Assembly (NCBI GenBank): GCA_964537195.1
Contig: CAZHYZ010000001.1
Span: 93,100 to 157,099 of the forward strand
Origin: an uncultured Methanosarcinales archaeon
GTDB taxonomy: Archaea > Nanobdellota > Nanobdellia > Woesearchaeales > GW2011-AR15
Length of the DNA: 64,000 nucleotides
Direction: 5' to 3'
Position 1 is the first letter of the stretch, and each line of letters starts with the position of its first letter. The position numbers and the translations under genes are program-made. The notes below the pieces were generated by a model. The model was not told the origin of the DNA. It ran no database searches and saw only the letters and a list, made by a program, of their open reading frames with translations. Below are positions 1 through 64,000 of the stretch, in pieces.

Positions 1-1152
1 TCTCTTCAGGTTCTTCATACCTTTCTTTGATTTCCTCTTCGTTTTCTTGTTCAGTAGTATCTATTGATTCTTCAGATTGTAATTCTTCTTCAACTTCTTC
101 CGTTCTTTCAATTTCTCCCTGTTTTTCACTTAATGGAGTTTCTTTGGGTTCAGGACTTTTTTCTTGTTCTTTTTTCAGTTCTTCTTTCAATCTTTTACTT
201 TCTTCTTCAGGCTCAGGATCTCTAACCACAAGATTGGGAACAAATTCAATTCTGTCGAACATCTCATTTTTGTTTGTCCTTCCTTGAAACTTAACAATCT
301 TGCCAAGAAGATCATTCTTAATTTCTTCAAAATCCCCATCTTTTTTTTCTACTATCTCTTCGTGGTCCATATCAAATAGTTTTTGTGTTTGGTTTCTCCA
401 TAAAACAACACGGATATTATCAGAACCATCATCTAAAAACAAATTTGTAACATAAGAATAAGTAATTTCGTCAAGTTTTTTGTCATCAACATAATAGTCA
501 CCGTCTTTCATAATTGCCTTTTTTCCAGTATCTGGGTCTGCTTCCCAAAACCTAGGATCAAACACTTGTACAATTGTACCCAAAATCTCAACATTTGACT
601 CGTTTTCATTTAGGTCCTTAATCTTCTTTCTTTCAATAGTTATTTCCTTGACATCTATGTCTGGAGCATCCTCAGGGTTTAAGATTACTTTTGTCTTATT
701 ACCCAGATGGACTTCCATCCTTCCTCTATTTTCTCTGGCATATCCGTTTTCTATTCTTATTACCATATCTTGAGCTAATTTGTTTAGAATGTCTGCTTTA
801 TCATTCCAGGCTACAATTCTTATAACTCCTGTATTATCTCCAAGAAGAAAATTACCAACTTTGCCTTTTCTTTTTTCAGTTTCAAAATTTCTTACTTCAT
901 AAACTCTGACTACTTTACCAGTTAGTTCAACATTACGCATACCGGCCATGACGTTCTTTATATCCAATTTTCCAGATTCTTCAAATAACTTGACACCTAG
1001 TTCATTTGCTATTATGTGTAATGCTCCTTCTTCACTTATTAAACCTGAAAGTTGATCTAATTTGTCTTTAATCCTGCTTTGTATTTCCTTATCAGAAAGT
1101 CCAGATTTATCCTTTATCTTCTCTATTATAATGTCTTTTGGAACCTTAATCA
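1..1152 (-). CDS. Replication protein A-like ssDNA-binding protein (OB-fold); N-terminus at 1152, C-terminus beyond the window start (3' partial)
   Basis: Minus-strand translation from ATG 1150-1152 gives MIKVPKDIIIEKIKDKSGLSDKEIQSRIKDKLDQLSGLISEEGALHIIANELGV..., followed by OB-fold-like blocks and an acidic tail. This is typical of archaeal RPA/RFA. Plus-strand ORFs 27..287 and 164..379 are its antisense. Confidence 0.55.
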
Positions 1153-1243
1153 TTAATTACCCCCAACTAATAAGAAAGCTAAGTTATATATAAAAGTTAT
1201 TTATCAAAAAATTATTTAAACCTTAATATAAATATTAGATTAA

Positions 1244-1699
1244 ATGAACAAAAAAGCACAAGCCACTTCCTGGTCACTTAAAGAAATTTTTACTTTGTTT
1301 CTTAGAATAATGGCTGTTATTGTTCTTGTTGCATTTATTGCAGGAATTGTATCAATATTTACAAAACCAAAGATGTTGGGAAATGCTTATCAAGATTTGG
1401 AGAGAGTAGCAGGGGAAATACAAGATCTTGAAGAGGGTGAATCAATTATTGTTCCAACACTCTCAGTTGGTTATTCTGTAATGATTCGTACATCTGAAGT
1501 TGCCGAAAGTCTTAGACTTCCATGTAAAACAAAAGAAGCAGATTATTGTGCTTGTTTACTAGATAAGGATGAGAATATATTAACTTGTAAAGAAATTGTG
1601 ACTGAAGCAGATATTTCTAATATTGATTTTAATTTAAGATCTGGCGAAACAATTGTTGTTGAACACACAAACGATAGAATAACAATTGGACGAGCATAA
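1244..1699 (+). CDS. Small membrane-anchored protein with a pilin-like N-terminus (MNKKAQ...hydrophobic helix)
   Basis: N-terminal KKAQ followed by a ~25-aa hydrophobic segment. AT-rich TATA-like promoter at 1180-1235. Confidence 0.45.
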   Translation: MNKKAQATSWSLKEIFTLFLRIMAVIVLVAFIAGIVSIFTKPKMLGNAYQDLERVAGEIQDLEEGESIIVPTLSVGYSVMIRTSEVAESLRLPCKTKEADYCACLLDKDENILTCKEIVTEADISNIDFNLRSGETIVVEHTNDRITIGRA

Positions 1700-1702
1700 T
1701 TT

Positions 1703-4700
1703 TTATGTTACACCACTTGCAACTTCTCCATTACCCAATAAACAACCTTTCTGATTCATTTCAGAATATGCTGCAGAATTACAAATAGCAGCTTTCTGTA
1801 GTAAACTTGGAGAACAACCATTACTTATCAATATTTGGGCTAGTTGTTGTGCTGTCCACTCTTTACCATTTCTTATAAATCTATAATACTTACTACCGGA
1901 GTTGTATTCAGCACCCCATTCAGAACTTATTTGACCACTGCATCCGCCCTGCATGTGTTGTAGGTTATGGGTGATTTCGTGTTTGAATAGGGTGTTTAAG
2001 GTCTCTTTGCCTGCACTTTCTAATTTATCTCTTTTACAATATATCCCTATACCATGACAACCAGAGTGGACCCAACACCAGGCATTTTTATTAATGTCGT
2101 TTGTACAATCTGTATAAAGCTTATATGTGCCCCCCATATCGGCCTTTACTTGGTTGAATATTTCCATATGTGGTCCATCATATATCTCTCCAGTGCCTGG
2201 AGAATATTCTCCTGTTGATTGTATAGTACTTGGTTCTGAATATTCCATCTCAGGGATTTCTTTTACACCCTCACTATGCATTGTAACAGCAAACCTAACA
2301 TTAACAGGAAGTTCTGAATATTTATATCTGGAATAAGCATAAACTGTTTCTCCAGTTTCAATACAGAACTTTAATGTAGAACTTTCATCATAATCATCAG
2401 GTTTTTCTATGCAAGAAGTGCCGTCCCAAATACCCCCGCCAGTATAACAATCACTTTCTATTGAGCTATATGTACAATAGTCAATATTCCAATCATCTTT
2501 TCCATTTTCATCAAGCACTTCTTGTGCACATTCTTTATATGTAACATCCAGGTCTCTGCATTTCATTTCTTGCCCATCATCTTTACATAATTTTTCTTGT
2601 CCATCTTGTCCAATACATAAGGGTTGATCAAAGTGGAATTTACATTCATAGTCATATGAATAAGTTGTTGTGGGAGTTATAAAATTATAACATTCAAGAG
2701 TCTGGCCATCATTACTGCATGATTGATAATTTCCATTAATATCTAAACAAATATCTTTAGGGAGAATTCCTTCACAAGTATAATCATAGAAAGCACAATC
2801 TAATGTTTCTGTTATTAATTCATTGCTGGCAAATGCCATGTCATTATGGATGCTTACCAGATCAACATCTGATTCTTCATTAATTTCAGGATTTATAAAA
2901 TAAAATCCAGTGCTTAATTCTTTCATTAGTTTTGATAGGGCTATTAGGTCTAGTGTTTCTGTTAACTCATCAACCGGCTTAGTAGTTGTTGATGAAGGAT
3001 CCCATTCTATATCATTTGGACAGGCATCTTGAAATTGAACTGCCGTGGTATGGAAATCTTCTACATAGCTTTGGATCGCTCTGACAATATCTTCATAGTT
3101 ATCCTCATTCTCAAATGTAGGTGCACGACAACCCCAGCCATTATATAATCTTAAAGCCATATCCCACCCACGGTATACAACATGTTTATCAGGAATACTT
3201 GAAAATTCACTATTATAACAATCATATTCTTTACTAGAACTATGACAATTATATGCATTACATTTTTCCAATAATATTTTAGCGCCACATTCAATATTAT
3301 CATTAACTTTATAGATATCTAATTTGTGACCGTCTATCTCGCTATTACCACAATCTTTTCTGCCCGTTATTTGCATTATACCAACTCCACCGTCACCAGT
3401 AACTAATACACCACCATTTCTATAATGGTCACCACCGCTTTCTTTCTCTGCTATTGTTAATAATATAGTCCCAGGTATATCATATGCATTTGCAACTTGA
3501 CATACATTTTTTTGCTGATCTGATAATTGTTCATAAGTAACCTTACCAGTAATTTGATTGTCTTGAGGTTGAGATATTAATAAAAATGCAAATGCCAATA
3601 TAACAAAAACACCCATTGTAGAGAACACAATTATTTTCTTTTTCTTTATGTAAAAGAAAGCAAAAACAATCAACAAGGTAATAACCAGAGCAACAATGGT
3701 GGGAATTACAAGATTGTTATCCTCCTTTTTATCTGGGATTTGTGATTCTTCTTTTTTCGGAGGAACATATTCATTACCTGCTTTAGTATATTCAATTATT
3801 TCTTTTTGTTCTTCCGGAAGGTATTCTGTTGGAACTTCTTTTGCCTCAAATTGATTTTTACAAGTCCCCATACAACAAGCAGAGGTATCATAGGCAGATA
3901 TACTTAATCCAAAACAGCTTTTTCCCTCTGTACAGATGTCGCCACCAGTTTCTTCACATGATTTAAATTGTTCAAAAACAACAGGTTCTTCTTCTGCTTT
4001 TGGAATGAATTCAAAACTTGTTTCAGTTATTTCATTATCTTCAAGAACATCTACTGCTCTCCCACTTATTAAGGAATTTCCCAGATTACTATCAGAACAT
4101 ACTCGTTTACCCCCTATATAATGTTTGTTCCATTCCTCTTCTTCAAGACTTTTTATTTCTACATTATTTCCCACATGTATAAATTGACAATCTCCATAAT
4201 AAATACCAACATGTGAAATTCCTTGTTTTGATGTGTTTGCAAAAAATATTAAATCTCCTTTTTGGAATTCCTCACAATTTGGAGTTATTTCTTCCCACAC
4301 ATCTAACTCTTGTGTTGGGTCATGGTCAACAACAAACCCGATATTTTCTGCTTGCCATTCTGCGTTTCTTACAGGAATTGTGAAGTCTCCATCTTTTTCT
4401 TGATTTGAATAATAATTATAGACCCACTTTGTAAATGCACTACTGTCAGTGGGACATTTCCCAGTCATTCTCACAATCTCTTCCCATTCTTCCATTATTT
4501 CTGCCCATTCATCTTCACCATAATCAGCATGATTTAAGATTATATTAGAACAATCATCAGGTTCAAGAGGTAATCTTTCTGGATCCCATTCTCCACTACC
4601 AAAAAAATAAGGAAACCCAATACCTTTCTCAGCTATCTTTACAATTGTATCCCCACAATTACTTCCTTGAATAATCTCTTGTTCTTCAGTTGGTGGATTT

Positions 4701-5383
4701 CTGAGAATAAAAGGAGATTCACTAACAACAATATCCTCTCTATTTATACAATTTTCATCTTCTACTTCCTTTATACTTCTATATGAAGTTAGGATTTCTG
4801 GAGCACTTTCATAACATTCTCCTTCTGAAACTGAGAAATATAAAGGTCCTGCATTTGTAGATCCAACACAACACTTTCCCTTAAATTCTGGCATTATCTC
4901 AATTTTTAGATGATTTCCCGGGTAGCCATATAGCATGAATCCATCACTCGTTTCAGAGAACAACATATTGTAGTCGATTGTGGGCATTCCTACGTCCTGG
5001 AATTTTTCAGTATATGTTGGAAGAATTTCTTTAATATATAATGCTAAATTTGTAGAAACAGAAGGAGCACAAGAACCTTCATCACTGTTAATCAATTTGT
5101 ATCCATAATTTTCTCCAATTCCACAACTAAGGCCATACATAAATCCAGTTATAGAACCAGTATATATTCCTTCCATTAAAACTTGTCTTGCTGAAAAGTC
5201 TATATAGTGTTGTACTATCTCTCCTTTTTCATAAGCATCCATTAGGTAGAATTGAGTTGTTCCAGTTCTTTCTTTATATTGATTGAATTTCCCCCACATA
5301 TTTACAATGGTTGTTGTTACTAGAATTATCATTACTACTACTAAAAAAAGTGAGTACTCTGTTCCCCTTTTTCTTAGTTTCAT
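1703..5383 (-). CDS. Giant (1226 aa) class III-signal protein with NlpC/P60-like peptidase, two TM helices, SLT lytic transglycosylase domain, a Cys-rich region and a C-terminal HExxH motif
   Basis: N-terminus MKLRKRGTEYSLFLVVVMIIL. NlpC/P60-like block (DDCSN / DSSAFTKWVY ... GDLIFFANTSKQGISHVGIYYGDCQFIHVGN) at ~4150-4550. TM pair at ~3550-3700. SLT motifs (AEKESGG ... GIMQI ... AYN) at ~3130-3480. HEITHNLQH at ~1960-1990. Confidence 0.7.
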   Translation of the reverse strand: MKLRKRGTEYSLFLVVVMIILVTTTIVNMWGKFNQYKERTGTTQFYLMDAYEKGEIVQHYIDFSARQVLMEGIYTGSITGFMYGLSCGIGENYGYKLINSDEGSCAPSVSTNLALYIKEILPTYTEKFQDVGMPTIDYNMLFSETSDGFMLYGYPGNHLKIEIMPEFKGKCCVGSTNAGPLYFSVSEGECYESAPEILTSYRSIKEVEDENCINREDIVVSESPFILRNPPTEEQEIIQGSNCGDTIVKIAEKGIGFPYFFGSGEWDPERLPLEPDDCSNIILNHADYGEDEWAEIMEEWEEIVRMTGKCPTDSSAFTKWVYNYYSNQEKDGDFTIPVRNAEWQAENIGFVVDHDPTQELDVWEEITPNCEEFQKGDLIFFANTSKQGISHVGIYYGDCQFIHVGNNVEIKSLEEEEWNKHYIGGKRVCSDSNLGNSLISGRAVDVLEDNEITETSFEFIPKAEEEPVVFEQFKSCEETGGDICTEGKSCFGLSISAYDTSACCMGTCKNQFEAKEVPTEYLPEEQKEIIEYTKAGNEYVPPKKEESQIPDKKEDNNLVIPTIVALVITLLIVFAFFYIKKKKIIVFSTMGVFVILAFAFLLISQPQDNQITGKVTYEQLSDQQKNVCQVANAYDIPGTILLTIAEKESGGDHYRNGGVLVTGDGGVGIMQITGRKDCGNSEIDGHKLDIYKVNDNIECGAKILLEKCNAYNCHSSSKEYDCYNSEFSSIPDKHVVYRGWDMALRLYNGWGCRAPTFENEDNYEDIVRAIQSYVEDFHTTAVQFQDACPNDIEWDPSSTTTKPVDELTETLDLIALSKLMKELSTGFYFINPEINEESDVDLVSIHNDMAFASNELITETLDCAFYDYTCEGILPKDICLDINGNYQSCSNDGQTLECYNFITPTTTYSYDYECKFHFDQPLCIGQDGQEKLCKDDGQEMKCRDLDVTYKECAQEVLDENGKDDWNIDYCTYSSIESDCYTGGGIWDGTSCIEKPDDYDESSTLKFCIETGETVYAYSRYKYSELPVNVRFAVTMHSEGVKEIPEMEYSEPSTIQSTGEYSPGTGEIYDGPHMEIFNQVKADMGGTYKLYTDCTNDINKNAWCWVHSGCHGIGIYCKRDKLESAGKETLNTLFKHEITHNLQHMQGGCSGQISSEWGAEYNSGSKYYRFIRNGKEWTAQQLAQILISNGCSPSLLQKAAICNSAAYSEMNQKGCLLGNGEVASGVT

Positions 5384-5832
5384 GATTTGAATATTACCTC
5401 CAGATTCTCAATCTCTCCATTAATCATATAAGGAATTTTTGTTCTGGCATCAAGGTCTCCAATCTTCAAATCAGACATATCAACACAATTATTGTCTTCT
5501 TTAATTATGACACTTTCAAGAAACAAGGTCCAACAAACTTTTTCCCCAAATGCCTCTTCTAGAACATAATTGATTTGTGTTTTACTATCTGTAAAATCCT
5601 CTTCTAAATAGTCAGAGATTAATCTTTCTTGTAATCTTCCTTCTGGTGTTTCAGCTCTTAACAAGTTTAATAAAAACAAATCATTGTTAAGTTTATTTTT
5701 AGTTTCCTCAATCTTAAATACAGATTTCTCCATGAACCCAAGAGAAGCCATTAGAAAAATAAAAAGAAGAATAATTACAATAGTGGCAGCAACATCTACT
5801 TCCACAAAGGCTTTTTTCTTCATTTTCTCCAT
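5380..5832 (-). CDS. Small type IV pilin-like protein (class III signal peptide)
   Basis: MEKMKKKAFVEVDVAATIVIILLFIF N-terminus. Start/stop overlap with flanking genes, so operonic. Confidence 0.5.
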   Translation of the reverse strand: MEKMKKKAFVEVDVAATIVIILLFIFLMASLGFMEKSVFKIEETKNKLNNDLFLLNLLRAETPEGRLQERLISDYLEEDFTDSKTQINYVLEEAFGEKVCWTLFLESVIIKEDNNCVDMSDLKIGDLDARTKIPYMINGEIENLEVIFKS

Positions 5833-6290
5833 GCCACCTCAATTAACAAATTAGCAGGAGCTAAATCTTCAGTTAATACTAAATATCTTTTTTCTATAGC
5901 TTCATAATCATCTGAGAAAGCCAGAGGGAGAATATCTTCATAATACTCTTGGTTATAGTATATCGTTGTCTCTTGGTCTTTTTGTGTAAGTACTAATCTC
6001 GCACCAAGAGGTGTTTTTGATGGGGTCATACAATTGCCTATAGAATCCTCATTAAACTTATCTGTTTCAATAATTCCAGGATAAGCTCTAGTGTTCTCGG
6101 TTTTGATAAAGCAATCAGGCGAGAATAAAAAACGCTCTGCAATTGAATAATATCTCAAATCATCTGTATCAAGACTTTCTTCTATCGTTCCATTGATAAC
6201 AAATACAAGCAACCCAATGACAACAATGGTTCCAATAATTCTGGCAATCCATAAAACATTCTCTCCAGAATCACCTCTTTTATTCATCAA
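5820..6290 (-). CDS. Small type IV pilin-like protein (class III signal peptide)
   Basis: MMNKRGDSGENVLWIARIIGTIVVIGLLVFV N-terminus. Overlaps its neighbours. Confidence 0.5.
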   Translation of the reverse strand: MMNKRGDSGENVLWIARIIGTIVVIGLLVFVINGTIEESLDTDDLRYYSIAERFLFSPDCFIKTENTRAYPGIIETDKFNEDSIGNCMTPSKTPLGARLVLTQKDQETTIYYNQEYYEDILPLAFSDDYEAIEKRYLVLTEDLAPANLLIEVAWRK

Positions 6291-6822
6291 CTAAATCCTC
6301 CTTTGAATTATAAAACCTAATAGTATCTCCTGCTTTAATCATAGAAAGTTTTACTGGAATAACTGATTCAGGCTCATCTTTGTTTTCAAAAAAAGTGAAC
6401 AGGGGGGACATTTCATCATAATATACCTTAATGCTGGGATTTTCAATATAGGAAGATTTTGCAACACTTCCAATTATTATTCCATTCTTAGAGTTATATA
6501 CAGAAATCTCATTCTTTCTGACATCAAATGAGAAATCTTGTGTGTTCTTGTTGTAATTAAATATCAAATCATTTGGACTGGCCATTAGGGTGTCTGCTAA
6601 AATTGCTAAGTCAAGAGCAAGATAATTTTTTTCAAAATAATTTGATGTTGTTACCTGCATTATAAACATATAGACAGGTATGAATACAATAACAAAAACC
6701 ACTATGAACCTTACAATCACATTCCATGACAATGAGAAGTATTCACTACCTCTTTTTGACTTCCACAAATCCATGTCTTTTTCATAGTAAGTTTTCTTTA
6801 TATAGTTTTTTGTTAAAAACAA
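6280..6822 (-). CDS. Small type IV pilin-like protein. The true start is probably the internal MDLWKSKRGSEY (about 6774).
   Basis: KSKRGSEYFSLSWNVIVRFIVVFVIVF motif. Confidence 0.45.
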   Translation of the reverse strand: MFLTKNYIKKTYYEKDMDLWKSKRGSEYFSLSWNVIVRFIVVFVIVFIPVYMFIMQVTTSNYFEKNYLALDLAILADTLMASPNDLIFNYNKNTQDFSFDVRKNEISVYNSKNGIIIGSVAKSSYIENPSIKVYYDEMSPLFTFFENKDEPESVIPVKLSMIKAGDTIRFYNSKEDLVDE

Positions 6823-6857
6823 AACTTATTTAAATCTCAAAAAGCAGGTAAAAGTTA

Positions 6858-7013
6858 ATGTTTCCTAATATATTTAAGAAGGCTCAAACCACCACAATGG
6901 AGCCGGCCACAAGGTTGATAGGGGTTATTTTGCTTGGCGTAGTAATCTTTTTACTCATCTATTTTGCTATATCAGGAAAACTCTCACAGATACTTGTAAG
7001 TGATTTCATATGA
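6858..7013 (+). CDS. Mini pilin-like ORF (51 aa), absent from the ORF track
   Basis: Own translation: MFPNIFKKAQTTTMEPATRLIGVILLGVVIFLLIYFAISGKLSQILVSDFI. Its stop overlaps the ATG of the 7010 gene (ATGA). Confidence 0.35.
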   Translation: MFPNIFKKAQTTTMEPATRLIGVILLGVVIFLLIYFAISGKLSQILVSDFI

Positions 7014-8104
7014 AGAAAGGATATATGACAATACATGGAATAATGGGCATTCTGTTAATATTGGTAGTATTTATGATCTTGTTTGGAGCTACCCCATTAT
7101 ATTATCAGATTATATCTAATTTTGGAGAGGACACACAATGTCAGGCAAGCTTTATAGCAAGTGCTATGACAAGGACACTTGGAAAAACAGTAATAGATCC
7201 AAAATGTCAGACAAAAAGAATAACTTTTGTTGTTGATCAGAAAGAGGAAGGGCAGACAGAAACAGGAGGAGAGAAAAAAGCCATATTGAGAGATTATTCT
7301 AGTAATTTGCCTAGTTTACCTCATGATACTGTTGCAAGAGTTGAAGCTTGGAATGATATTGTTGATGATAATCCTGAATTTTCTGATAATCTAAAATATA
7401 CTTATTATGAGGATTATGAAGATTTGACAGATAAAAAAGAACTAGAGGAAGAAGATTATATTACAATGCGTTACAACATGGATTATTTGATGGCTGATGA
7501 ACTGCAGAGATGCTGGCAGATTGTAGGTAGGGGTAACTTGCCTTTATTTGATGAGTATTGGAAGTTTATTGGGTGTCGTGATTCAGAAGGTGGCCCTGTT
7601 AGAGAGTGTAAAGATGCTGATGATTTTTGGTCTAATGTTGAAAATATTAGGGCCTGGAAAACCAGACCAACAGCAAATTTCTGTGTTTTATGTTCCAGAG
7701 TAAAATTTGATACAGAGTTACAAGAAAAATTTCACGAAGAATATGAATCTATTAATGTATGGATGAAAGTAAATCCTTATACTACTTCCTTGACCGGAGA
7801 TGTGTCTGAAAAAAGTTATTATGAATATGTTATCGATGATTCATTTAAAGGGATAGGAGCACAGCCATATTTTAGTTATACTACGGATGAGGCACAGGCA
7901 GTTGTTTTCATTAGGTATAACTGGCACAAAGGATCTCAATTTGCTGCTGGAGCAGTTCAAATTTCAGACAACATTTTAGGTAAATTGCCTTTTTATGAAG
8001 GAACCTTTGATAACCAGATTGTTCACTATTATAACAGTCTTCAAATAATACCTTATTCAGAATTATCAAATGAATGTAATTACATAGTTGGTTCATATGT
8101 TTAA
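7010..8104 (+). CDS. Secreted/membrane-anchored hypothetical protein with a pilin-like N-terminus
   Basis: MKKGYMTIHGIMGILLILVVFMILFG. No recognisable catalytic motif. Confidence 0.5.
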   Translation: MKKGYMTIHGIMGILLILVVFMILFGATPLYYQIISNFGEDTQCQASFIASAMTRTLGKTVIDPKCQTKRITFVVDQKEEGQTETGGEKKAILRDYSSNLPSLPHDTVARVEAWNDIVDDNPEFSDNLKYTYYEDYEDLTDKKELEEEDYITMRYNMDYLMADELQRCWQIVGRGNLPLFDEYWKFIGCRDSEGGPVRECKDADDFWSNVENIRAWKTRPTANFCVLCSRVKFDTELQEKFHEEYESINVWMKVNPYTTSLTGDVSEKSYYEYVIDDSFKGIGAQPYFSYTTDEAQAVVFIRYNWHKGSQFAAGAVQISDNILGKLPFYEGTFDNQIVHYYNSLQIIPYSELSNECNYIVGSYV

Positions 8105-8240
8105 AAAATCAGAAATAACACTTGAAATGGTTATAATATATATACTTGCACTACTCTTTGCTGTGGTTGTAATTGTATTAGTTGTAAGAAATAATCAGTC
8201 ATTCAGAGATTTATTATCAATGTTTTCAAGAATACTATGA
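8097..8240 (+). CDS. Mini pilin-like ORF (47 aa), absent from the ORF track
   Basis: Own translation: MFKKSEITLEMVIIYILALLFAVVVIVLVVRNNQSFRDLLSMFSRIL, a textbook class III signal peptide. Overlaps the upstream stop by 8 nt and the downstream ATG (ATGA). Confidence 0.35.
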   Translation: MFKKSEITLEMVIIYILALLFAVVVIVLVVRNNQSFRDLLSMFSRIL

Positions 8241-11200
8241 ATAAAAGAGGTCTTACTTTAGAATTAGTTGTAAAAGCTGCAATCTTAGTAATTGTACTTT
8301 TTGTAATGGGGAATTTCATTAGGACAACTTTTTTAGCAGGGGAAGAAGCAAGACATGTAATATTACCAGATTATGGAGAATTTGAACCTTATGAGTATGA
8401 ACCTGTTGGTGATGACGCCACAGTTTCAGATTCTGTTAATGCATTGATTTGTGCTATAAATGCTGTTGCAAAGATTGACAACATAGATGACAAATATTTT
8501 TTGCAATATGAGGGTTATGAAACTTTCTTTGAGGAAAAAGACTGGAGGAAAGGAACTTGTGAAGGCGGTGTTGTAGTTGAGGAAATTGAGAAGGAGGAAG
8601 AACCCACAGGAACACTATGTAGAGCTAACTATGGAAATTGTGTTGCTTCATTAAGTAATGAGAAAGCACATTTTGAAGAAGCAGATTATGATGAGAACAA
8701 TAATGAGAATGTTGAAGAGTTATGTCCAGAAGAAAAACCTTTCTGTGAAATCCAATGTCCTTTTGAGTGGGGTAGTGGATGTAATGATGTTGGAGAAAAG
8801 AAATGTAGATTAGCAACTGCTCGATATTGTATGTCTTCTGGTTATTGGTGTCAGACAAATTGTAAAGAAGAGCTTTATAGGGGTGCTTGTTCAGAAGATA
8901 ATGGAGATATCTTTTGTGGATATTCAAATTATGTTGAATTCGAAATTGAGGAAGAAATTCAGAAACAAGTTGAGCAAGAAGAAACCACACTTAGCTGTAC
9001 AGATGGAATTCTATATGGTTCTAACTGTGTTCAATGTTTTGCTGAAGGAGCTACAAACTTCAAATGTACTGTTTCAGATTTCTATCTGCCTCAGACAGGT
9101 GCAGGAGACAGAGGCACTTTGGACAGGTGGATAGCAGGACTGGGAGATCCTGAATATATAGTTTATTACGAGAAATTTCCACAGGGAGAAGACATATATT
9201 GGACAGCAGATTTTGCATCATTCGGCCCAGCAGTATTGGTGCTTAGTGGGATATCAGCTTTTGTATTTCCATTAAGTGATGAGATTAAGGCAGCCACAAA
9301 AGTAGATGATTTTGGAGATGCCCTTAAAATTGCAAAGACACAGGTCCCATTCTATCGTGTAGTTACAGGTGGATCATCCTTGGTTTCGTCTATCGGAAAC
9401 GTAAGAAAATGGTTCAGTAAAGACACTTATGAAGGACTTGTCAAGAAAAAAGGTTTGAGACATATACTGATTACAAATCAAGATTATTTGCTTGATCCTA
9501 AAACCGCAGATGAGAAGATGGAAGTAATTTCTAAATACATTTCAGGAGGAACTTATAAAGCAGGAGCAAGTAGTACAGATATGATTGATGAATTAGCACC
9601 CTTATTCACTAAAGATCTTGATTCTATTTATTATACTGGAAGTGATGAAGCAGTTGCAGAACTAACTAAAATGATTGACGAAATTAAGCCAAAGCATGCT
9701 TCTTTTCTTAGATATCCTGAAGATGTCAGGAATGCTTTATATAGGGAAGCTTTAGCCAGGGAATTAACTCAAGAATTTGTTGATGAGGATGTAGGTAGAA
9801 TATTAAGTATTTCCAGTGGTGAAGTAATAGAGGAAATGGCTCAAAGACAAGCCACAAGACAAGGCATGAAAGCAATTGTGGGAAATATGTTTGATAGTTC
9901 AGGAGATTTTAGTGACAGAGCATTTAAAAATTTCCTTAAAGAACATGGCAAAAGTGCAGAAGGACTTGAATGGATAATAGATAATCAACAATTATCTGGG
10001 ACACAGACAAAGAAATTATTAACACATTTAAACGATGTAACCGGAGACATCCCATTAGACAGGCAAGTACTCTTTAATAGAAAAATTATGTCTGGACAAA
10101 TAGATGAAATCACACAAAGCATCGATGCTGGCGGAAACATAATTGAAAGTACTGCTTCAACAATGTCTTCAATTTATGGTGGGGCAAAGAATGTTCCTGT
10201 GTTTGGAAAGATTGTAGGGCTGCCTGAATTTGCTGCCAAATTAGGATTAGCTCCAGTCTCAACCCCAAGCAGACGTTTCTTTACTTGGGCAGCACTGTCC
10301 TATTATGGCACATTACACGATAGTGTAAATCAGAAATTTTATCCTTCTGGGAAAGATTCACTGGTCCTTACAACACCCAGTTTGATTGGAGTAAAGCACG
10401 AATTTAATCTTCAAAATGCAGAAAATTATGCTATTGCACTTAGAGAAGATGGTGACACACCAATAAGATTCCACATGGCTAGTCCTTGTAAAGCAGATTT
10501 AGAATTGTATCCTGCAACGGTTATTGCAAAATCAGATGAGACCTCGATAACAAGATACGATCTATATGACTTTGGATATGGATTTACCCCTGTTGAAAAA
10601 GGTTCTATACAATATGATGAGGTTGCTTTTGAATTTTCACAGAAGGAATATCCACAAGGGGATTCTTTAATTAGGGATGCAGATGAAGCAATGGAAGAAG
10701 AGAATTATAAAGAAGCACTAATAAAATATCTTGAATATCTTGAAAAATATCCAGATAGTAAAAAGTTTGATTCTGTGTTTAATAAGGTTGATTCAATCTT
10801 AACAACAGGAGAAATATTGACTACGTTTGATAAAGAAGAGTTAAGGGAAATTGCTTTTACAGACAGGTTAGATGTTGATACACGGGCCAGAATTAATAGT
10901 TATGCAATTAGAATGAAAGATTCCGTAGATGAAGGGTGTGGTAGTTATGAAGGATATAAAGAAAAAATTGAATGGTGTGAAGGACTTATTAATGGAGAAT
11001 ATTATGCATTTAGAGACTCGGTTTTCATTCAGGATAGTGGAGCGGTTTATGATCCTCTTTATGATTGGACTTACTTTGATTATTCTTATTATGGTTATTT
11101 GAAAAAACAGAGGTTTGAAGATATAAGTACAAAGTATATGTTGTCTTTATTGTATGTTGATTCTAGAACACACTTTGATGTTAGGACAGGAGAGTCTGCT

Positions 11201-12028
11201 TGGTTAATCGACGCCGATTATGATAATTTGGATTTTGATATTGGACTTCTAGAACTTTATAAATGGATTGGAGAAAGATTTAACTTTGGTTATGCAGATA
11301 GAGTGGTTTTTGGAGAAGCCGGTCAAGATCCTTGGATTTCTCCATTTATGTTTGACATAGGAGATTTCCCAGTTCCAAAACATTTACTCTACAAGCAAGA
11401 TGTTTACTTAGATAAGAAGATTTCTTGGCTACCAGATCCTGACACATATGAGGATGAAGTTGTTAGATATAATAGACAGCTCTTAAGAGATAGTTCATTT
11501 ACAGGAGAAAGTTATGGTGATTTGTTAAAAAAGAAAGTCTTGTATGAAACCAAGGCTTCAATCTTAGAAAATGTTCCTGGACAGAGCATTACAGAACAAG
11601 AGGTTGAAAACTGGGTTAGTATATCTAAGGAGATTCAAAATTCTTATGATGAAAAAATAACAAAAGAAAATGCAGTTAAACTTATTGGATTTGATGAAAC
11701 AGTATATCCAGAAGAGTCCTTTTTTGAGAGTGACTGGCACAAGTTTAGATCTATTACTATAGAAGCAGATATTGATGAATCTCTTGATTCAAATTACTGT
11801 TATCATGGACATCATCCAACAAGAGCAACAATAAGGACATTAGTTGTTGGAGCAAGCCTGTTTGCAGATGAAATTGGCGGAACACTTGCAGGAGGTGCTT
11901 GCGCATCTACGGCAGTTTTAGCTCCCTTTTCTGGGTTGTGTGCAAGAGGAGGAATGTTTGTAACAGACATCATTTTTGCTTTGGGAGAGAACTTTATTAA
12001 CAAACTAGACAAGTGGCCAAGACGTTAA
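8237..12028 (+). CDS. Giant (1263 aa) class III-signal surface protein of unknown function with Cys-rich and TPR-like segments
   Basis: MNKRGLTLELVVKAAILVIVLFVMG N-terminus. Cys-rich block at ~8600-9100. Hydrophobic C-terminal segment. Confidence 0.6.
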   Translation: MNKRGLTLELVVKAAILVIVLFVMGNFIRTTFLAGEEARHVILPDYGEFEPYEYEPVGDDATVSDSVNALICAINAVAKIDNIDDKYFLQYEGYETFFEEKDWRKGTCEGGVVVEEIEKEEEPTGTLCRANYGNCVASLSNEKAHFEEADYDENNNENVEELCPEEKPFCEIQCPFEWGSGCNDVGEKKCRLATARYCMSSGYWCQTNCKEELYRGACSEDNGDIFCGYSNYVEFEIEEEIQKQVEQEETTLSCTDGILYGSNCVQCFAEGATNFKCTVSDFYLPQTGAGDRGTLDRWIAGLGDPEYIVYYEKFPQGEDIYWTADFASFGPAVLVLSGISAFVFPLSDEIKAATKVDDFGDALKIAKTQVPFYRVVTGGSSLVSSIGNVRKWFSKDTYEGLVKKKGLRHILITNQDYLLDPKTADEKMEVISKYISGGTYKAGASSTDMIDELAPLFTKDLDSIYYTGSDEAVAELTKMIDEIKPKHASFLRYPEDVRNALYREALARELTQEFVDEDVGRILSISSGEVIEEMAQRQATRQGMKAIVGNMFDSSGDFSDRAFKNFLKEHGKSAEGLEWIIDNQQLSGTQTKKLLTHLNDVTGDIPLDRQVLFNRKIMSGQIDEITQSIDAGGNIIESTASTMSSIYGGAKNVPVFGKIVGLPEFAAKLGLAPVSTPSRRFFTWAALSYYGTLHDSVNQKFYPSGKDSLVLTTPSLIGVKHEFNLQNAENYAIALREDGDTPIRFHMASPCKADLELYPATVIAKSDETSITRYDLYDFGYGFTPVEKGSIQYDEVAFEFSQKEYPQGDSLIRDADEAMEEENYKEALIKYLEYLEKYPDSKKFDSVFNKVDSILTTGEILTTFDKEELREIAFTDRLDVDTRARINSYAIRMKDSVDEGCGSYEGYKEKIEWCEGLINGEYYAFRDSVFIQDSGAVYDPLYDWTYFDYSYYGYLKKQRFEDISTKYMLSLLYVDSRTHFDVRTGESAWLIDADYDNLDFDIGLLELYKWIGERFNFGYADRVVFGEAGQDPWISPFMFDIGDFPVPKHLLYKQDVYLDKKISWLPDPDTYEDEVVRYNRQLLRDSSFTGESYGDLLKKKVLYETKASILENVPGQSITEQEVENWVSISKEIQNSYDEKITKENAVKLIGFDETVYPEESFFESDWHKFRSITIEADIDESLDSNYCYHGHHPTRATIRTLVVGASLFADEIGGTLAGGACASTAVLAPFSGLCARGGMFVTDIIFALGENFINKLDKWPRR

Positions 12029-12678
12029 TATAATCTTATAATGATTGCATCATCTACTTCTTCTGCTAAAACTTCAGATTCAGAAATATCTCCAACAATA
12101 ATCCCGCCTTTTGATTCCATGTAATTATTACTAAAACGAGATTTATCATCATTTATTTTTGTATAATATATGCCATTAGAAATCTCCTCAAAATCAAATT
12201 CTTTATAGTTCTCATAATCAGCTCCCCAAAATATATTTGTCTTTTTCATTTGTTGTTTCCAGTCTTTATCAACAAAAATAAATGCAACTGGGTTGTCATC
12301 AATTATTCTTTCAATAATAAAACCTTCAATTACATTGTTATTAGGATTAAGCTCAGATGTGAATCTGATAAGAACATTTTCATCATCATCAACATATTCA
12401 TCCTTGAAATACACTCCTTTGTAGATTCCGTCGTGTCCAAAAGCAGTTCTGATTTGAGGTTGGTTTATCTGTTGACCTATATAATCTAAATAACTAGTAC
12501 CTTTTGTGGCTTCTTCTATATCAACTTCTTTTATATTTCCATTTGAGATTATCCAATCTCTTGGATCATCAGAATATTCATCCTTACTCGGAAAGAATTT
12601 GTATACAATAAAAGATCCAAGAGTAAAGACTACAATTGCAACAAGAAGTAATACCTTCTTTTGTTCACCTGATTTCAT
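12025..12678 (-). CDS. Membrane-anchored hypothetical protein. Start preferred at internal Met 12678 (MKSGEQKKVLLLVAIVVF); the ORF track extends it to 12792.
   Basis: The N-terminal TM follows the internal Met. The longer version would overlap the divergent 12750 gene and promoter. Confidence 0.4.
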   Translation of the reverse strand: MKSGEQKKVLLLVAIVVFTLGSFIVYKFFPSKDEYSDDPRDWIISNGNIKEVDIEEATKGTSYLDYIGQQINQPQIRTAFGHDGIYKGVYFKDEYVDDDENVLIRFTSELNPNNNVIEGFIIERIIDDNPVAFIFVDKDWKQQMKKTNIFWGADYENYKEFDFEEISNGIYYTKINDDKSRFSNNYMESKGGIIVGDISESEVLAEEVDDAIIIRLY

Positions 12679-12749
12679 ACATTTTTTTAGCCAGACCGAG
12701 TTTATATAATTTTCTTTTGGAAAAATATTTATATCTGTGTTCGTAGGAT

Positions 12750-13055
12750 ATGTATATGAATAAAAAAGGACTTGAGATATCACCACCTTCATTAGTAGTT
12801 GTCATTATACTTCTTTTGTTTGTTTTAGTCGTATTAGTATTTATATTTGGAGGACAGAGTGGAGAATTCTTAAAAATAATAAACAAATGGAGAGGAGACA
12901 TAACTTCTGAAGATAAATGTGAAAGTTCTATACTTGGCAGATATTGTGGGGAACCTCCTTGCGGGGAAGGATTAAGACCAAGAAAATTGCCACCCCCACC
13001 AAGTGGAGATTGGATAGATTGTACAGAAGGCTGTTATGAATGTATTCCAGAGTAA
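12750..13055 (+). CDS. Small pilin-like protein with a Cys-rich C-terminal knot
   Basis: MNKKGLEISPPSLVVVIILLLFVLVVLVFIFG, then CESSILGRYCGEPPCGEG...CTEGCYEC. Confidence 0.45.
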   Translation: MYMNKKGLEISPPSLVVVIILLLFVLVVLVFIFGGQSGEFLKIINKWRGDITSEDKCESSILGRYCGEPPCGEGLRPRKLPPPPSGDWIDCTEGCYECIPE

Positions 13056-13075
13056 GATAATTAGTTTCTATTTGT

Positions 13076-13366
13076 TTATTCAGAATTACCGATCTCAGGT
13101 ATTATTCTTTTACAACAAATGCCACCATCTTCACATTCAGCGCCAGGAACTCTGGCATAATCTTCTATGCATTTGTTGGAATCCTTAGAATCTCTAAAAG
13201 CATCATCACACTCTCCACCAACAGTCTCACAACTATTGGCTTGAGTAACAAACAAACCGGACTGCCTGCCAACAATAAACACCAGAATTATCAGGACCAT
13301 CAGAGCAATAACTGCTATCACAATTGTGTTTATTGAAATAGATTGAGCTTTTTTCATCTTATACAC
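13076..13366 (-). CDS. Small pilin-like protein with a Cys-rich tail (paralog of 13359..13634)
   Basis: MYKMKKAQSISINTIVIAVIALMVLIILVFIVG ... CETVGGECDD... Confidence 0.5.
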   Translation of the reverse strand: MYKMKKAQSISINTIVIAVIALMVLIILVFIVGRQSGLFVTQANSCETVGGECDDAFRDSKDSNKCIEDYARVPGAECEDGGICCKRIIPEIGNSE

Positions 13367-13634
13367 TTATACAACACACTTTGTCTGGATCTTCTTCGCC
13401 ATTAGTGTAACATGGGTGGTTGGTAACTTTCTGATAATCTCCATCACATGCATCTCCTTTATTAACAGCATCTCTGTCTTCACAACTACCGCCGACAGAA
13501 TGACAATTGTCTGTCTGTTGTCTCCAATTACCTAAGTTTTGTGTGGTGATTAAAAGAATTAAAATCAAGACTACAAGAGCAATAGCTGCAACAACTATTG
13601 TGTTTATTGAAATTGCTTGTGATTTCTTTCTCAT
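13359..13634 (-). CDS. Small pilin-like protein with a Cys-rich tail (tandem paralog)
   Basis: MRKKSQAISINTIVVAAIALVVLILILLIT ... CHSVGGSCED... Confidence 0.5.
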   Translation of the reverse strand: MRKKSQAISINTIVVAAIALVVLILILLITTQNLGNWRQQTDNCHSVGGSCEDRDAVNKGDACDGDYQKVTNHPCYTNGEEDPDKVCCISV

Positions 13635-13673
13635 GAGGAAAATTATTGATATTAAGATATATAAAAGTTTTGG

Positions 13674-14144
13674 TTATTTACAGATATCTAATCTAATCTC
13701 TAAAGTATTTAAGTATCTGAAACTTGGAGGATATTTCTCAGCAGCATCATCGCAGACAGAATTTTCAGGGATATCGGGTATTAATTTTTGACCTGTTTTT
13801 CTATTCTTTACACTGAATTTATATGGTTTTTTCCATTCTCCTAAAGTGATCTTTAAAGCATTAGAAATAGTCTGTCTCGCATATTCACAACAATCAGCAT
13901 TTGCACCACAGGCATCATTTCTTCCTTGAGCACAATCCAATAAAATATCAGAAACCTCTGAGTTAATCTCTGTCTTTGTATCCAGAATAACATTAAGAAA
14001 ACTCTGAGCTAATTCAGGATTAACATATTCTGAAGAGAGAGATTCTTCTTTATTAGTCCTTACAACAATCATAAAAAAACCAGCAATAACTAGGATTAAT
14101 ACAATAAAAACAATTCCAACAATCTCTGTTTGTGCTCTTTTCAT
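13674..14144 (-). CDS. Type IV pilin-like protein
   Basis: MKRAQTEIVGIVFIVLILVIAGFFMIV. Confidence 0.5.
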   Translation of the reverse strand: MKRAQTEIVGIVFIVLILVIAGFFMIVVRTNKEESLSSEYVNPELAQSFLNVILDTKTEINSEVSDILLDCAQGRNDACGANADCCEYARQTISNALKITLGEWKKPYKFSVKNRKTGQKLIPDIPENSVCDDAAEKYPPSFRYLNTLEIRLDICK

Positions 14145-14674
14145 CTATAAACACCCAGTTTTAAAACACCAAAATAATTTGAGTTTTTAATAGGGTCTCT
14201 TAATAAAACAGGATAATGAACATACATTATTCCATTATTTTCTGATGGAGGATTATCATAGATATTCCATTCCTCAATCCATTTATTTTCATCAGGGCTT
14301 GGATCAAATCTTTTTACAGTTATATTTAAATTTCCAAGAGCATTATGATAATACCTATCATCTTGAGTTTTTTCTTGCTCTAATCTATCCTTGAATGCAA
14401 TCATCTTTAATATGTCATAGCAATCTGGATCAATATCATTACTATCAGAACATTGCAACTCTGGTATGAAATTGAGAACTTGAGATTTCTTTACTATTTC
14501 CAGCCCCCTAAGTTGTTCAATTTTTTCTTTTCTATCTTGTTCCTGAATTGCCATAACAAAAATAAAAGCTAATATTAGAATAATAAATATAGTAATAAGT
14601 ACAAAGGAGTTCTCCATCATTTGTAACTGAGCTTTTTTTGACATTTTAATATATAGTTGGACAAGCCTTTTCAT
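14141..14674 (-). CDS. Type IV pilin-like protein (start probably MSKKAQ at ~14644)
   Basis: MSKKAQLQMMENSFVLITIFIILILAFIFVMA. Confidence 0.45.
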   Translation of the reverse strand: MKRLVQLYIKMSKKAQLQMMENSFVLITIFIILILAFIFVMAIQEQDRKEKIEQLRGLEIVKKSQVLNFIPELQCSDSNDIDPDCYDILKMIAFKDRLEQEKTQDDRYYHNALGNLNITVKRFDPSPDENKWIEEWNIYDNPPSENNGIMYVHYPVLLRDPIKNSNYFGVLKLGVYR

Positions 14675-15677
14675 TTAATCTTTCATTGATTACATTTAAT
14701 TCGGTGCTTGCATCAGCAATATTATTTATCTTCTCTTTTGTTATGTCCCCTCTTACTGAGGTATATTCTTCCAAATCGTTCAATAGAGAAAAGGCCTGAT
14801 TATAATATTGCAAATCACACAAAGAAGGCAGATTTGAATTTCTGATTATATTCACTCTTTTTTTTAGTACGTCTGTTAATCTGTTTAGTCTTTTGAAAGC
14901 CTTTTCATCGAGATTGCATTCATAAGTTCCACTATTTTCAGAATATACTGCTGCAATTAATGTTGCTGTATCTAAGTAATATGTCCTATCCTTTTCTACA
15001 AACATATTGCCTTGTTTTTCATAAAAAATTATCTCACCATCTTCTATAAGAATTGCAGTAACATCTTCATCGTTTGCTCTTATTACTGATGTGTGTAATG
15101 TAAATAAGCTAGGATCTTTTGAATTTGAAATAAATCTGATTTTGTAGTAATTTTCATTCCTGAAATTAAATTCTTCATTAATACTAATTAGAAATTTTGT
15201 TAGATCGTCTGGCATTTCCTCATAAAGATGTTCGTTCTCATAATCTTCTCCAACAAAGACATAAGAAACTTCCGGACTTGTCATGTATAAAAAATTATTT
15301 ACTTTAAATGGAACATTCCAAGACAAACCATAACTTAATATCTTTGTTTTAATTGTATGCGGACTAAACAAAGGAAGAAACTCCGTAGATCTGCCTTCTA
15401 AGTCAGACCCAGAGAACGTGTAAAAAAAACAATTGTCTCTTGTAGTACTGACTTCCAATTCTAATCCAGATAGTTCAATGGGGCTCTGAGTTCTTTCACT
15501 ACTTTGTAATCCAGTAAGAATCTCATCCAATATATTTATGGAATCAATCTCCAACTGTTTTTGAGAACTTTGTCTTATTCCAGAGATAATATTAACAAAA
15601 AACAGTAGAATAACTACTCCAATAACACCAATATAAATCCAGTTAAACTGTACTTCTACAACGGCTTTTTTGTTCAT
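14646..15677 (-). CDS. Type IV pilin-like protein (343 aa)
   Basis: MNKKAVVEVQFNWIYIGVIGVVILLFFV. Confidence 0.5.
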   Translation of the reverse strand: MNKKAVVEVQFNWIYIGVIGVVILLFFVNIISGIRQSSQKQLEIDSINILDEILTGLQSSERTQSPIELSGLELEVSTTRDNCFFYTFSGSDLEGRSTEFLPLFSPHTIKTKILSYGLSWNVPFKVNNFLYMTSPEVSYVFVGEDYENEHLYEEMPDDLTKFLISINEEFNFRNENYYKIRFISNSKDPSLFTLHTSVIRANDEDVTAILIEDGEIIFYEKQGNMFVEKDRTYYLDTATLIAAVYSENSGTYECNLDEKAFKRLNRLTDVLKKRVNIIRNSNLPSLCDLQYYNQAFSLLNDLEEYTSVRGDITKEKINNIADASTELNVINERLNEKACPTIY

Positions 15678-16156
15678 CTTAATAGAGCAGAATTACCCTT
15701 TCCTATTAATGTAACAGTTAATAATCCTTCGTTCTCTAAGCAAAGATAATCAGATTCTACATTCAAATTATCTACATAAAAAGAGTCCTCGATTATGTTG
15801 TTTTTTAATAAGAAAACATTCTTTGGGACATTATCTTTTATACTGTCTTCTATAAATAAATTATCAATATCAGCATCCAAATCAAAGACTTCTTCATCCG
15901 TCATGGAATCAACAAAACATATTGTGTCGAATCTATCGGGAAGCCGGAACTCATATTTTTCTACAGATTCATATTGTCTAGATATTTTAGACACGATTCT
16001 ATCAAAATCATCTTTTAAATTATCTAGTGGGATTTGGTTGCCTGCCTTAAGTATGGTAGAAACTGCCTTGTAGCCTACAGCAAGTATTATGACTACAATT
16101 ACAGCAGCCATTATATATACAAAAACTTGAGATGATATTTGTGCCTTTGATTTCAT
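15674..16156 (-). CDS. Type IV pilin-like protein
   Basis: MKSKAQISSQVFVYIMAAVIVVIILAVG. Confidence 0.5.
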   Translation of the reverse strand: MKSKAQISSQVFVYIMAAVIVVIILAVGYKAVSTILKAGNQIPLDNLKDDFDRIVSKISRQYESVEKYEFRLPDRFDTICFVDSMTDEEVFDLDADIDNLFIEDSIKDNVPKNVFLLKNNIIEDSFYVDNLNVESDYLCLENEGLLTVTLIGKGNSALLR

Positions 16157-18783
16157 TTTTCGCTTAATTTGTCTAATTTTTCTCTTTCTTCTTTTGTCAA
16201 ACTAGATTTTCTCTTTTTATCTCTCTTGCTAATAATTTCAAGTTCTTCAAATGCATCTTCTTTTGATATGTCTTCTAATCTATTAAATGAACTGCCTTTA
16301 GAAACTTTGTCAGGTATTTTTCCAAGTTTCTCGTAAACTTGCTTTTCAATAGGTCTTATCTTTGGCTCTGTTTCTTCAGCAAACTCATCAAAGATAGACC
16401 TCATTTTTTTTAATCTTAGTTTTTGTCTTTTTTCTCTTAGTTTTTGATCTAGTTCTGTTATTTGAGTACGTTGTTCTGGTTGTTGTGTTGATGTTGAAAC
16501 TGGCAATGGTTCTTTCTCCATTTGTTTTTGTGTCTCTTTAAAATTAACCATTGGTTTTTTCCCAGAGGGTTTAATCTTGGTTTTTGGAGTCTTTGGACTA
16601 TTTTGTGCAAATAGAACTATGCCTCCAACAACGGCTCCAAGTCCTAAAATAAACAATAATATATTCATGAAATATGATTTTGGAAAACTATCAGGATTAT
16701 CTGGTTCAGTGTCATTGTCATATTCCTGTTTATCTGTGTAGCCATCACCATCTGTATCTTCTTTATTTATGTCACTACCAAAAAAACATTCGATTTTATT
16801 TGTTAATCCATCACCATCATCATCAACATCAGCGTCGCTTGAATTATTTGGATTAAGCCCACATTCTTCCTCTTTTATGTCAGTTATTCCATCACCGTCA
16901 CTATCGGCATTGGGATCAAATGGTTTATCCGTATCATCATTTGGGTCTGAGTTTTCATTAATTTCTTCATAATCAGTGTAACCATCATCATCACTATCCT
17001 CTAGTAAGGGGTTTGTTTCATAATTATACTCTTCTAAATTAGTAAGGCCGTCATCATCAGCATCCTCTTCAGCATCTGTTGGGTCGTTAAGATTAAAACC
17101 ATATTCTGTTTCAAAAGCATCAGACATGCCGTCATCATCAGCATCCATGTTTTTTGGAAGACAATCAACATCCTCAGATTCTGTGCAATCTGGATCACAC
17201 ACAGAATCTTCTTCTCCAAGACAGCACCCATCTTCCTCATTTAAACACAAATCTACTTCAATTTCAAAAGAGCCACTAACAGATTTGTTTCCAGAATCTG
17301 TTGCTCTATAACAGATAGTGGAGTCTTCTTTTATTGAAAGGGGAACATAGTACGTTCTATATCCGCAAACCCCGCATTGTTGACAAGAACTATTTGTATC
17401 CGAATCAATAATAAAATATTGGACATTTTTACATGGTCCGTCATCGTCTTTACATATTAGGCTAATCTTAACTTCAGAAGCAGATGCTGCTTCAGTATAA
17501 TTAATTGTGGGGGGATTATTGGTTTGGCAATATTCGGCAGTGCTAGGTAAAATTTCTGTACTGCTGCTTTTTTTGGTAGTTCCATTATTCCCAGCCAAGT
17601 CAGTTGCATATACACTCCAATAGTACTCAACACCAACACTTAGGTTGAGTCCTCCAAGAATTGCTGTTTTTTCTGTAAATCCCTCAACTATTGTTTCGTT
17701 CTCATCTTCAAAAACATAATGATAACCTTTTAGTCCAATGTTGTCTGTACTTGAGAAACTTGCACTTATGTTTGTAGTATTACACCAATAATCTGGAGCA
17801 GATATTGTTGGCGTTGAAGGTTTACTTAGATCAACAACAAAAGATATCTCTTCTTCTTTTACATCTGGTTTTCCTTGGTCAAAAACACATTGTATAAGGA
17901 TATTATAAGGTCCTTGTTCTTTTATTTCTAATTGTCTTAGGTGTGTCTTTGTATGTTCTCCTTGGAAAGTATTAAGAAAATTCTCTCCATAATAACAAAC
18001 AGCATCTCTGTTTGTTTTAATAATGACATCAACCTCTTCAGTGGCAATATGTCCTGCTGGAGACATTTCTACTATTTTGTTAGGTAGGGATCTGTTGACA
18101 GCAAAAGTAATTGTTTCTGGAGCAGTTTTATCTCCAGCCCTATTTTCACAGAAGACAGCATATGTATAATTTGTGTTATCCTGAAGGTTAGTTATGTGAT
18201 ATTGATTATCTTGAGTAAAATCAGAAAGATTAACTTGGGAAAAGAAATTAGATATCTCCTCTTCTTGTGTTGGGGGTTCACCAAAAAAACAAACTGTCTT
18301 ATCATCTGTCTCTGCGTGTAAAGTTACTTCCAAATTCTCAATAACTGGATTAGGGTCTGCATATGCACTAATAATTGATGGAGGCGTCTTATCAACCCCA
18401 ATAGTTAATTCTTTTGGATACCCATTGTTAATATAACCATTATCTAGAACTTTACATAGGACATAGACTTTTTTCTCATCTTGTGGATAACCATAATGAA
18501 AATCCTCTATCGTATGATTAAAACCATCCCTTGTAAAATAATTGTCTGTTGAGAAAATCTCAGAAAAATTATAATTAGGGTTTGTACTATAACGACACTC
18601 AGAGATATTGCTAACACGAACAACAAAATTAAAAGTATCTACTTTTGAAATACCAAACATTGGTTCTAAAAGTGTGATATTAATGAGACTTCTGTTATAA
18701 TCTGCATATGCAAAAGGAACCACATAAAATAGTAAGAAAACTATCAAAATAACCCTGCTTAAACTATTTTTCAACAATTTCAC
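16153..18783 (-). CDS. Type I membrane surface glycoprotein (S-layer-like?) with Sec signal peptide, many N-glycosylation sequons, TSP3-like Asp-rich calcium-binding repeats, a C-terminal TM and a K/E-rich cytoplasmic tail
   Basis: MKLLKNSLSRVILIVFLLFYVVPFAYA|DY. More than 20 NxS/T sequons. DADDDGLTNLEEY / DSDGDGITD repeats at ~16700-17250. TM helix YFMNILLFILGLGAVVGGIVLF. Confidence 0.6.
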   Translation of the reverse strand: MKLLKNSLSRVILIVFLLFYVVPFAYADYNRSLINITLLEPMFGISKVDTFNFVVRVSNISECRYSTNPNYNFSEIFSTDNYFTRDGFNHTIEDFHYGYPQDEKKVYVLCKVLDNGYINNGYPKELTIGVDKTPPSIISAYADPNPVIENLEVTLHAETDDKTVCFFGEPPTQEEEISNFFSQVNLSDFTQDNQYHITNLQDNTNYTYAVFCENRAGDKTAPETITFAVNRSLPNKIVEMSPAGHIATEEVDVIIKTNRDAVCYYGENFLNTFQGEHTKTHLRQLEIKEQGPYNILIQCVFDQGKPDVKEEEISFVVDLSKPSTPTISAPDYWCNTTNISASFSSTDNIGLKGYHYVFEDENETIVEGFTEKTAILGGLNLSVGVEYYWSVYATDLAGNNGTTKKSSSTEILPSTAEYCQTNNPPTINYTEAASASEVKISLICKDDDGPCKNVQYFIIDSDTNSSCQQCGVCGYRTYYVPLSIKEDSTICYRATDSGNKSVSGSFEIEVDLCLNEEDGCCLGEEDSVCDPDCTESEDVDCLPKNMDADDDGMSDAFETEYGFNLNDPTDAEEDADDDGLTNLEEYNYETNPLLEDSDDDGYTDYEEINENSDPNDDTDKPFDPNADSDGDGITDIKEEECGLNPNNSSDADVDDDGDGLTNKIECFFGSDINKEDTDGDGYTDKQEYDNDTEPDNPDSFPKSYFMNILLFILGLGAVVGGIVLFAQNSPKTPKTKIKPSGKKPMVNFKETQKQMEKEPLPVSTSTQQPEQRTQITELDQKLREKRQKLRLKKMRSIFDEFAEETEPKIRPIEKQVYEKLGKIPDKVSKGSSFNRLEDISKEDAFEELEIISKRDKKRKSSLTKEEREKLDKLSEK

Positions 18784-18831
18784 CTGCTTTTTAACTAGAA
18801 ATAAGAAAAAGAGAGTTTAAATATTTTGTTA

Positions 18832-19575
18832 TTAGTCATTATCGACTCTCGGTGCAAGAACAAATGTAAGAGATAATTTGTCTGTAGTCTTATATTCTAA
18901 CTTTAATGGATAATCATCACTAAATCTGATAACTACTTTATCACTTAACTTGCTGCCCTGTATCATTTTTTTCAAGTATTCTATAGAATATTTTGATCTT
19001 ACAGGATCTTCACCTTCTTTTGTTATTACAGTACTATCTCCTTCGGGAATCTCAATCTTTGCTTGTGACAAATCACCTTCTGCTTTAACAGTAAACTTCT
19101 TTTGATCACATTGAAACTGTACAGATTCTGCAACTATAGAAACATCTTCAATTGCCTCATCCAAAATAGAAGTATCTGCCTGTATAGATAATGGAAATGT
19201 CAGAGAAGGAATTTTTTGTTCTCTTTCCTCCAATTCAATTATGGGCAAAAAGAAAGTTCTTGTTGTATTACCTTTTATTGTAACTTTAAAACGGCCATCT
19301 GATTGTTCTAATGTTAGAACATCTGCAGAACCAGCTCTCCTTAACACTTGTTTTAGATTATTGAGATTAAGTGCAATCTTTTGCGGTTTATCTACCTTAT
19401 ATTCTGTAAAACTACTACCTAGCAATTTGTAAATAACCATTGCTACGTTTGCAGGATCCATAGCAACCAAGTCTATGGAGTCTTTAGTTATTGAAAAACT
19501 AGCTTCTGTGACAAGTTCAGAAATTATTGATACACTATCTTTTAGTAATTTTGGATCAGCTAAAGTAAGTTTCAT
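18832..19575 (-). CDS. pcn: DNA polymerase sliding clamp (PCNA)
   Basis: 247 aa. MKLTLADPKLLKDSVSIISELVTEASFSITKDSIDLVAMDPANVAMV matches archaeal PCNA. Confidence 0.85.
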   Translation of the reverse strand: MKLTLADPKLLKDSVSIISELVTEASFSITKDSIDLVAMDPANVAMVIYKLLGSSFTEYKVDKPQKIALNLNNLKQVLRRAGSADVLTLEQSDGRFKVTIKGNTTRTFFLPIIELEEREQKIPSLTFPLSIQADTSILDEAIEDVSIVAESVQFQCDQKKFTVKAEGDLSQAKIEIPEGDSTVITKEGEDPVRSKYSIEYLKKMIQGSKLSDKVVIRFSDDYPLKLEYKTTDKLSLTFVLAPRVDND

Positions 19576-19631
19576 TTTACACCCCCAAATATATAGACCA
19601 AGAATAATGACATAATTTATAAATATTCCGC

Positions 19632-20966
19632 CTATAATTCCAGCCTCTGGCCGTCATTCATCAAGTGGACAGTTTTACCAAGTTTGTAGCCCATTTCTTT
19701 GGCTAACTCAGCCATATGAACTGTTTTCTCAATGCTAGCATGGGCAGGTATTATGTGCTTAGGTTTAACCATGTTAATGAAATCTCTGTGGTCTTCTCTT
19801 GAGGCATGTCCACTCTGATGAATACCTCTGAAGATTCTAACTTTTGATAATTTTAAATTATTTTCCAAGGCCTGTCTGTTTGCTATATTTACCGGAGAAG
19901 GAATAACAGAGCATGAGAAAATCACATGATCCTGCTCAAACAACTTAAAACCAATTTTTTTATTTGCTATTTCCTGCAATACAGAACCGGGTTCACCTTG
20001 GTGTCCAGTACACACAACTATATATTTATCACGGCCTTCTTTCTCTATATCTCTTAATTTTTTCTTTACTTTACTCTTCCAAGGAATAATTTCAACATGT
20101 TTTGAGAAATCAACAAGACCAATATCTTCTGCAGCATATACATATTTGGCAAGGGATCTGCCCATAAACACAATTTTTCTCTTCATTTCTTTCCCAAAAT
20201 CTATTATGGATTTTAACCTGGCTATATGAGATGAAAAAGTAGTAACAATAACTGCTTTATTCTTTGAATCAATATTGAGCATAACATCTTTTAACATTTC
20301 TCTGGCTATGTTTTCAGAAGGCGTCTTTCTTGGTTTATAGGCATATAATGAATCTAGAATTAGAGCATTTACTTTTCCTTCCTTTCCTAACATCTTAATT
20401 CTCTCATAATCAGGTATAGGACCAAAGACAGGATTATTATCTAGTTTGAAATCATTTGCATAAACAACTTGGCCTTCAGGAGTATGGATAACAACAATTG
20501 CAGTATGTGGAATACTGTGTGTTACTGCAACAAATTCTACAGTCAAAAAATTTGATAGTTGTTTTTTCTGTCCATTTTCCAGAACTATGATTTCATTATG
20601 GAGAGCAATTTTATTATCTTTTAAGATTGCTTTTAGAACAGATGCAGTATATGGTGTACAAATAATTGGAGCATCATATTTTGCAGCCATATAAGGGATA
20701 GCACCAATATGATCAAGATGTGCATGGCTTGGTATTATGGCAAGTACTTTCTTTTTTATTTTATTAATTACAGAATCATTTGGAATAGCTCCTGCAATAG
20801 TCAAATCTCTCATAGTCAAATTGTCTTGTTCTTCTTCGTCTGTTAATTGTATGTAGCTTTCTAAATGAAGACCCATGTCTAATATGACTGCCTCTTTTTT
20901 ATATTGAATAGCAGTCATGTTCTTTCCAACTTCTGAATATCCGCCGATTGTTGTTATTTTTACCAT
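19632..20966 (-). CDS. rnj: Metallo-beta-lactamase / beta-CASP ribonuclease, archaeal RNase J-like
   Basis: ITTIGGYSEVGKNMTAI N-terminus and HAHLDH motif. 444 aa. Confidence 0.7.
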   Translation of the reverse strand: MVKITTIGGYSEVGKNMTAIQYKKEAVILDMGLHLESYIQLTDEEEQDNLTMRDLTIAGAIPNDSVINKIKKKVLAIIPSHAHLDHIGAIPYMAAKYDAPIICTPYTASVLKAILKDNKIALHNEIIVLENGQKKQLSNFLTVEFVAVTHSIPHTAIVVIHTPEGQVVYANDFKLDNNPVFGPIPDYERIKMLGKEGKVNALILDSLYAYKPRKTPSENIAREMLKDVMLNIDSKNKAVIVTTFSSHIARLKSIIDFGKEMKRKIVFMGRSLAKYVYAAEDIGLVDFSKHVEIIPWKSKVKKKLRDIEKEGRDKYIVVCTGHQGEPGSVLQEIANKKIGFKLFEQDHVIFSCSVIPSPVNIANRQALENNLKLSKVRIFRGIHQSGHASREDHRDFINMVKPKHIIPAHASIEKTVHMAELAKEMGYKLGKTVHLMNDGQRLEL

Positions 20967-21047
20967 TCTCTTTTTTAGAAAATTATAGACTTATAAAACT
21001 TTGGTAAAGAGTTAGTTATAAAAGCAACATAAACATTTCTTTTAATA

Positions 21048-21836
21048 ATGAAACTTAACTTGAGAAAACCCTATAAATTAAAAGAGGAGAAAGTTGTCTC
21101 TGAGATACTTTTAAAAAAGAATAATAACGTTAAATTGGCTCGTGTTCTATTATTATTTAATACACCTATTAAGAAATATCCTAATTTTGGTGTTTGGTGT
21201 TATCTTATTTACTCTGATACTGGTGTGATAGTATTTGATACAGGTCCAAAATACAAGACGAGCGTACCTTTTGTAAGAATGAGGCGCCATTTTAGAGAAA
21301 ATAACAATGTAGATATTATCTTACAGACATTAGATAAATATTTTCCCGGAAAGACAATAAGAGAAATCTTACTGTCACATTATCATTTTGATCATTCTGA
21401 AACCGCACCAGAACTACAACAAAGAGTATATGAAGAATATGGCAACATACCTCCGATTAGATTACACATAAATGATTATTATCAAAGAAAATTCATGAGA
21501 CTTTATAGAGATTCTTTAGGTAAATTATACAAAAAAGCTGGTTATGACAATTGGTCTATTGGAAAATTTGTTGAAGATAACGAAGTTATTGATGGTACAA
21601 ATTTTGTAGTTAAACATCTTCCTGGCCACACAACCGGAACAATAGGTTTAGTTAATGATAAAGATAAAGTAGTTATTTGTGGTTGGTGGGCTCAGGAAGT
21701 AGATAATAAATTGATAAAAATAATGATGAAATTTCTTGATGAAGACCTCCAAGAATTAAAAAATTCTTCAAAAAAAGTACAATTTGAGGATTACAAATAT
21801 TATTATTATCACCCAAAATACTGGGCGGAAACTTAA
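21048..21836 (+). CDS. Metallo-beta-lactamase fold hydrolase
   Basis: LLSHYHFDHSETAPE (HxHxDH) and a downstream HLPGHTTGT His. Confidence 0.55.
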   Translation: MKLNLRKPYKLKEEKVVSEILLKKNNNVKLARVLLLFNTPIKKYPNFGVWCYLIYSDTGVIVFDTGPKYKTSVPFVRMRRHFRENNNVDIILQTLDKYFPGKTIREILLSHYHFDHSETAPELQQRVYEEYGNIPPIRLHINDYYQRKFMRLYRDSLGKLYKKAGYDNWSIGKFVEDNEVIDGTNFVVKHLPGHTTGTIGLVNDKDKVVICGWWAQEVDNKLIKIMMKFLDEDLQELKNSSKKVQFEDYKYYYYHPKYWAET

Positions 21837-22330
21837 TGTTTAATTTCTGTAATCTTTGGAACCCAATGGAGAAGCATAATATATATAATTAATCCAAACA
21901 AAGCTATGCCTAAGTCTGCTAGGTATAATAGCCTGATTATTCTTAATTCAATCCGGTTCTCAACAAAAACAATAGATATTTGATATAAAGAATAAGCTAT
22001 TGCAATAACATAATTTATTAAGATTCCGTGGTGAATTCCCATTACCAAGACCTTATTTTTTCTTTTCTTGAATTTTTTATTTCTTAACCTAGGGAAAATC
22101 TCTGTTGTACCAACATAAATTGTGAGGGCTGAGAAAACCATCCAGAATAACAAACTAACTGCTCTTCTTAATAAGAGAAGATCAAAATCAATCTCATTTG
22201 CTTTCCTGAATAATATGGTGATGCTTCCACCACTCAATATTCCAAAGAAAACAAAGAAACCGATTAAAGAGAAAGCCATTAGTAAGAATATGATTGTGCT
22301 ATGCACTCTTAGTCTTGTTTTTTCGTTCAT
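21833..22330 (-). CDS. Hypothetical multi-pass membrane protein
   Basis: Four or five hydrophobic helices. No recognisable motif. Confidence 0.4.
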   Translation of the reverse strand: MNEKTRLRVHSTIIFLLMAFSLIGFFVFFGILSGGSITILFRKANEIDFDLLLLRRAVSLLFWMVFSALTIYVGTTEIFPRLRNKKFKKRKNKVLVMGIHHGILINYVIAIAYSLYQISIVFVENRIELRIIRLLYLADLGIALFGLIIYIMLLHWVPKITEIKH

Positions 22331-22378
22331 TTAATTTTGTTAAATTAAGGTATATTAAAAGTTTTACGATATAAGAAA

Positions 22379-22617
22379 TATGCGAAGGGCAGATAAAGAT
22401 AATGCAGAGATAATCGACATTATCAGACCTGCACTTCTTGTGCACAAAAAACAATATGTTTTTTGGCATCCTGAAAATCAAAAAGATTTTCATGATTTCA
22501 ATGCGAAGGGCAGGAATTTCGTAATTTGACTTGGTCAAAACATTTCGAACCTGCGAACCCACTAAGGGAGCAGCTCTTGAGGCTGGCGCGTTTGGCCACT
22601 TCGCTACCTTCGCATGA
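22379..22617 (+). ncRNA. Candidate structured ncRNA (~240 nt), identity unresolved (SRP RNA-like GGGAGCAGC motif). Strand uncertain.
   Basis: Locally GC-rich island in an AT-rich intergenic gap. Perfect 9-bp terminal helix AUGCGAAGG...CCUUCGCAU. The 13-nt atgcgaagggcag occurs twice (22379 and 22500). TATA-like gtatattaaaa about 25 nt upstream. Several internal hairpins. Confidence 0.25.
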
Positions 22618-22648
22618 ATTAGAAAGAAACACAAACATCTTTTAAATT

Positions 22649-23155
22649 TTATCCAAGTTTAAACCTTTTTACAACATTCCATTCTTCTGGAACATCTCCC
22701 CCAGTAACTAAATTTATTTCTTTTACTTTAAATTCTGCAGATATGTCTCCAAGTTTTTTCACAATTTCTTTCTTAATTTTTTCAGGAAAATCACCATACA
22801 ACAAACTTAGATGAGGGAGATACTCTCTTATATTGTAATTAATGAAAAGACCTCTTGCTTTTTTTGCTGCATTCATAATCTCAGGACTTTTTTCTGCTAA
22901 AGCAATGACACATCTGTAATAATCAAACATATATGATGCTTTAACAATCTTTAGATTAAACGGTTTAATCTTTTTGCTGAGTATTTCTGTTTTCTCAAAG
23001 ACATCCTCATCAGTTACAGAAGCTATTAAGGTTACATGTGGTTCAAACTTCGGAGCATTATATTTCTCAGCAAGATTATTAATTATTTTTTGGAATTTAT
23101 TAAAAATAGAACCATTGGGCATCAACCATAGTGAATGTATCATTTTTTCTTTCAT
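22649..23155 (-). CDS. 2H phosphoesterase family protein (2'-5' RNA ligase LigT / ThpR-like)
   Basis: Two H-x-T/S-x motifs (HVTL and HLSL) at the expected spacing. 168 aa. Confidence 0.6.
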   Translation of the reverse strand: MKEKMIHSLWLMPNGSIFNKFQKIINNLAEKYNAPKFEPHVTLIASVTDEDVFEKTEILSKKIKPFNLKIVKASYMFDYYRCVIALAEKSPEIMNAAKKARGLFINYNIREYLPHLSLLYGDFPEKIKKEIVKKLGDISAEFKVKEINLVTGGDVPEEWNVVKRFKLG

Positions 23156-23188
23156 AACTATTAGTTAAAAAACAGAAATATTTATAAT

Positions 23189-23596
23189 TTGTTAATATGT
23201 AACAAATTTATGGAAAAACAAGATAAAACTTTCATTATCACTTTTTTGCTTACTTTGACATTGTTAGTTTTTTTGCTAAGAGGAACAATAACAGGACATG
23301 TTGTCCAAACCTCTTATTGTGATGACACGGACTGTTATGAATTCTGTACAAAAGAATCTGACTGTGGATTTACTGAAAAGTGTTGTCAAGAGAGAGATTT
23401 CGGAATATGTAAAGAGGACTGTGAAAAAGAGTATGTTTTTAGCCCAGAAATTAATATGGATTCATTGCCTAGATTAGAGCAACCTGCACAAGTTAAGAGC
23501 AACAACATATTGTATTTATTTCTGATATTTGTTACACTGATTATAGGAGGATCTTATTTCTTCCTTAGAAACAAACACATACACATAAAATACTAA
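23189..23596 (+). CDS. Small Cys-rich secreted protein with a C-terminal TM anchor
   Basis: Signal-like N-terminus, CDDTDCYEFCTKESDCGFTEKCC block, C-terminal hydrophobic helix. Confidence 0.35.
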   Translation: MLICNKFMEKQDKTFIITFLLTLTLLVFLLRGTITGHVVQTSYCDDTDCYEFCTKESDCGFTEKCCQERDFGICKEDCEKEYVFSPEINMDSLPRLEQPAQVKSNNILYLFLIFVTLIIGGSYFFLRNKHIHIKY

Positions 23597-23598
23597 TT

Positions 23599-24276
23599 TT
23601 ATTTTAGAATTCTACCATTCTTCATTGACCATAACAAAAGGTCAAGTTCATCCATATTTATATTAATATTATCACTAAACTCTTTGTATTTTTCTTCAAT
23701 CTCCAAATATTTATTTTTGTTCATGTATCTTGGCAGATTTATAACATCGTATTCTTCCAAAGTTCTTAAAATATGTTTGTCCAATATAGCAAGTCCAAAT
23801 ATTCCTATGTTTCTTAGAAAATGACTACTCTCTTTATAACCAAGACCCTTTATTTTTTCTGCAAACCATTCTCTCAACTCTTTTATATCATTGTGACTTT
23901 CAATAATCCCTTTAATATCCAATTCATAATTTTCTTTTAGTTTCTCCCGGGCTTCAATTATATATTCTGCTCTTTTATTTGGATATCTGTATCCTGATTC
24001 TTTTAATCTTTCTTGTAATTCTGGTAATGGGGCCGTAAACAAGATGTCTCTTATTGCATCTACACCTTTAAGGCCCATTTCTGCGGAAGTATTTGCAGTT
24101 AACAAACAGAAAACTATTTCTTCAAACAATCTTTCATTTGTGTTTCTTGATACAGGTCTTAACTTCATCTCATTATTCTCATAAAACCAAGACACAGGCT
24201 GAGTATAGAATTTTTTGAAATCTCTTAATCTAGACCTAATTTTTTCCTTCTTCATATCATAGACTTTTTTTATCAT
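23599..24276 (-). CDS. ogg: N-glycosylase/DNA lyase, archaeal Ogg2-type 8-oxoguanine DNA glycosylase (HhH-GPD)
   Basis: HhH with catalytic Lys (GLGYKESSHFLRNIG) and downstream Asp (LDKHI). 225 aa. Confidence 0.6.
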   Translation of the reverse strand: MIKKVYDMKKEKIRSRLRDFKKFYTQPVSWFYENNEMKLRPVSRNTNERLFEEIVFCLLTANTSAEMGLKGVDAIRDILFTAPLPELQERLKESGYRYPNKRAEYIIEAREKLKENYELDIKGIIESHNDIKELREWFAEKIKGLGYKESSHFLRNIGIFGLAILDKHILRTLEEYDVINLPRYMNKNKYLEIEEKYKEFSDNININMDELDLLLWSMKNGRILK

Positions 24277-24344
24277 TTTAAAAAATACGCGCCTGAGGAC
24301 AGCAGAAAAAAGTTTTCTTGGCCCTCAGTCGCTTCGCTTTGTTA

Positions 24345-24447
24345 CGCGCCTGAGGAGATTCGAACTCCCGGCCTTCACCTTAGGAGGGTGCTGCTCTTTT
24401 TGGCCCCCAAACAATGTTTGGAGGTATCCAAACTGAGCTACAGGCGC
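24345..24447 (-). tRNA. tRNA-Arg (anticodon CCU) with a ~28-nt non-canonical intron in the D-loop
   Basis: Hand fold of the minus strand gives acceptor GCGCCUG/CAGGCGC, T arm GGGAG-UUCGAAU-CUCCU, anticodon stem GCACC/GGUGA with loop CUCCUAA, and D stem GCUC...GAGC interrupted by ACCUCCAAACAUUGUUUGGGGGCCAAAA. No encoded CCA. Confidence 0.6.
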
Positions 24448-24603
24448 ATTTAAGATTAGCCAGGCCTCAGCTAACTCTCTTTCTCCCATAAAGGGACTAC
24501 TCCGAAGTATCCTCATCGGCCTGGTCATTAAAGGAAAAACATATACATTAAAAAAGTTTAGTAAAAGAAAAATATATAAAACATGTTTCTCTATGAAAAC
24601 ATA

Positions 24604-25137
24604 ATGAAAAAAAGAGGCCAGATAGCAGTAGAGTATATTCTTATTATAACAGTAGCGCTTATGATTATTCTTCCAGGAATTTATCTGTTTAGAAATTATG
24701 TGTCTCAATCAAGTGACCAGATAGTGGAAAGAAGACTAACTGAGATATCTAACTCAATAATAACAAAAGGGAGAAAGATGTATTATTATGGACCACCATC
24801 AAAATCAACGGTAACGGTTGAGTTGCCTCCTGAGATTAGGGCAATGTACCTTCTTGGAGTCAATGGCTCAGATAAGGAAGTAATTGAATCTTACCTAGTT
24901 TTTAGAACAATCTCCTCACAAGGAGAACAAGATTTTCTTTTTGAGTCAGATGTTCCTCTTTATGCTGTGGATGAAGCAAGTAGGTGTGAAATAAGTGATC
25001 AGTGTTCAAAAGGATACTGCATATGTTTTGATAACAGATTTTATTCTAAAGGAATAAAGAACTTTGAAGTGCAGGCTAAAGATTGTATTTTTGGTACTTG
25101 CATATTCATAGATGAAATCTCTCCGGATTTAAGATGA
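24604..25137 (+). CDS. Type IV pilin-like protein (archetypal DUF361-type class III signal peptide)
   Basis: MKKRGQIAVEYILIITVALMIILPGIY. The ORF track starts 21 nt upstream. Confidence 0.55.
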   Translation: MKKRGQIAVEYILIITVALMIILPGIYLFRNYVSQSSDQIVERRLTEISNSIITKGRKMYYYGPPSKSTVTVELPPEIRAMYLLGVNGSDKEVIESYLVFRTISSQGEQDFLFESDVPLYAVDEASRCEISDQCSKGYCICFDNRFYSKGIKNFEVQAKDCIFGTCIFIDEISPDLR

Positions 25138-25787
25138 AGCCAATAAAAAAAAATAATTTTTTTGTGGCCTTGGAAAATTTCAATTCCACGAAAAGTCAAA
25201 CTTATTGGGAGCAAAAAATTCACAAACTTTTTCGCTTTCGAGGGAAATCTCAAATTATAAGTATGGATTTTATAATGACTTTTGTAGTCTATATTTTTGC
25301 ATTGTCTGTTTTTTTCTTTGCTCTCGGAGATGCACTCCCAGTAAATGATGCAGATTTAGATGTTCAGGCTGATTTACTGTTTAATAAGTTGGCAGAAATA
25401 AATGAATCAGTTGATTTTCTTGACAATTCAAAGATTAAAAACCTAGAGTTAGGTAAATATTTTACCAAATATAATTATGATAGTGGGTATCGTCATATCT
25501 TTAGAGATTTTAACAATCCTGCATTCACAAGGACAGATTATTGTATTTATCTTGAGGATCCGAGAACAGGTCTTAGTACAAGAAATGTTGCTGCAGGATT
25601 ACAAGAAGGATATACCATTTATTTTGATGACACAAATAAATGTGGTGAAGTAATAAATAAAGTATATACTATGCAGCCTTATTGTGCTAAAAACATAAAA
25701 ACAGAATCAATAGTGCTAACAAAACCCGTGTTGTATAATGGACAAATAACAAATCTTAAGATATTAATCTGTGCAGAGAAAAGATGA
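25134..25787 (+). CDS. Type IV pilin-like protein
   Basis: RGKSQIISMDFIMTFVVYIFALSVFFFALG. Overlapping start/stop with its neighbours. Confidence 0.45.
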   Translation: MKPIKKNNFFVALENFNSTKSQTYWEQKIHKLFRFRGKSQIISMDFIMTFVVYIFALSVFFFALGDALPVNDADLDVQADLLFNKLAEINESVDFLDNSKIKNLELGKYFTKYNYDSGYRHIFRDFNNPAFTRTDYCIYLEDPRTGLSTRNVAAGLQEGYTIYFDDTNKCGEVINKVYTMQPYCAKNIKTESIVLTKPVLYNGQITNLKILICAEKR

Positions 25788-26326
25788 ATAAAAAAGCCTA
25801 CATATTTTTGATGGATGGTATAATTGCTGTAGTTATACTGACGGTTGGTTTTCTCCTAATTAGTTCGAATAAACCAGATGAGACAACAGAAATTCCAATA
25901 AGTATGATGACTGAGAACACTATGTCTTTATTTTCTAATATTAAATTGTATGAAATATGTGATTTTTCTGATTGTGGTTGCAGCAATGATAAGTTGTCAG
26001 AGTATTGTGCATCTGGTTATATTGAAAATAAAAATCAGACACTCTTAGATTATTTTGGTGAATTATATAATAGATCTATGCAAAGTAGAGCTGATGAGCT
26101 TTTCTATAATATAACAATAGAAAACGACTTGCTTAGGCAAGACATTTTTGGTGTAGAGTTTAAGATAAATGATGAAACAATATATCTACATGGCATAAAC
26201 AAAGAAAAAAGCAAAGACCTAATTTCTTCAAAAAGAATTATTTTCGGATATTATGAAGTGCCTTCTTCGGGTATAATTAATTACTGGGGGCCATATTTGG
26301 CAGAGGTGAATGTATGGCAAGAATAA
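25784..26326 (+). CDS. Type IV pilin-like protein
   Basis: MNKKAYIFLMDGIIAVVILTVGFLLISS. Confidence 0.5.
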   Translation: MNKKAYIFLMDGIIAVVILTVGFLLISSNKPDETTEIPISMMTENTMSLFSNIKLYEICDFSDCGCSNDKLSEYCASGYIENKNQTLLDYFGELYNRSMQSRADELFYNITIENDLLRQDIFGVEFKINDETIYLHGINKEKSKDLISSKRIIFGYYEVPSSGIINYWGPYLAEVNVWQE

Positions 26327-27078
26327 CAAAGAGGGCAATTATTTTTTCTATAGCAAGTTTGTTAATTGTCATAGTGTTTGTCGTTAGTACACAGCTCGTT
26401 ACAGAATTTAGATTGGCAGAATCAGAATTAGAAGTCACAAGAACCAGAGTTAAGATATTAAATGAATTAATAGATGATTTTGAAGAAACATATTTTGACA
26501 GGTTGCTTTATGTGACTTCCAAGAACACTCTTGAAGGATTATCAGAGTATTATGATAGGCATTACAATAATCCATCTGATTATCCTCACACATTAAAAAA
26601 AGCACTAAATATGACAATCCAAAACGGTATTTATATAGATAGAACTGGCAAGCATAACTTGTCAAAAGAAGGTTGTTTTGGGCCGTGTCTTAAAGAAGAC
26701 TATACTTTTAACAAATTAGCTGACTCAATTAAAGAAGAATTTGATTTTCTAGGTATTGATTTACAAATTAATATGAAAATCACAGAAATAGAACAAGTTA
26801 ATCCGTGGACTCTTTCTGTTAGTGCCGAGTTTGAATATTATTTTAAAGATAAAAACAATATCGCATCATGGAAAGGATTCACAGAGAGAACAGTAGAGGT
26901 TAGTATTTATGGGTTGCACGACCCTACTTCCTCATCAAATCCTATTGATAGTAGTTGGATAGTTGATACTAATGAAGATGGAGAATATACAGAAGCTTCT
27001 CTAGAGAGAAAACTTGAAGGTGTTCAAGACCATCAGATGACTTTTTTTGATTATGGGGTGTGTAGCGGAGGATGTTAA
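26314..27078 (+). CDS. Pilin-like membrane-anchored protein
   Basis: MARITKRAIIFSIASLLIVIVFVV. Confidence 0.45.
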   Translation: MARITKRAIIFSIASLLIVIVFVVSTQLVTEFRLAESELEVTRTRVKILNELIDDFEETYFDRLLYVTSKNTLEGLSEYYDRHYNNPSDYPHTLKKALNMTIQNGIYIDRTGKHNLSKEGCFGPCLKEDYTFNKLADSIKEEFDFLGIDLQINMKITEIEQVNPWTLSVSAEFEYYFKDKNNIASWKGFTERTVEVSIYGLHDPTSSSNPIDSSWIVDTNEDGEYTEASLERKLEGVQDHQMTFFDYGVCSGGC

Positions 27079-27989
27079 AAAAATCTCAGGTATCATTTGA
27101 GTTTATCCTAATATTTACACTTGTATTGATGGCATTGATAGGATTTATTTACATAATTAATAGGAGAATTGGAGAGATAAGTGAGCAACAAGAATTTCTT
27201 GCCATGAAAAATCTTGCTAATAACATTAAGAATGAAGTTGTGTTGGCTAGTTCTGTTAGAGATAATTATATTAGGAAGTTTGAGATACCATATAGGATAT
27301 TAGGAAAAGAATATAATATGTTCATTGAGAATGATGAACTTGTTATTGAGACCTTAGAAAATGAAAAAGTTTCTAATTCTTATTTTACTGTTTTCCCTAT
27401 TCATGTAAGAGGAACATTTATTGAAGACATTCAGCCAGATAATAGAGATCATTGTATAACAAAGAATGAATTTGATGGAATAAGGATTGCTAAGAATCAA
27501 GCTAGTCTAGCATCTGAGAAATTTAAGTATGAAGAAGGAGATGAATTTGATGTCCTTGTCAGATTAAACTGTCTTGAAAACATTCAAAGTTTTAGATTTA
27601 CTTTGAGTTATGATGACTCTGTTCTGGAATTAATTGATGATAAACCAGTTACAAGGGTGTCTGATCCTGACCTAAATCCTTTATTTAGTTCTTATACCAC
27701 TGTTTATGATTATTCACCAGACCCAAACATTACTCAGACCATATTGTTTGTTTATCCAGGTAGATTTACTTATGGATACATTGGTAGTGACTGTGAAACA
27801 GGTTCTGGAAATGTTGCTAAATTGAGATTTAGAATAAAAGATATTTCTGAAAATGTAAAAACAGAAATTAATTTTGACCAAACTTTTGAAGAAGACAATC
27901 TGCTTTTGTTGGATTGTTCTAACAAGATTACAAGAGAAGGTTTGCCAGATAGTAAGAAAGGAATTTCATTAACATTATTATCGTCTTGA
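27072..27989 (+). CDS. Type IV pilin-like protein (305 aa)
   Basis: MLKKSQVSFEFILIFTLVLMALIGFIYII. Confidence 0.5.
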   Translation: MLKKSQVSFEFILIFTLVLMALIGFIYIINRRIGEISEQQEFLAMKNLANNIKNEVVLASSVRDNYIRKFEIPYRILGKEYNMFIENDELVIETLENEKVSNSYFTVFPIHVRGTFIEDIQPDNRDHCITKNEFDGIRIAKNQASLASEKFKYEEGDEFDVLVRLNCLENIQSFRFTLSYDDSVLELIDDKPVTRVSDPDLNPLFSSYTTVYDYSPDPNITQTILFVYPGRFTYGYIGSDCETGSGNVAKLRFRIKDISENVKTEINFDQTFEEDNLLLLDCSNKITREGLPDSKKGISLTLLSS

Positions 27990-28047
27990 TTTCGAAAAGT
28001 TTATATAGCTGGGAAATGCTTTTTAGTTTGATAAAGGTGGGGTCGTT

Positions 28048-31000
28048 ATGATGAAAAATGAAAAATTCTTGAAGTTATTTGTAATTGCAATTGTTTTTTT
28101 GTTTGTGTTTTCTTTGATGCCTAAAGATGTTAATGCAGTGAAGTATGTTAATTGTCCAGTGAGTATTGATGGTGTTTCGTGTCCTGGATGTCATGGAAAT
28201 CTAGTAAATGGAGTGTGTCCTGATCCAAGAGAATGTCCGGTAGGTACTACTTGGGGAGGTTATAAATGTAAGAGTGACGGGCTTTGGCATAAAATACCTG
28301 CCTGTACACCAAGCTGTACAGGAAAAGAATGTGGTTCTGGCGGTTGTAATACAGGTAATACATACTGCGGTGTCTGTGTAGGACCATATCTTCAAGACAC
28401 AGCATGTAGTGATGGAGAATGTATGTATCAACCAGCAGAATTAGCAGCATCTGCAACAGAGCTATGTTTAGGAGAAGATGCATCTACATACGAATTTGTC
28501 TTAACTGGAACTAATTCATATTGTGGAGATGTAACAACAATAACTGCTCCATGGCACGAACCAGGAGAGGAAATTGTGATTAATGATAACACGTATGAGC
28601 CTTATACTTTTACAGAAACATTAACCCTACCAGAAGACTATGACCTAAACAATTTAGTTATTACAATCACAAGTAATAGAGAAACAATAAAAAATAATAG
28701 GGATCAAGAATTTGATTATAATGAAGTATGTGTACAAGAAGTAAATCTTGTTGTAGAGTTTGATAATTTTTTCTACTGTCCAAAACCCGGAGAGAATCAT
28801 GCAGGATTTGACTTTTATGAAGATTCAATATATTATGACTTCTATAATGAGGGTGTTGAGAGAGATTGGGATGAATGTGTTTCAAATGATAATATTCAAA
28901 GTTGCACACCGCATGCAACAGATTGTGTTTCTATAGGGGGTTCCTCAGTAAGTATGGGTTCTGCCTTTGATGGAGATGATGATGTGAATGAATATGAAGT
29001 TTGTCATTCTGAAAACAGCATACAAGGAGGCTGGCTTGATCCCGATGTAAATTCAGAAACTTGTGAAATAGTTGATTCTACTTCACCAAGGAGAGCAGAA
29101 TGGTATGATTGCGCACCAAGCCAAGAATGTAGTAAGGGCGTAGACAGTTTTGATAATGACCTTTCAACAGGATTATGTTGTGGAGATGAGGTTGGAGAAT
29201 TTGTTACAGAGACCCTGTCTAAAATTCAAGGAGACACAGAATATGTTAAGGATAACCAAGGCCAGAATTTAGAATACAGTGCATGTTGTGATGAGTCTAT
29301 TAGTTGTGTGGATGAATCTGGTATTTGTAGGGGAATAGGAAACGAGACTTGTGTGTCTAGCGGGGGTTATAGAGCCATTTGTGTTAATAATAATGGAAGA
29401 GGAGAATGGGAATTAGTTCCAGACAACAATTGTGAAGACCTCTGTAATAATTGTGATGTCAATGATGATGGAAAAGTTGACCAAATAGATACAAACACAA
29501 TAACAAGTAATGCATGCACTGAAAATTGCGATGACACTTTTGATATTAATGATGATGGTTTAGTAGATCAATTGGATGTTGATTTATGTACTCCTTTAGT
29601 TGAGGAAGGTGCTATTTGTTTTGGTTGTGGTGATAATGAACTAGATTCAGATGAAGGATGTGATTATGAATCTGATATATTACAATTTAATTGTGTCGAT
29701 GAAGTTTGTGATGGTGCAGTTCTAAAAACACGTTTAGATACTTGTACAGGTGTTTGTTCTTGTGAATATGAAGAATCTTGTGTTATTGGAGAGTGTGGTG
29801 CTGAATGTGCAGAAAATTCAGATTGTGGTGATGGTGAGGAATGTAATGGATGTTTATGCGAAAAGATTGGTTGCCCACCTGGTACACAATTATGTGAGGA
29901 TGACACTTGTAGTGAAAATTGTACTATAACAGACGATGGACCAAAAGGTTGCATTAATGATAACGGAGAATGTGATGAAGGAGAAGGCTGCGCATGTGAA
30001 GATTGTTTGGGGGAAAGAGATAGTTGTAGTGAGGGAGCAGTATGTGGAGAAGATGAACTATGTGGTTGTCCTGTTGGGACAACAATGTGTGAAGATGGTA
30101 CATGCAGTGCTAATTGTGAACTGACAGACGAAGGTGCTGTAGGATGTTTGAATAACAATGGAGAGTGTGATTTTGGAGAAGGTTGTGATTGTATTGATTG
30201 TCATGAAGAACAAGATAGCTGTGTATATGGTGCAGTATGTAACTATTATACAGAATCATGCGAATTACCTTGTGTTGTTACAGAAGACCCAGAAGTTACA
30301 TTAGATGATGGAATTGATAATGATTGTGACGGCTTAATAGATGAACCAAAATTTGATAGTGAATATGGTGCTTATGTTTGGGAATCCAATTGTAGATATT
30401 ATTTGTGTGCAAATGCTCGCGATTCTGAGCCACACACAACAAAAGGAGAAATAGGTGTTGAAGATCCTTATTATCTTTATAGTATAAGAACAATTTTCTG
30501 GGAAACTGCAGATGATTATTCAGTACTCTCAGACAACTTAGGTGTGGATTTTACCTCTTACATTAATAACGATAAAGACTGTATTTTGTTTAAGTCAGAT
30601 ACACTAATGAGTTTTGACCTTGATATGAATGGTTCTCATAGTACAGATAATGTATTCTTAACACAAGAAAAAATAAATCCAATAGAAAATCCTTTTGCAT
30701 TTGCTTCCCCTGAATGTACTCTAAGTTGTACAGATCCAGCAGATTGTGGTAGAGATTCTTTATTATATGGTACAAATTATTGTGGGTTTGAGGAATGTAT
30801 GTTTGATTGTGGGGGATACTGGGTAAATACTTCCTCCTTATTGGGAGATGTCTTTACACCAAGCACCAATCCAGGAGATTATTGTGAAGCCTGTACAGAA
30901 GAGGTTGAATGTTCAGACTATAACAATATAGCAAGTTGTTTGTTTAATCCATGTGATACAGGAGAGTCAATATTTGGTTGTTATTGGAATGAATCATCTT

Positions 31001-32484
31001 TGACATGTGATGATATCTTTGAACCATGTAAGCCTGGTACGACTTTATGTGAGGACGGTACTTGCAGTCATGATTGTGAAGAAACAGACACAGATGAGCA
31101 AGGTTGTATAAATGATAATGGAGAATGTGATGAAGGAGAAGGCTGCGCATGTGAAGATTGTGAAGGTGAACAAGACAGTTGTACAGAAGGTGCTATTTGT
31201 GATGATGATGGTTATTGTGGTTGTCCACCGGGCACAACTTTATGTAAGGACGGTACATGTAGTGACGATTGTGATGAGACAGATGATGGAAATATGGGAT
31301 GTATAGATGAAAATGGTGTCTGTGAATTAGGAGAGGGTTGTGCATGTGAGGATTGTAATGGTTACCAAGATAGTTGTGTTGATGATGCAGTATGTAATTA
31401 TTTCTTGGAGGAATGTGTAGAGCTTGAAATAGGAAATTGTCCCGAAGGTACAACTTTGTGTGAAGACTTAACCTGTGATGAAGATTGCGAAGGTCATGGT
31501 GGCAAGGCAGGCTGTATAGGAGACCCAAATGATGACTGTGAATTAGGAGAAGGTTGTGCATGTATTGATTGTAATAATAAAAGAGATAGTTGTGATGTGG
31601 GTTTAGTGTGTAATTATGAATATGAATTATGTGAAAGTCTTCCAAGTGGCGGCGGAACACAAGCTTGTGAAGATAATGACAATGATGGTTACTATGAAAT
31701 AGATGAAGATTGCTTTGGGAGCGATGATTGTAATGATTATAACTCGGCAGTCCACCCGGGAGCTATAGAACTTTGTAATAATATTGATGATGATTGTGAT
31801 GGTGACATAGATGAAAATTGTTTTTCAGATGATGGAGAAAGTTTAGATTTATCTATAAGTAGCACAACAGGTTCTGCAAGAGTATTAGACAAATTTACAC
31901 TTGTTGCCACAGTCAAGAATAGACTTGATAGAACTGTTTCTGATGTTTTGGTCTCATTAGAGGTTCCATCTAAATTTGCAGTTAAAGGTGGCTCAGTAAA
32001 GATTGATGAGATACCCGCAAATGGAGAAAAAGAACTTTCATTTGAAGTTATTGTAAAAGATTATACTCAGGAAAGTGTAGAATTCACACTAAATGCAAAA
32101 GTCTCAAATGATAATATTATATCTGAAGATTTCAATATAGGAATTGAGGTCCCAGACTTTTTAATAGCGCCAATGCCCATGTTTGAATATCCAAACACAA
32201 GAAGAGTTTGTTTAGACTTTTATTATGTAATAAACAATCCTTCTTTAGGAATGGTGGATGTTGAGTTTGAGATAACAAATCCAAAAGCAGTATTTGGAAA
32301 AAGTGTGGTTGTAGATTATGTTTCATCAGTTGATTCAGACAACATACTTGCTAGGCCATTGCTTTCAAACCCCTATTGTATTTCAGGAGGAGAAACATAT
32401 CATGTAAATGGCTATTTATATAAGCCCGGCGCATTTATTGTGGACAAGGTTGACGAAAGTTCAGAAACATTAGTATTAGGATAA
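28048..32484 (+). CDS. Giant (1478 aa) secreted Cys-rich adhesin-like protein with at least five EGF-like ~60-aa Cys modules, MopE-like DxDCDGxIDE motifs and a C-terminal CARDB-like beta-sandwich region
   Basis: Sec signal ...PKDVNA|VKY. Repeated CPPGTxLCEDGTCSxxCExTDDGxxGCINDNGECDEGEGCACEDC modules. DDGIDNDCDGLIDE and NNIDDDCDGDIDENC. LVATVKNRLDRTVSDVLVSLEVP...NGEKELSFEV. Confidence 0.65.
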   Translation: MMKNEKFLKLFVIAIVFLFVFSLMPKDVNAVKYVNCPVSIDGVSCPGCHGNLVNGVCPDPRECPVGTTWGGYKCKSDGLWHKIPACTPSCTGKECGSGGCNTGNTYCGVCVGPYLQDTACSDGECMYQPAELAASATELCLGEDASTYEFVLTGTNSYCGDVTTITAPWHEPGEEIVINDNTYEPYTFTETLTLPEDYDLNNLVITITSNRETIKNNRDQEFDYNEVCVQEVNLVVEFDNFFYCPKPGENHAGFDFYEDSIYYDFYNEGVERDWDECVSNDNIQSCTPHATDCVSIGGSSVSMGSAFDGDDDVNEYEVCHSENSIQGGWLDPDVNSETCEIVDSTSPRRAEWYDCAPSQECSKGVDSFDNDLSTGLCCGDEVGEFVTETLSKIQGDTEYVKDNQGQNLEYSACCDESISCVDESGICRGIGNETCVSSGGYRAICVNNNGRGEWELVPDNNCEDLCNNCDVNDDGKVDQIDTNTITSNACTENCDDTFDINDDGLVDQLDVDLCTPLVEEGAICFGCGDNELDSDEGCDYESDILQFNCVDEVCDGAVLKTRLDTCTGVCSCEYEESCVIGECGAECAENSDCGDGEECNGCLCEKIGCPPGTQLCEDDTCSENCTITDDGPKGCINDNGECDEGEGCACEDCLGERDSCSEGAVCGEDELCGCPVGTTMCEDGTCSANCELTDEGAVGCLNNNGECDFGEGCDCIDCHEEQDSCVYGAVCNYYTESCELPCVVTEDPEVTLDDGIDNDCDGLIDEPKFDSEYGAYVWESNCRYYLCANARDSEPHTTKGEIGVEDPYYLYSIRTIFWETADDYSVLSDNLGVDFTSYINNDKDCILFKSDTLMSFDLDMNGSHSTDNVFLTQEKINPIENPFAFASPECTLSCTDPADCGRDSLLYGTNYCGFEECMFDCGGYWVNTSSLLGDVFTPSTNPGDYCEACTEEVECSDYNNIASCLFNPCDTGESIFGCYWNESSLTCDDIFEPCKPGTTLCEDGTCSHDCEETDTDEQGCINDNGECDEGEGCACEDCEGEQDSCTEGAICDDDGYCGCPPGTTLCKDGTCSDDCDETDDGNMGCIDENGVCELGEGCACEDCNGYQDSCVDDAVCNYFLEECVELEIGNCPEGTTLCEDLTCDEDCEGHGGKAGCIGDPNDDCELGEGCACIDCNNKRDSCDVGLVCNYEYELCESLPSGGGTQACEDNDNDGYYEIDEDCFGSDDCNDYNSAVHPGAIELCNNIDDDCDGDIDENCFSDDGESLDLSISSTTGSARVLDKFTLVATVKNRLDRTVSDVLVSLEVPSKFAVKGGSVKIDEIPANGEKELSFEVIVKDYTQESVEFTLNAKVSNDNIISEDFNIGIEVPDFLIAPMPMFEYPNTRRVCLDFYYVINNPSLGMVDVEFEITNPKAVFGKSVVVDYVSSVDSDNILARPLLSNPYCISGGETYHVNGYLYKPGAFIVDKVDESSETLVLG
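29965..30006. repeat. 42-nt perfect intragenic repeat (copy 1; copy 2 at 31120..31161) within the Cys-module gene
   Basis: ggagaatgtgatgaaggagaaggctgcgcatgtgaagattgt is identical at both sites. Confidence 0.7.
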
Positions 32485-32527
32485 ATTTAAATACCAAATG
32501 AGGTTTATATGAAGAGGTGACTATCCA

Positions 32528-33592
32528 ATGTTTGTATTCGGAATAAATCTTCCATTGCCAGAAATTTTCTTTATACTAGTTTTCATATTCTTAATATGTC
32601 TATTTTTGATATTATATCAGTTACAGAGATTACAAAAAATGACTACAGAAGAACAAGCAGAGTTGGCAGAGTTAGAGAAACTAGCGCAAGAGGAAAAAAA
32701 GGATTTAGAACAAATTAAAGCATTTGAGACAATGGAAGGTCAGGATTTGGGGAAATTTGAAAAGGACATAGCAGAACTTGAACAGGATACAGAAACACTA
32801 TATCTAAAGAACCTTGCTCCTGATTTGTATAAATTACAGAATTATGTTCTTTGGGCCTTGAAAAAGGGAATGTCACCAGACCAGATTAAAGATAATTTAT
32901 TGAACAAAGGCTGGAAGGACGATAAGTTAATGGAAATGGTCATAAAGGATACCTTGAATTATGTTGATTATTATAAGGGCAAGAAGGGTAAAGTCCAAAT
33001 ACCTCATGTCAAAGTAGAGGAAAAAACCCACATTATTCATCCTGTAAAAATTATAGAGAAAGGATCTCCCAAAGTAGAGATGGAAATTGAGGAGAAACCA
33101 AGGGAAAAGACTACAAAGAAAAAATCAACTAAGAAGAAAGCTTCCAAATCAAAGACCAAGAAAAAATCAGCAACCACAAAAAAATCCTCAAAGAAAAAAT
33201 CAAAAGATGAGTTTGCATCAGTTGAGAAAGAATTGCAAAAACTAGAAAAAGAGTTAAAAAAAGAAGAAAAGAAAACAAAGAGTTCTAAGAAGAAGTCTTC
33301 TACAAAGAAATCAAACAAGAAGAAATCTACTAAGAAAAAATCAACTAAGAAAAGTTCTAAGAAAAAAAGCAAACCGAAGACCAAGAAAAAGACAGCAAAG
33401 ACAAAGAGTTCTAAGAAGAAGTCTTCTACAAAGAAAAGTCCTAAGAAGACTACTAAAAAGAAATCTTCCAAGAAGAAATCAACTTCCAAAAAGAAGAAAA
33501 CTACTAAAAAGAAATCTTCCAAGAAATCAAAGAGCAAGGGTGTTGTTGTAGAAGCAGACAAAGACGTAGATGTTCACGTAAAATACAAATAA
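32528..33592 (+). CDS. Membrane-anchored coiled-coil protein with a long Lys/Ser/Thr-rich histone H1-like tail
   Basis: N-terminal TM, EEQAELAELEKLAQEEKKDLEQ coiled coil, then ~180 aa of KKKSTKKKS-type low complexity. Internal in-frame 35-nt perfect DNA repeat (33276..33310 and 33402..33436). Confidence 0.5.
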   Translation: MFVFGINLPLPEIFFILVFIFLICLFLILYQLQRLQKMTTEEQAELAELEKLAQEEKKDLEQIKAFETMEGQDLGKFEKDIAELEQDTETLYLKNLAPDLYKLQNYVLWALKKGMSPDQIKDNLLNKGWKDDKLMEMVIKDTLNYVDYYKGKKGKVQIPHVKVEEKTHIIHPVKIIEKGSPKVEMEIEEKPREKTTKKKSTKKKASKSKTKKKSATTKKSSKKKSKDEFASVEKELQKLEKELKKEEKKTKSSKKKSSTKKSNKKKSTKKKSTKKSSKKKSKPKTKKKTAKTKSSKKKSSTKKSPKKTTKKKSSKKKSTSKKKKTTKKKSSKKSKSKGVVVEADKDVDVHVKYK

Positions 33593-33627
33593 TCCAAAAT
33601 TTCTTTTATTATTTTTCTAAATTAAAG

Positions 33628-33969
33628 TTATGTTATGGGTGTTCCTATATCAATTTCTTTTTCCACACTTAAGAGAACACATTCGCTTTCATCTTCTTTT
33701 TCAGCACACAATAACATCCCTTCAGAGAGTTCTCCCATGAATTTTGTGGGTTTTAGATTGACCAACACAACAATCTTCTTATCTTGTAGTTCTTCCTCAC
33801 TATAATATGGAACTAAACTTGTAACAATCTGAATTTCCTTATCTTGAATATCTACTTGCAATTTATAGAGTTTTTCTGTTTTTGGCACTCTTTCTACCTC
33901 TACAATTTTACCTACTTTCATCTGTAGTTTTTTAAAATCTTTATATTCAATTTCTTCCATAGCCATCAC
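33628..33969 (-). CDS. tRNA-binding domain protein (Trbp111/CsaA/MetRS C-terminal-like OB fold)
   Basis: KVGKIVEVERVPKTEKLYKLQVDIQDKEIQIVTSL...KPTKFMGELSEGMLL. 113 aa. Confidence 0.6.
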   Translation of the reverse strand: MMAMEEIEYKDFKKLQMKVGKIVEVERVPKTEKLYKLQVDIQDKEIQIVTSLVPYYSEEELQDKKIVVLVNLKPTKFMGELSEGMLLCAEKEDESECVLLSVEKEIDIGTPIT

Positions 33970-34174
33970 CTTTTTAATTGGATTTAAACAATGTTTATAT
34001 TTTTTCCTGGCAAAATTTTATATATAATCAGATATTAACTAAAAACATGTATAATTTACTGAAAACACTTATTGTGGTAGTGGTCAACTAGTTTTCAGTG
34101 GCTTTTTCTTCTAATGTTTTATGAAGAGTAATAGAAGAGAAAGTTTTTTATTACATAAAATAAAGGTGATTAAT

Positions 34175-36601
34175 ATGAAACTTCCAAAGAGATATGATCC
34201 AAAAGAATCAGAGAAAAAGTGGCAAGAATACTGGGAAAAGAACCAAATTTACAAGTTTGATAAAAAAGATACTAAAAGACCACTTTATGTAATAGACACA
34301 CCACCACCAACTGTTTCTGGTGATATGCACTTAGGACATGCTTTTTCATATTCTCAAAATGATTTTGTAGCAAGATATCAGAGAATGACAGGTAAGAATG
34401 TTTTTTATCCTTTTGGAACAGATGATAATGGTCTTGCAACAGAAAGATTGGTTGAAAGAAAAAACAAAATTCGTTCTGTAAATATGAAGCGCTCTGAATT
34501 CATTAAATTATGCCTTACCACTTTAGATAAGATAAGACCGGACTTTATCCAAGATTGGAAAAATATTGGAATGAGTTGTGACTTTTCATTATTCTATTCT
34601 ACTATTAATGACCATTGCCGTAGAATAAGCCAGTGGTCTTTCTTAGATTTATACAAAAGGGGTAGAGAGTACAGAAAAGAAGCACCAACTATGTGGTGTC
34701 CCGAATGCCAGACAGCAATAGCACAGGTTGAGTTAGAAGACAAAGAATTCAAGAGTACTTTTAATGACTTGATATTCAAAATAGGGGACAAAGATTTAAT
34801 TATCGCTACAACAAGACCAGAGTTATTGAGTAGTTGTGTTGCTGTTTTTGTACACCCAGATGATAAACGATATAAGAAATATGTTGGGAAGAAAGCAATC
34901 GTTCCAATATTCAATCATGAAGTTCCTATTTTAGTTGATAAAAGAGCTGATATGGAAAAAGGTACGGGGGCAGTAATGTGCTGTACTTTTGGTGACCAGA
35001 CAGACATTGAGTGGTATAAAGCACACAATCTCCCTTTAAGGATTTCTATAACAAAAGACGGAAGGATGACAAAAAAGGCAGAAAAATATGAAGGAATGTC
35101 TACAAAAGAAGCACGCAAGATGATTATTGAAGACCTGGATAAACAAGGTCTTCTTGTAAAACAAGAACCAATTAAACATACAGTAAATGTTCACGAGCGT
35201 TGTGGAATACCTGTTGAAATCCTAAATACAAAACAATGGTTTATACAATATCTAGATTTAAAAGACCTATTCTTAATAAAAGGGGCAGAGATGAACTGGT
35301 ATCCACAACATATGCGTTCTAGATTAGATAATTGGATAGAAGGATTACAATGGGATTGGTGTATCTCAAGACAGAGACATTTTGGAGTCCCATTCCCTGT
35401 GTGGTATTGTAAGAAATGTGATAAAGAGATTATTGCAAAACAAAAAGATTTACCAGTTGATCCCATGGAGGATAAGCCACCTGTAAAAAAATGTCCTGAA
35501 TGTGGCTCTACAGAATTTATTCCAGAAAAAGATGTTTTTGATACCTGGGCGACATCTTCATTAACTCCAATGTTGGCTGGAGAATTAATTAAAGGAACAC
35601 CTAATTACAAGAAGATGTATCCAATGGACTTAAGGCCACAGGCTCACGACATAATTACTTTTTGGCTCTTCAATACAATGGTTAAAAGTCAATTACACTT
35701 TGATAGAAATCCCTGGGAGGACATAATAATTTCAGGTTGGGCACTTGATCCTCACGGTAAAAAAATGTCCAAGAGCAAAGGCAATGTGATTCATCCACAA
35801 GAGATGATTAAGAAATATTCTGCAGATGCATTGAGATTCTGGGCAGCAGGCTCTAAACTTGGAGAGGATTTACCATTCCAAGAAAAAGACTTAGTTACGG
35901 GCAAGAAAACCATTACAAAATTATGGAATGCATCCAAGTTTTCACTAATGCATTTAGAAGATTACAAAGGAGAAAAGCCAGAACTTGAGGTAATGGATAA
36001 ATGGTTATTAACTAAATTGCAGAAGTTGATTTTTAGTGTTACTGAATCTTTTGAAAAATATGAATATTCAAAAGTTAAACAAGAGACAGAACAGTTTTTC
36101 TGGAATGTCTTTTGTGATAATTATCTTGAGATTGCTAAAGATAGGCTCTATAATCCTGAACAGCATAGAGAAGGTGCAAGAGAATCTGGCCAATATGCTC
36201 TTTATGAAGCCTCACTTAACATATTGAAGTTATTTGCTCCAATAATGCCTTACATAACAGAAGAAATCTACCAGTTATATCATGCAGAAAAAGAGAAATT
36301 ACTTAGCATACATGTATCTCAATGGCCACAGTTTAATGAAAAATTAGTATATAATGATGCAGAGAAAACAGGAGATTATGCTGTAGATATAATCTCTGCC
36401 GTTAGAAAGTTCAAATCTGAAAAAAATCTCTCCTTGAAAACAGAGCTTAAGATGTTGACAATTGAATGTTCTAAAAGGGTTAGAGAATTGCTTGAATTAA
36501 TATTGGGAGATTTATCTGCAACAACAAAAGCTAAAGATATTGAATTTGGAAAAGCAGATTTACAAATAAATGATAAAATAAAATTATCTATTGAATTATA
36601 A
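34175..36601 (+). CDS. valS: Valyl-tRNA synthetase (class I aaRS). Start preferred at MKLPKRYDPKE after the RBS aaaggtga; the ORF track starts at 34121.
   Basis: PPPTVSGDMHLGHA (HIGH) and KMSKSKGN (KMSKS). Editing-domain-sized insertion. Confidence 0.8.
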   Translation: MKLPKRYDPKESEKKWQEYWEKNQIYKFDKKDTKRPLYVIDTPPPTVSGDMHLGHAFSYSQNDFVARYQRMTGKNVFYPFGTDDNGLATERLVERKNKIRSVNMKRSEFIKLCLTTLDKIRPDFIQDWKNIGMSCDFSLFYSTINDHCRRISQWSFLDLYKRGREYRKEAPTMWCPECQTAIAQVELEDKEFKSTFNDLIFKIGDKDLIIATTRPELLSSCVAVFVHPDDKRYKKYVGKKAIVPIFNHEVPILVDKRADMEKGTGAVMCCTFGDQTDIEWYKAHNLPLRISITKDGRMTKKAEKYEGMSTKEARKMIIEDLDKQGLLVKQEPIKHTVNVHERCGIPVEILNTKQWFIQYLDLKDLFLIKGAEMNWYPQHMRSRLDNWIEGLQWDWCISRQRHFGVPFPVWYCKKCDKEIIAKQKDLPVDPMEDKPPVKKCPECGSTEFIPEKDVFDTWATSSLTPMLAGELIKGTPNYKKMYPMDLRPQAHDIITFWLFNTMVKSQLHFDRNPWEDIIISGWALDPHGKKMSKSKGNVIHPQEMIKKYSADALRFWAAGSKLGEDLPFQEKDLVTGKKTITKLWNASKFSLMHLEDYKGEKPELEVMDKWLLTKLQKLIFSVTESFEKYEYSKVKQETEQFFWNVFCDNYLEIAKDRLYNPEQHREGARESGQYALYEASLNILKLFAPIMPYITEEIYQLYHAEKEKLLSIHVSQWPQFNEKLVYNDAEKTGDYAVDIISAVRKFKSEKNLSLKTELKMLTIECSKRVRELLELILGDLSATTKAKDIEFGKADLQINDKIKLSIEL

Positions 36602-39600
36602 TCTTTTCAGAACTCCATCAATATATTCCTCATTAATGCCTTGCCCTTTTAGTAATGTCTTAATCTCCTCAGGATCATCTGTTTTGTATTTTTCTTTTAC
36701 TTCTTTTATCTTGCTTTTTATTATCTCATCCATCTTGTCCTCTTTTACAAATTCGAATTTTGTCTTTATCAAGACAACACCAAGAATTATTGCAATTAAG
36801 ATAAGAGATGGAATAGCAATATTAACTGGGGAATATTCTCCTTCTTTGAAATTAGATGAGTAAACAAAATCTTCTAGTTTATCTAAGCAGCCTTTGTCAA
36901 CAGTTCCTTCAACATCATATGTTATCTCTAGGTCTTCTTCAACATTGGCAAATCTCCAAGCAATAACTGGGTCATCTTCAATAACATTGTAGTTTTTCCC
37001 ATTAAAATATATGTTCTGAGATTGTTGAGCAAGACATTTTGGTACATTCTGATAGTAGACAAAATCTTCAACAGGATCCTCAACCTTCATAGAAAGTCTA
37101 TATCTTGTGAATTTCTTATCTTCTTTCATAAATACCATCTTCTCAAATTTTAAAGAGTTTTTCATCCTTTCAGAATTACTTTCTAATGTATTTCTCATTT
37201 CGGGGGAAACATTTAGGAATGAAGATTCCATAAGGTTGTTTAACTTTAATTGTTGTGTTCTTATAACTTGGTGGAAGGTCTCACTTACTATATTTATTTC
37301 AGAACAATCCTCTTGATTCGGGTTGTATTTGTTTGGACAGTTATCTATATTTCCGCAAATACTGTCTTCATCAATATCATTATTAGCATCTTCTGGACAC
37401 AAATCACATACGTTGCCTATTTTATCTTCATCAGAATCTTCTTGATTCGGATTGAAAACAGTAGGACAGTTGTCTATGTTGCCACAGATACCATCATCAT
37501 CAAAATCATTTAAAGGATCTGAAGGACATATATCACACTCATCTCCAATACCGTCATTGTCTGTGTCATTTTGTTTTGGATTATATATTTCTGGGCAATT
37601 GTCAACTATATCTTGGAAACCATCTCCATCAGAATCAGTTGAGCATGAAGAGTCAAAGTCGCAAGCATCTCCTATGCCATTGTTATCACAATCAATTTGG
37701 CTAGGATTGAATTTGTTTGGACAATTATCAAAATTACCGCAAATTAAGTCGTTATCAATATCATTCTCAGGGTCGTTTATACACTTATCGCACGTATCTC
37801 CTTTTCCGTCTTTGTCTGAGTCAAATTGGTTTTGGTTCTTAAGGGTGGGACAATTATCTATGTTGCCACAGATACCATCATCATCTATATCATTTAATGG
37901 ATCCAATGGGCAAATATCACAAGCATCTCCAATTCCATCTCCGTCTTTATCGAGTTGGTAGGGATTATCTATCTCAGCACAATTATCTTCTACATTAATA
38001 AATTCATCATAATCAATTTCTGTACTGCAATCAGAATCTAAGTCACAGGCATCTCCAGTGTTGTCATTATCGCAATCTATCTGGTTGAGATTAAATCTTG
38101 TTGGGCAGTTATCTATATTTCCGCAGATACCATCTTTATCAAGGTCATTATAAGGATCATCTCTACAAATGTCGCACACATCTCCAATCCCGTCAGAATC
38201 TATGTCTTTTTGATTGGTATTTCTTGTTAAGGGACAGTTGTCTACGTCCCCACAAATACCATCTCTGTCTTCATCATTAAAAGGATCTTGTGGACACCCA
38301 TCACAGGCATCTCCAATGTTGTCATTATCACAATCCTTTTGTTTTGGATTATATATTTCTGGGCAATTGTCAACTATATCTTGGAAACCATCTCCATCAG
38401 AATCAGTTGAGCATGAAGAGTCAAAGTCGCAAGCATCTCCAATGTTGTCATTATCACAATCTGTCTGGCTTGGATTATATCTTCCCGGACAATTATCTAT
38501 GTTGCCGCAATAATTGTCTGAGTCAATATCATTTAGTTCATCCTTTGGGCATTGGTCGCATATATTTCCCAGGCCATCATCATCTGAATCTACTTGAGTT
38601 GGATTATATTGATAAGGACAATTATCTATGTCTCCACCAACCCCATCATTATCAACATCATTAAATGGATCATTAGGAAAATCATCGCAGACATCTCCTA
38701 ATTTGTCTCCATCACTATCTCTCTGATTTTTATTTGATTTGCTTGGGCAGTTGTCTATGTTATCTGCTATACCGTCTCCATCAGAATCAGTTGAGCATGA
38801 AGAGTCAAAGTCGCAAGCATCTCCAATGTTATCATTATCACAATCTTTTTGTTGTGGGTTTGGTTTGTCTGGGCAATTATCTATGTTACCACACACACCA
38901 TCAAAATCCTTATCATTAAATTCATCTTCTGGGCAATCATCACACACATCTCCAATTCCATCTCCGTCTGAGTCTTCTTGGTCTTCGTTTGGATAATAAG
39001 GACAGTTATCTTCATCTGCACACTTACCATCTCCATCTATATCATTGTCCACATCATATGGACACTCATCGCAAGCATCTCCAGCTCCCGCACCATCAGA
39101 ATCTTTTTGTTGTGGGTTTGGAGTGTAGACACAATTATCTATTTCATCACACCATCCGTCATCATCATAATCATTATCTAAAATACAACTACCTTCTCCA
39201 CCACATTTAATAACACCCGGACAAGAGTTCATATTACACGGAATCTCTAAAGTGTAATCTCCTTCATCTTCTTCATTCTCATCTATTAAGGAATCACAGT
39301 CATCATCTAAACCATTACATACTTCTGTTTTTGGACCTATGCTGTTTCTGCAAGTAGACCATTCACCATTTACACATGTCTGAGTTCCTTGTTTACATTC
39401 TCCTGTTGATATGCCACATGGATTTGTCTCTCCATTATCACAGTTACCACAACCTTCATCTGTGCTTCCATCACAATCATTGTCTAGATTGTCGCCGCAT
39501 ATTTCATTTATGGGTTTAATTTCTCCAACACATTCTTTATTTGTAAAATCCCATTCACCATTTTCACAAGTTGCTGTTTGAGTTCCTTTTTTACATTCTC

Positions 39601-40501
39601 CAACATCAGAACCACATTTTCTCTTATTGGAACCCACACATATTTCTTCTTCTTCTTCACTAGCCAAAACACAATTGCTTGTATCTCTTTTGCAGCTACT
39701 GGTGCATATTAAGTTTCCACTTGAATAAATGCTGTTAAAATTTTTACAAGTTCCGTCATATATTCCAAAATCTTTTGTATCACATTCTTCTCCAAAATTT
39801 TTTATAGTGTTTCCACACTCATCTGGTATTTGTTCACCTTCACTAGGATCTGTTTCCTCTTCAGTTGGTACACATTTATTTTCAACAGGATCACATTCAT
39901 AACCCTCGCCACAAACACAACCATCTCCACAATCATTTGGTGGACAGGTTTCCTGTTCAGGTTCATCTTGATAGCATGTGTTTGTCTCTAAATCACATTT
40001 TAAATCATCGCTCGGACAAGGATTATCTTTGTCACAAGAAAATATTGAAAAAAGTGGCTTTGCCCCTCCAGTCCCACTAGGGACACATTGATTGCTCTGA
40101 ACATCACAAACCAAGCCTTCTCCACAATCCTTTTTTTCTGGCCTACAAATCGCGTTTTCAGTACAAAGACCATACTTACAACCCTCTCCACACCCAATTT
40201 GTCCGCATTGTTGTGCATCAGTCACTGGAATCTGAGTTAAAGGTGGTCTTTCTTCATCTCCCTCATCACTCTCTTCACAAAAATCCAAATAACAGCAATC
40301 AGGGTGAGAAAGTTTCTCTTCTCCACCACTTACAACAATACAATCTCCTGAGCTTTCTATTCTGTAGTATAAGTAATTTTCATTATAATCATTACATTGA
40401 TTGAACATTTTAAGGGTGGTACAGATTACTGGATCTGCAATCACAAACGTACTCAATGCCATAAACAACAGAAACAATATCACAACCTTTTTTTTATTCA
40501 T
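36596..40501 (-). CDS. Giant (1301 aa) secreted protein with ~20 thrombospondin type-3 calcium-binding repeats, N-terminal Cys-rich/MopE-like modules, a C-terminal TM anchor and a short cytoplasmic tail
   Basis: Sec signal MNKKKVVILFLLFMALSTFVIA|DP. Repeated DxDxDGxGDxCDxCPxDxxNDxDxDGxCGNIDNCPxxxNPxQxDCDNDNIGDACD units. TM IAIPSLILIAIILGVVLI. Converges on valS. Confidence 0.7.
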   Translation of the reverse strand: MNKKKVVILFLLFMALSTFVIADPVICTTLKMFNQCNDYNENYLYYRIESSGDCIVVSGGEEKLSHPDCCYLDFCEESDEGDEERPPLTQIPVTDAQQCGQIGCGEGCKYGLCTENAICRPEKKDCGEGLVCDVQSNQCVPSGTGGAKPLFSIFSCDKDNPCPSDDLKCDLETNTCYQDEPEQETCPPNDCGDGCVCGEGYECDPVENKCVPTEEETDPSEGEQIPDECGNTIKNFGEECDTKDFGIYDGTCKNFNSIYSSGNLICTSSCKRDTSNCVLASEEEEEICVGSNKRKCGSDVGECKKGTQTATCENGEWDFTNKECVGEIKPINEICGDNLDNDCDGSTDEGCGNCDNGETNPCGISTGECKQGTQTCVNGEWSTCRNSIGPKTEVCNGLDDDCDSLIDENEEDEGDYTLEIPCNMNSCPGVIKCGGEGSCILDNDYDDDGWCDEIDNCVYTPNPQQKDSDGAGAGDACDECPYDVDNDIDGDGKCADEDNCPYYPNEDQEDSDGDGIGDVCDDCPEDEFNDKDFDGVCGNIDNCPDKPNPQQKDCDNDNIGDACDFDSSCSTDSDGDGIADNIDNCPSKSNKNQRDSDGDKLGDVCDDFPNDPFNDVDNDGVGGDIDNCPYQYNPTQVDSDDDGLGNICDQCPKDELNDIDSDNYCGNIDNCPGRYNPSQTDCDNDNIGDACDFDSSCSTDSDGDGFQDIVDNCPEIYNPKQKDCDNDNIGDACDGCPQDPFNDEDRDGICGDVDNCPLTRNTNQKDIDSDGIGDVCDICRDDPYNDLDKDGICGNIDNCPTRFNLNQIDCDNDNTGDACDLDSDCSTEIDYDEFINVEDNCAEIDNPYQLDKDGDGIGDACDICPLDPLNDIDDDGICGNIDNCPTLKNQNQFDSDKDGKGDTCDKCINDPENDIDNDLICGNFDNCPNKFNPSQIDCDNNGIGDACDFDSSCSTDSDGDGFQDIVDNCPEIYNPKQNDTDNDGIGDECDICPSDPLNDFDDDGICGNIDNCPTVFNPNQEDSDEDKIGNVCDLCPEDANNDIDEDSICGNIDNCPNKYNPNQEDCSEINIVSETFHQVIRTQQLKLNNLMESSFLNVSPEMRNTLESNSERMKNSLKFEKMVFMKEDKKFTRYRLSMKVEDPVEDFVYYQNVPKCLAQQSQNIYFNGKNYNVIEDDPVIAWRFANVEEDLEITYDVEGTVDKGCLDKLEDFVYSSNFKEGEYSPVNIAIPSLILIAIILGVVLIKTKFEFVKEDKMDEIIKSKIKEVKEKYKTDDPEEIKTLLKGQGINEEYIDGVLKRL
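37573..37672. repeat. 100-nt perfect intragenic direct repeat (copy 1; copy 2 at 38341..38440; partial third copy at ~38777..38830) inside the TSP3-repeat gene
   Basis: gttttggattatatatttctgggcaattgtcaactatatcttggaaaccatctccatcagaatcagttgagcatgaagagtcaaagtcgcaagcatctcc is identical at both sites. Confidence 0.8.
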
Positions 40502-40582
40502 ACCCTTTACATTTCGTTATTAAAGTTTTTAAATCTTTTCAAAAAATTTTTAAACATCAACTTGTAATTACGTGCTATAATA

Positions 40583-42436
40583 ATGAGAAAGTCACAGTCA
40601 TCACTCTTTATAGTAATAGGACTTACCGTTCTTATTCTTTCTTCTATATTTATGGTAAAATCAACTCAAAAAAACCAAGTTGATTTAGAAAGTCAAAACT
40701 ATGAAGTTCGTTCAAACTTAATGATGAAGAAGGACATCAATGAGAATATTAACTTCTGTGTTGAAATTTCTGTTGAAACCTCAATTGAAGAGACAGGTAT
40801 AAGAGAGGAGACATTAAATGATTACAAAAAATTGGTTGCTTCTGAAATTAAAGAATGTATAACTCCTTTCTTTATTGACTTGGAGAAAAGATATTATGAT
40901 GTTGAAGAAGGAGATGTTGTTGTAGATGCCGGATTAAATTCAGAAAGCATTGTTGTAAATGTCATATATCCAATTACTATAGAAAACGGAAAAGAAATTG
41001 CACAATTTGATGAATTTCATTATACTTTTGACAGATCTAGTAAAGTAAGTATACCTGGCGGAATAACTGATAAGGAAACAAGAGTTGTCTCCCCAGATGA
41101 TAGAGCAGAACTTAGGATTCCTGAAGGAGTAGAGATTAGGGATGAAGAAGGTAATCTGGTTGATGAGGTTGGAATAAAAGTTGAAGATTTGCATTTTGAT
41201 GGTCTGGAAAACAAAGTTTTGATAGGTGAGCTTGTTTATGAGTTCTTTCCAGACGTTACTTTTTCAGAACCAGTTGAATTAGAAATTGAATTCAATCTTG
41301 AAGACATTCCAGAAGGTTATACAACAGAGAATTTGAAATTAGCATATTGGGACGAAGAAGACAGTATCTGGTATGCTCTACCTACAGAGATTAGAGATGA
41401 TAGAGCAATAGTAAATTCAACCCATCTTTCAAGATGGAGCCTTGGAATTGGAAGACCCATCTTGATTAATAAAAAAATCTTCAGGGAGAGATTTTCTCCT
41501 ACGGGTGGAAGTCCAAATAAAGGAGAAAAAGTTTGGTTAATTGGAGGCAGTGTTGGTGACCCTAAAGGAACAGTAAGGTTACAGATAAATTATGATCTTG
41601 AAAAATTGAAAGCCCACAAACAGTTTGGAGATTGGAGAGAAATAAAAAATGCAGAAAGGATTAATTTTACTTGGTTCCCTAAAACAGACTATGGTTATTA
41701 TGAGGATCCAAATGATTTTGATTCATTTGTTAACTGTGAAGAACCTGGAGAGAATTATGGTGTAGAATACCTGATGAAAGCAGGATATCCTTATTTTGTT
41801 GAAGAATACTATGATGATGAAACAAATACTACTAAAGAAAGAGACATCCTTGGTTGGCATAATCTACAGTGCAATGGCGGCAGAGTATTGCCAGAAGAAG
41901 GAAAACCAGTTTCTGATTTCTTGATATTCCAATCAAAAGGCAACTCAATACTTGGCCTTTCACACAGGGAAGATCCATTAATGAAGACTTTTGTCTATCC
42001 TATTGAAGGTTCAGTAAATAAATATTATTTATTAGATCCAGATAATGAAGATCCAAAATATACCTTCTATTGTGAATTTATTGAGTTTCCTGATGGAGGC
42101 ACAGTTAAAGAAATTACTCTTAATCCTGAGGATTTGGCAGGTTCTCCACTTCTAGAAGGCGGCTTAGATATAAACTCTAGCTATTTAACTTTCGGAGTAT
42201 ATGGAGTAAAAGCATTCAAAGATACAAATCATCCAATATCAAGATATGATACACATGCTCAATGTGAACTCTTTTGGTATTATTGGGGAAGTGGAGCAGA
42301 ATATACAAACGTTCCTGTTAAAGAGACTTTCAAAGGGTTAAAAATACCTTATGAAATTTGGATAGAACCTTTCACTGAGGATGCTTTATCCCTTTTAATT
42401 AAAGCAAAAAACACCATTACAGGATTTTTTGATTAA
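40583..42436 (+). CDS. Large (617 aa) class III-signal surface protein, paralog of 42487..44406
   Basis: MRKSQSSLFIVIGLTVLILSSIFMV. Shared blocks with the next gene (NINFC, HYTFDRS, IPGGITD, SPDDRAE, GWHNLQCNGGRVLP, AQCEL). Confidence 0.55.
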   Translation: MRKSQSSLFIVIGLTVLILSSIFMVKSTQKNQVDLESQNYEVRSNLMMKKDINENINFCVEISVETSIEETGIREETLNDYKKLVASEIKECITPFFIDLEKRYYDVEEGDVVVDAGLNSESIVVNVIYPITIENGKEIAQFDEFHYTFDRSSKVSIPGGITDKETRVVSPDDRAELRIPEGVEIRDEEGNLVDEVGIKVEDLHFDGLENKVLIGELVYEFFPDVTFSEPVELEIEFNLEDIPEGYTTENLKLAYWDEEDSIWYALPTEIRDDRAIVNSTHLSRWSLGIGRPILINKKIFRERFSPTGGSPNKGEKVWLIGGSVGDPKGTVRLQINYDLEKLKAHKQFGDWREIKNAERINFTWFPKTDYGYYEDPNDFDSFVNCEEPGENYGVEYLMKAGYPYFVEEYYDDETNTTKERDILGWHNLQCNGGRVLPEEGKPVSDFLIFQSKGNSILGLSHREDPLMKTFVYPIEGSVNKYYLLDPDNEDPKYTFYCEFIEFPDGGTVKEITLNPEDLAGSPLLEGGLDINSSYLTFGVYGVKAFKDTNHPISRYDTHAQCELFWYYWGSGAEYTNVPVKETFKGLKIPYEIWIEPFTEDALSLLIKAKNTITGFFD

Positions 42437-42486
42437 CTTCTTTTCAAAAATATTTATATATTACTAAATAAGTAGACTATGTAATA

Positions 42487-44406
42487 ATGAAAAAAGCGCA
42501 GTCATCACTATTTGTATTAATAGGTCTTGCCGTTTTAATTTTAGTTTCTATATTCTTTGTTAGTTTATCTGGAAGAAAACAAGTTAATTTTGAAGCAAAA
42601 AATTATGATGGCCTTACAGAATTAAGAATGAGGGAAGATATTAGTGAAAACATCAACTTTTGTATAGAAAACTCAGTAAGAACAACAATGCAGGATACAG
42701 GAATTAGACAAGAAACACTTGTAGAATATGAAAGTCTAACTACTACCAGAATAGATAATTGTGTCAGTCCTTTAATTGAAGAATTAGAAAGGCAGGAATA
42801 TGATGTTGATGAAGGCAATATTATTGTTGACATAAATCTAAATCCTGAAGCAATTGTTGTTGAAGTTGATTATCCTACAAAGATAGAAAAAGGTGACAGG
42901 CTAATTCAGTTTACTGATTTTCACTATACTTTTGACAGATCTGCCACAGTGAAAATTCCGGGTGGGATAACTGATGATGAAATAATTGTTGTTTCTCCTG
43001 ATGACAGAGCAGAAATAGTAATTCCTCCAGGAGTTGAGATTAGAGACCAAGAAGGTAATTTGGTTGATGAAATTGGATTGAAAGTTGATGATTTACATTT
43101 TGGTGGTTTAGAAAATAAACATGTTGTTGGACAATTAGTATATGAAGGTTATCCAGATGTTACTTTCTCCAAACCCGTTCAACTTTCTTTGGATTTTAGA
43201 GAAGAAGATATTGGTGATATTCCAGAAGAAGAAAGCATAGCAGTTTCTTATTGGGACGAAGATAATCAGGTATGGTATGCTTTTCCAACAGAGATACATG
43301 ATGGAGTTGCTACAGCCAATGTTACACACCTAAGTTTTTGGACAATTAATAGGTGGCTTCCAAGATATTTTATTACTGAAGAATTCAATACTAGATTCAC
43401 TCCCACAGGTGGAAGTCCTACCGAAGGTGAAAAAATTTGGTTAATAGGTGGTAGAGAATACTCTAAAGAAGGAACAGTCTCTTTTCAGATTAATTGGGAC
43501 TTTGAAAGATTGAGGGCCAGAGAGGATTATGAAGATTGGAAAGAAACTCTTGAAGAAATAAAAGACGATTATATTTCCTTTCCAGTAACAGAATTTGGAT
43601 ATTATATTAATCCAGAGAATCCCAATTCAGAATTTATAAATTGTGAAGAGTCCCAGGAAATGTATGGAGTGGAATATCTAATGAAAGACGGATATCCTTA
43701 TTACAAAGTCTGTAATCCTGGAGTTGAAAATGCTGTTCGTTGTGAAGGTTGTGGAGATTATGAGTATTCCTTAAATTATTTGGAATGCAACCCTATTTGT
43801 AATGGTACTATGATGGGGGATTCTCCAGGTCAACCAGGTAAAATTTGTGTTCCAATATCTTCAGGTTCAAAAAGATGTAAAATTAGAGATGAATGTATAG
43901 AAAGAGAAGGTTGGCATAACCTGCAATGCAACGGGGGGCGTGTTTTGCCAGGAGATGAAGATGCTGCATCCTTCTTTACTTGTGAAGGAAACGGAAATTG
44001 TGTTATATATCACTTAGTTGTTCAGGAATACCCTAATGGACCAAATGAGTTTACTTATGCTGATTTCAAATCAGTACTTGGACAAGGTTTTGATACTTCC
44101 CCTTTTGCTTTCTATTGTGATATAAAACCCTTTCCAGGCGAAGAGGGCAAAACTTTTCAAGATTATTTAGGAACACAGCACAGCAATTTTGAACTTTCAG
44201 ATGGTTCAGCAGCATGGGGAGTTTATGGTGTTGATATTTTTAAAAGAGTTGACCATGATAATGCTAGAATATCAACAAATGCACAATGTGAACTTATTTG
44301 GGAAATCAAGGGTAAGGGAGATATTACTTTCAATAATCCGAATGCTGTAAGCGGACAGGAGTTTATCAAGAAAAAGATAGAAGAAAGAAGAAATTCTAAT
44401 AATTAA
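42487..44406 (+). CDS. Large (639 aa) class III-signal surface protein, tandem paralog with an extra Cys-rich insert
   Basis: MKKAQSSLFVLIGLAVLILVSIFFV. Co-linear with 40583..42436. Confidence 0.55.
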   Translation: MKKAQSSLFVLIGLAVLILVSIFFVSLSGRKQVNFEAKNYDGLTELRMREDISENINFCIENSVRTTMQDTGIRQETLVEYESLTTTRIDNCVSPLIEELERQEYDVDEGNIIVDINLNPEAIVVEVDYPTKIEKGDRLIQFTDFHYTFDRSATVKIPGGITDDEIIVVSPDDRAEIVIPPGVEIRDQEGNLVDEIGLKVDDLHFGGLENKHVVGQLVYEGYPDVTFSKPVQLSLDFREEDIGDIPEEESIAVSYWDEDNQVWYAFPTEIHDGVATANVTHLSFWTINRWLPRYFITEEFNTRFTPTGGSPTEGEKIWLIGGREYSKEGTVSFQINWDFERLRAREDYEDWKETLEEIKDDYISFPVTEFGYYINPENPNSEFINCEESQEMYGVEYLMKDGYPYYKVCNPGVENAVRCEGCGDYEYSLNYLECNPICNGTMMGDSPGQPGKICVPISSGSKRCKIRDECIEREGWHNLQCNGGRVLPGDEDAASFFTCEGNGNCVIYHLVVQEYPNGPNEFTYADFKSVLGQGFDTSPFAFYCDIKPFPGEEGKTFQDYLGTQHSNFELSDGSAAWGVYGVDIFKRVDHDNARISTNAQCELIWEIKGKGDITFNNPNAVSGQEFIKKKIEERRNSNN

Positions 44407-44411
44407 TAAAT

Positions 44412-44984
44412 CTAAACAGGCGGACCAACATAACCTATCCATAACACAGCAAAAACACCAACCAATAAAACAAGCATCATGCCTAAGACCTTAGGGTGGA
44501 ATAATGTGGCCCCTAAATTCTGAGCATAACTTCCTGTTGCAACATCTCCTCCTTCTCCTGCTTGAACATTGTCAGGATCAACTGTCTGATTACCATTACC
44601 TAAAAACGGTCCTGCCTCTTGTCCAATTCTCAAGGAAATATTCAATAATAGGATAAATATAGAGATAACTAAAATCCAAGTTCCCAAGCTTTTTAATAAT
44701 GGTTCTGGTAGAGAAGAACCCACTGATTGAGTTACAATCAATACAAAGACAAGAGCAATCATCAATATAATAAACCAAGGAACAGTGTCTTTTATTATGT
44801 CAATAGCATCCTGTGAGAAAATAAAAATTAAAGAAACAGCAAACGCTAAAAGAGCATTTACACCTTTATCTCCTCCAAGAGGCTTCCTAAACATTAAAAC
44901 TCCGTAAGTAGCAGTAAATACAAATAAGATTACAAAAATATTTGAAAACTCGTTCAGGAGTGTTATGTCAAGGAATGATGCCAT
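44412..44984 (-). CDS. Hypothetical polytopic membrane protein (tandem paralog family, copy 3)
   Basis: ~190 aa with 4-5 TM helices. Gly/Asn-rich loop. Confidence 0.45.
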   Translation of the reverse strand: MASFLDITLLNEFSNIFVILFVFTATYGVLMFRKPLGGDKGVNALLAFAVSLIFIFSQDAIDIIKDTVPWFIILMIALVFVLIVTQSVGSSLPEPLLKSLGTWILVISIFILLLNISLRIGQEAGPFLGNGNQTVDPDNVQAGEGGDVATGSYAQNLGATLFHPKVLGMMLVLLVGVFAVLWIGYVGPPV

Positions 44985-45554
44985 TTAGTGTTGATCACCT
45001 TTGAATATTTTTCCCATACCTTCAAAAAAGTCTTTGAAGCCTTCACTTTCTTGATCTGGTTCTGAAGTTATGAACCACACAATTATTCCAAACACCAATA
45101 TTGCGACCAATAAAGATCTGGTTTGGTCATCTGCTAAAAATCCAATTTGATCTACTACTCCCGCAGATGCTAAGAAAGTATATGCAACAGCAATAATCGC
45201 AAATATCACAACAATACCTGCTAAAGGAGTACCTGCAACATTTACATTACTACCAAACACACCAATTAATAATAAGACCATCATAGATGCTATCATCAAT
45301 AATGAGACATTTGGCAGTGCCTTATTAATAATGTCTACTGCACTCGTTGCTTCCGGATTAGTAACATGAGGTATTATAACTACTAGCGCCAATACTAAAG
45401 CCAATATAACATTAAATTTGTGAGATTTCTCCCCAAGTATCTTTGATTTCTGTAAGACTGCAAATGCTATTGTGAATATCAATAAGAAAGGCAGTAACAC
45501 TTCTGTGATTCCCATTTGATCAAGTTGAATTATGTATGTTTCTAAAAGCGACAT
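44985..45554 (-). CDS. Hypothetical polytopic membrane protein (tandem paralog family, copy 2)
   Basis: Shares the N-terminal motif EVLLPFLLIFT with copy 1. Confidence 0.45.
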   Translation of the reverse strand: MSLLETYIIQLDQMGITEVLLPFLLIFTIAFAVLQKSKILGEKSHKFNVILALVLALVVIIPHVTNPEATSAVDIINKALPNVSLLMIASMMVLLLIGVFGSNVNVAGTPLAGIVVIFAIIAVAYTFLASAGVVDQIGFLADDQTRSLLVAILVFGIIVWFITSEPDQESEGFKDFFEGMGKIFKGDQH

Positions 45555-45557
45555 TTT

Positions 45558-46133
45558 TTATTCCTCCTTTTCGCTGCTGGCTTTTGGATTGCTTGTGATC
45601 CACATCATCATAACAACAAGCAATATTGTTAACACAAGTGCGCCAAACGCAGCATTGTCAATATTATTAACTATAAAACCCCATGCGAAATATAACCAGG
45701 GGGTACCATCATTTGTCTTTAAAGCATGTAAAAATATTACTAATATACCTATAAACATTATCCACATAAAAATGTTTTTGAATGGTTTTCCTAAGGAAAA
45801 TTCTTCTTTTCCGGTGTGGAATACTCCAGCAAGTAATAAAAACATTACTCCTAGTAACAGGAGTATGGTCATGTTAGCAACAGCCTCATTTACTGCAGCA
45901 ACTAATCTTGAACTTGCCACAACCAAAAAAGCAGTGACAAAAGCAAACATACTATTCAAGTTTTTCTTTGAAACCTCTTCTCCTGCAAATGTCTCGGTTC
46001 CAAACACTTTTGTTTTTTCTAGAATTGCATATACTAAGGTGAATATTAAGAGAAAAGGTAGTAAAACTTCATAAACACCCAATCTATCAAGAAACTGGAT
46101 ACCCGTAGCAAAAGGAGATGTATAATCTGCCAT
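45558..46133 (-). CDS. Hypothetical polytopic membrane protein (tandem paralog family, copy 1)
   Basis: MADYTSPFATGIQFLDRLGVYEVLLPFLLIFTLVYAIL. Confidence 0.45.
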   Translation of the reverse strand: MADYTSPFATGIQFLDRLGVYEVLLPFLLIFTLVYAILEKTKVFGTETFAGEEVSKKNLNSMFAFVTAFLVVASSRLVAAVNEAVANMTILLLLGVMFLLLAGVFHTGKEEFSLGKPFKNIFMWIMFIGILVIFLHALKTNDGTPWLYFAWGFIVNNIDNAAFGALVLTILLVVMMMWITSNPKASSEKEE

Positions 46134-46248
46134 ATTAGTATAGGTTTAGATGTTTGTAGCTATATAAATGTTTTGTTTCTCAGTCTATTTTTGAAGTCCA
46201 CAAAACAGGAATAAATTTTATAAATGACCCACTTTTACTTTTACATAA

Positions 46249-46824
46249 ATGATTGACAAAAAGATTTTTCCACAACTAAAAAAAGAGATAGAAGATCATG
46301 ATAATATCCGAGAAGAATTAATAGTAGAATCAAGACCTATATTACAGGAATCAAAGAAAGCAATTTATTCTATTCATAGAGGTAATCTAAAAAAAGCTAG
46401 ACAGATAATAAGAAAAGCAAAAAAACAACTTAAAAAATTAAACAAAAAAGCAAAAAACCCTAGCACGTTTACAGGAGCATATGACAATGCTTTACAAGAA
46501 TATGTTGAAGCAGTTACATATTATTGTTTTGTGAAAGAAAACAGATTAATGGGAAACAAAGAACTTGGTGTTGATGCTGAGAATTATCTTTTGGGCATTT
46601 GTGACTTAACTGGTGAGTTGGGCAGAAGAGCAGTTTTCTCTGTTGTAAATGAAGACTATGATAAAATACCTAAGATAAAAGAATTTGTGGAACAGATTTA
46701 TTACGAATTTTCACAGTTTGATTTTAAGAATGGACTTCTAAGAAAAAAAGCAGATTCAATCAAATATAACTTAAAGAAAATTGAAGAGATAATGTATGAT
46801 CTTAAGGTAAGGGATAAGATATGA
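46249..46824 (+). CDS. Translin-family protein (putative)
   Basis: YLLGICDLTGELGRRA and C-terminal LRKKADSIKYNLKKIEEIMYDLKVR resemble the translin signature blocks. Confidence 0.5.
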   Translation: MIDKKIFPQLKKEIEDHDNIREELIVESRPILQESKKAIYSIHRGNLKKARQIIRKAKKQLKKLNKKAKNPSTFTGAYDNALQEYVEAVTYYCFVKENRLMGNKELGVDAENYLLGICDLTGELGRRAVFSVVNEDYDKIPKIKEFVEQIYYEFSQFDFKNGLLRKKADSIKYNLKKIEEIMYDLKVRDKI

Positions 46825-47315
46825 TGAAGTTTAAGCAAGTATTTGAAAAATTACAAAAAAGCAAAGAGTTTAAAGATTGGAAAAAAGATCATGAGAAATC
46901 ATATGTTAGTTATGGTTTTCTAATGAAAGATTCCAAAGTAAAAAAAGAATGGCAGATTGGTTATTATAATCCAACTAAAGACACAATAACTACTTTCTCA
47001 ATTAGTTCTAAGATTACAATGAATCCTGAATCTCAGATATTTAAAGATAAAAAGAAAGTAAAAAAATTAGATATTGCAAAAGTCCATTTTGATATGGACA
47101 AAGCATTAAAAAAATCAAAGAAGCTTCAAGAAGAAAAATATCCACAGCATATGCCATCAAAAGAAATTGTTATATTGCAGAATTTAGATTTTGGACAGGT
47201 CTGGAACATCACTTATGTTACACAAACATTCAAAACTCTTAATATAAAAATAGATGCTTCTTCAGGCCAGATTTTGAAATATGAGTTAATGGATTTGTTC
47301 CGTGTTCAAACCTAG
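46821..47315 (+). CDS. Hypothetical protein translationally coupled to the translin-like gene (ATGA overlap)
   Basis: 164 aa, Lys-rich, no recognisable motif. Confidence 0.4.
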   Translation: MMKFKQVFEKLQKSKEFKDWKKDHEKSYVSYGFLMKDSKVKKEWQIGYYNPTKDTITTFSISSKITMNPESQIFKDKKKVKKLDIAKVHFDMDKALKKSKKLQEEKYPQHMPSKEIVILQNLDFGQVWNITYVTQTFKTLNIKIDASSGQILKYELMDLFRVQT

Positions 47316-47443
47316 ACCTGATTTAAAAAGTTTATTTTTCTCAAACATATATATTTGAATTTAATAGTTTTTATAAACAGTAAAAATAATCTTAGAATCG
47401 GACCAAATTGTTTTTGTATTGGCAATAATATTGGCTATAAAAA

Positions 47444-47872
47444 ATGGTAGAAATAAGACTAGTAAAATTACATGAAGACATGACAACTCCCCACTATTCT
47501 CATGAGGGCGATGCAGGTATTGATTTAAGATCTGCAGAAGAGTTTGTCTTAAAATCTGGCGAATCAAAAGTTGTTAAAACAGGAATCAAGATGGCCATTC
47601 CAAAAGGCTATGTCGGTCTAATTTGGGACAAGAGCGGATATGCTGCCAAAAGCAGTATTCATGTTTTAGCTGGTGTCATTGATTCAACATATCGCGGAGA
47701 AATTGGAGTTGTTTTAAAGAATCTTGGAAAAGAAGATTTTGAAATAAAGAAAGATATGAAGATTTCTCAAATACTAATTCAACCAGTTGTTACTGCTAAT
47801 TTAATTGAAACAGATTCATTACAAGATACAAAGAGAGGATCCGGAGGATTCGGAAGTACCGGGACACATTAA
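47444..47872 (+). CDS. dut: dUTP diphosphatase (dUTPase)
   Basis: AGIDL, GVIDSTYRGEIGVVL and C-terminal RGSGGFGSTG motifs. Confidence 0.8.
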   Translation: MVEIRLVKLHEDMTTPHYSHEGDAGIDLRSAEEFVLKSGESKVVKTGIKMAIPKGYVGLIWDKSGYAAKSSIHVLAGVIDSTYRGEIGVVLKNLGKEDFEIKKDMKISQILIQPVVTANLIETDSLQDTKRGSGGFGSTGTH

Positions 47873-48020
47873 GGTGATAATATGATTAAGAAAAACGAAC
47901 CAACAAATAACAAAACAACAGTAAGCTATAAAGAAATGATTAAAAGCAAAAAATTAGATTCTTTCTTTGATGAAGAAGAGTCAGAATAATTTTTTAAATT
48001 AATTATAGTTATCTCTTTCT

Positions 48021-48233
48021 ATGATAATATCAATGGACAAAATTGAAACAGACATCCCTGTTTATTCAAAAGCAAGGAATAAATTTGAAAAATGTGATTA
48101 TAGAGAATCAGAAACATGTAAATTATTCTTTTACACGTTTGATAATGCTTCAGATATTCTTCATCACTGTGGTTCATGCAAAGTAAATACAAAAGAACCA
48201 TCTACAGTTCGTGATGATGTAAGAAGTTGTTAA
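48021..48233 (+). CDS. Possible small zinc-ribbon-like protein (70 aa)
   Basis: C-x7-C ... HHCGSC spacing. Overlaps the convergent tmk 3' end. Weak. Confidence 0.25.
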   Translation: MIISMDKIETDIPVYSKARNKFEKCDYRESETCKLFFYTFDNASDILHHCGSCKVNTKEPSTVRDDVRSC

Positions 48234-48846
48234 CAGCTTTCTGAACTTTTTGATAGACTTCTTCAATAGAGCCAGAACCATCTATTGTTTTCCATTTTTC
48301 TTTTAATTCTGGTCTCTTAGAAAGTTCTAAATAAGTTTCTCTGGCTTTTTGAAAGAATTCAATGCTTTCTTTTTCGTGTTTGTCTCCTTCTTCATCAAGG
48401 TTTCTTCCCAGAGAAATCTCTGGGTGTAAATCAATAAAAATAACCAAGTCTGGGGTTAATCCAGATAAAGCAGTTTTATTTATTTCATATATCGTTTCAA
48501 TACCTAACTTTTTACTACCTCCTTGATAACTGCAGCTGGATAAATAAGATCTGTCAGAAATTACTATTGAGCCTTTCTCCAAAGCAGGCATTACAACCTT
48601 TCTTAGAGATTGGGCTCTGGCTGCAGCATACAAATATGCCTCACACACAGGTTCCATTGTTTCTCTGAAAGCTTTCCCCTGTACTAATTCACGTATGTCA
48701 TCAGCTATTTCTGTTCCTCCCGGTTCATATGTTAGTATAATTTTTTTATCAGGATATTTCTTCTTTAGAAATTCTTTTAATCTTCTGGCATGAGTAGATT
48801 TTCCAGTTCTTATAATTCCTTCAAACACAATATATAAGCTTGTCAT
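48202..48846 (-). CDS. tmk: Thymidylate kinase
   Basis: P-loop EGIIRTGKST, DRSYLSS lid and overall dTMP kinase layout. Confidence 0.8.
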   Translation of the reverse strand: MTSLYIVFEGIIRTGKSTHARRLKEFLKKKYPDKKIILTYEPGGTEIADDIRELVQGKAFRETMEPVCEAYLYAAARAQSLRKVVMPALEKGSIVISDRSYLSSCSYQGGSKKLGIETIYEINKTALSGLTPDLVIFIDLHPEISLGRNLDEEGDKHEKESIEFFQKARETYLELSKRPELKEKWKTIDGSGSIEEVYQKVQKAVNNFLHHHEL

Positions 48847-48924
48847 GTTCTGCTGTAATTATACACAGTTTAAAAAAATTATTATAAAAATCTATATAAA
48901 TGAATTATTACTCTGGATTTCTAT

Positions 48925-48996
48925 GGCGGCCGTGGCGTAATGGTAGCGTAGAAGCCTGTGGAGCTTCAGGAGTGGGTTCGATTCCCGCCGGCCGCC
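48925..48996 (+). tRNA. tRNA-His (GUG) with a genomically encoded G-1
   Basis: Hand fold gives acceptor GCGGCCG/CGGCCGC, anticodon stem GAAGC/GCUUC with loop CUGUGGA, T arm GUGGG-UUCGAUU-CCCGC and discriminator C pairing with G-1. Followed by a T-run. Confidence 0.85.
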
Positions 48997-49016
48997 CTCA
49001 AGCTTTTTAGAAAATT

Positions 49017-49037
49017 TTTGTGAAAAAATTTCACAAA
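49017..49037. promoter_or_regulatory. Perfect AT-rich palindrome TTTGTGAAA-AAA-TTTCACAAA downstream of tRNA-His. Terminator hairpin or transcription-factor site.
   Basis: 9-bp arms, 3-nt spacer, read directly. Confidence 0.3.
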
Positions 49038-49191
49038 CCCTGCCAAATCAAAAAGTTTACATTTTTGAAACGAAATCTCAAAGAATTTTCGGAATCTTTG
49101 ATTTGCGCTGGTTTGAGCAAAATCTGTGCGATATTAAGCTAACGCTTAAATCCCACTTTCTAAGTGTTTTCCGAGGGGAGAAACGAAAAGT

Positions 49192-49199
49192 TTTATAAA
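49192..49199 (+). promoter_or_regulatory. TATA box (tttataaa) of the ribosomal-protein operon, ~25 nt upstream of a leader hairpin
   Basis: Archaeal TATA consensus 74 nt upstream of the S13 ATG. Confidence 0.4.
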
Positions 49200-49223
49200 G
49201 GACCTATATTTCCAACAATCTAT

Positions 49224-49262
49224 CCCGAGTTAACGCGATTTGAGGGTAAGTTAATTCTCGGG
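49224..49262 (+). promoter_or_regulatory. 5' leader hairpin (CCCGAG...27 nt...CUCGGG) immediately upstream of the S13 start
   Basis: 6-bp GC-rich stem in an otherwise AT-rich leader. Confidence 0.3.
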
Positions 49263-49272
49263 GCAATATAAA

Positions 49273-49752
49273 ATGGCTGAAGATCAAAAATTAAAACACA
49301 TTATACGTGTAGGAAACACAGACCTTACAGGAAAGAAAGCAATAGCTACAGCATTAACAAAAATTAAAGGAATTGGAGATATATATGCCAACATGGTCTG
49401 TAGACTTGCTGAAGTTGATACACATAAGAGAGCAGGACACCTTACACCTTCTGAAGTTGACAGATTAAATGACCTAATACAGAATCCAGATAAATATAAT
49501 GTTCCAGATTGGATGATGAACAGAAGAAAGGACTATGAAACAGGCAAAGACAAACACGTTATTACTGCAGGCTTACAATTTATTCAAGAACAAGATGTTA
49601 GAAGATTAAAGAAAATTAAATCTTATAGAGGATTTAGACATGCAGCAGGACTTCCAGTAAGAGGTCAAAGAACAAAAGGTAATTTTAGAAGGAACAAAGG
49701 AAAAGCAATAGGAGTTAAAAGAAAGAAAGGAAGTAAATCAGGACGTGTATAA
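49273..49752 (+). CDS. rps13: 30S ribosomal protein S13 (uS13)
   Basis: MAEDQKLKHIIRVGNTDLTGKKAIATALTKIKGIGDIYANMV. Confidence 0.9.
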   Translation: MAEDQKLKHIIRVGNTDLTGKKAIATALTKIKGIGDIYANMVCRLAEVDTHKRAGHLTPSEVDRLNDLIQNPDKYNVPDWMMNRRKDYETGKDKHVITAGLQFIQEQDVRRLKKIKSYRGFRHAAGLPVRGQRTKGNFRRNKGKAIGVKRKKGSKSGRV

Positions 49753-49757
49753 ATAAA

Positions 49758-50465
49758 ATGGGAGATCCAAAATTACTAAGAAAGAAGTATTCAACGCCAA
49801 CACACCCTTGGCAAAAAGCACGAATTGAAGAAGAAAGGGGACTTACTAGAGAATATGGCTTTAAAAATAAGAAGGAATTATGGAAACTAAATTCTAAATT
49901 AAGGGCTTTTAAGTCGCAAGTTAAAGATATAGTTCCTAAGACTGATGAAATTGCACACGAACAAAAGCAGATGTTGTTGAAGAAATTACAGGGTCTTGGT
50001 TTAATTGATGAAAAAGCAATTTTAGAAGATATTTTGGCCTTGACATTAAAAGATTTGTGTGAAAGAAGACTACAGACAATTGTATTCAAAAAAGGCTTAG
50101 CTAGATCAATAAAACAGGCCAGACAATTGATTGTGCATGAGCATGTTGTTGTTGGAGAGAGAAAGATTACTTCACCATCATATATTCTAGATATAGCAGA
50201 AGAATCATTAGTTAATATTTCCAAAGATTCACCAATGATTTCTGAGGACCACCCAGAAAGAGTTCCTTTGGGCCTGGAAATAAAAAAGGAGATGGAAGAA
50301 ATAGGTTTAAAGAAGAAAGAACCAGAAGAGAAGAAAAAGGAAGAATTAAAAAAAGAACCAAAGGAAAAAGAAGAGATAGAAGAAAGACAAGAACCACAAG
50401 AAGAAGAGAAGAAAGAAGACCCTGAAGAAAAAGATTCAAATAAAGATGAGGAGACAGAAGAATGA
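49758..50465 (+). CDS. rps4: 30S ribosomal protein S4 (uS4) with a ~50-aa Lys/Glu-rich C-terminal extension
   Basis: [43 protein letters not shown]. Tail [41 protein letters not shown]. Confidence 0.85.
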
Positions 50466-50866
50466 AGAATACAAGAAAAGGAATAAGGTGGGGGATTTGT
50501 CATATTTACTCTTCATATAATAATACTATCATTCATATTACAGATATTACAGGCAGTGAGACAATTGCATTGTCTTCAGGTGGACAGATAGTAAAAGCAG
50601 ACAGATTAGAAAGTTCACCAACAGCAGCTATGGCTGCATCCAAAAAAGTTGCTGAGATAGCACTTGAGAAAGGAATTAATGGGATACATGTTAAGATTAA
50701 AGCTCCTGGAGGACATAATGGTCCAAGTAATCCGGGGCCTGGGGCACAAGCCGCTATAAGGGCCCTATCAAGAATGGGATTAAAGATTGGTATGATTGAA
50801 GATGTCACACCTGTTCCCCATGATGGTTGTAGAAAAAAAGGCGGAAGACGTGGAAGGAGGGTGTGA
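50462..50866 (+). CDS. rps11: 30S ribosomal protein S11 (uS11)
   Basis: [21 protein letters not shown]...[23 protein letters not shown]. Confidence 0.9.
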
Positions 50867-51639
50867 AAATGGTTGATTTTGAAGTTAAATCTCAGGAAGG
50901 AAACAAATTAAGCTTTTTTCTTATAGATAGCTCACCGGCATATAGCAATGCTCTGAGAAGAATAATGCTTAATGAAGTTCCAGTAATGGCAATTGAGGAT
51001 GTTGAGATTGTTAAGAACAGTTCTGCTTTATATGATGAGGTCATTGCACACAGATTAGGTTTACTACCACTTACAACAGATCTTAAATCTTATGAACTTC
51101 CCCAATCAGAGAAAGATATTGAAGAAAGAAAAGCAAAGTGTACTGTTCAAATGACTTTGAAAGCAAAAGGACCAAAAACAGTTTATGCTTCAGATTTAAA
51201 GACTGCAGATCCTAAAATAAAACCAGTTTATCCAGAAATGCCTATTGTCAAATTGCTTAAGGATCAAGAAATTGAGCTTTCTGCAATCGGAATACTTGGA
51301 AAAGGAAAGGACCACGCAAAATGGTCTCCTGGCCATGTTTGGTATAATTATAATCCAATTTTCAAAATAAATAATGCTAATATTGATAAATTTAAGGATA
51401 TGTATCCGGAACAAATTTTTGATAAGAAAGGAAAAATAGATGAAAAACTTATCCTAAAACATAATCTTACTGATGCTGTTGCTCATGTTAATGAGGAAAT
51501 CATCAAAGTAGATTATGATGATTCAACATATTTATTTTTTGTAGAAAGTTGGGGACAAATATCCCCAAAAGAGATTCTGACACAAGCCTGTGATGTTTTT
51601 GATGAAAGGCTTGAAGAAGTCAGAAAACTAATACCTTAA
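50863..51639 (+). CDS. rpoD: DNA-directed RNA polymerase subunit D (Rpo3)
   Basis: [47 protein letters not shown]. 258 aa. Confidence 0.85.
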
Positions 51640-51663
51640 ACAACCGCGTTAAGCTAACTTTAC

Positions 51664-51828
51664 GCGGGGGTGGCAGAGCCTGGTCAAATATTTAGAATAG
51701 ACCAAATGCGCAAGGTTGAGGTAACATAAATGTTTCAAACGCCTTGTCCCATAGAGGGTGCGCGTGTTCAAATATTGGCGCTTGTCGCTAATGCTTCGAA
51801 CGCCAGTGAGAAAGTCACGTCCCCCGCA
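51664..51828 (+). tRNA. tRNA-Leu (anticodon GAG) carrying apparently three introns (D-loop, canonical 37/38, T-loop)
   Basis: Acceptor GCGGGGG/CCCCCGC plus A73. Leu-type D-loop AGCCUGGUCAAA with an 18-nt insert. Anticodon stem CAAGG/CCUUG with UUGAGG followed by a ~19-nt insert. Variable arm CCC-AUAGA-GGG. T stem GCGUG/CACGU with GUUCAAAU followed by a ~42-nt hairpin insert. Mature length would be ~87 nt. Confidence 0.65.
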
Positions 51829-51841
51829 TATACTCACAAAA

Positions 51842-52189
51842 ATGAAAAATCAAAACTTGCAAAAACTAATAACTGAATTAAAGAAGACTTCCATAGAACA
51901 AAAAGTAAACTTATGGAAGCGTATTGCTTTAGAATTAGAAGGACCTACAAGCAAAAAACGTGTTGTTAATCTCAGCAAGATAAATAAATACTCAAACAAA
52001 GATGAAGTTGTGATTGTTCCAGGTAAAGTTTTATCAATGGGTGAGCTTGATAAGAAGATTACAATTGCTGCCCATAAATTTTCACAGACAGCATTTGAAA
52101 AAATCAACTCCTCAGGATCAAAAGCACTTACCATTGAAGAACTTTTAAAAGAAAATCCGAAAGGAGCAAAAGTGAGGATAATAGGCTAA
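51842..52189 (+). CDS. rpl18e: 50S ribosomal protein L18e (eL18). The ORF track's 5' extension from 51758 overlaps the tRNA and is rejected.
   Basis: MKNQNLQKLITELKKTSIEQKVNLWKRIALELEGPTSKKRVVNLSKINKY. Confidence 0.8.
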   Translation: MKNQNLQKLITELKKTSIEQKVNLWKRIALELEGPTSKKRVVNLSKINKYSNKDEVVIVPGKVLSMGELDKKITIAAHKFSQTAFEKINSSGSKALTIEELLKENPKGAKVRIIG

Positions 52190-52190
52190 A

Positions 52191-52610
52191 ATGATAATTA
52201 TTGATGCAACAGATAAGATAGCTGGAAGAATTGGTACTTTTGCAGCTAAGAAAGCATTAATGGGAGAGCAAGTCAGAATTATCAATAGTGAGAGAGCAGT
52301 TATAACAGGAAAAAAGAGTCAGGTATTCGATGAATTCTTGAGAAAAAGACAAAGAGGCACACCAAAAGGTCCACACTATCCAAAGAGACCAGATAGAATT
52401 TTGAGGAGAATAATAAGAGGGATGGTTCCTTTTAAAAAGTCAAGAGGAAAAGACGCATATAGGAGGATTCATTGTTATGTTGGTGTTCCTCAAGAATTTG
52501 AAAACAAAAAAACAGCTGATATTAAAGGATCAGATATATCTAAATTGCAAAGGAGAAGATATGTTTATTTGGAAACAATTTCAAAAAGACTAGGTGCTAA
52601 ATTTGAGTAA
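52191..52610 (+). CDS. rpl13: 50S ribosomal protein L13 (uL13)
   Basis: MIIIDATDKIAGRIGTFAAKKALMGEQVRIIN. Confidence 0.85.
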   Translation: MIIIDATDKIAGRIGTFAAKKALMGEQVRIINSERAVITGKKSQVFDEFLRKRQRGTPKGPHYPKRPDRILRRIIRGMVPFKKSRGKDAYRRIHCYVGVPQEFENKKTADIKGSDISKLQRRRYVYLETISKRLGAKFE

Positions 52611-53004
52611 GAAAACAATTGTAACATCAGGAAAGAGAAAAACTGCCGTTGCCAGAGCAACATTGAATAAAGGAGATGGTCGAATTAAGATAAATAATGT
52701 TCCTCTTAATCTTTATGAGCCAAAGATGTATAGATTAAGAATTAAAGAACCACTTATATTGGCAAAAGACATTACTAGTGAAGTTGACATTAGTGTTGCT
52801 GTCAATGGTGGTGGAGTTATGAGTCAAGCAGATGCTGCCAGACTAGCTATTGCTCGTGCTCTGTCAGAATATAAACCAAGTCTTAAATCTGTATTTCTAG
52901 ATTATGACAGACAATTACTTGTAGCAGATGTAAGAAGGAAAGAAACTCATAAACCAAACAGACATGGTAGTGCTAGAAGTAAAAAGCAAAAATCATACAG
53001 ATAA
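52594..53004 (+). CDS. rps9: 30S ribosomal protein S9 (uS9)
   Basis: GKRKTAVARATLNKGDGRIKINNVP ... C-terminal RHGSARSKKQKSYR. Confidence 0.85.
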   Translation: MLNLSKKTIVTSGKRKTAVARATLNKGDGRIKINNVPLNLYEPKMYRLRIKEPLILAKDITSEVDISVAVNGGGVMSQADAARLAIARALSEYKPSLKSVFLDYDRQLLVADVRRKETHKPNRHGSARSKKQKSYR

Positions 53005-53009
53005 AAATT

Positions 53010-54179
53010 CTATTTTTTTTCTAAATCTTCTTTTATCATTAATATTAGTGCAATAAATATTACAATAGCTGATGCAATCCCAAGACTCCCAGGATAAAAG
53101 AATGCAATCATTGAGTTACCGATTAAAGGACCAATTATTTGAGACATACTTCTCAAAGAAGTTCTTACACCATTTATAGAACCTTGTTCTTTCTCACTAA
53201 CTTGTCTGGATATTTCTCCAGATATTAAGGGCATTGCTAATCCTGAGCCAACAGCAAACAAGGTCATTGCCACAATAAATAGCCAAATTTGATTCAGGAA
53301 GCTTAAAAGGACCATACCTATGAACACAGAAGAAAGTCCAACATATCTTAATTTTAGTTCTCCAAATAAGTCGATTAATTTACCTAGTAAAAATCCCCTC
53401 ATTATTATACTTAAGAAGCCAACATAAGTAAGTAAGAAACCAACATTATCTGATTGAAAGCCAAGTTGTCTCTGTGCAAAATATGCAAACCCAGTAACAT
53501 AAATTGAATGCGTTAAGGAATATGCAAAATATTGATAGAGTTTAGGAGATATTTTCTTATTTGTAAGATATTTCTTAAAATCTTTTAGATGGAATGCCTT
53601 TCTAAAATTAAATTTTAGATTTTTCTTTCTCTTTATTGTTTCCTTTAATAAGAACTGGGTCAATATAATGGTTAAGAATGAAAATCCTGCAGCTATAAAT
53701 GAAGGAATACTATAATCTATCTTTGCTAATGTTCCGCCTATGGCCGGTCCAATAAGAAAACCAATACCAAAAGCAACACCAACAAAACCAAATGCTTTAC
53801 TTCTGTTTTTCTTAGTTGATATGTCACTAATGTAAGCAGTGGCAATTGTCATATTACTTCCCAGCATACCATCTACTATTCTGGATAAAAAAACCATCCA
53901 AATCGTATTTGAAAACCCTAATATTATAAAACTAATAAATGTTGAGAGTTGTGAGAAAATCAGTAAAGGTTTACGACCATAGTGATCACTCAATCTTCCC
54001 ATTATTGGAGCGGAAATAAATTGTAATAATGAAAACGTTCCTAATATCAAACCATAAGTTAAGGGTGAGGCTCCAAGATCATCTACAAAGTAAGGTAAGA
54101 AAGGTAATATTAAAGAGAATCCAAGAATCTCTGTGACCATTATTAAGAATATGACAACATATTCTTTAGTTATCCTCAT
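53010..54179 (-). CDS. MFS transporter
   Basis: 12-TM layout. GRLSDHYGRKPLL motif between TM2 and TM3. Confidence 0.75.
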   Translation of the reverse strand: MRITKEYVVIFLIMVTEILGFSLILPFLPYFVDDLGASPLTYGLILGTFSLLQFISAPIMGRLSDHYGRKPLLIFSQLSTFISFIILGFSNTIWMVFLSRIVDGMLGSNMTIATAYISDISTKKNRSKAFGFVGVAFGIGFLIGPAIGGTLAKIDYSIPSFIAAGFSFLTIILTQFLLKETIKRKKNLKFNFRKAFHLKDFKKYLTNKKISPKLYQYFAYSLTHSIYVTGFAYFAQRQLGFQSDNVGFLLTYVGFLSIIMRGFLLGKLIDLFGELKLRYVGLSSVFIGMVLLSFLNQIWLFIVAMTLFAVGSGLAMPLISGEISRQVSEKEQGSINGVRTSLRSMSQIIGPLIGNSMIAFFYPGSLGIASAIVIFIALILMIKEDLEKK

Positions 54180-54265
54180 CTATTGAAAGATTTTTAGGGT
54201 CTTTATATCCTTTTTCCTTGAGAAAGTTTTTTATATAAGATAAGGAAATTGTTTGAAAGAGGGTA

Positions 54266-54643
54266 GTGATGAAATTAATACTTTATTTACCTGGTAGTGA
54301 GGCACACAATTTTTTAGATAAATATGATCAACAGGATTTGTTGGAAGTTTCTCTGCAAGAATATACACCATCTGAGCTTTGTAGATCTATTAAAGAAATC
54401 AATCCTGAGAAAATCTTTTGGCTAGGTCTTGAAGATGAAATAAGTCTAGAGTATCTAACTAAATCTCTTGCAGGCCAAGATGTTTCACATGACCAAGCTG
54501 GACAGAAATTGTTTCAAGGTTATGTTAATGTTCTGGTTGGTACACATGCGAATTCTGTAATTATCTCAGAAAACAGTAAAATAAGAGCCTTTGCAAGAAT
54601 CAACAACATATCTTCTTATGATACTCTTGAAGATTCTCTCTGA
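54266..54643 (+). CDS. Hypothetical protein
   Basis: ORF with a weak RBS. No motif recognised. Confidence 0.3.
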   Translation: MMKLILYLPGSEAHNFLDKYDQQDLLEVSLQEYTPSELCRSIKEINPEKIFWLGLEDEISLEYLTKSLAGQDVSHDQAGQKLFQGYVNVLVGTHANSVIISENSKIRAFARINNISSYDTLEDSL

Positions 54644-54724
54644 TTCCAAACACTTATAAACAAACAACTCCTCTCTGTTCTTGACAAGTGTCTTTGCTGA
54701 TTCTTGTTTTTGTGAGGTGTTATT

Positions 54725-55219
54725 ATGGCAAAGAAAAAGAAAAGTTCATCTAAAAAGAAAAAGACTACATCAAAAGAGAAAAAAACAGGCAAAAAAACAG
54801 TAAAATCAGGTTCAAAAATCAAGTTTCATTATACTGGTAAATTAAAAACAGGAGAATTATTTGATAAATCTGAAGGTCGCGGACCTTTAGAAGTAGAAAT
54901 CGGCAAAGGAATGATTATTCCTGGTCTAGAAGAAGGAATTAGTGGCATGAAAGAAGGAGAGAAAAAAGAGATTACTGTGGAGGCAAAAGATGCTTATGGA
55001 GCTCCAAGGGATGATATGATAAAAGAGATTCCTAAAGGACCAATTCCAGATGATGTTAAACTGGAACCAGGAACAATGCTTTATTTAAGAACTCAACAAG
55101 GACAACCTTTTCCTGCCAAAATACTTGAGGTTAAGGATGACACGGTTGTGTTGGATTTAAATCATCCTTTAGCTGGTAAAGATCTAATCTTCGAGATTGA
55201 GATTGTTGAAATAGCTTAA
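54725..55219 (+). CDS. FKBP-type peptidyl-prolyl cis-trans isomerase (short archaeal FKBP with IF insert) carrying an N-terminal Lys-rich extension
   Basis: KIKFHYTGKLKTGELFDKS...LEVEIGKGMIIPGLEEGISGMKEGEKK...LAGKDLIFEIEIVEI. Confidence 0.75.
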   Translation: MAKKKKSSSKKKKTTSKEKKTGKKTVKSGSKIKFHYTGKLKTGELFDKSEGRGPLEVEIGKGMIIPGLEEGISGMKEGEKKEITVEAKDAYGAPRDDMIKEIPKGPIPDDVKLEPGTMLYLRTQQGQPFPAKILEVKDDTVVLDLNHPLAGKDLIFEIEIVEIA

Positions 55220-55260
55220 AATTTATATATTATTTTTTCTTTACTTTTTTAATTTTTGAG

Positions 55261-56730
55261 GTGTTCAAGATTAAGATACCAAGAACTATGTCGACACAGC
55301 ACCCTGATAATGTCAGGCAGCCTTTCTTTGTAGATAATTCTTTGATTGCAGGAGATGATGAGATTAAAGAAGCATATTATGCTTTTTCTCATTTAGATAT
55401 TAAAGAACAGTTATGGGACTGTGAAGGTAAGGAAGTTGATAATTTTGTTGTTGAAAAGTTATTGACAAAATATGAAGATTATTTTTCAAAGAAAAAGTTA
55501 GGAAAAGATGTTTTTATCACATTACGAGGGCCTAACCCAAGAGTTGAGGAGAACAAAGGAAAGCTATTGCTGGAAACTTTAGAAAGCATACCAAGGAATT
55601 ACGACATCGCAAATCATTTCTATAAAGAAGACATTGCACCAATATTTGAAATTGCAATTCCAATGACTAGTAGTGCAAATGAAATATTGAGAGTGAAAGA
55701 TTATTATAATAAATATATAGTTGGAAAACAAGACAAATTAACAAATGATATTAAAATAAAAGATTGGGTTGGTGAATTCAAACCTGACGAATTAAAGGTT
55801 ATTCCGTTAATAGAAGATAAAGAAAGCATGCTGGATGCGGATAAAATTGTTCATGACTATTTAAAGAAAACAAAAGAAGAATACATGAGAGTATGGCTTG
55901 CAAGAAGTGATACTGCTTTAAACTATGGTAATGTTTCTGCTATATTGATTAATAAGATGTCTTTCCAAAGACTGCATAAGTTAGAAGAATCAATTTCAGT
56001 AGATTTGTATCCTATTATTGGCTGTGGAAGTGTTCCTTTTAGAGGTGGCTTTCGTCCAGATAAATATCAAAATTGTATGAAAGCATATCCTTCTGTGCAG
56101 ACATTTACTTTACAATCTGCTTATAAATATGATTTTCCTGAAGATGTTGTCCGTAAATCTGTAGAACATATAGAGAATTCAAAAAGAAAAAATCCTGTGC
56201 AAGTAGATGAAGAAAGAGCTTTAGAAATTGTTGAAAAAGTCTCTTCCAAATATCAAGAACAAGTAACACATTTGGCTCCTTTAATAAACAATTTTGCCAC
56301 TTATATACCTAAAAGAAGGAAACGTAAGTTACATATTGGCTTATTTGGATATGCCAGAAAATATGCTAAAGTAACTTTGCCAAGGGCAATTAAATATTGT
56401 GCATCACTTTATTCATTAGGAATACCCCCGGAATTATTTGGTTTGTCTAGTTTAACAGAAAAAGATTTTGATTTTATTGAGGACGTAACAGAATCATTTA
56501 GAGAAGATATGAACGATGCTTTAAAATATGTGAATAAAGATAACTTGGAAATATTGCCTGAGAAAATAAAAAAAGATGTAAATAAAGTTTTAGAAAGGTA
56601 TGATTATGAAGTTGACATAAAACATAAAAAAATAACTTCATTTATATTGGATGAATATAAGAAAAATAAGACAGACTCTTTAATAGAAAATATAGAGAGA
56701 GCAGCTGCATCGAGAAATTTTTTAGGATAG
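55261..56730 (+). CDS. ppcA: Archaeal-type phosphoenolpyruvate carboxylase (PepcA-like)
   Basis: N-terminal IPRTMSTQHPDN block characteristic of archaeal-type PEPC. 489 aa. Confidence 0.65.
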   Translation: MFKIKIPRTMSTQHPDNVRQPFFVDNSLIAGDDEIKEAYYAFSHLDIKEQLWDCEGKEVDNFVVEKLLTKYEDYFSKKKLGKDVFITLRGPNPRVEENKGKLLLETLESIPRNYDIANHFYKEDIAPIFEIAIPMTSSANEILRVKDYYNKYIVGKQDKLTNDIKIKDWVGEFKPDELKVIPLIEDKESMLDADKIVHDYLKKTKEEYMRVWLARSDTALNYGNVSAILINKMSFQRLHKLEESISVDLYPIIGCGSVPFRGGFRPDKYQNCMKAYPSVQTFTLQSAYKYDFPEDVVRKSVEHIENSKRKNPVQVDEERALEIVEKVSSKYQEQVTHLAPLINNFATYIPKRRKRKLHIGLFGYARKYAKVTLPRAIKYCASLYSLGIPPELFGLSSLTEKDFDFIEDVTESFREDMNDALKYVNKDNLEILPEKIKKDVNKVLERYDYEVDIKHKKITSFILDEYKKNKTDSLIENIERAAASRNFLG

Positions 56731-56751
56731 TTTTAAATAATAAAATATATT

Positions 56752-57267
56752 TTGAGGTGGTTTACAACTATGACATCAATAACTGAAATTCATAAGGCAG
56801 GAAAGCCATTAATGGCGGTATTATATCCGGATACACAAATGAGACAAGGAAGTTTTCCAAATCCTAATCCGGAAAAGAAAAACATGCCTGAACTTTATGA
56901 GACAAACTTATTAGTTGTATGGACAACTACAAGTCACCAAGGCGACATTCAATTAAGGACAGAATATGTTTCGCCAATTGAAAAACAATTAATAGAAGAA
57001 CTGCCAGAACATTACCAGCCAGGTGAACAATTATTTAAGTCTGCTTTAGAGATATATAAAATGTTGCCAGAGAAAGTCGTTCCATTACTGGTCTTATCGG
57101 AAGATAGAGAGTTTGAGCAAAGCAGATACTATGTTAATTTAGTGTTTGAAAATCCTCAGGAACTTGGTTATTTTGCTTCACTGCCTTTAGAACATATAAT
57201 TAAATTAAAAAGGCCCACATATATTCCAAAAAGAGAAAAGGATGTAGATGAGACACCTAGTATCTAA
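56752..57267 (+). CDS. Hypothetical protein
   Basis: 171 aa. No motif recognised. Confidence 0.35.
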   Translation: MRWFTTMTSITEIHKAGKPLMAVLYPDTQMRQGSFPNPNPEKKNMPELYETNLLVVWTTTSHQGDIQLRTEYVSPIEKQLIEELPEHYQPGEQLFKSALEIYKMLPEKVVPLLVLSEDREFEQSRYYVNLVFENPQELGYFASLPLEHIIKLKRPTYIPKREKDVDETPSI

Positions 57268-57397
57268 TTAAAGATTAAGTGATTCTTTCAGATACTATGT
57301 TGAAAATATATTATAAAAAAATTCGAAAGACCAATCTATTATTGGCAAACTTTTAGGATAGATTTATATAATTAATTATGCTTAATAGAGGATAAAA

Positions 57398-59164
57398 ATG
57401 TTAAGAACAAATAATTGTGGCGAGTTAAGGGAAAAAGATATTAAGAAATCTGTTAAATTATGTGGATGGGTCCAGTCATATAGAGATCACGGTGGAGTCA
57501 TTTTTATTGACTTAAGAGACAGATATGGGTTAACACAAATAGTTTTTGACCCAAGTCACAATAAAAAGATGCATAAATTGGCTGATTCTTTGAGAAGAGA
57601 AGATGTTATACAGGCGGAAGGAAAAGTCCGATTTAGAGGAAAAGGACTTGTCAATAAAAAATTAGATACTGGAGAGATTGAGGTTCTTGCAGATTCTTTA
57701 GAAATATTAAACAAGAGTAAAGTTCCTCCTTTTGAACTTAATGACAGAATCTCTGTAAACGAAGATCTGAGATTAAAATATAGATTTTTAGACCTCAGAA
57801 GACCACAGATGCAGAGAAATATTAGGAATAGACACGAAGTAATACAGACAATTAGATCTTATCTGAATAAACAAGACTTTTTAGAGATAGAGACGCCATT
57901 ATTAGCTAAGAGTACTCCTGAAGGAGCTCGAGATTATTTGGTTCCCAGCAGGGTAAATCCTGGAAAGTTTTATGCACTCCCTCAGAGTCCTCAATTATAC
58001 AAACAGATATTAATGGTTTCTGGAATGGATCGTTATTATCAAATTGCTCGTTGCTTAAGAGACGAAGATTTAAGAGCAGATAGACAACCAGAATTCACAC
58101 AGATAGATATTGAGATGTCATTTGTTGAGGAAGAGGACATTTTCTCTTTAGTTGAAGGTATGTTAAAGAAAATCTGGAAAAAAGTTCTAGAAGTAAAAAT
58201 TAAGACACCTTTTCCAAGAATGACTTACCAAGAAGCAATGGACAAATATGGAACAGATAGACCCGATACAAGTTTTGATATGCATTTAATTAATTTGACA
58301 GAGGAAGTAAAAGAATCTAAATTTAAGGTTTTCAGTGATTTAGTAAAAAAAGGTGGTACAGTTAAATGTCTTAATGTTAAAAAATCTAACTTTTCAAGAA
58401 AGGACATTGATGAGTTTGCTGAATTTGTTAAGATATACGATGCTAAAGGTCTTGCCTGGATGAGGATGTCAGATAAGTTAGAAAGCAGTATTACGAAACA
58501 TTTTTCTGATAAAACCCTTAAGAAGATTGAGAAAAAGACAAAAGCGAAAAAAGGGGATTTGTTGTTGTTTGTTGCAGATAAAAAACACAAAATTGTAAAT
58601 GATGCACTTGCAGCTCTCCGCTTAAGGATAGGTGATGATTTAGGCTTAATAGACAAATCAAAATTCAACTTTTTATGGGTTATTGATTTTCCTATGCTGG
58701 AATTTGATGAGAATGAACAAAAACATGTTGCAGTACATCATCCATTTACAAGCCCAAAACCTGAAGATATGAAATATATGGATAAAGATCCTGGTAAAGT
58801 CAGAGCAAGAGCATATGATGTTGTTCTCAATGGTTGGGAAATAGGTGGAGGTTCTATTAGAATACACAATCAGGAATTACAAAAAAAAGTCTTTGATGTA
58901 CTTGGAATTTCAAAAAAAGAAGCAAAAGAAAGGTATGGCTTCTTATTAAGAGCATTTGAATATGGTGCTCCACCCCACGGAGGCATTGCACTTGGTGTGG
59001 ATAGACTGATTACATTAATTACTCAGAGTGAGTCTTTGAGAGAAGTAATTGCATTCCCTAAAAACAAGGATGCAGAGGAATTAATGGTGGGTTCTCCAAG
59101 TGAAGTAGATAAAAACCAATTAAAAGAACTCCATCTTAAATTAGATATAGTAAAGAAAAAATAA
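57398..59164 (+). CDS. aspS: Aspartyl-tRNA synthetase, bacterial-type (588 aa with insertion domain). Plausibly non-discriminating, given GatCAB downstream.
   Basis: Class II aaRS motifs (FFIDLRDRYG; QSPQLYKQ; GGGSIRIH; C-terminal GLDRL). Confidence 0.85.
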   Translation: MLRTNNCGELREKDIKKSVKLCGWVQSYRDHGGVIFIDLRDRYGLTQIVFDPSHNKKMHKLADSLRREDVIQAEGKVRFRGKGLVNKKLDTGEIEVLADSLEILNKSKVPPFELNDRISVNEDLRLKYRFLDLRRPQMQRNIRNRHEVIQTIRSYLNKQDFLEIETPLLAKSTPEGARDYLVPSRVNPGKFYALPQSPQLYKQILMVSGMDRYYQIARCLRDEDLRADRQPEFTQIDIEMSFVEEEDIFSLVEGMLKKIWKKVLEVKIKTPFPRMTYQEAMDKYGTDRPDTSFDMHLINLTEEVKESKFKVFSDLVKKGGTVKCLNVKKSNFSRKDIDEFAEFVKIYDAKGLAWMRMSDKLESSITKHFSDKTLKKIEKKTKAKKGDLLLFVADKKHKIVNDALAALRLRIGDDLGLIDKSKFNFLWVIDFPMLEFDENEQKHVAVHHPFTSPKPEDMKYMDKDPGKVRARAYDVVLNGWEIGGGSIRIHNQELQKKVFDVLGISKKEAKERYGFLLRAFEYGAPPHGGIALGVDRLITLITQSESLREVIAFPKNKDAEELMVGSPSEVDKNQLKELHLKLDIVKKK

Positions 59165-59196
59165 CATTTTTATATTCACTTCATTAACTTCTATTC

Positions 59197-60138
59197 ATGG
59201 TTGAAGTATTTTATGTTGATACAGAGAATATTAAGAAAGGTAAACTAGAGAAACTTACAAGCCATAAAACTTGGATTAGAGTAGTTAATCCTACTTTAGA
59301 TAAGATAGAATTACTTTCCCAACATACAAAAATCCCTCTCGAGGAATTAAAAGAATCTCTTGAGGAGGAGGAACGTCCAAAGGTTTCTTCTGGAGATTAT
59401 CTAGAGATAATTTATAGAGCACCTTATACAGTTTCACAAGATCTAGAAACATTGCCGATTTACTTCTATCTTTTTAGAGATAAATTAATTACGATTGAGA
59501 AAAAACCCTTGCCAATAATGGAAAAAATCTCCTCAGAGATGTCTAAAAACAAAAACAAATTTCTTTTTAAAAGAGGATTTCCATATTTCATTTTTCATGT
59601 AATTGACCAGATTAATGATGATTATCTTCTCAAGATAGATAAAATTGCAGCCCGTATTGACATCTATGAGAATTTTTCAAAACGGGAGATGACTGTAAAT
59701 GATATTGAGAGAATGTATGATCAGTCAGTCACTTTAAGTTTCTTTAATCAGGCATTAATAGCAAACGTTGAAGTACTTAACTCTTTAAGAAAAGGATATT
59801 TTAACTTATTAAGGCCCCGGGATAAACATATGTTTGAAGAACTTTATTATAATGTCTTACAGATAGTGGATACAGAAAAAGTTCAGAGAGAAGCAATTAC
59901 TAACTTGATCAATGTTCAAGCTATATTAACTTCTACGAGGCTTAATCAATTTATGAAGAGACTAACCTCAATTGCATTGATAGTTGCAATCCCTACATTA
60001 TTATCTGGAATCTATGGTATGAATTTCAAATATATTCCCTTAGCAGAACACAGATATGGGTTTTGGATAATCTCAGGTATAATGATTATAATTAGTATTA
60101 TGTTTTTGTATTTATTTGAAAAACTCGATTGGCTATGA
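59197..60138 (+). CDS. corA: CorA-family Mg2+/Co2+ transporter
   Basis: YGMNF signature followed by two C-terminal TM helices. Confidence 0.7.
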   Translation: MVEVFYVDTENIKKGKLEKLTSHKTWIRVVNPTLDKIELLSQHTKIPLEELKESLEEEERPKVSSGDYLEIIYRAPYTVSQDLETLPIYFYLFRDKLITIEKKPLPIMEKISSEMSKNKNKFLFKRGFPYFIFHVIDQINDDYLLKIDKIAARIDIYENFSKREMTVNDIERMYDQSVTLSFFNQALIANVEVLNSLRKGYFNLLRPRDKHMFEELYYNVLQIVDTEKVQREAITNLINVQAILTSTRLNQFMKRLTSIALIVAIPTLLSGIYGMNFKYIPLAEHRYGFWIISGIMIIISIMFLYLFEKLDWL

Positions 60139-60707
60139 TTTCGACATATATCTTTGATTTGGACGACACAATTATAGACACAAGTATTTATGCTAGAATG
60201 TATAACTCAGTAATACAAGAAATTCTTGATAATTTAGATATCTCAGAAATAGAATTACAAAAAAAAATTAATGAGATTAAAGAGGACTCACAGAGAAAAC
60301 CAGACACACATGAATTGTGTAAGAAACTGAATGTTGAGGAAATTTATTATAAAGTGTTGAAAAGATACATAAGACACACTTATACTTTAAAAACAAAGTC
60401 AATTCCTTCTATCTTCAAGAAAATAAAAGAAAAAGGAAAGAAAATTGGTATAGTGAGTAAATCTCAGGAAAAAACAATAGGTCTTTTTTTAGATAGGTTT
60501 AATCTTCTTGATTATGTTGATTTTATTGTTTCTGGAAAGAAAGATACGGTGTTATTTTGGATAACACTTGAGAAAAAACAGAAATTACAAAAAGAAGACA
60601 CTCTTGTAATAGATGATTCTGATGAAATTTTGGAAGTTGCAGAACATGCAGGATATAAGGTTCTTAATGTGAAGAATCTTGATAATATCGACAAATTTGA
60701 TTTTTAG
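60129..60707 (+). CDS. HAD-superfamily hydrolase
   Basis: FDLDDTIID motif I. Rossmannoid layout. Confidence 0.55.
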   Translation: MAMISTYIFDLDDTIIDTSIYARMYNSVIQEILDNLDISEIELQKKINEIKEDSQRKPDTHELCKKLNVEEIYYKVLKRYIRHTYTLKTKSIPSIFKKIKEKGKKIGIVSKSQEKTIGLFLDRFNLLDYVDFIVSGKKDTVLFWITLEKKQKLQKEDTLVIDDSDEILEVAEHAGYKVLNVKNLDNIDKFDF

Positions 60708-60739
60708 TAATAAGTTTTATATATTTTTCAGTAATATAA

Positions 60740-61030
60740 GTGACTATGAAAATAAATAAAAACGTGATAAAGCATGTTGCAGAGGTTGCTAGGCTTGAGT
60801 TAACTGGAGAGGAGATAAGAGAATTCTTGCCACAACTAAAAGAAATTCTAAAAACCCTTTCTAAGATACAAGAAGTTGATACAAAAAACACCCTCCCTAG
60901 TTATCATGCTGTTGATATTAAGAATGCATTAAGAGAAGATACTCCCAGAAATAGTCTTTCACAAGATGAAGCATTGAAGAATACAAAGAATAAGAAAGAC
61001 GGTTATTTTATGGGTCCGAAGGTAGTTTAA
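60740..61030 (+). CDS. gatC: Asp-tRNA(Asn)/Glu-tRNA(Gln) amidotransferase subunit C
   Basis: 96 aa. KHVAEVARLELTGEEIREF. Immediately precedes gatA. Confidence 0.75.
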   Translation: MTMKINKNVIKHVAEVARLELTGEEIREFLPQLKEILKTLSKIQEVDTKNTLPSYHAVDIKNALREDTPRNSLSQDEALKNTKNKKDGYFMGPKVV

Positions 61031-62400
61031 TGAACTCAATTGAATTTATCAAAGAAGCAAAAAAAGGAAAAGTTGATGTAGTTAAAAACACTGGAAAAAC
61101 CTTAAAAAAAATAAAAGATATCAACAAAGATTACAATTACTTTATAACGATTGATGAAAAGCATTCTCTAGAACAAGCCAAGAATATTAAAAAAGGTCGA
61201 TTATATGGGTTGCCTGTTTCTATAAAAGATTGCGTCTGTGTAAAGGATATGGAGACAAAATCAAGCAGTAAGATTCTAGAAGGCTATAAACCTGTTTTTG
61301 ATTCTACTGTTGTTAAGAAAATAAAGGATGAAGGCGGCATCATTGTCGGAAAGACAACACAAGATGTTTTTGGGTTTGGTTCCTTTAATACAAATGTTGG
61401 TATAGGATATAAAAAACCCAAGAATCCTTTTGATAAGAAAAGAGCTACTGGCGGTTCTTCTGGTGGAGCAGCAGGAATTACTCAGAAACTTGACGCACAT
61501 ATTGCTATAGCTGAGAGTACTGGAGGCAGTATTACTTGTCCTGCAGCTTATTGTGGTGTTTATGGGATAACTCCAACTTATGGCCGTGTTTCTAGGTATG
61601 GTCTAATAGATTATGCTAACAGCATGGATAAGATTGGAGTGATGGCTAAATCAATGGAGGAAATAGCCCTGATGCTTGAGATTATTTCTGGTTATGATGA
61701 AAAAGATTCAACTTCTGTGGATAAAGAATTTCCAAAGTTCACTAAACAGGAACACAGTAAGTTTAAGATAGCAATTTTAGAAGATTTTATGGGGAAAGGA
61801 GTTCAAAAAGGTGTTAAGGAAAATCTACTTAGTTCCTTAAATAATGTTGAATACAAGAAAGAAAAACTTCCTCTAACTTTCAAATATGGTATTCCATGTT
61901 ATTATCTCTTATCAATGTCTGAAGCCTCTACAAATTTAGCTAAATTATCTGGCATGAGATATGGATATGAAATTCCTGTTAAAGGAAACTTCAACGAATA
62001 TTTCTCTAAAGTTAGGAGTAAGGCTTTTTCAAAAGAAGCTAAACGAAGAATTATTTTAGGGACTTTTGCTAGAATGACAGGATTCAGAGATGCATTTTAC
62101 CTACAAGCCTTGAAAGTTAGAACAAAAATAATTGAGGAATACAAAAAACTGTTCAGAAAATATGATTTATTGATAACCCCAAGTATGCCTAACATTGCCC
62201 CCAAATTTACAGACATAGAAAGATTAACTCCTTTAGAGAATTTCATGATGGATATTATGACTGTAGGTCCAAATATTGCAGGATTGCCTCATTTAACAAT
62301 ACCTAATGGGTTCTCAGATAAAATGCCAACAGGCATGCAAGTTATTGCAGATCATTTCAATGAACAAAAATTAATAGATTTTGGAAGGTGTCTTAAATGA
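61030..62400 (+). CDS. gatA: Asp-tRNA(Asn)/Glu-tRNA(Gln) amidotransferase subunit A (amidase signature)
   Basis: GGSSGGAAG ... ESTGGSITCPAAYCGVYGITPTYGRVSRYGL. Confidence 0.85.
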   Translation: MNSIEFIKEAKKGKVDVVKNTGKTLKKIKDINKDYNYFITIDEKHSLEQAKNIKKGRLYGLPVSIKDCVCVKDMETKSSSKILEGYKPVFDSTVVKKIKDEGGIIVGKTTQDVFGFGSFNTNVGIGYKKPKNPFDKKRATGGSSGGAAGITQKLDAHIAIAESTGGSITCPAAYCGVYGITPTYGRVSRYGLIDYANSMDKIGVMAKSMEEIALMLEIISGYDEKDSTSVDKEFPKFTKQEHSKFKIAILEDFMGKGVQKGVKENLLSSLNNVEYKKEKLPLTFKYGIPCYYLLSMSEASTNLAKLSGMRYGYEIPVKGNFNEYFSKVRSKAFSKEAKRRIILGTFARMTGFRDAFYLQALKVRTKIIEEYKKLFRKYDLLITPSMPNIAPKFTDIERLTPLENFMMDIMTVGPNIAGLPHLTIPNGFSDKMPTGMQVIADHFNEQKLIDFGRCLK

Positions 62401-63185
62401 AAAAATTAGGTTTAGCTTTAAGTAGTGGTGGTGCACGTGGATTTGCTCATCTTGGTGTAATTAAGGTTTTAGAAAAACACAACATACCAATACATTGCAT
62501 TTCTGGAACAAGTATGGGTGCAATAATGGCAGCTTATTATGCTTTGTATCAAGAAACAGAAAAATTAGAGAAGATAGCGTCAGAATTTAGGAAGAGAGAC
62601 ATATTAAAACTTGTTGATCTTAATGATCCTAGAGTTTCAATAGTCAAAGGAGAAAAAGTAAGAAACTTTCTAAACGAATTCTTTGAAGGCAAGACATTTG
62701 AAGATACTAAAATTCCTCTTGCGGTTTCAGCCACAACTCTTGAAGAAGGTAAAGAAGTTGTTTTTAAATCTGGGAATATAATGGATGCAATCATTCCATC
62801 TGGAACTGTTCCAGGAGTTTTTCCTGCAAGAGAATATAAGGGCAAGCATCTTGTAGACGGAGGTTTGGCTGATGCCACTCCTGTAGATTTATGTGAAGAC
62901 CTGGGTGCAGAAGCTGTAATTGCTGTCAATCTTTATAATTTTACTAACACAGAGAACAGAAATTACAAAAACATGAAAGAAGTGCTTTTTAGAACATATG
63001 AGATAATTATGACAAAATTGTCAGAATACAGGATTAAGGAGTACAAAGAAAACATACTTGTTTTGAGACCTAAAACAGGCAATAAATTTCAGACATTTTC
63101 ATTTCATCATGCAAAGGATAATGTTGAAGCAGGAATTAGGGTAGCAGAAGAGAATATTGATAAAATCAAGAAATTAATAGAATGA
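62397..63185 (+). CDS. Patatin-like phospholipase
   Basis: GGARGFAHLGV (oxyanion) and GTSMG (Ser nucleophile), with DGG downstream. Overlaps the gatA stop and the gatB start. Confidence 0.7.
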   Translation: MKKLGLALSSGGARGFAHLGVIKVLEKHNIPIHCISGTSMGAIMAAYYALYQETEKLEKIASEFRKRDILKLVDLNDPRVSIVKGEKVRNFLNEFFEGKTFEDTKIPLAVSATTLEEGKEVVFKSGNIMDAIIPSGTVPGVFPAREYKGKHLVDGGLADATPVDLCEDLGAEAVIAVNLYNFTNTENRNYKNMKEVLFRTYEIIMTKLSEYRIKEYKENILVLRPKTGNKFQTFSFHHAKDNVEAGIRVAEENIDKIKKLIE

Positions 63186-64000
63186 AGCCAGATATTAAGA
63201 TAGGATTAGAAATTCATGTCGAACTTAATACTTTAAGTAAATTATTTTGTAGTTGCCCCACCCAAGGTAGTGAGGAGCCAAACACAAGAACTTGTGAAAT
63301 TTGTCTCGGTATGCCGGGTAGTAAACCAAAATTAAATGAAAGAGCCATAAAACATGTTGTGAAATTAGCAAAAGCCCTTAATTGTAAACTTTCTAAAGAA
63401 GTATTATTCTCAAGAAAAAATTATTTTTATCCAGACATGTCTAAAAATTATCAAATAACACAATATGAGATTCCTATTGGCTCTAAAGGTAAACTTGATA
63501 AAGTTGGCATAATAAGAATACATCTTGAGGAGGATCCAGCTTCTTTGATACATCCTATGGGAATAGAAAATTCAAAATATGTTCTTGTTGATTATAATAG
63601 GTCTGGAAATCCTCTTTGCGAAATTGTTACAGAGCCAGATATTGGTTCAGCAGAAGAAGCTCGTAATTTTATGAAGAAATTAATTTCCCTACTTAGATAT
63701 CTGGAGATTTTTGACCCGAAGAAACACAGGATAAAAGCAGATGTTAATGTCTCAATAAAAGAATCTGGTTACATAAGATCTGAAATAAAAAACATAACAG
63801 GAGCTAGAGAAATTTCTCGAGCCATAGAATATGAGATACCTAGACAAAAACAATTAGTTAAAGAAAAGAAATTAAATCAAGAAACCCGTGCGTGGAATGC
63901 TGAAAAAGGTATTACAAGTTTGTTGAGAACAAAAGAATCTGAAGAAGATTATGGCTATATTTTTGATCCTGATTTAGTAAAGATTGAACTGACAAATGAT
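63182..64000 (+). CDS. gatB: Asp-tRNA(Asn)/Glu-tRNA(Gln) amidotransferase subunit B. 5' part; continues beyond the window end.
   Basis: Own translation: [53 protein letters not shown]... Not in the ORF track because it has no stop in the window. Confidence 0.85.
   Translation, partial: [273 protein letters not shown]

Follow-up and report, generated by a model that had tools for sequence, protein, structure and literature searches.

Can a tRNA gene that is interrupted three times, and that default tRNA finders miss, give a working tRNA? The question is raised by a 165-nt segment at 51664-51828 (+) of the window, the 64,000-nt stretch of DNA analysed here. A sequence-only reading had taken this segment for a class II tRNA-Leu(GAG) gene with three introns, two of them non-canonical, bounded by the complementary strands GCGGGGG and CCCCCGC-A. 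The segment and its ends are as described, and ARAGORN on the spliced product, the orthologous genes and the bulge-helix-bulge (BHB) registers agree on the three introns. We put at about 90% the probability that this is a functional tRNA-Leu(GAG) gene of a Woesearchaeota-like DPANN archaeon, whose three introns would all be spliced via BHB motifs.

Gene anatomy and operon setting

The gene lies between rpoD, encoding RNA polymerase subunit D (50863-51639, +; Pfam RNA_pol_A_bac and RNA_pol_L), and the ribosomal protein L18e gene (51842-52189, +; Pfam Ribosomal_L18 / L27A), within the gene order S13-S4-S11-RpoD-L18e-L13-S9. The rpoD stop codon is followed by a 24-nt spacer, the tRNA gene, 13 nt and the L18e ATG. 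In the acceptor stem, GCGGGGG (51664-51670) pairs with CCCCCGC (51821-51827), the discriminator A follows at 51828, and CCA is not encoded. Such pairing alone proves nothing, because a scan for an acceptor stem plus TTCRA returned hundreds of chance pairs in the window (7-bp complementarity, 70-330 nt apart). The significance of the tRNA call comes from a product 84-86/86 identical to its orthologs and from BHB motifs in the correct register.

All four exons and three introns are read on the forward strand. Exon 1 (51664-51687, 24 nt) holds the acceptor 5' strand, the D-stem 5' strand and the D-loop as far as GGUCAA, and the same segment is identical in the L018, L019, L021, L027 and L028 genes of relatives. 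Intron 1 (51688-51705, 18 nt) lies in the D-loop at about position 21/22, and exon 2 (51706-51721, 16 nt) then supplies the D-stem 3' strand, the anticodon stem 5' strand and the loop to G37, with the anticodon GAG. Intron 2 (51722-51740, 19 nt) occupies the canonical position 37/38. Exon 3 (51741-51772, 32 nt) comprises position 38, the anticodon stem 3' strand, a 15-nt variable arm, the T-stem 5' strand and the T-loop UUCAAA; intron 3 (51773-51814, 42 nt) sits in the T-loop at 59/60; and exon 4 (51815-51828, 14 nt) ends the gene with U60, the T-stem 3' strand, the acceptor 3' strand and A73. Removal of the three inserts leaves the standard class II product that had been proposed, at 86 nt rather than about 87, and ARAGORN calls it tRNA-Leu(gag) with a long variable arm and discriminator A. 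The class II features are a 15-nt variable region with a CCC/GGG stem, the anticodon GAG and the A at 51828.

Other kinds of interrupted gene were also considered. A split or permuted tRNA gene was ruled out, the four exons being collinear and contiguous within 165 nt. Group I and group II self-splicing introns were ruled out at insert lengths of 18, 19 and 42 nt with no Rfam intron family at E<=10. Intron 3 was inspected for a C/D-box guide RNA, which was likewise ruled out: 42 nt is too short, and neither C nor D boxes are present.

Splice motifs of the three introns

The BHB geometry applied here is the standard one, a 4-bp central helix and one 3-nt bulge on each strand, with cleavage between the second and third nucleotides of the bulge. 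Folding at each junction, which had been suggested as a check, gives a drawable motif at all three introns, strict at intron 2 and relaxed at introns 1 and 3, and each intron has a BHB-type register that reproduces the intronless sequence. The boundaries of introns 1 and 2 come from this register test, and those of intron 3 from the register test, the minimum free energy (MFE) fold and a homologous intron in the relative L017.

Intron 2 has a strict hBHBh' motif with the outer helix CAAGG/CCUUG (at least 5 bp), the central helix UUGA/UCAA, which takes in the anticodon, and the inner helix AACA/UGUU (at least 4 bp). Its bulges are GG|U and AC|G and there is no sliding ambiguity, so the insert of about 19 nt proposed after position 37 stands as 51722-51740. 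Intron 1 has a relaxed HBh' motif in the register GGUCAA|A...GACCAA|A, with AA|A as each of its two bulges. G18 and G19 take part in the central helix GGUC/GACC, and UAUU pairs with AAUA in the inner helix. The 3' bulge lacks a stacked outer helix, and in its place there is a 6x3 loop closed by the D-stem. Intron 3 is a slightly relaxed BHB whose outer helix is the T-stem (GCGUG/CACGU), with a 3-nt 3' bulge AG|U. Its central helix UUC(A)/(A)GAA has 3 bp and an A.A mismatch, its 5' bulge AA|U is irregular, and the 8-bp inner hairpin has an inner helix offset by 1 nt. It is placed at 59/60, with cuts AA|U and AG|U, because in this register the T-stem closes a 3' bulge of 3 nt. The earlier lengths of 18 nt for the D-loop insert and about 42 nt for the third insert hold, whereas their boundaries had been set 1 nt too far to the right, and the third insert lies in the T-loop, not after it. 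The shifted boundaries give the same product because of flanking A/T repeats.

In the product-restoring register, the central helix is fully paired (4/4 bp) in 11 of 14 orthologous introns and has at least 3 bp in all 14, as compared to 3% and 19%, respectively, of random pseudo-introns of the same lengths drawn from the same sequences. In the MFE fold of the precursor, four stems (acceptor, anticodon, variable and T) are already formed, as is the intron-3 motif with its outer helix, 3-nt bulge, 3-bp helix and hairpin. When the fold is forced to all three BHBs plus the cloverleaf stems, its energy is -55.5 kcal/mol against -59.1 for the MFE, i.e. 3.6 kcal/mol higher. Counting against the proposed splicing are the lack of a stacked outer helix at intron 1 and, at intron 3, the central helix of 3 bp plus A.A and the irregular 5' bulge.

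Orthologous genes at the rpoD-L18e site

RpoD matches that carry names are assigned to 'Candidatus Woesearchaeota archaeon' or 'Nanoarchaeota archaeon', and the closest non-self matches are 65-72% identical; by its RpoD sequence, the host is a Woesearchaeota-like DPANN archaeon. Scans of genomes and metagenomes with RpoD yielded distant relatives only (identity at most 56%), and the closer relatives (65-72%) were obtained by protein search and contig look-ups. The position of a tRNA gene in the middle of a core ribosomal protein and RNA polymerase operon had been called notable. This did not hold up, because the relatives L001, L002, L004, L007 and L008 (RpoD 48-56% identical) have a tRNA-Leu(GAG), without introns, in the same rpoD-L18e spacer. 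On these sequences, with positional conservation checked within Woesearchaeota-like relatives, the position is ancestral to the group and not remarkable. The haloarchaeal 'alpha-operon equivalent' has a tRNA-Leu at the same place in its S13-S4-S11-RpoD-L18e-L13-S9 cluster, and to our knowledge the haloarchaeal tRNA-Leu genes between rpoD and L18e are intronless.

The orthologous genes carry 0-3 introns each, at five positions overall (19/20, 21/22, 29/30, 37/38 and 59/60). L016, L023/24 and L026 have none. A single intron is found in L019, L021/22, L025 and L027 (D-loop, about 21/22) and in L028/29 (29/30), and two introns in L017 (19/20 and 59/60), L018 (19/20 and 37/38) and L015, a Leu(UAA) gene (21/22 and 37/38). 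The window gene has three (21/22, 37/38 and 59/60). Thus, the intron-1 site is empty in L016, L026 and L028 and filled in L015, L019, L021, L025 and L027; the intron-2 position is also filled in L018 and L015; and L017 has the homologous 59/60 intron, with a compensatory G:C to A:U change in the inner helix relative to the window. At 21/22 the intron strand varies (GACC, GACU, GGCC, GGCU) with pairing retained, and in L015 an exon U to C change is compensated by an A to G change in the intron.

The mature tRNA barely changes across these genes. The spliced window product matches spliced L028 at 86/86 positions, spliced L018 at 85/86 and intronless L016 and L026 at 84/86, and the mature tRNA is 81-86/86 identical among close Leu(GAG) orthologs (RpoD 69-71% identical). 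The exons are undamaged, although little or none of the insert sequence is shared with the relatives. A search for the 5' exon in viral contigs found nothing.

Further variation was seen around the site. L015 carries at 1017-1266 a tRNA-Leu(UAA) in place of the syntenic Leu(GAG); its first 26 nt are near-identical to the GAG genes (the same as intronless L026) and its variable and T arms differ, which suggests, from the sequence, isoacceptor replacement or recombination within the gene. Some more distant relatives (L003, L005, L006, L009-L011) have no tRNA at the site: rpoD is directly followed by the L18e gene in L003, and by the L13 gene, with no L18e gene between, in L005 and L006. A leader motif, GGCTCACACTC, is conserved between the rpoD stop and the tRNA (5-20 nt upstream) in L019, L021, L025, L026 and L027; the window has a degenerate form at 51640-51663, AAGCTAACTTTAC, and the motif may be a processing or regulatory signal. 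The distance from the rpoD stop to the tRNA is 2-24 nt in most loci (74 nt in L017), and that from the tRNA to the L18e ATG is 7-40 nt in most loci (142 nt in L018). In L028 (2017-2135), these distances are only 2 nt before the tRNA and 7 nt after it. Because of this packing, tRNA end-processing would punctuate the operon transcript, often leaving L18e with a very short leader.

Visibility to tRNA finders

The gene was expected to defeat default tRNA finders, and it does. ARAGORN on the whole window, in default and -i intron modes, missed the unspliced tRNA-Leu and made a single call, a tRNA-His at 48926-48997. The intron options suggested as a check therefore failed on the unspliced gene, while the same program called the in-silico spliced product Leu(gag). 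The same holds across the relatives: ARAGORN missed all of the interrupted genes and recognised each ortholog once it had been spliced in silico. Rfam gave no match at the tRNA-Leu locus at the gathering threshold or at E<=10 (51500-52000 and the whole window); its permissive by-products were weak chance snoRNA-like matches inside rpoD and a partial tRNA match that led to a tRNA-Arg gene. With permissive filters, intronless L016 scores 48.5 bits on the Rfam tRNA model RF00005 (threshold 29). With default speed filters at the gathering threshold, even the intronless class II tRNA-Leu genes of L016, L026 and L007 are missed, so routine cmscan runs can lose even uninterrupted class II tRNA-Leu orthologs.

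Because the tRNA gene is missed, spurious open reading frames are drawn over it. These include a GTG-extended L18e ORF (51758-52189, +) and an antisense 62-aa ORF (51649-51837, -), and the public Logan annotation calls a 48-aa gene at L013 943-1089 that overlaps the tRNA-Leu.

tRNA-Arg(CCT) and other window features

The window has three tRNA genes with four introns, three of which are non-canonical. The third gene, tRNA-Arg(CCT) at 24345-24447 (-), is found by ARAGORN only after in-silico splicing and has only a partial 22.7-bit match in Rfam. Its 28-nt intron (24398-24425, -) is non-canonical and lies in the D-loop, with a perfect motif: central helix TTGG/CCAA, bulges AT|A and AA|A and a 9-bp inner helix. 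Since this gene also has a non-canonical intron, the organism needs to splice such introns anyway. In addition, 22% of the Leu codons in 15 confident genes are CUU or CUC; together with the tRNA-Arg(CCT) D-loop intron, this argues both that the tRNA-Leu gene is needed and that splicing capacity exists.

Several elements lie beside tRNA-Arg(CCT). At 24289-24345 (-), an exact 11-nt copy of its 3' end (CCTCAGGCGCG) occurs 46 nt downstream of the gene and forms a hairpin with an internal CTGAGGG, with a T-run after each copy. The possibility that the repeat flanks another intron was rejected, as no BHB register exists; it may be a terminator hairpin, or an integration or duplication remnant at the tRNA 3' end. 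Just upstream of the gene, at about 24465-24530 (-), a 7-bp terminal stem CCAGGCC/GGCCUGG encloses GAUGAGG...CUGA. In sequence this element resembles a C/D-box or K-turn, and it has no Rfam match.

Genes for RNA metabolism in the window include an RNase J / beta-CASP nuclease (19632-20966, -), a 2H phosphoesterase of the CPDase/LigT-like type (22652-23155, -) and a Translin-family protein (46249-46824, +). The 2H phosphoesterase family acts on 2',3'-cyclic phosphate RNA ends. Among about 53 window ORFs scanned, no Pfam match to the splicing endonuclease EndA (tRNA_int_endo) or to RtcB was found.

Alternative explanations

The locus could be a tRNA pseudogene, an intact tRNA-Leu inactivated by three random insertions that leave no working tRNA. 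Rejection by default finders and the imperfect motifs of introns 1 and 3 fit this explanation. Against it, the exons match the orthologs at 84-86 of 86 positions, in contrast to inserts that have little or no sequence in common with their counterparts in relatives. Each insert also has a helix-bulge motif whose register is exactly the one needed to restore the tRNA, as occurs in about 3% of random pseudo-introns. Further, the insertion sites recur in several relatives with compensatory changes, and the syntenic copy is intronless and clearly functional in other relatives. We regard a pseudogene as very unlikely. An assembly or chimera artefact, in which the inserts are mis-assembled sequence in a metagenome bin, has in its favour that the contig is metagenome-assembled. 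It is made unlikely by an independent Logan assembly of run SRR7048221 (L013), which is identical to the window over 1852 nt with all three inserts included; relatives from other samples also carry introns at the same sites, and we give this explanation practically no weight.

A different possibility is that EndA removes the 37/38 intron only, and that the D- and T-loop inserts are kept or are removed otherwise, by another nuclease or by stepwise folding after prior intron removal. Intron 2 alone has a strict hBHBh' motif, and relaxed D-loop motifs are poorly cut by strict EndA types (PMC5829648). Against this, a tRNA that kept the 18-nt D-loop insert and the 42-nt T-loop insert would lose the elbow formed by G18/G19 and the T-loop, and both inserts pair with exactly those nucleotides as central helices, with 3-nt bulges rightly spaced. 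Moreover, non-canonical sites are filled in many orthologs and in tRNA-Arg of the same window, which argues for routine splicing capacity. That EndA removes intron 2 alone is very unlikely, and splicing of all three introns via BHB motifs is the reading adopted below.

Proposed maturation

Transcription of the tRNA-Leu is probably shared with the S13-S4-S11-RpoD-L18e-L13-S9 operon. In the 165-nt precursor, each insert would fold into its BHB, strict at intron 2 and relaxed at introns 1 and 3, giving EndA six cleavage sites within the paired 3-nt bulges. The four exons left by these cuts would be sealed by an RtcB-type ligase. Processing of the ends would fall to RNase P and RNase Z and would at the same time generate the 5' terminus of the L18e-L13-S9 message, with CCA supplied last. 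The predicted outcome is an 86-nt class II tRNA reading CUU and CUC.

The earlier suggestion that a relaxed-specificity endonuclease is needed is plausible for introns 1 and 3. From the form of their motifs, these two introns should be poor substrates for a strict alpha4 or alpha'2 EndA. The alpha'2 EndA of A. fulgidus failed on a D-loop HBh' intron, and broad-specificity EndAs are required for relaxed motifs, the tested example being the M. kandleri tRNA-Glu D-loop HBh' intron (PMC5829648).

Comparison with known archaeal intron systems

Archaeal tRNA genes are known to have up to three introns per gene (PMC8450103), and the catalogued non-canonical positions include 20/21, 22/23, 29/30 and 59/60 (PMC4090602). 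Multi-intron tRNAs of Thermoproteales and other Crenarchaeota, e.g. Pyrobaculum calidifontis, are described by Sugahara et al. (2007/2008), as cited in PMC4090602 and PMC8450103. As in those lineages, the genes studied here have up to three BHB-type introns, at the canonical 37/38 and at non-canonical sites, with strict and relaxed motifs; the positions are of the same kind (such as 20/21, 22/23, 29/30 and 59/60), and introns come and go between close relatives. Unlike the hyperthermophilic crenarchaea, the host is a mesophilic-looking DPANN archaeon with 33% GC, and its introns are short and AU-rich. Its EndA is probably not the (alpha-beta)2 type with the crenarchaeal loop. Also in contrast to Thermoproteales and Crenarchaeota, no trace of intron transposition was seen in the window or the loci, where blastn with the four window introns found no second copies.

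The statement that multi-intron genes are known mainly from Thermoproteales and a few other archaea needs qualification for this host, which is not a member of Thermoproteales but of DPANN, where tRNA disruption has already been reported (PMC5829648). A DPANN survey that included one Woesearchaeota MAG linked alpha4 EndAs with an L3 loop to increased tRNA disruption; the L3 loop occurs in diverse DPANN lineages, with L3-bearing alpha4 EndAs in several of them (PMC5829648). The authors of the survey noted that incomplete tRNA sets imply undetected disrupted genes, and the window gene is exactly such a gene. The survey gives per-genome counts and contains neither this locus, nor the three-intron Leu gene, nor the five sites at one orthologous gene; in the literature searched, we found no description of a five-site series at one orthologous locus. 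ARMAN-2 and Micrarchaeum, of the same superphylum, likewise have non-canonical and multiple introns, with an epsilon2 EndA (PMC3239211, PMC3488258).

The closest experimental parallel discussed here is the Methanopyrus kandleri pre-tRNA-Glu(UUC), which has a relaxed HBh' D-loop intron beside a strict 37/38 intron and is an experimentally studied model of how EndA types differ on such a substrate (PMC5829648). The tRNA-Leu differs from it in isotype and in having three introns, not two; cleavage was tested in vitro in the M. kandleri case and is proposed from sequence here.

Implications for DPANN genomes and tRNA-intron evolution

Multi-intron archaeal tRNAs, with a maximum of three introns, and DPANN tRNA disruption are already described, and no new mechanism is revealed here. 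What the locus contributes is a well-documented DPANN example with three introns, the most known for one gene. Since this gene goes unseen by ARAGORN and Rfam, tRNA-Leu(GAG) will seem to be missing from genomes of the lineage, as will tRNA-Arg(CCT), and hidden tRNAs of this kind distort completeness and decoding estimates for DPANN MAGs. Further, orthologs without introns and orthologs interrupted in different ways make up a clean series for comparison at one syntenic locus, from which intron gains and losses could be dated and set against the type of endonuclease.

The occurrence of five sites and 0-3 introns at one syntenic gene with a near-invariant mature tRNA, together with the intron load of the window tRNAs, leads us to propose, tentatively and at slightly less than even odds, that this Woesearchaeota clade is in a burst of tRNA-intron gain and loss like that of Thermoproteales. 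The literature on related lineages suggests that the endonuclease would be of the alpha4 type with an added loop. If both are true, the clade would offer a second natural system, mesophilic and independent of the first, for BHB-intron acquisition, in which one could ask whether enzyme specificity or intron load changes first.
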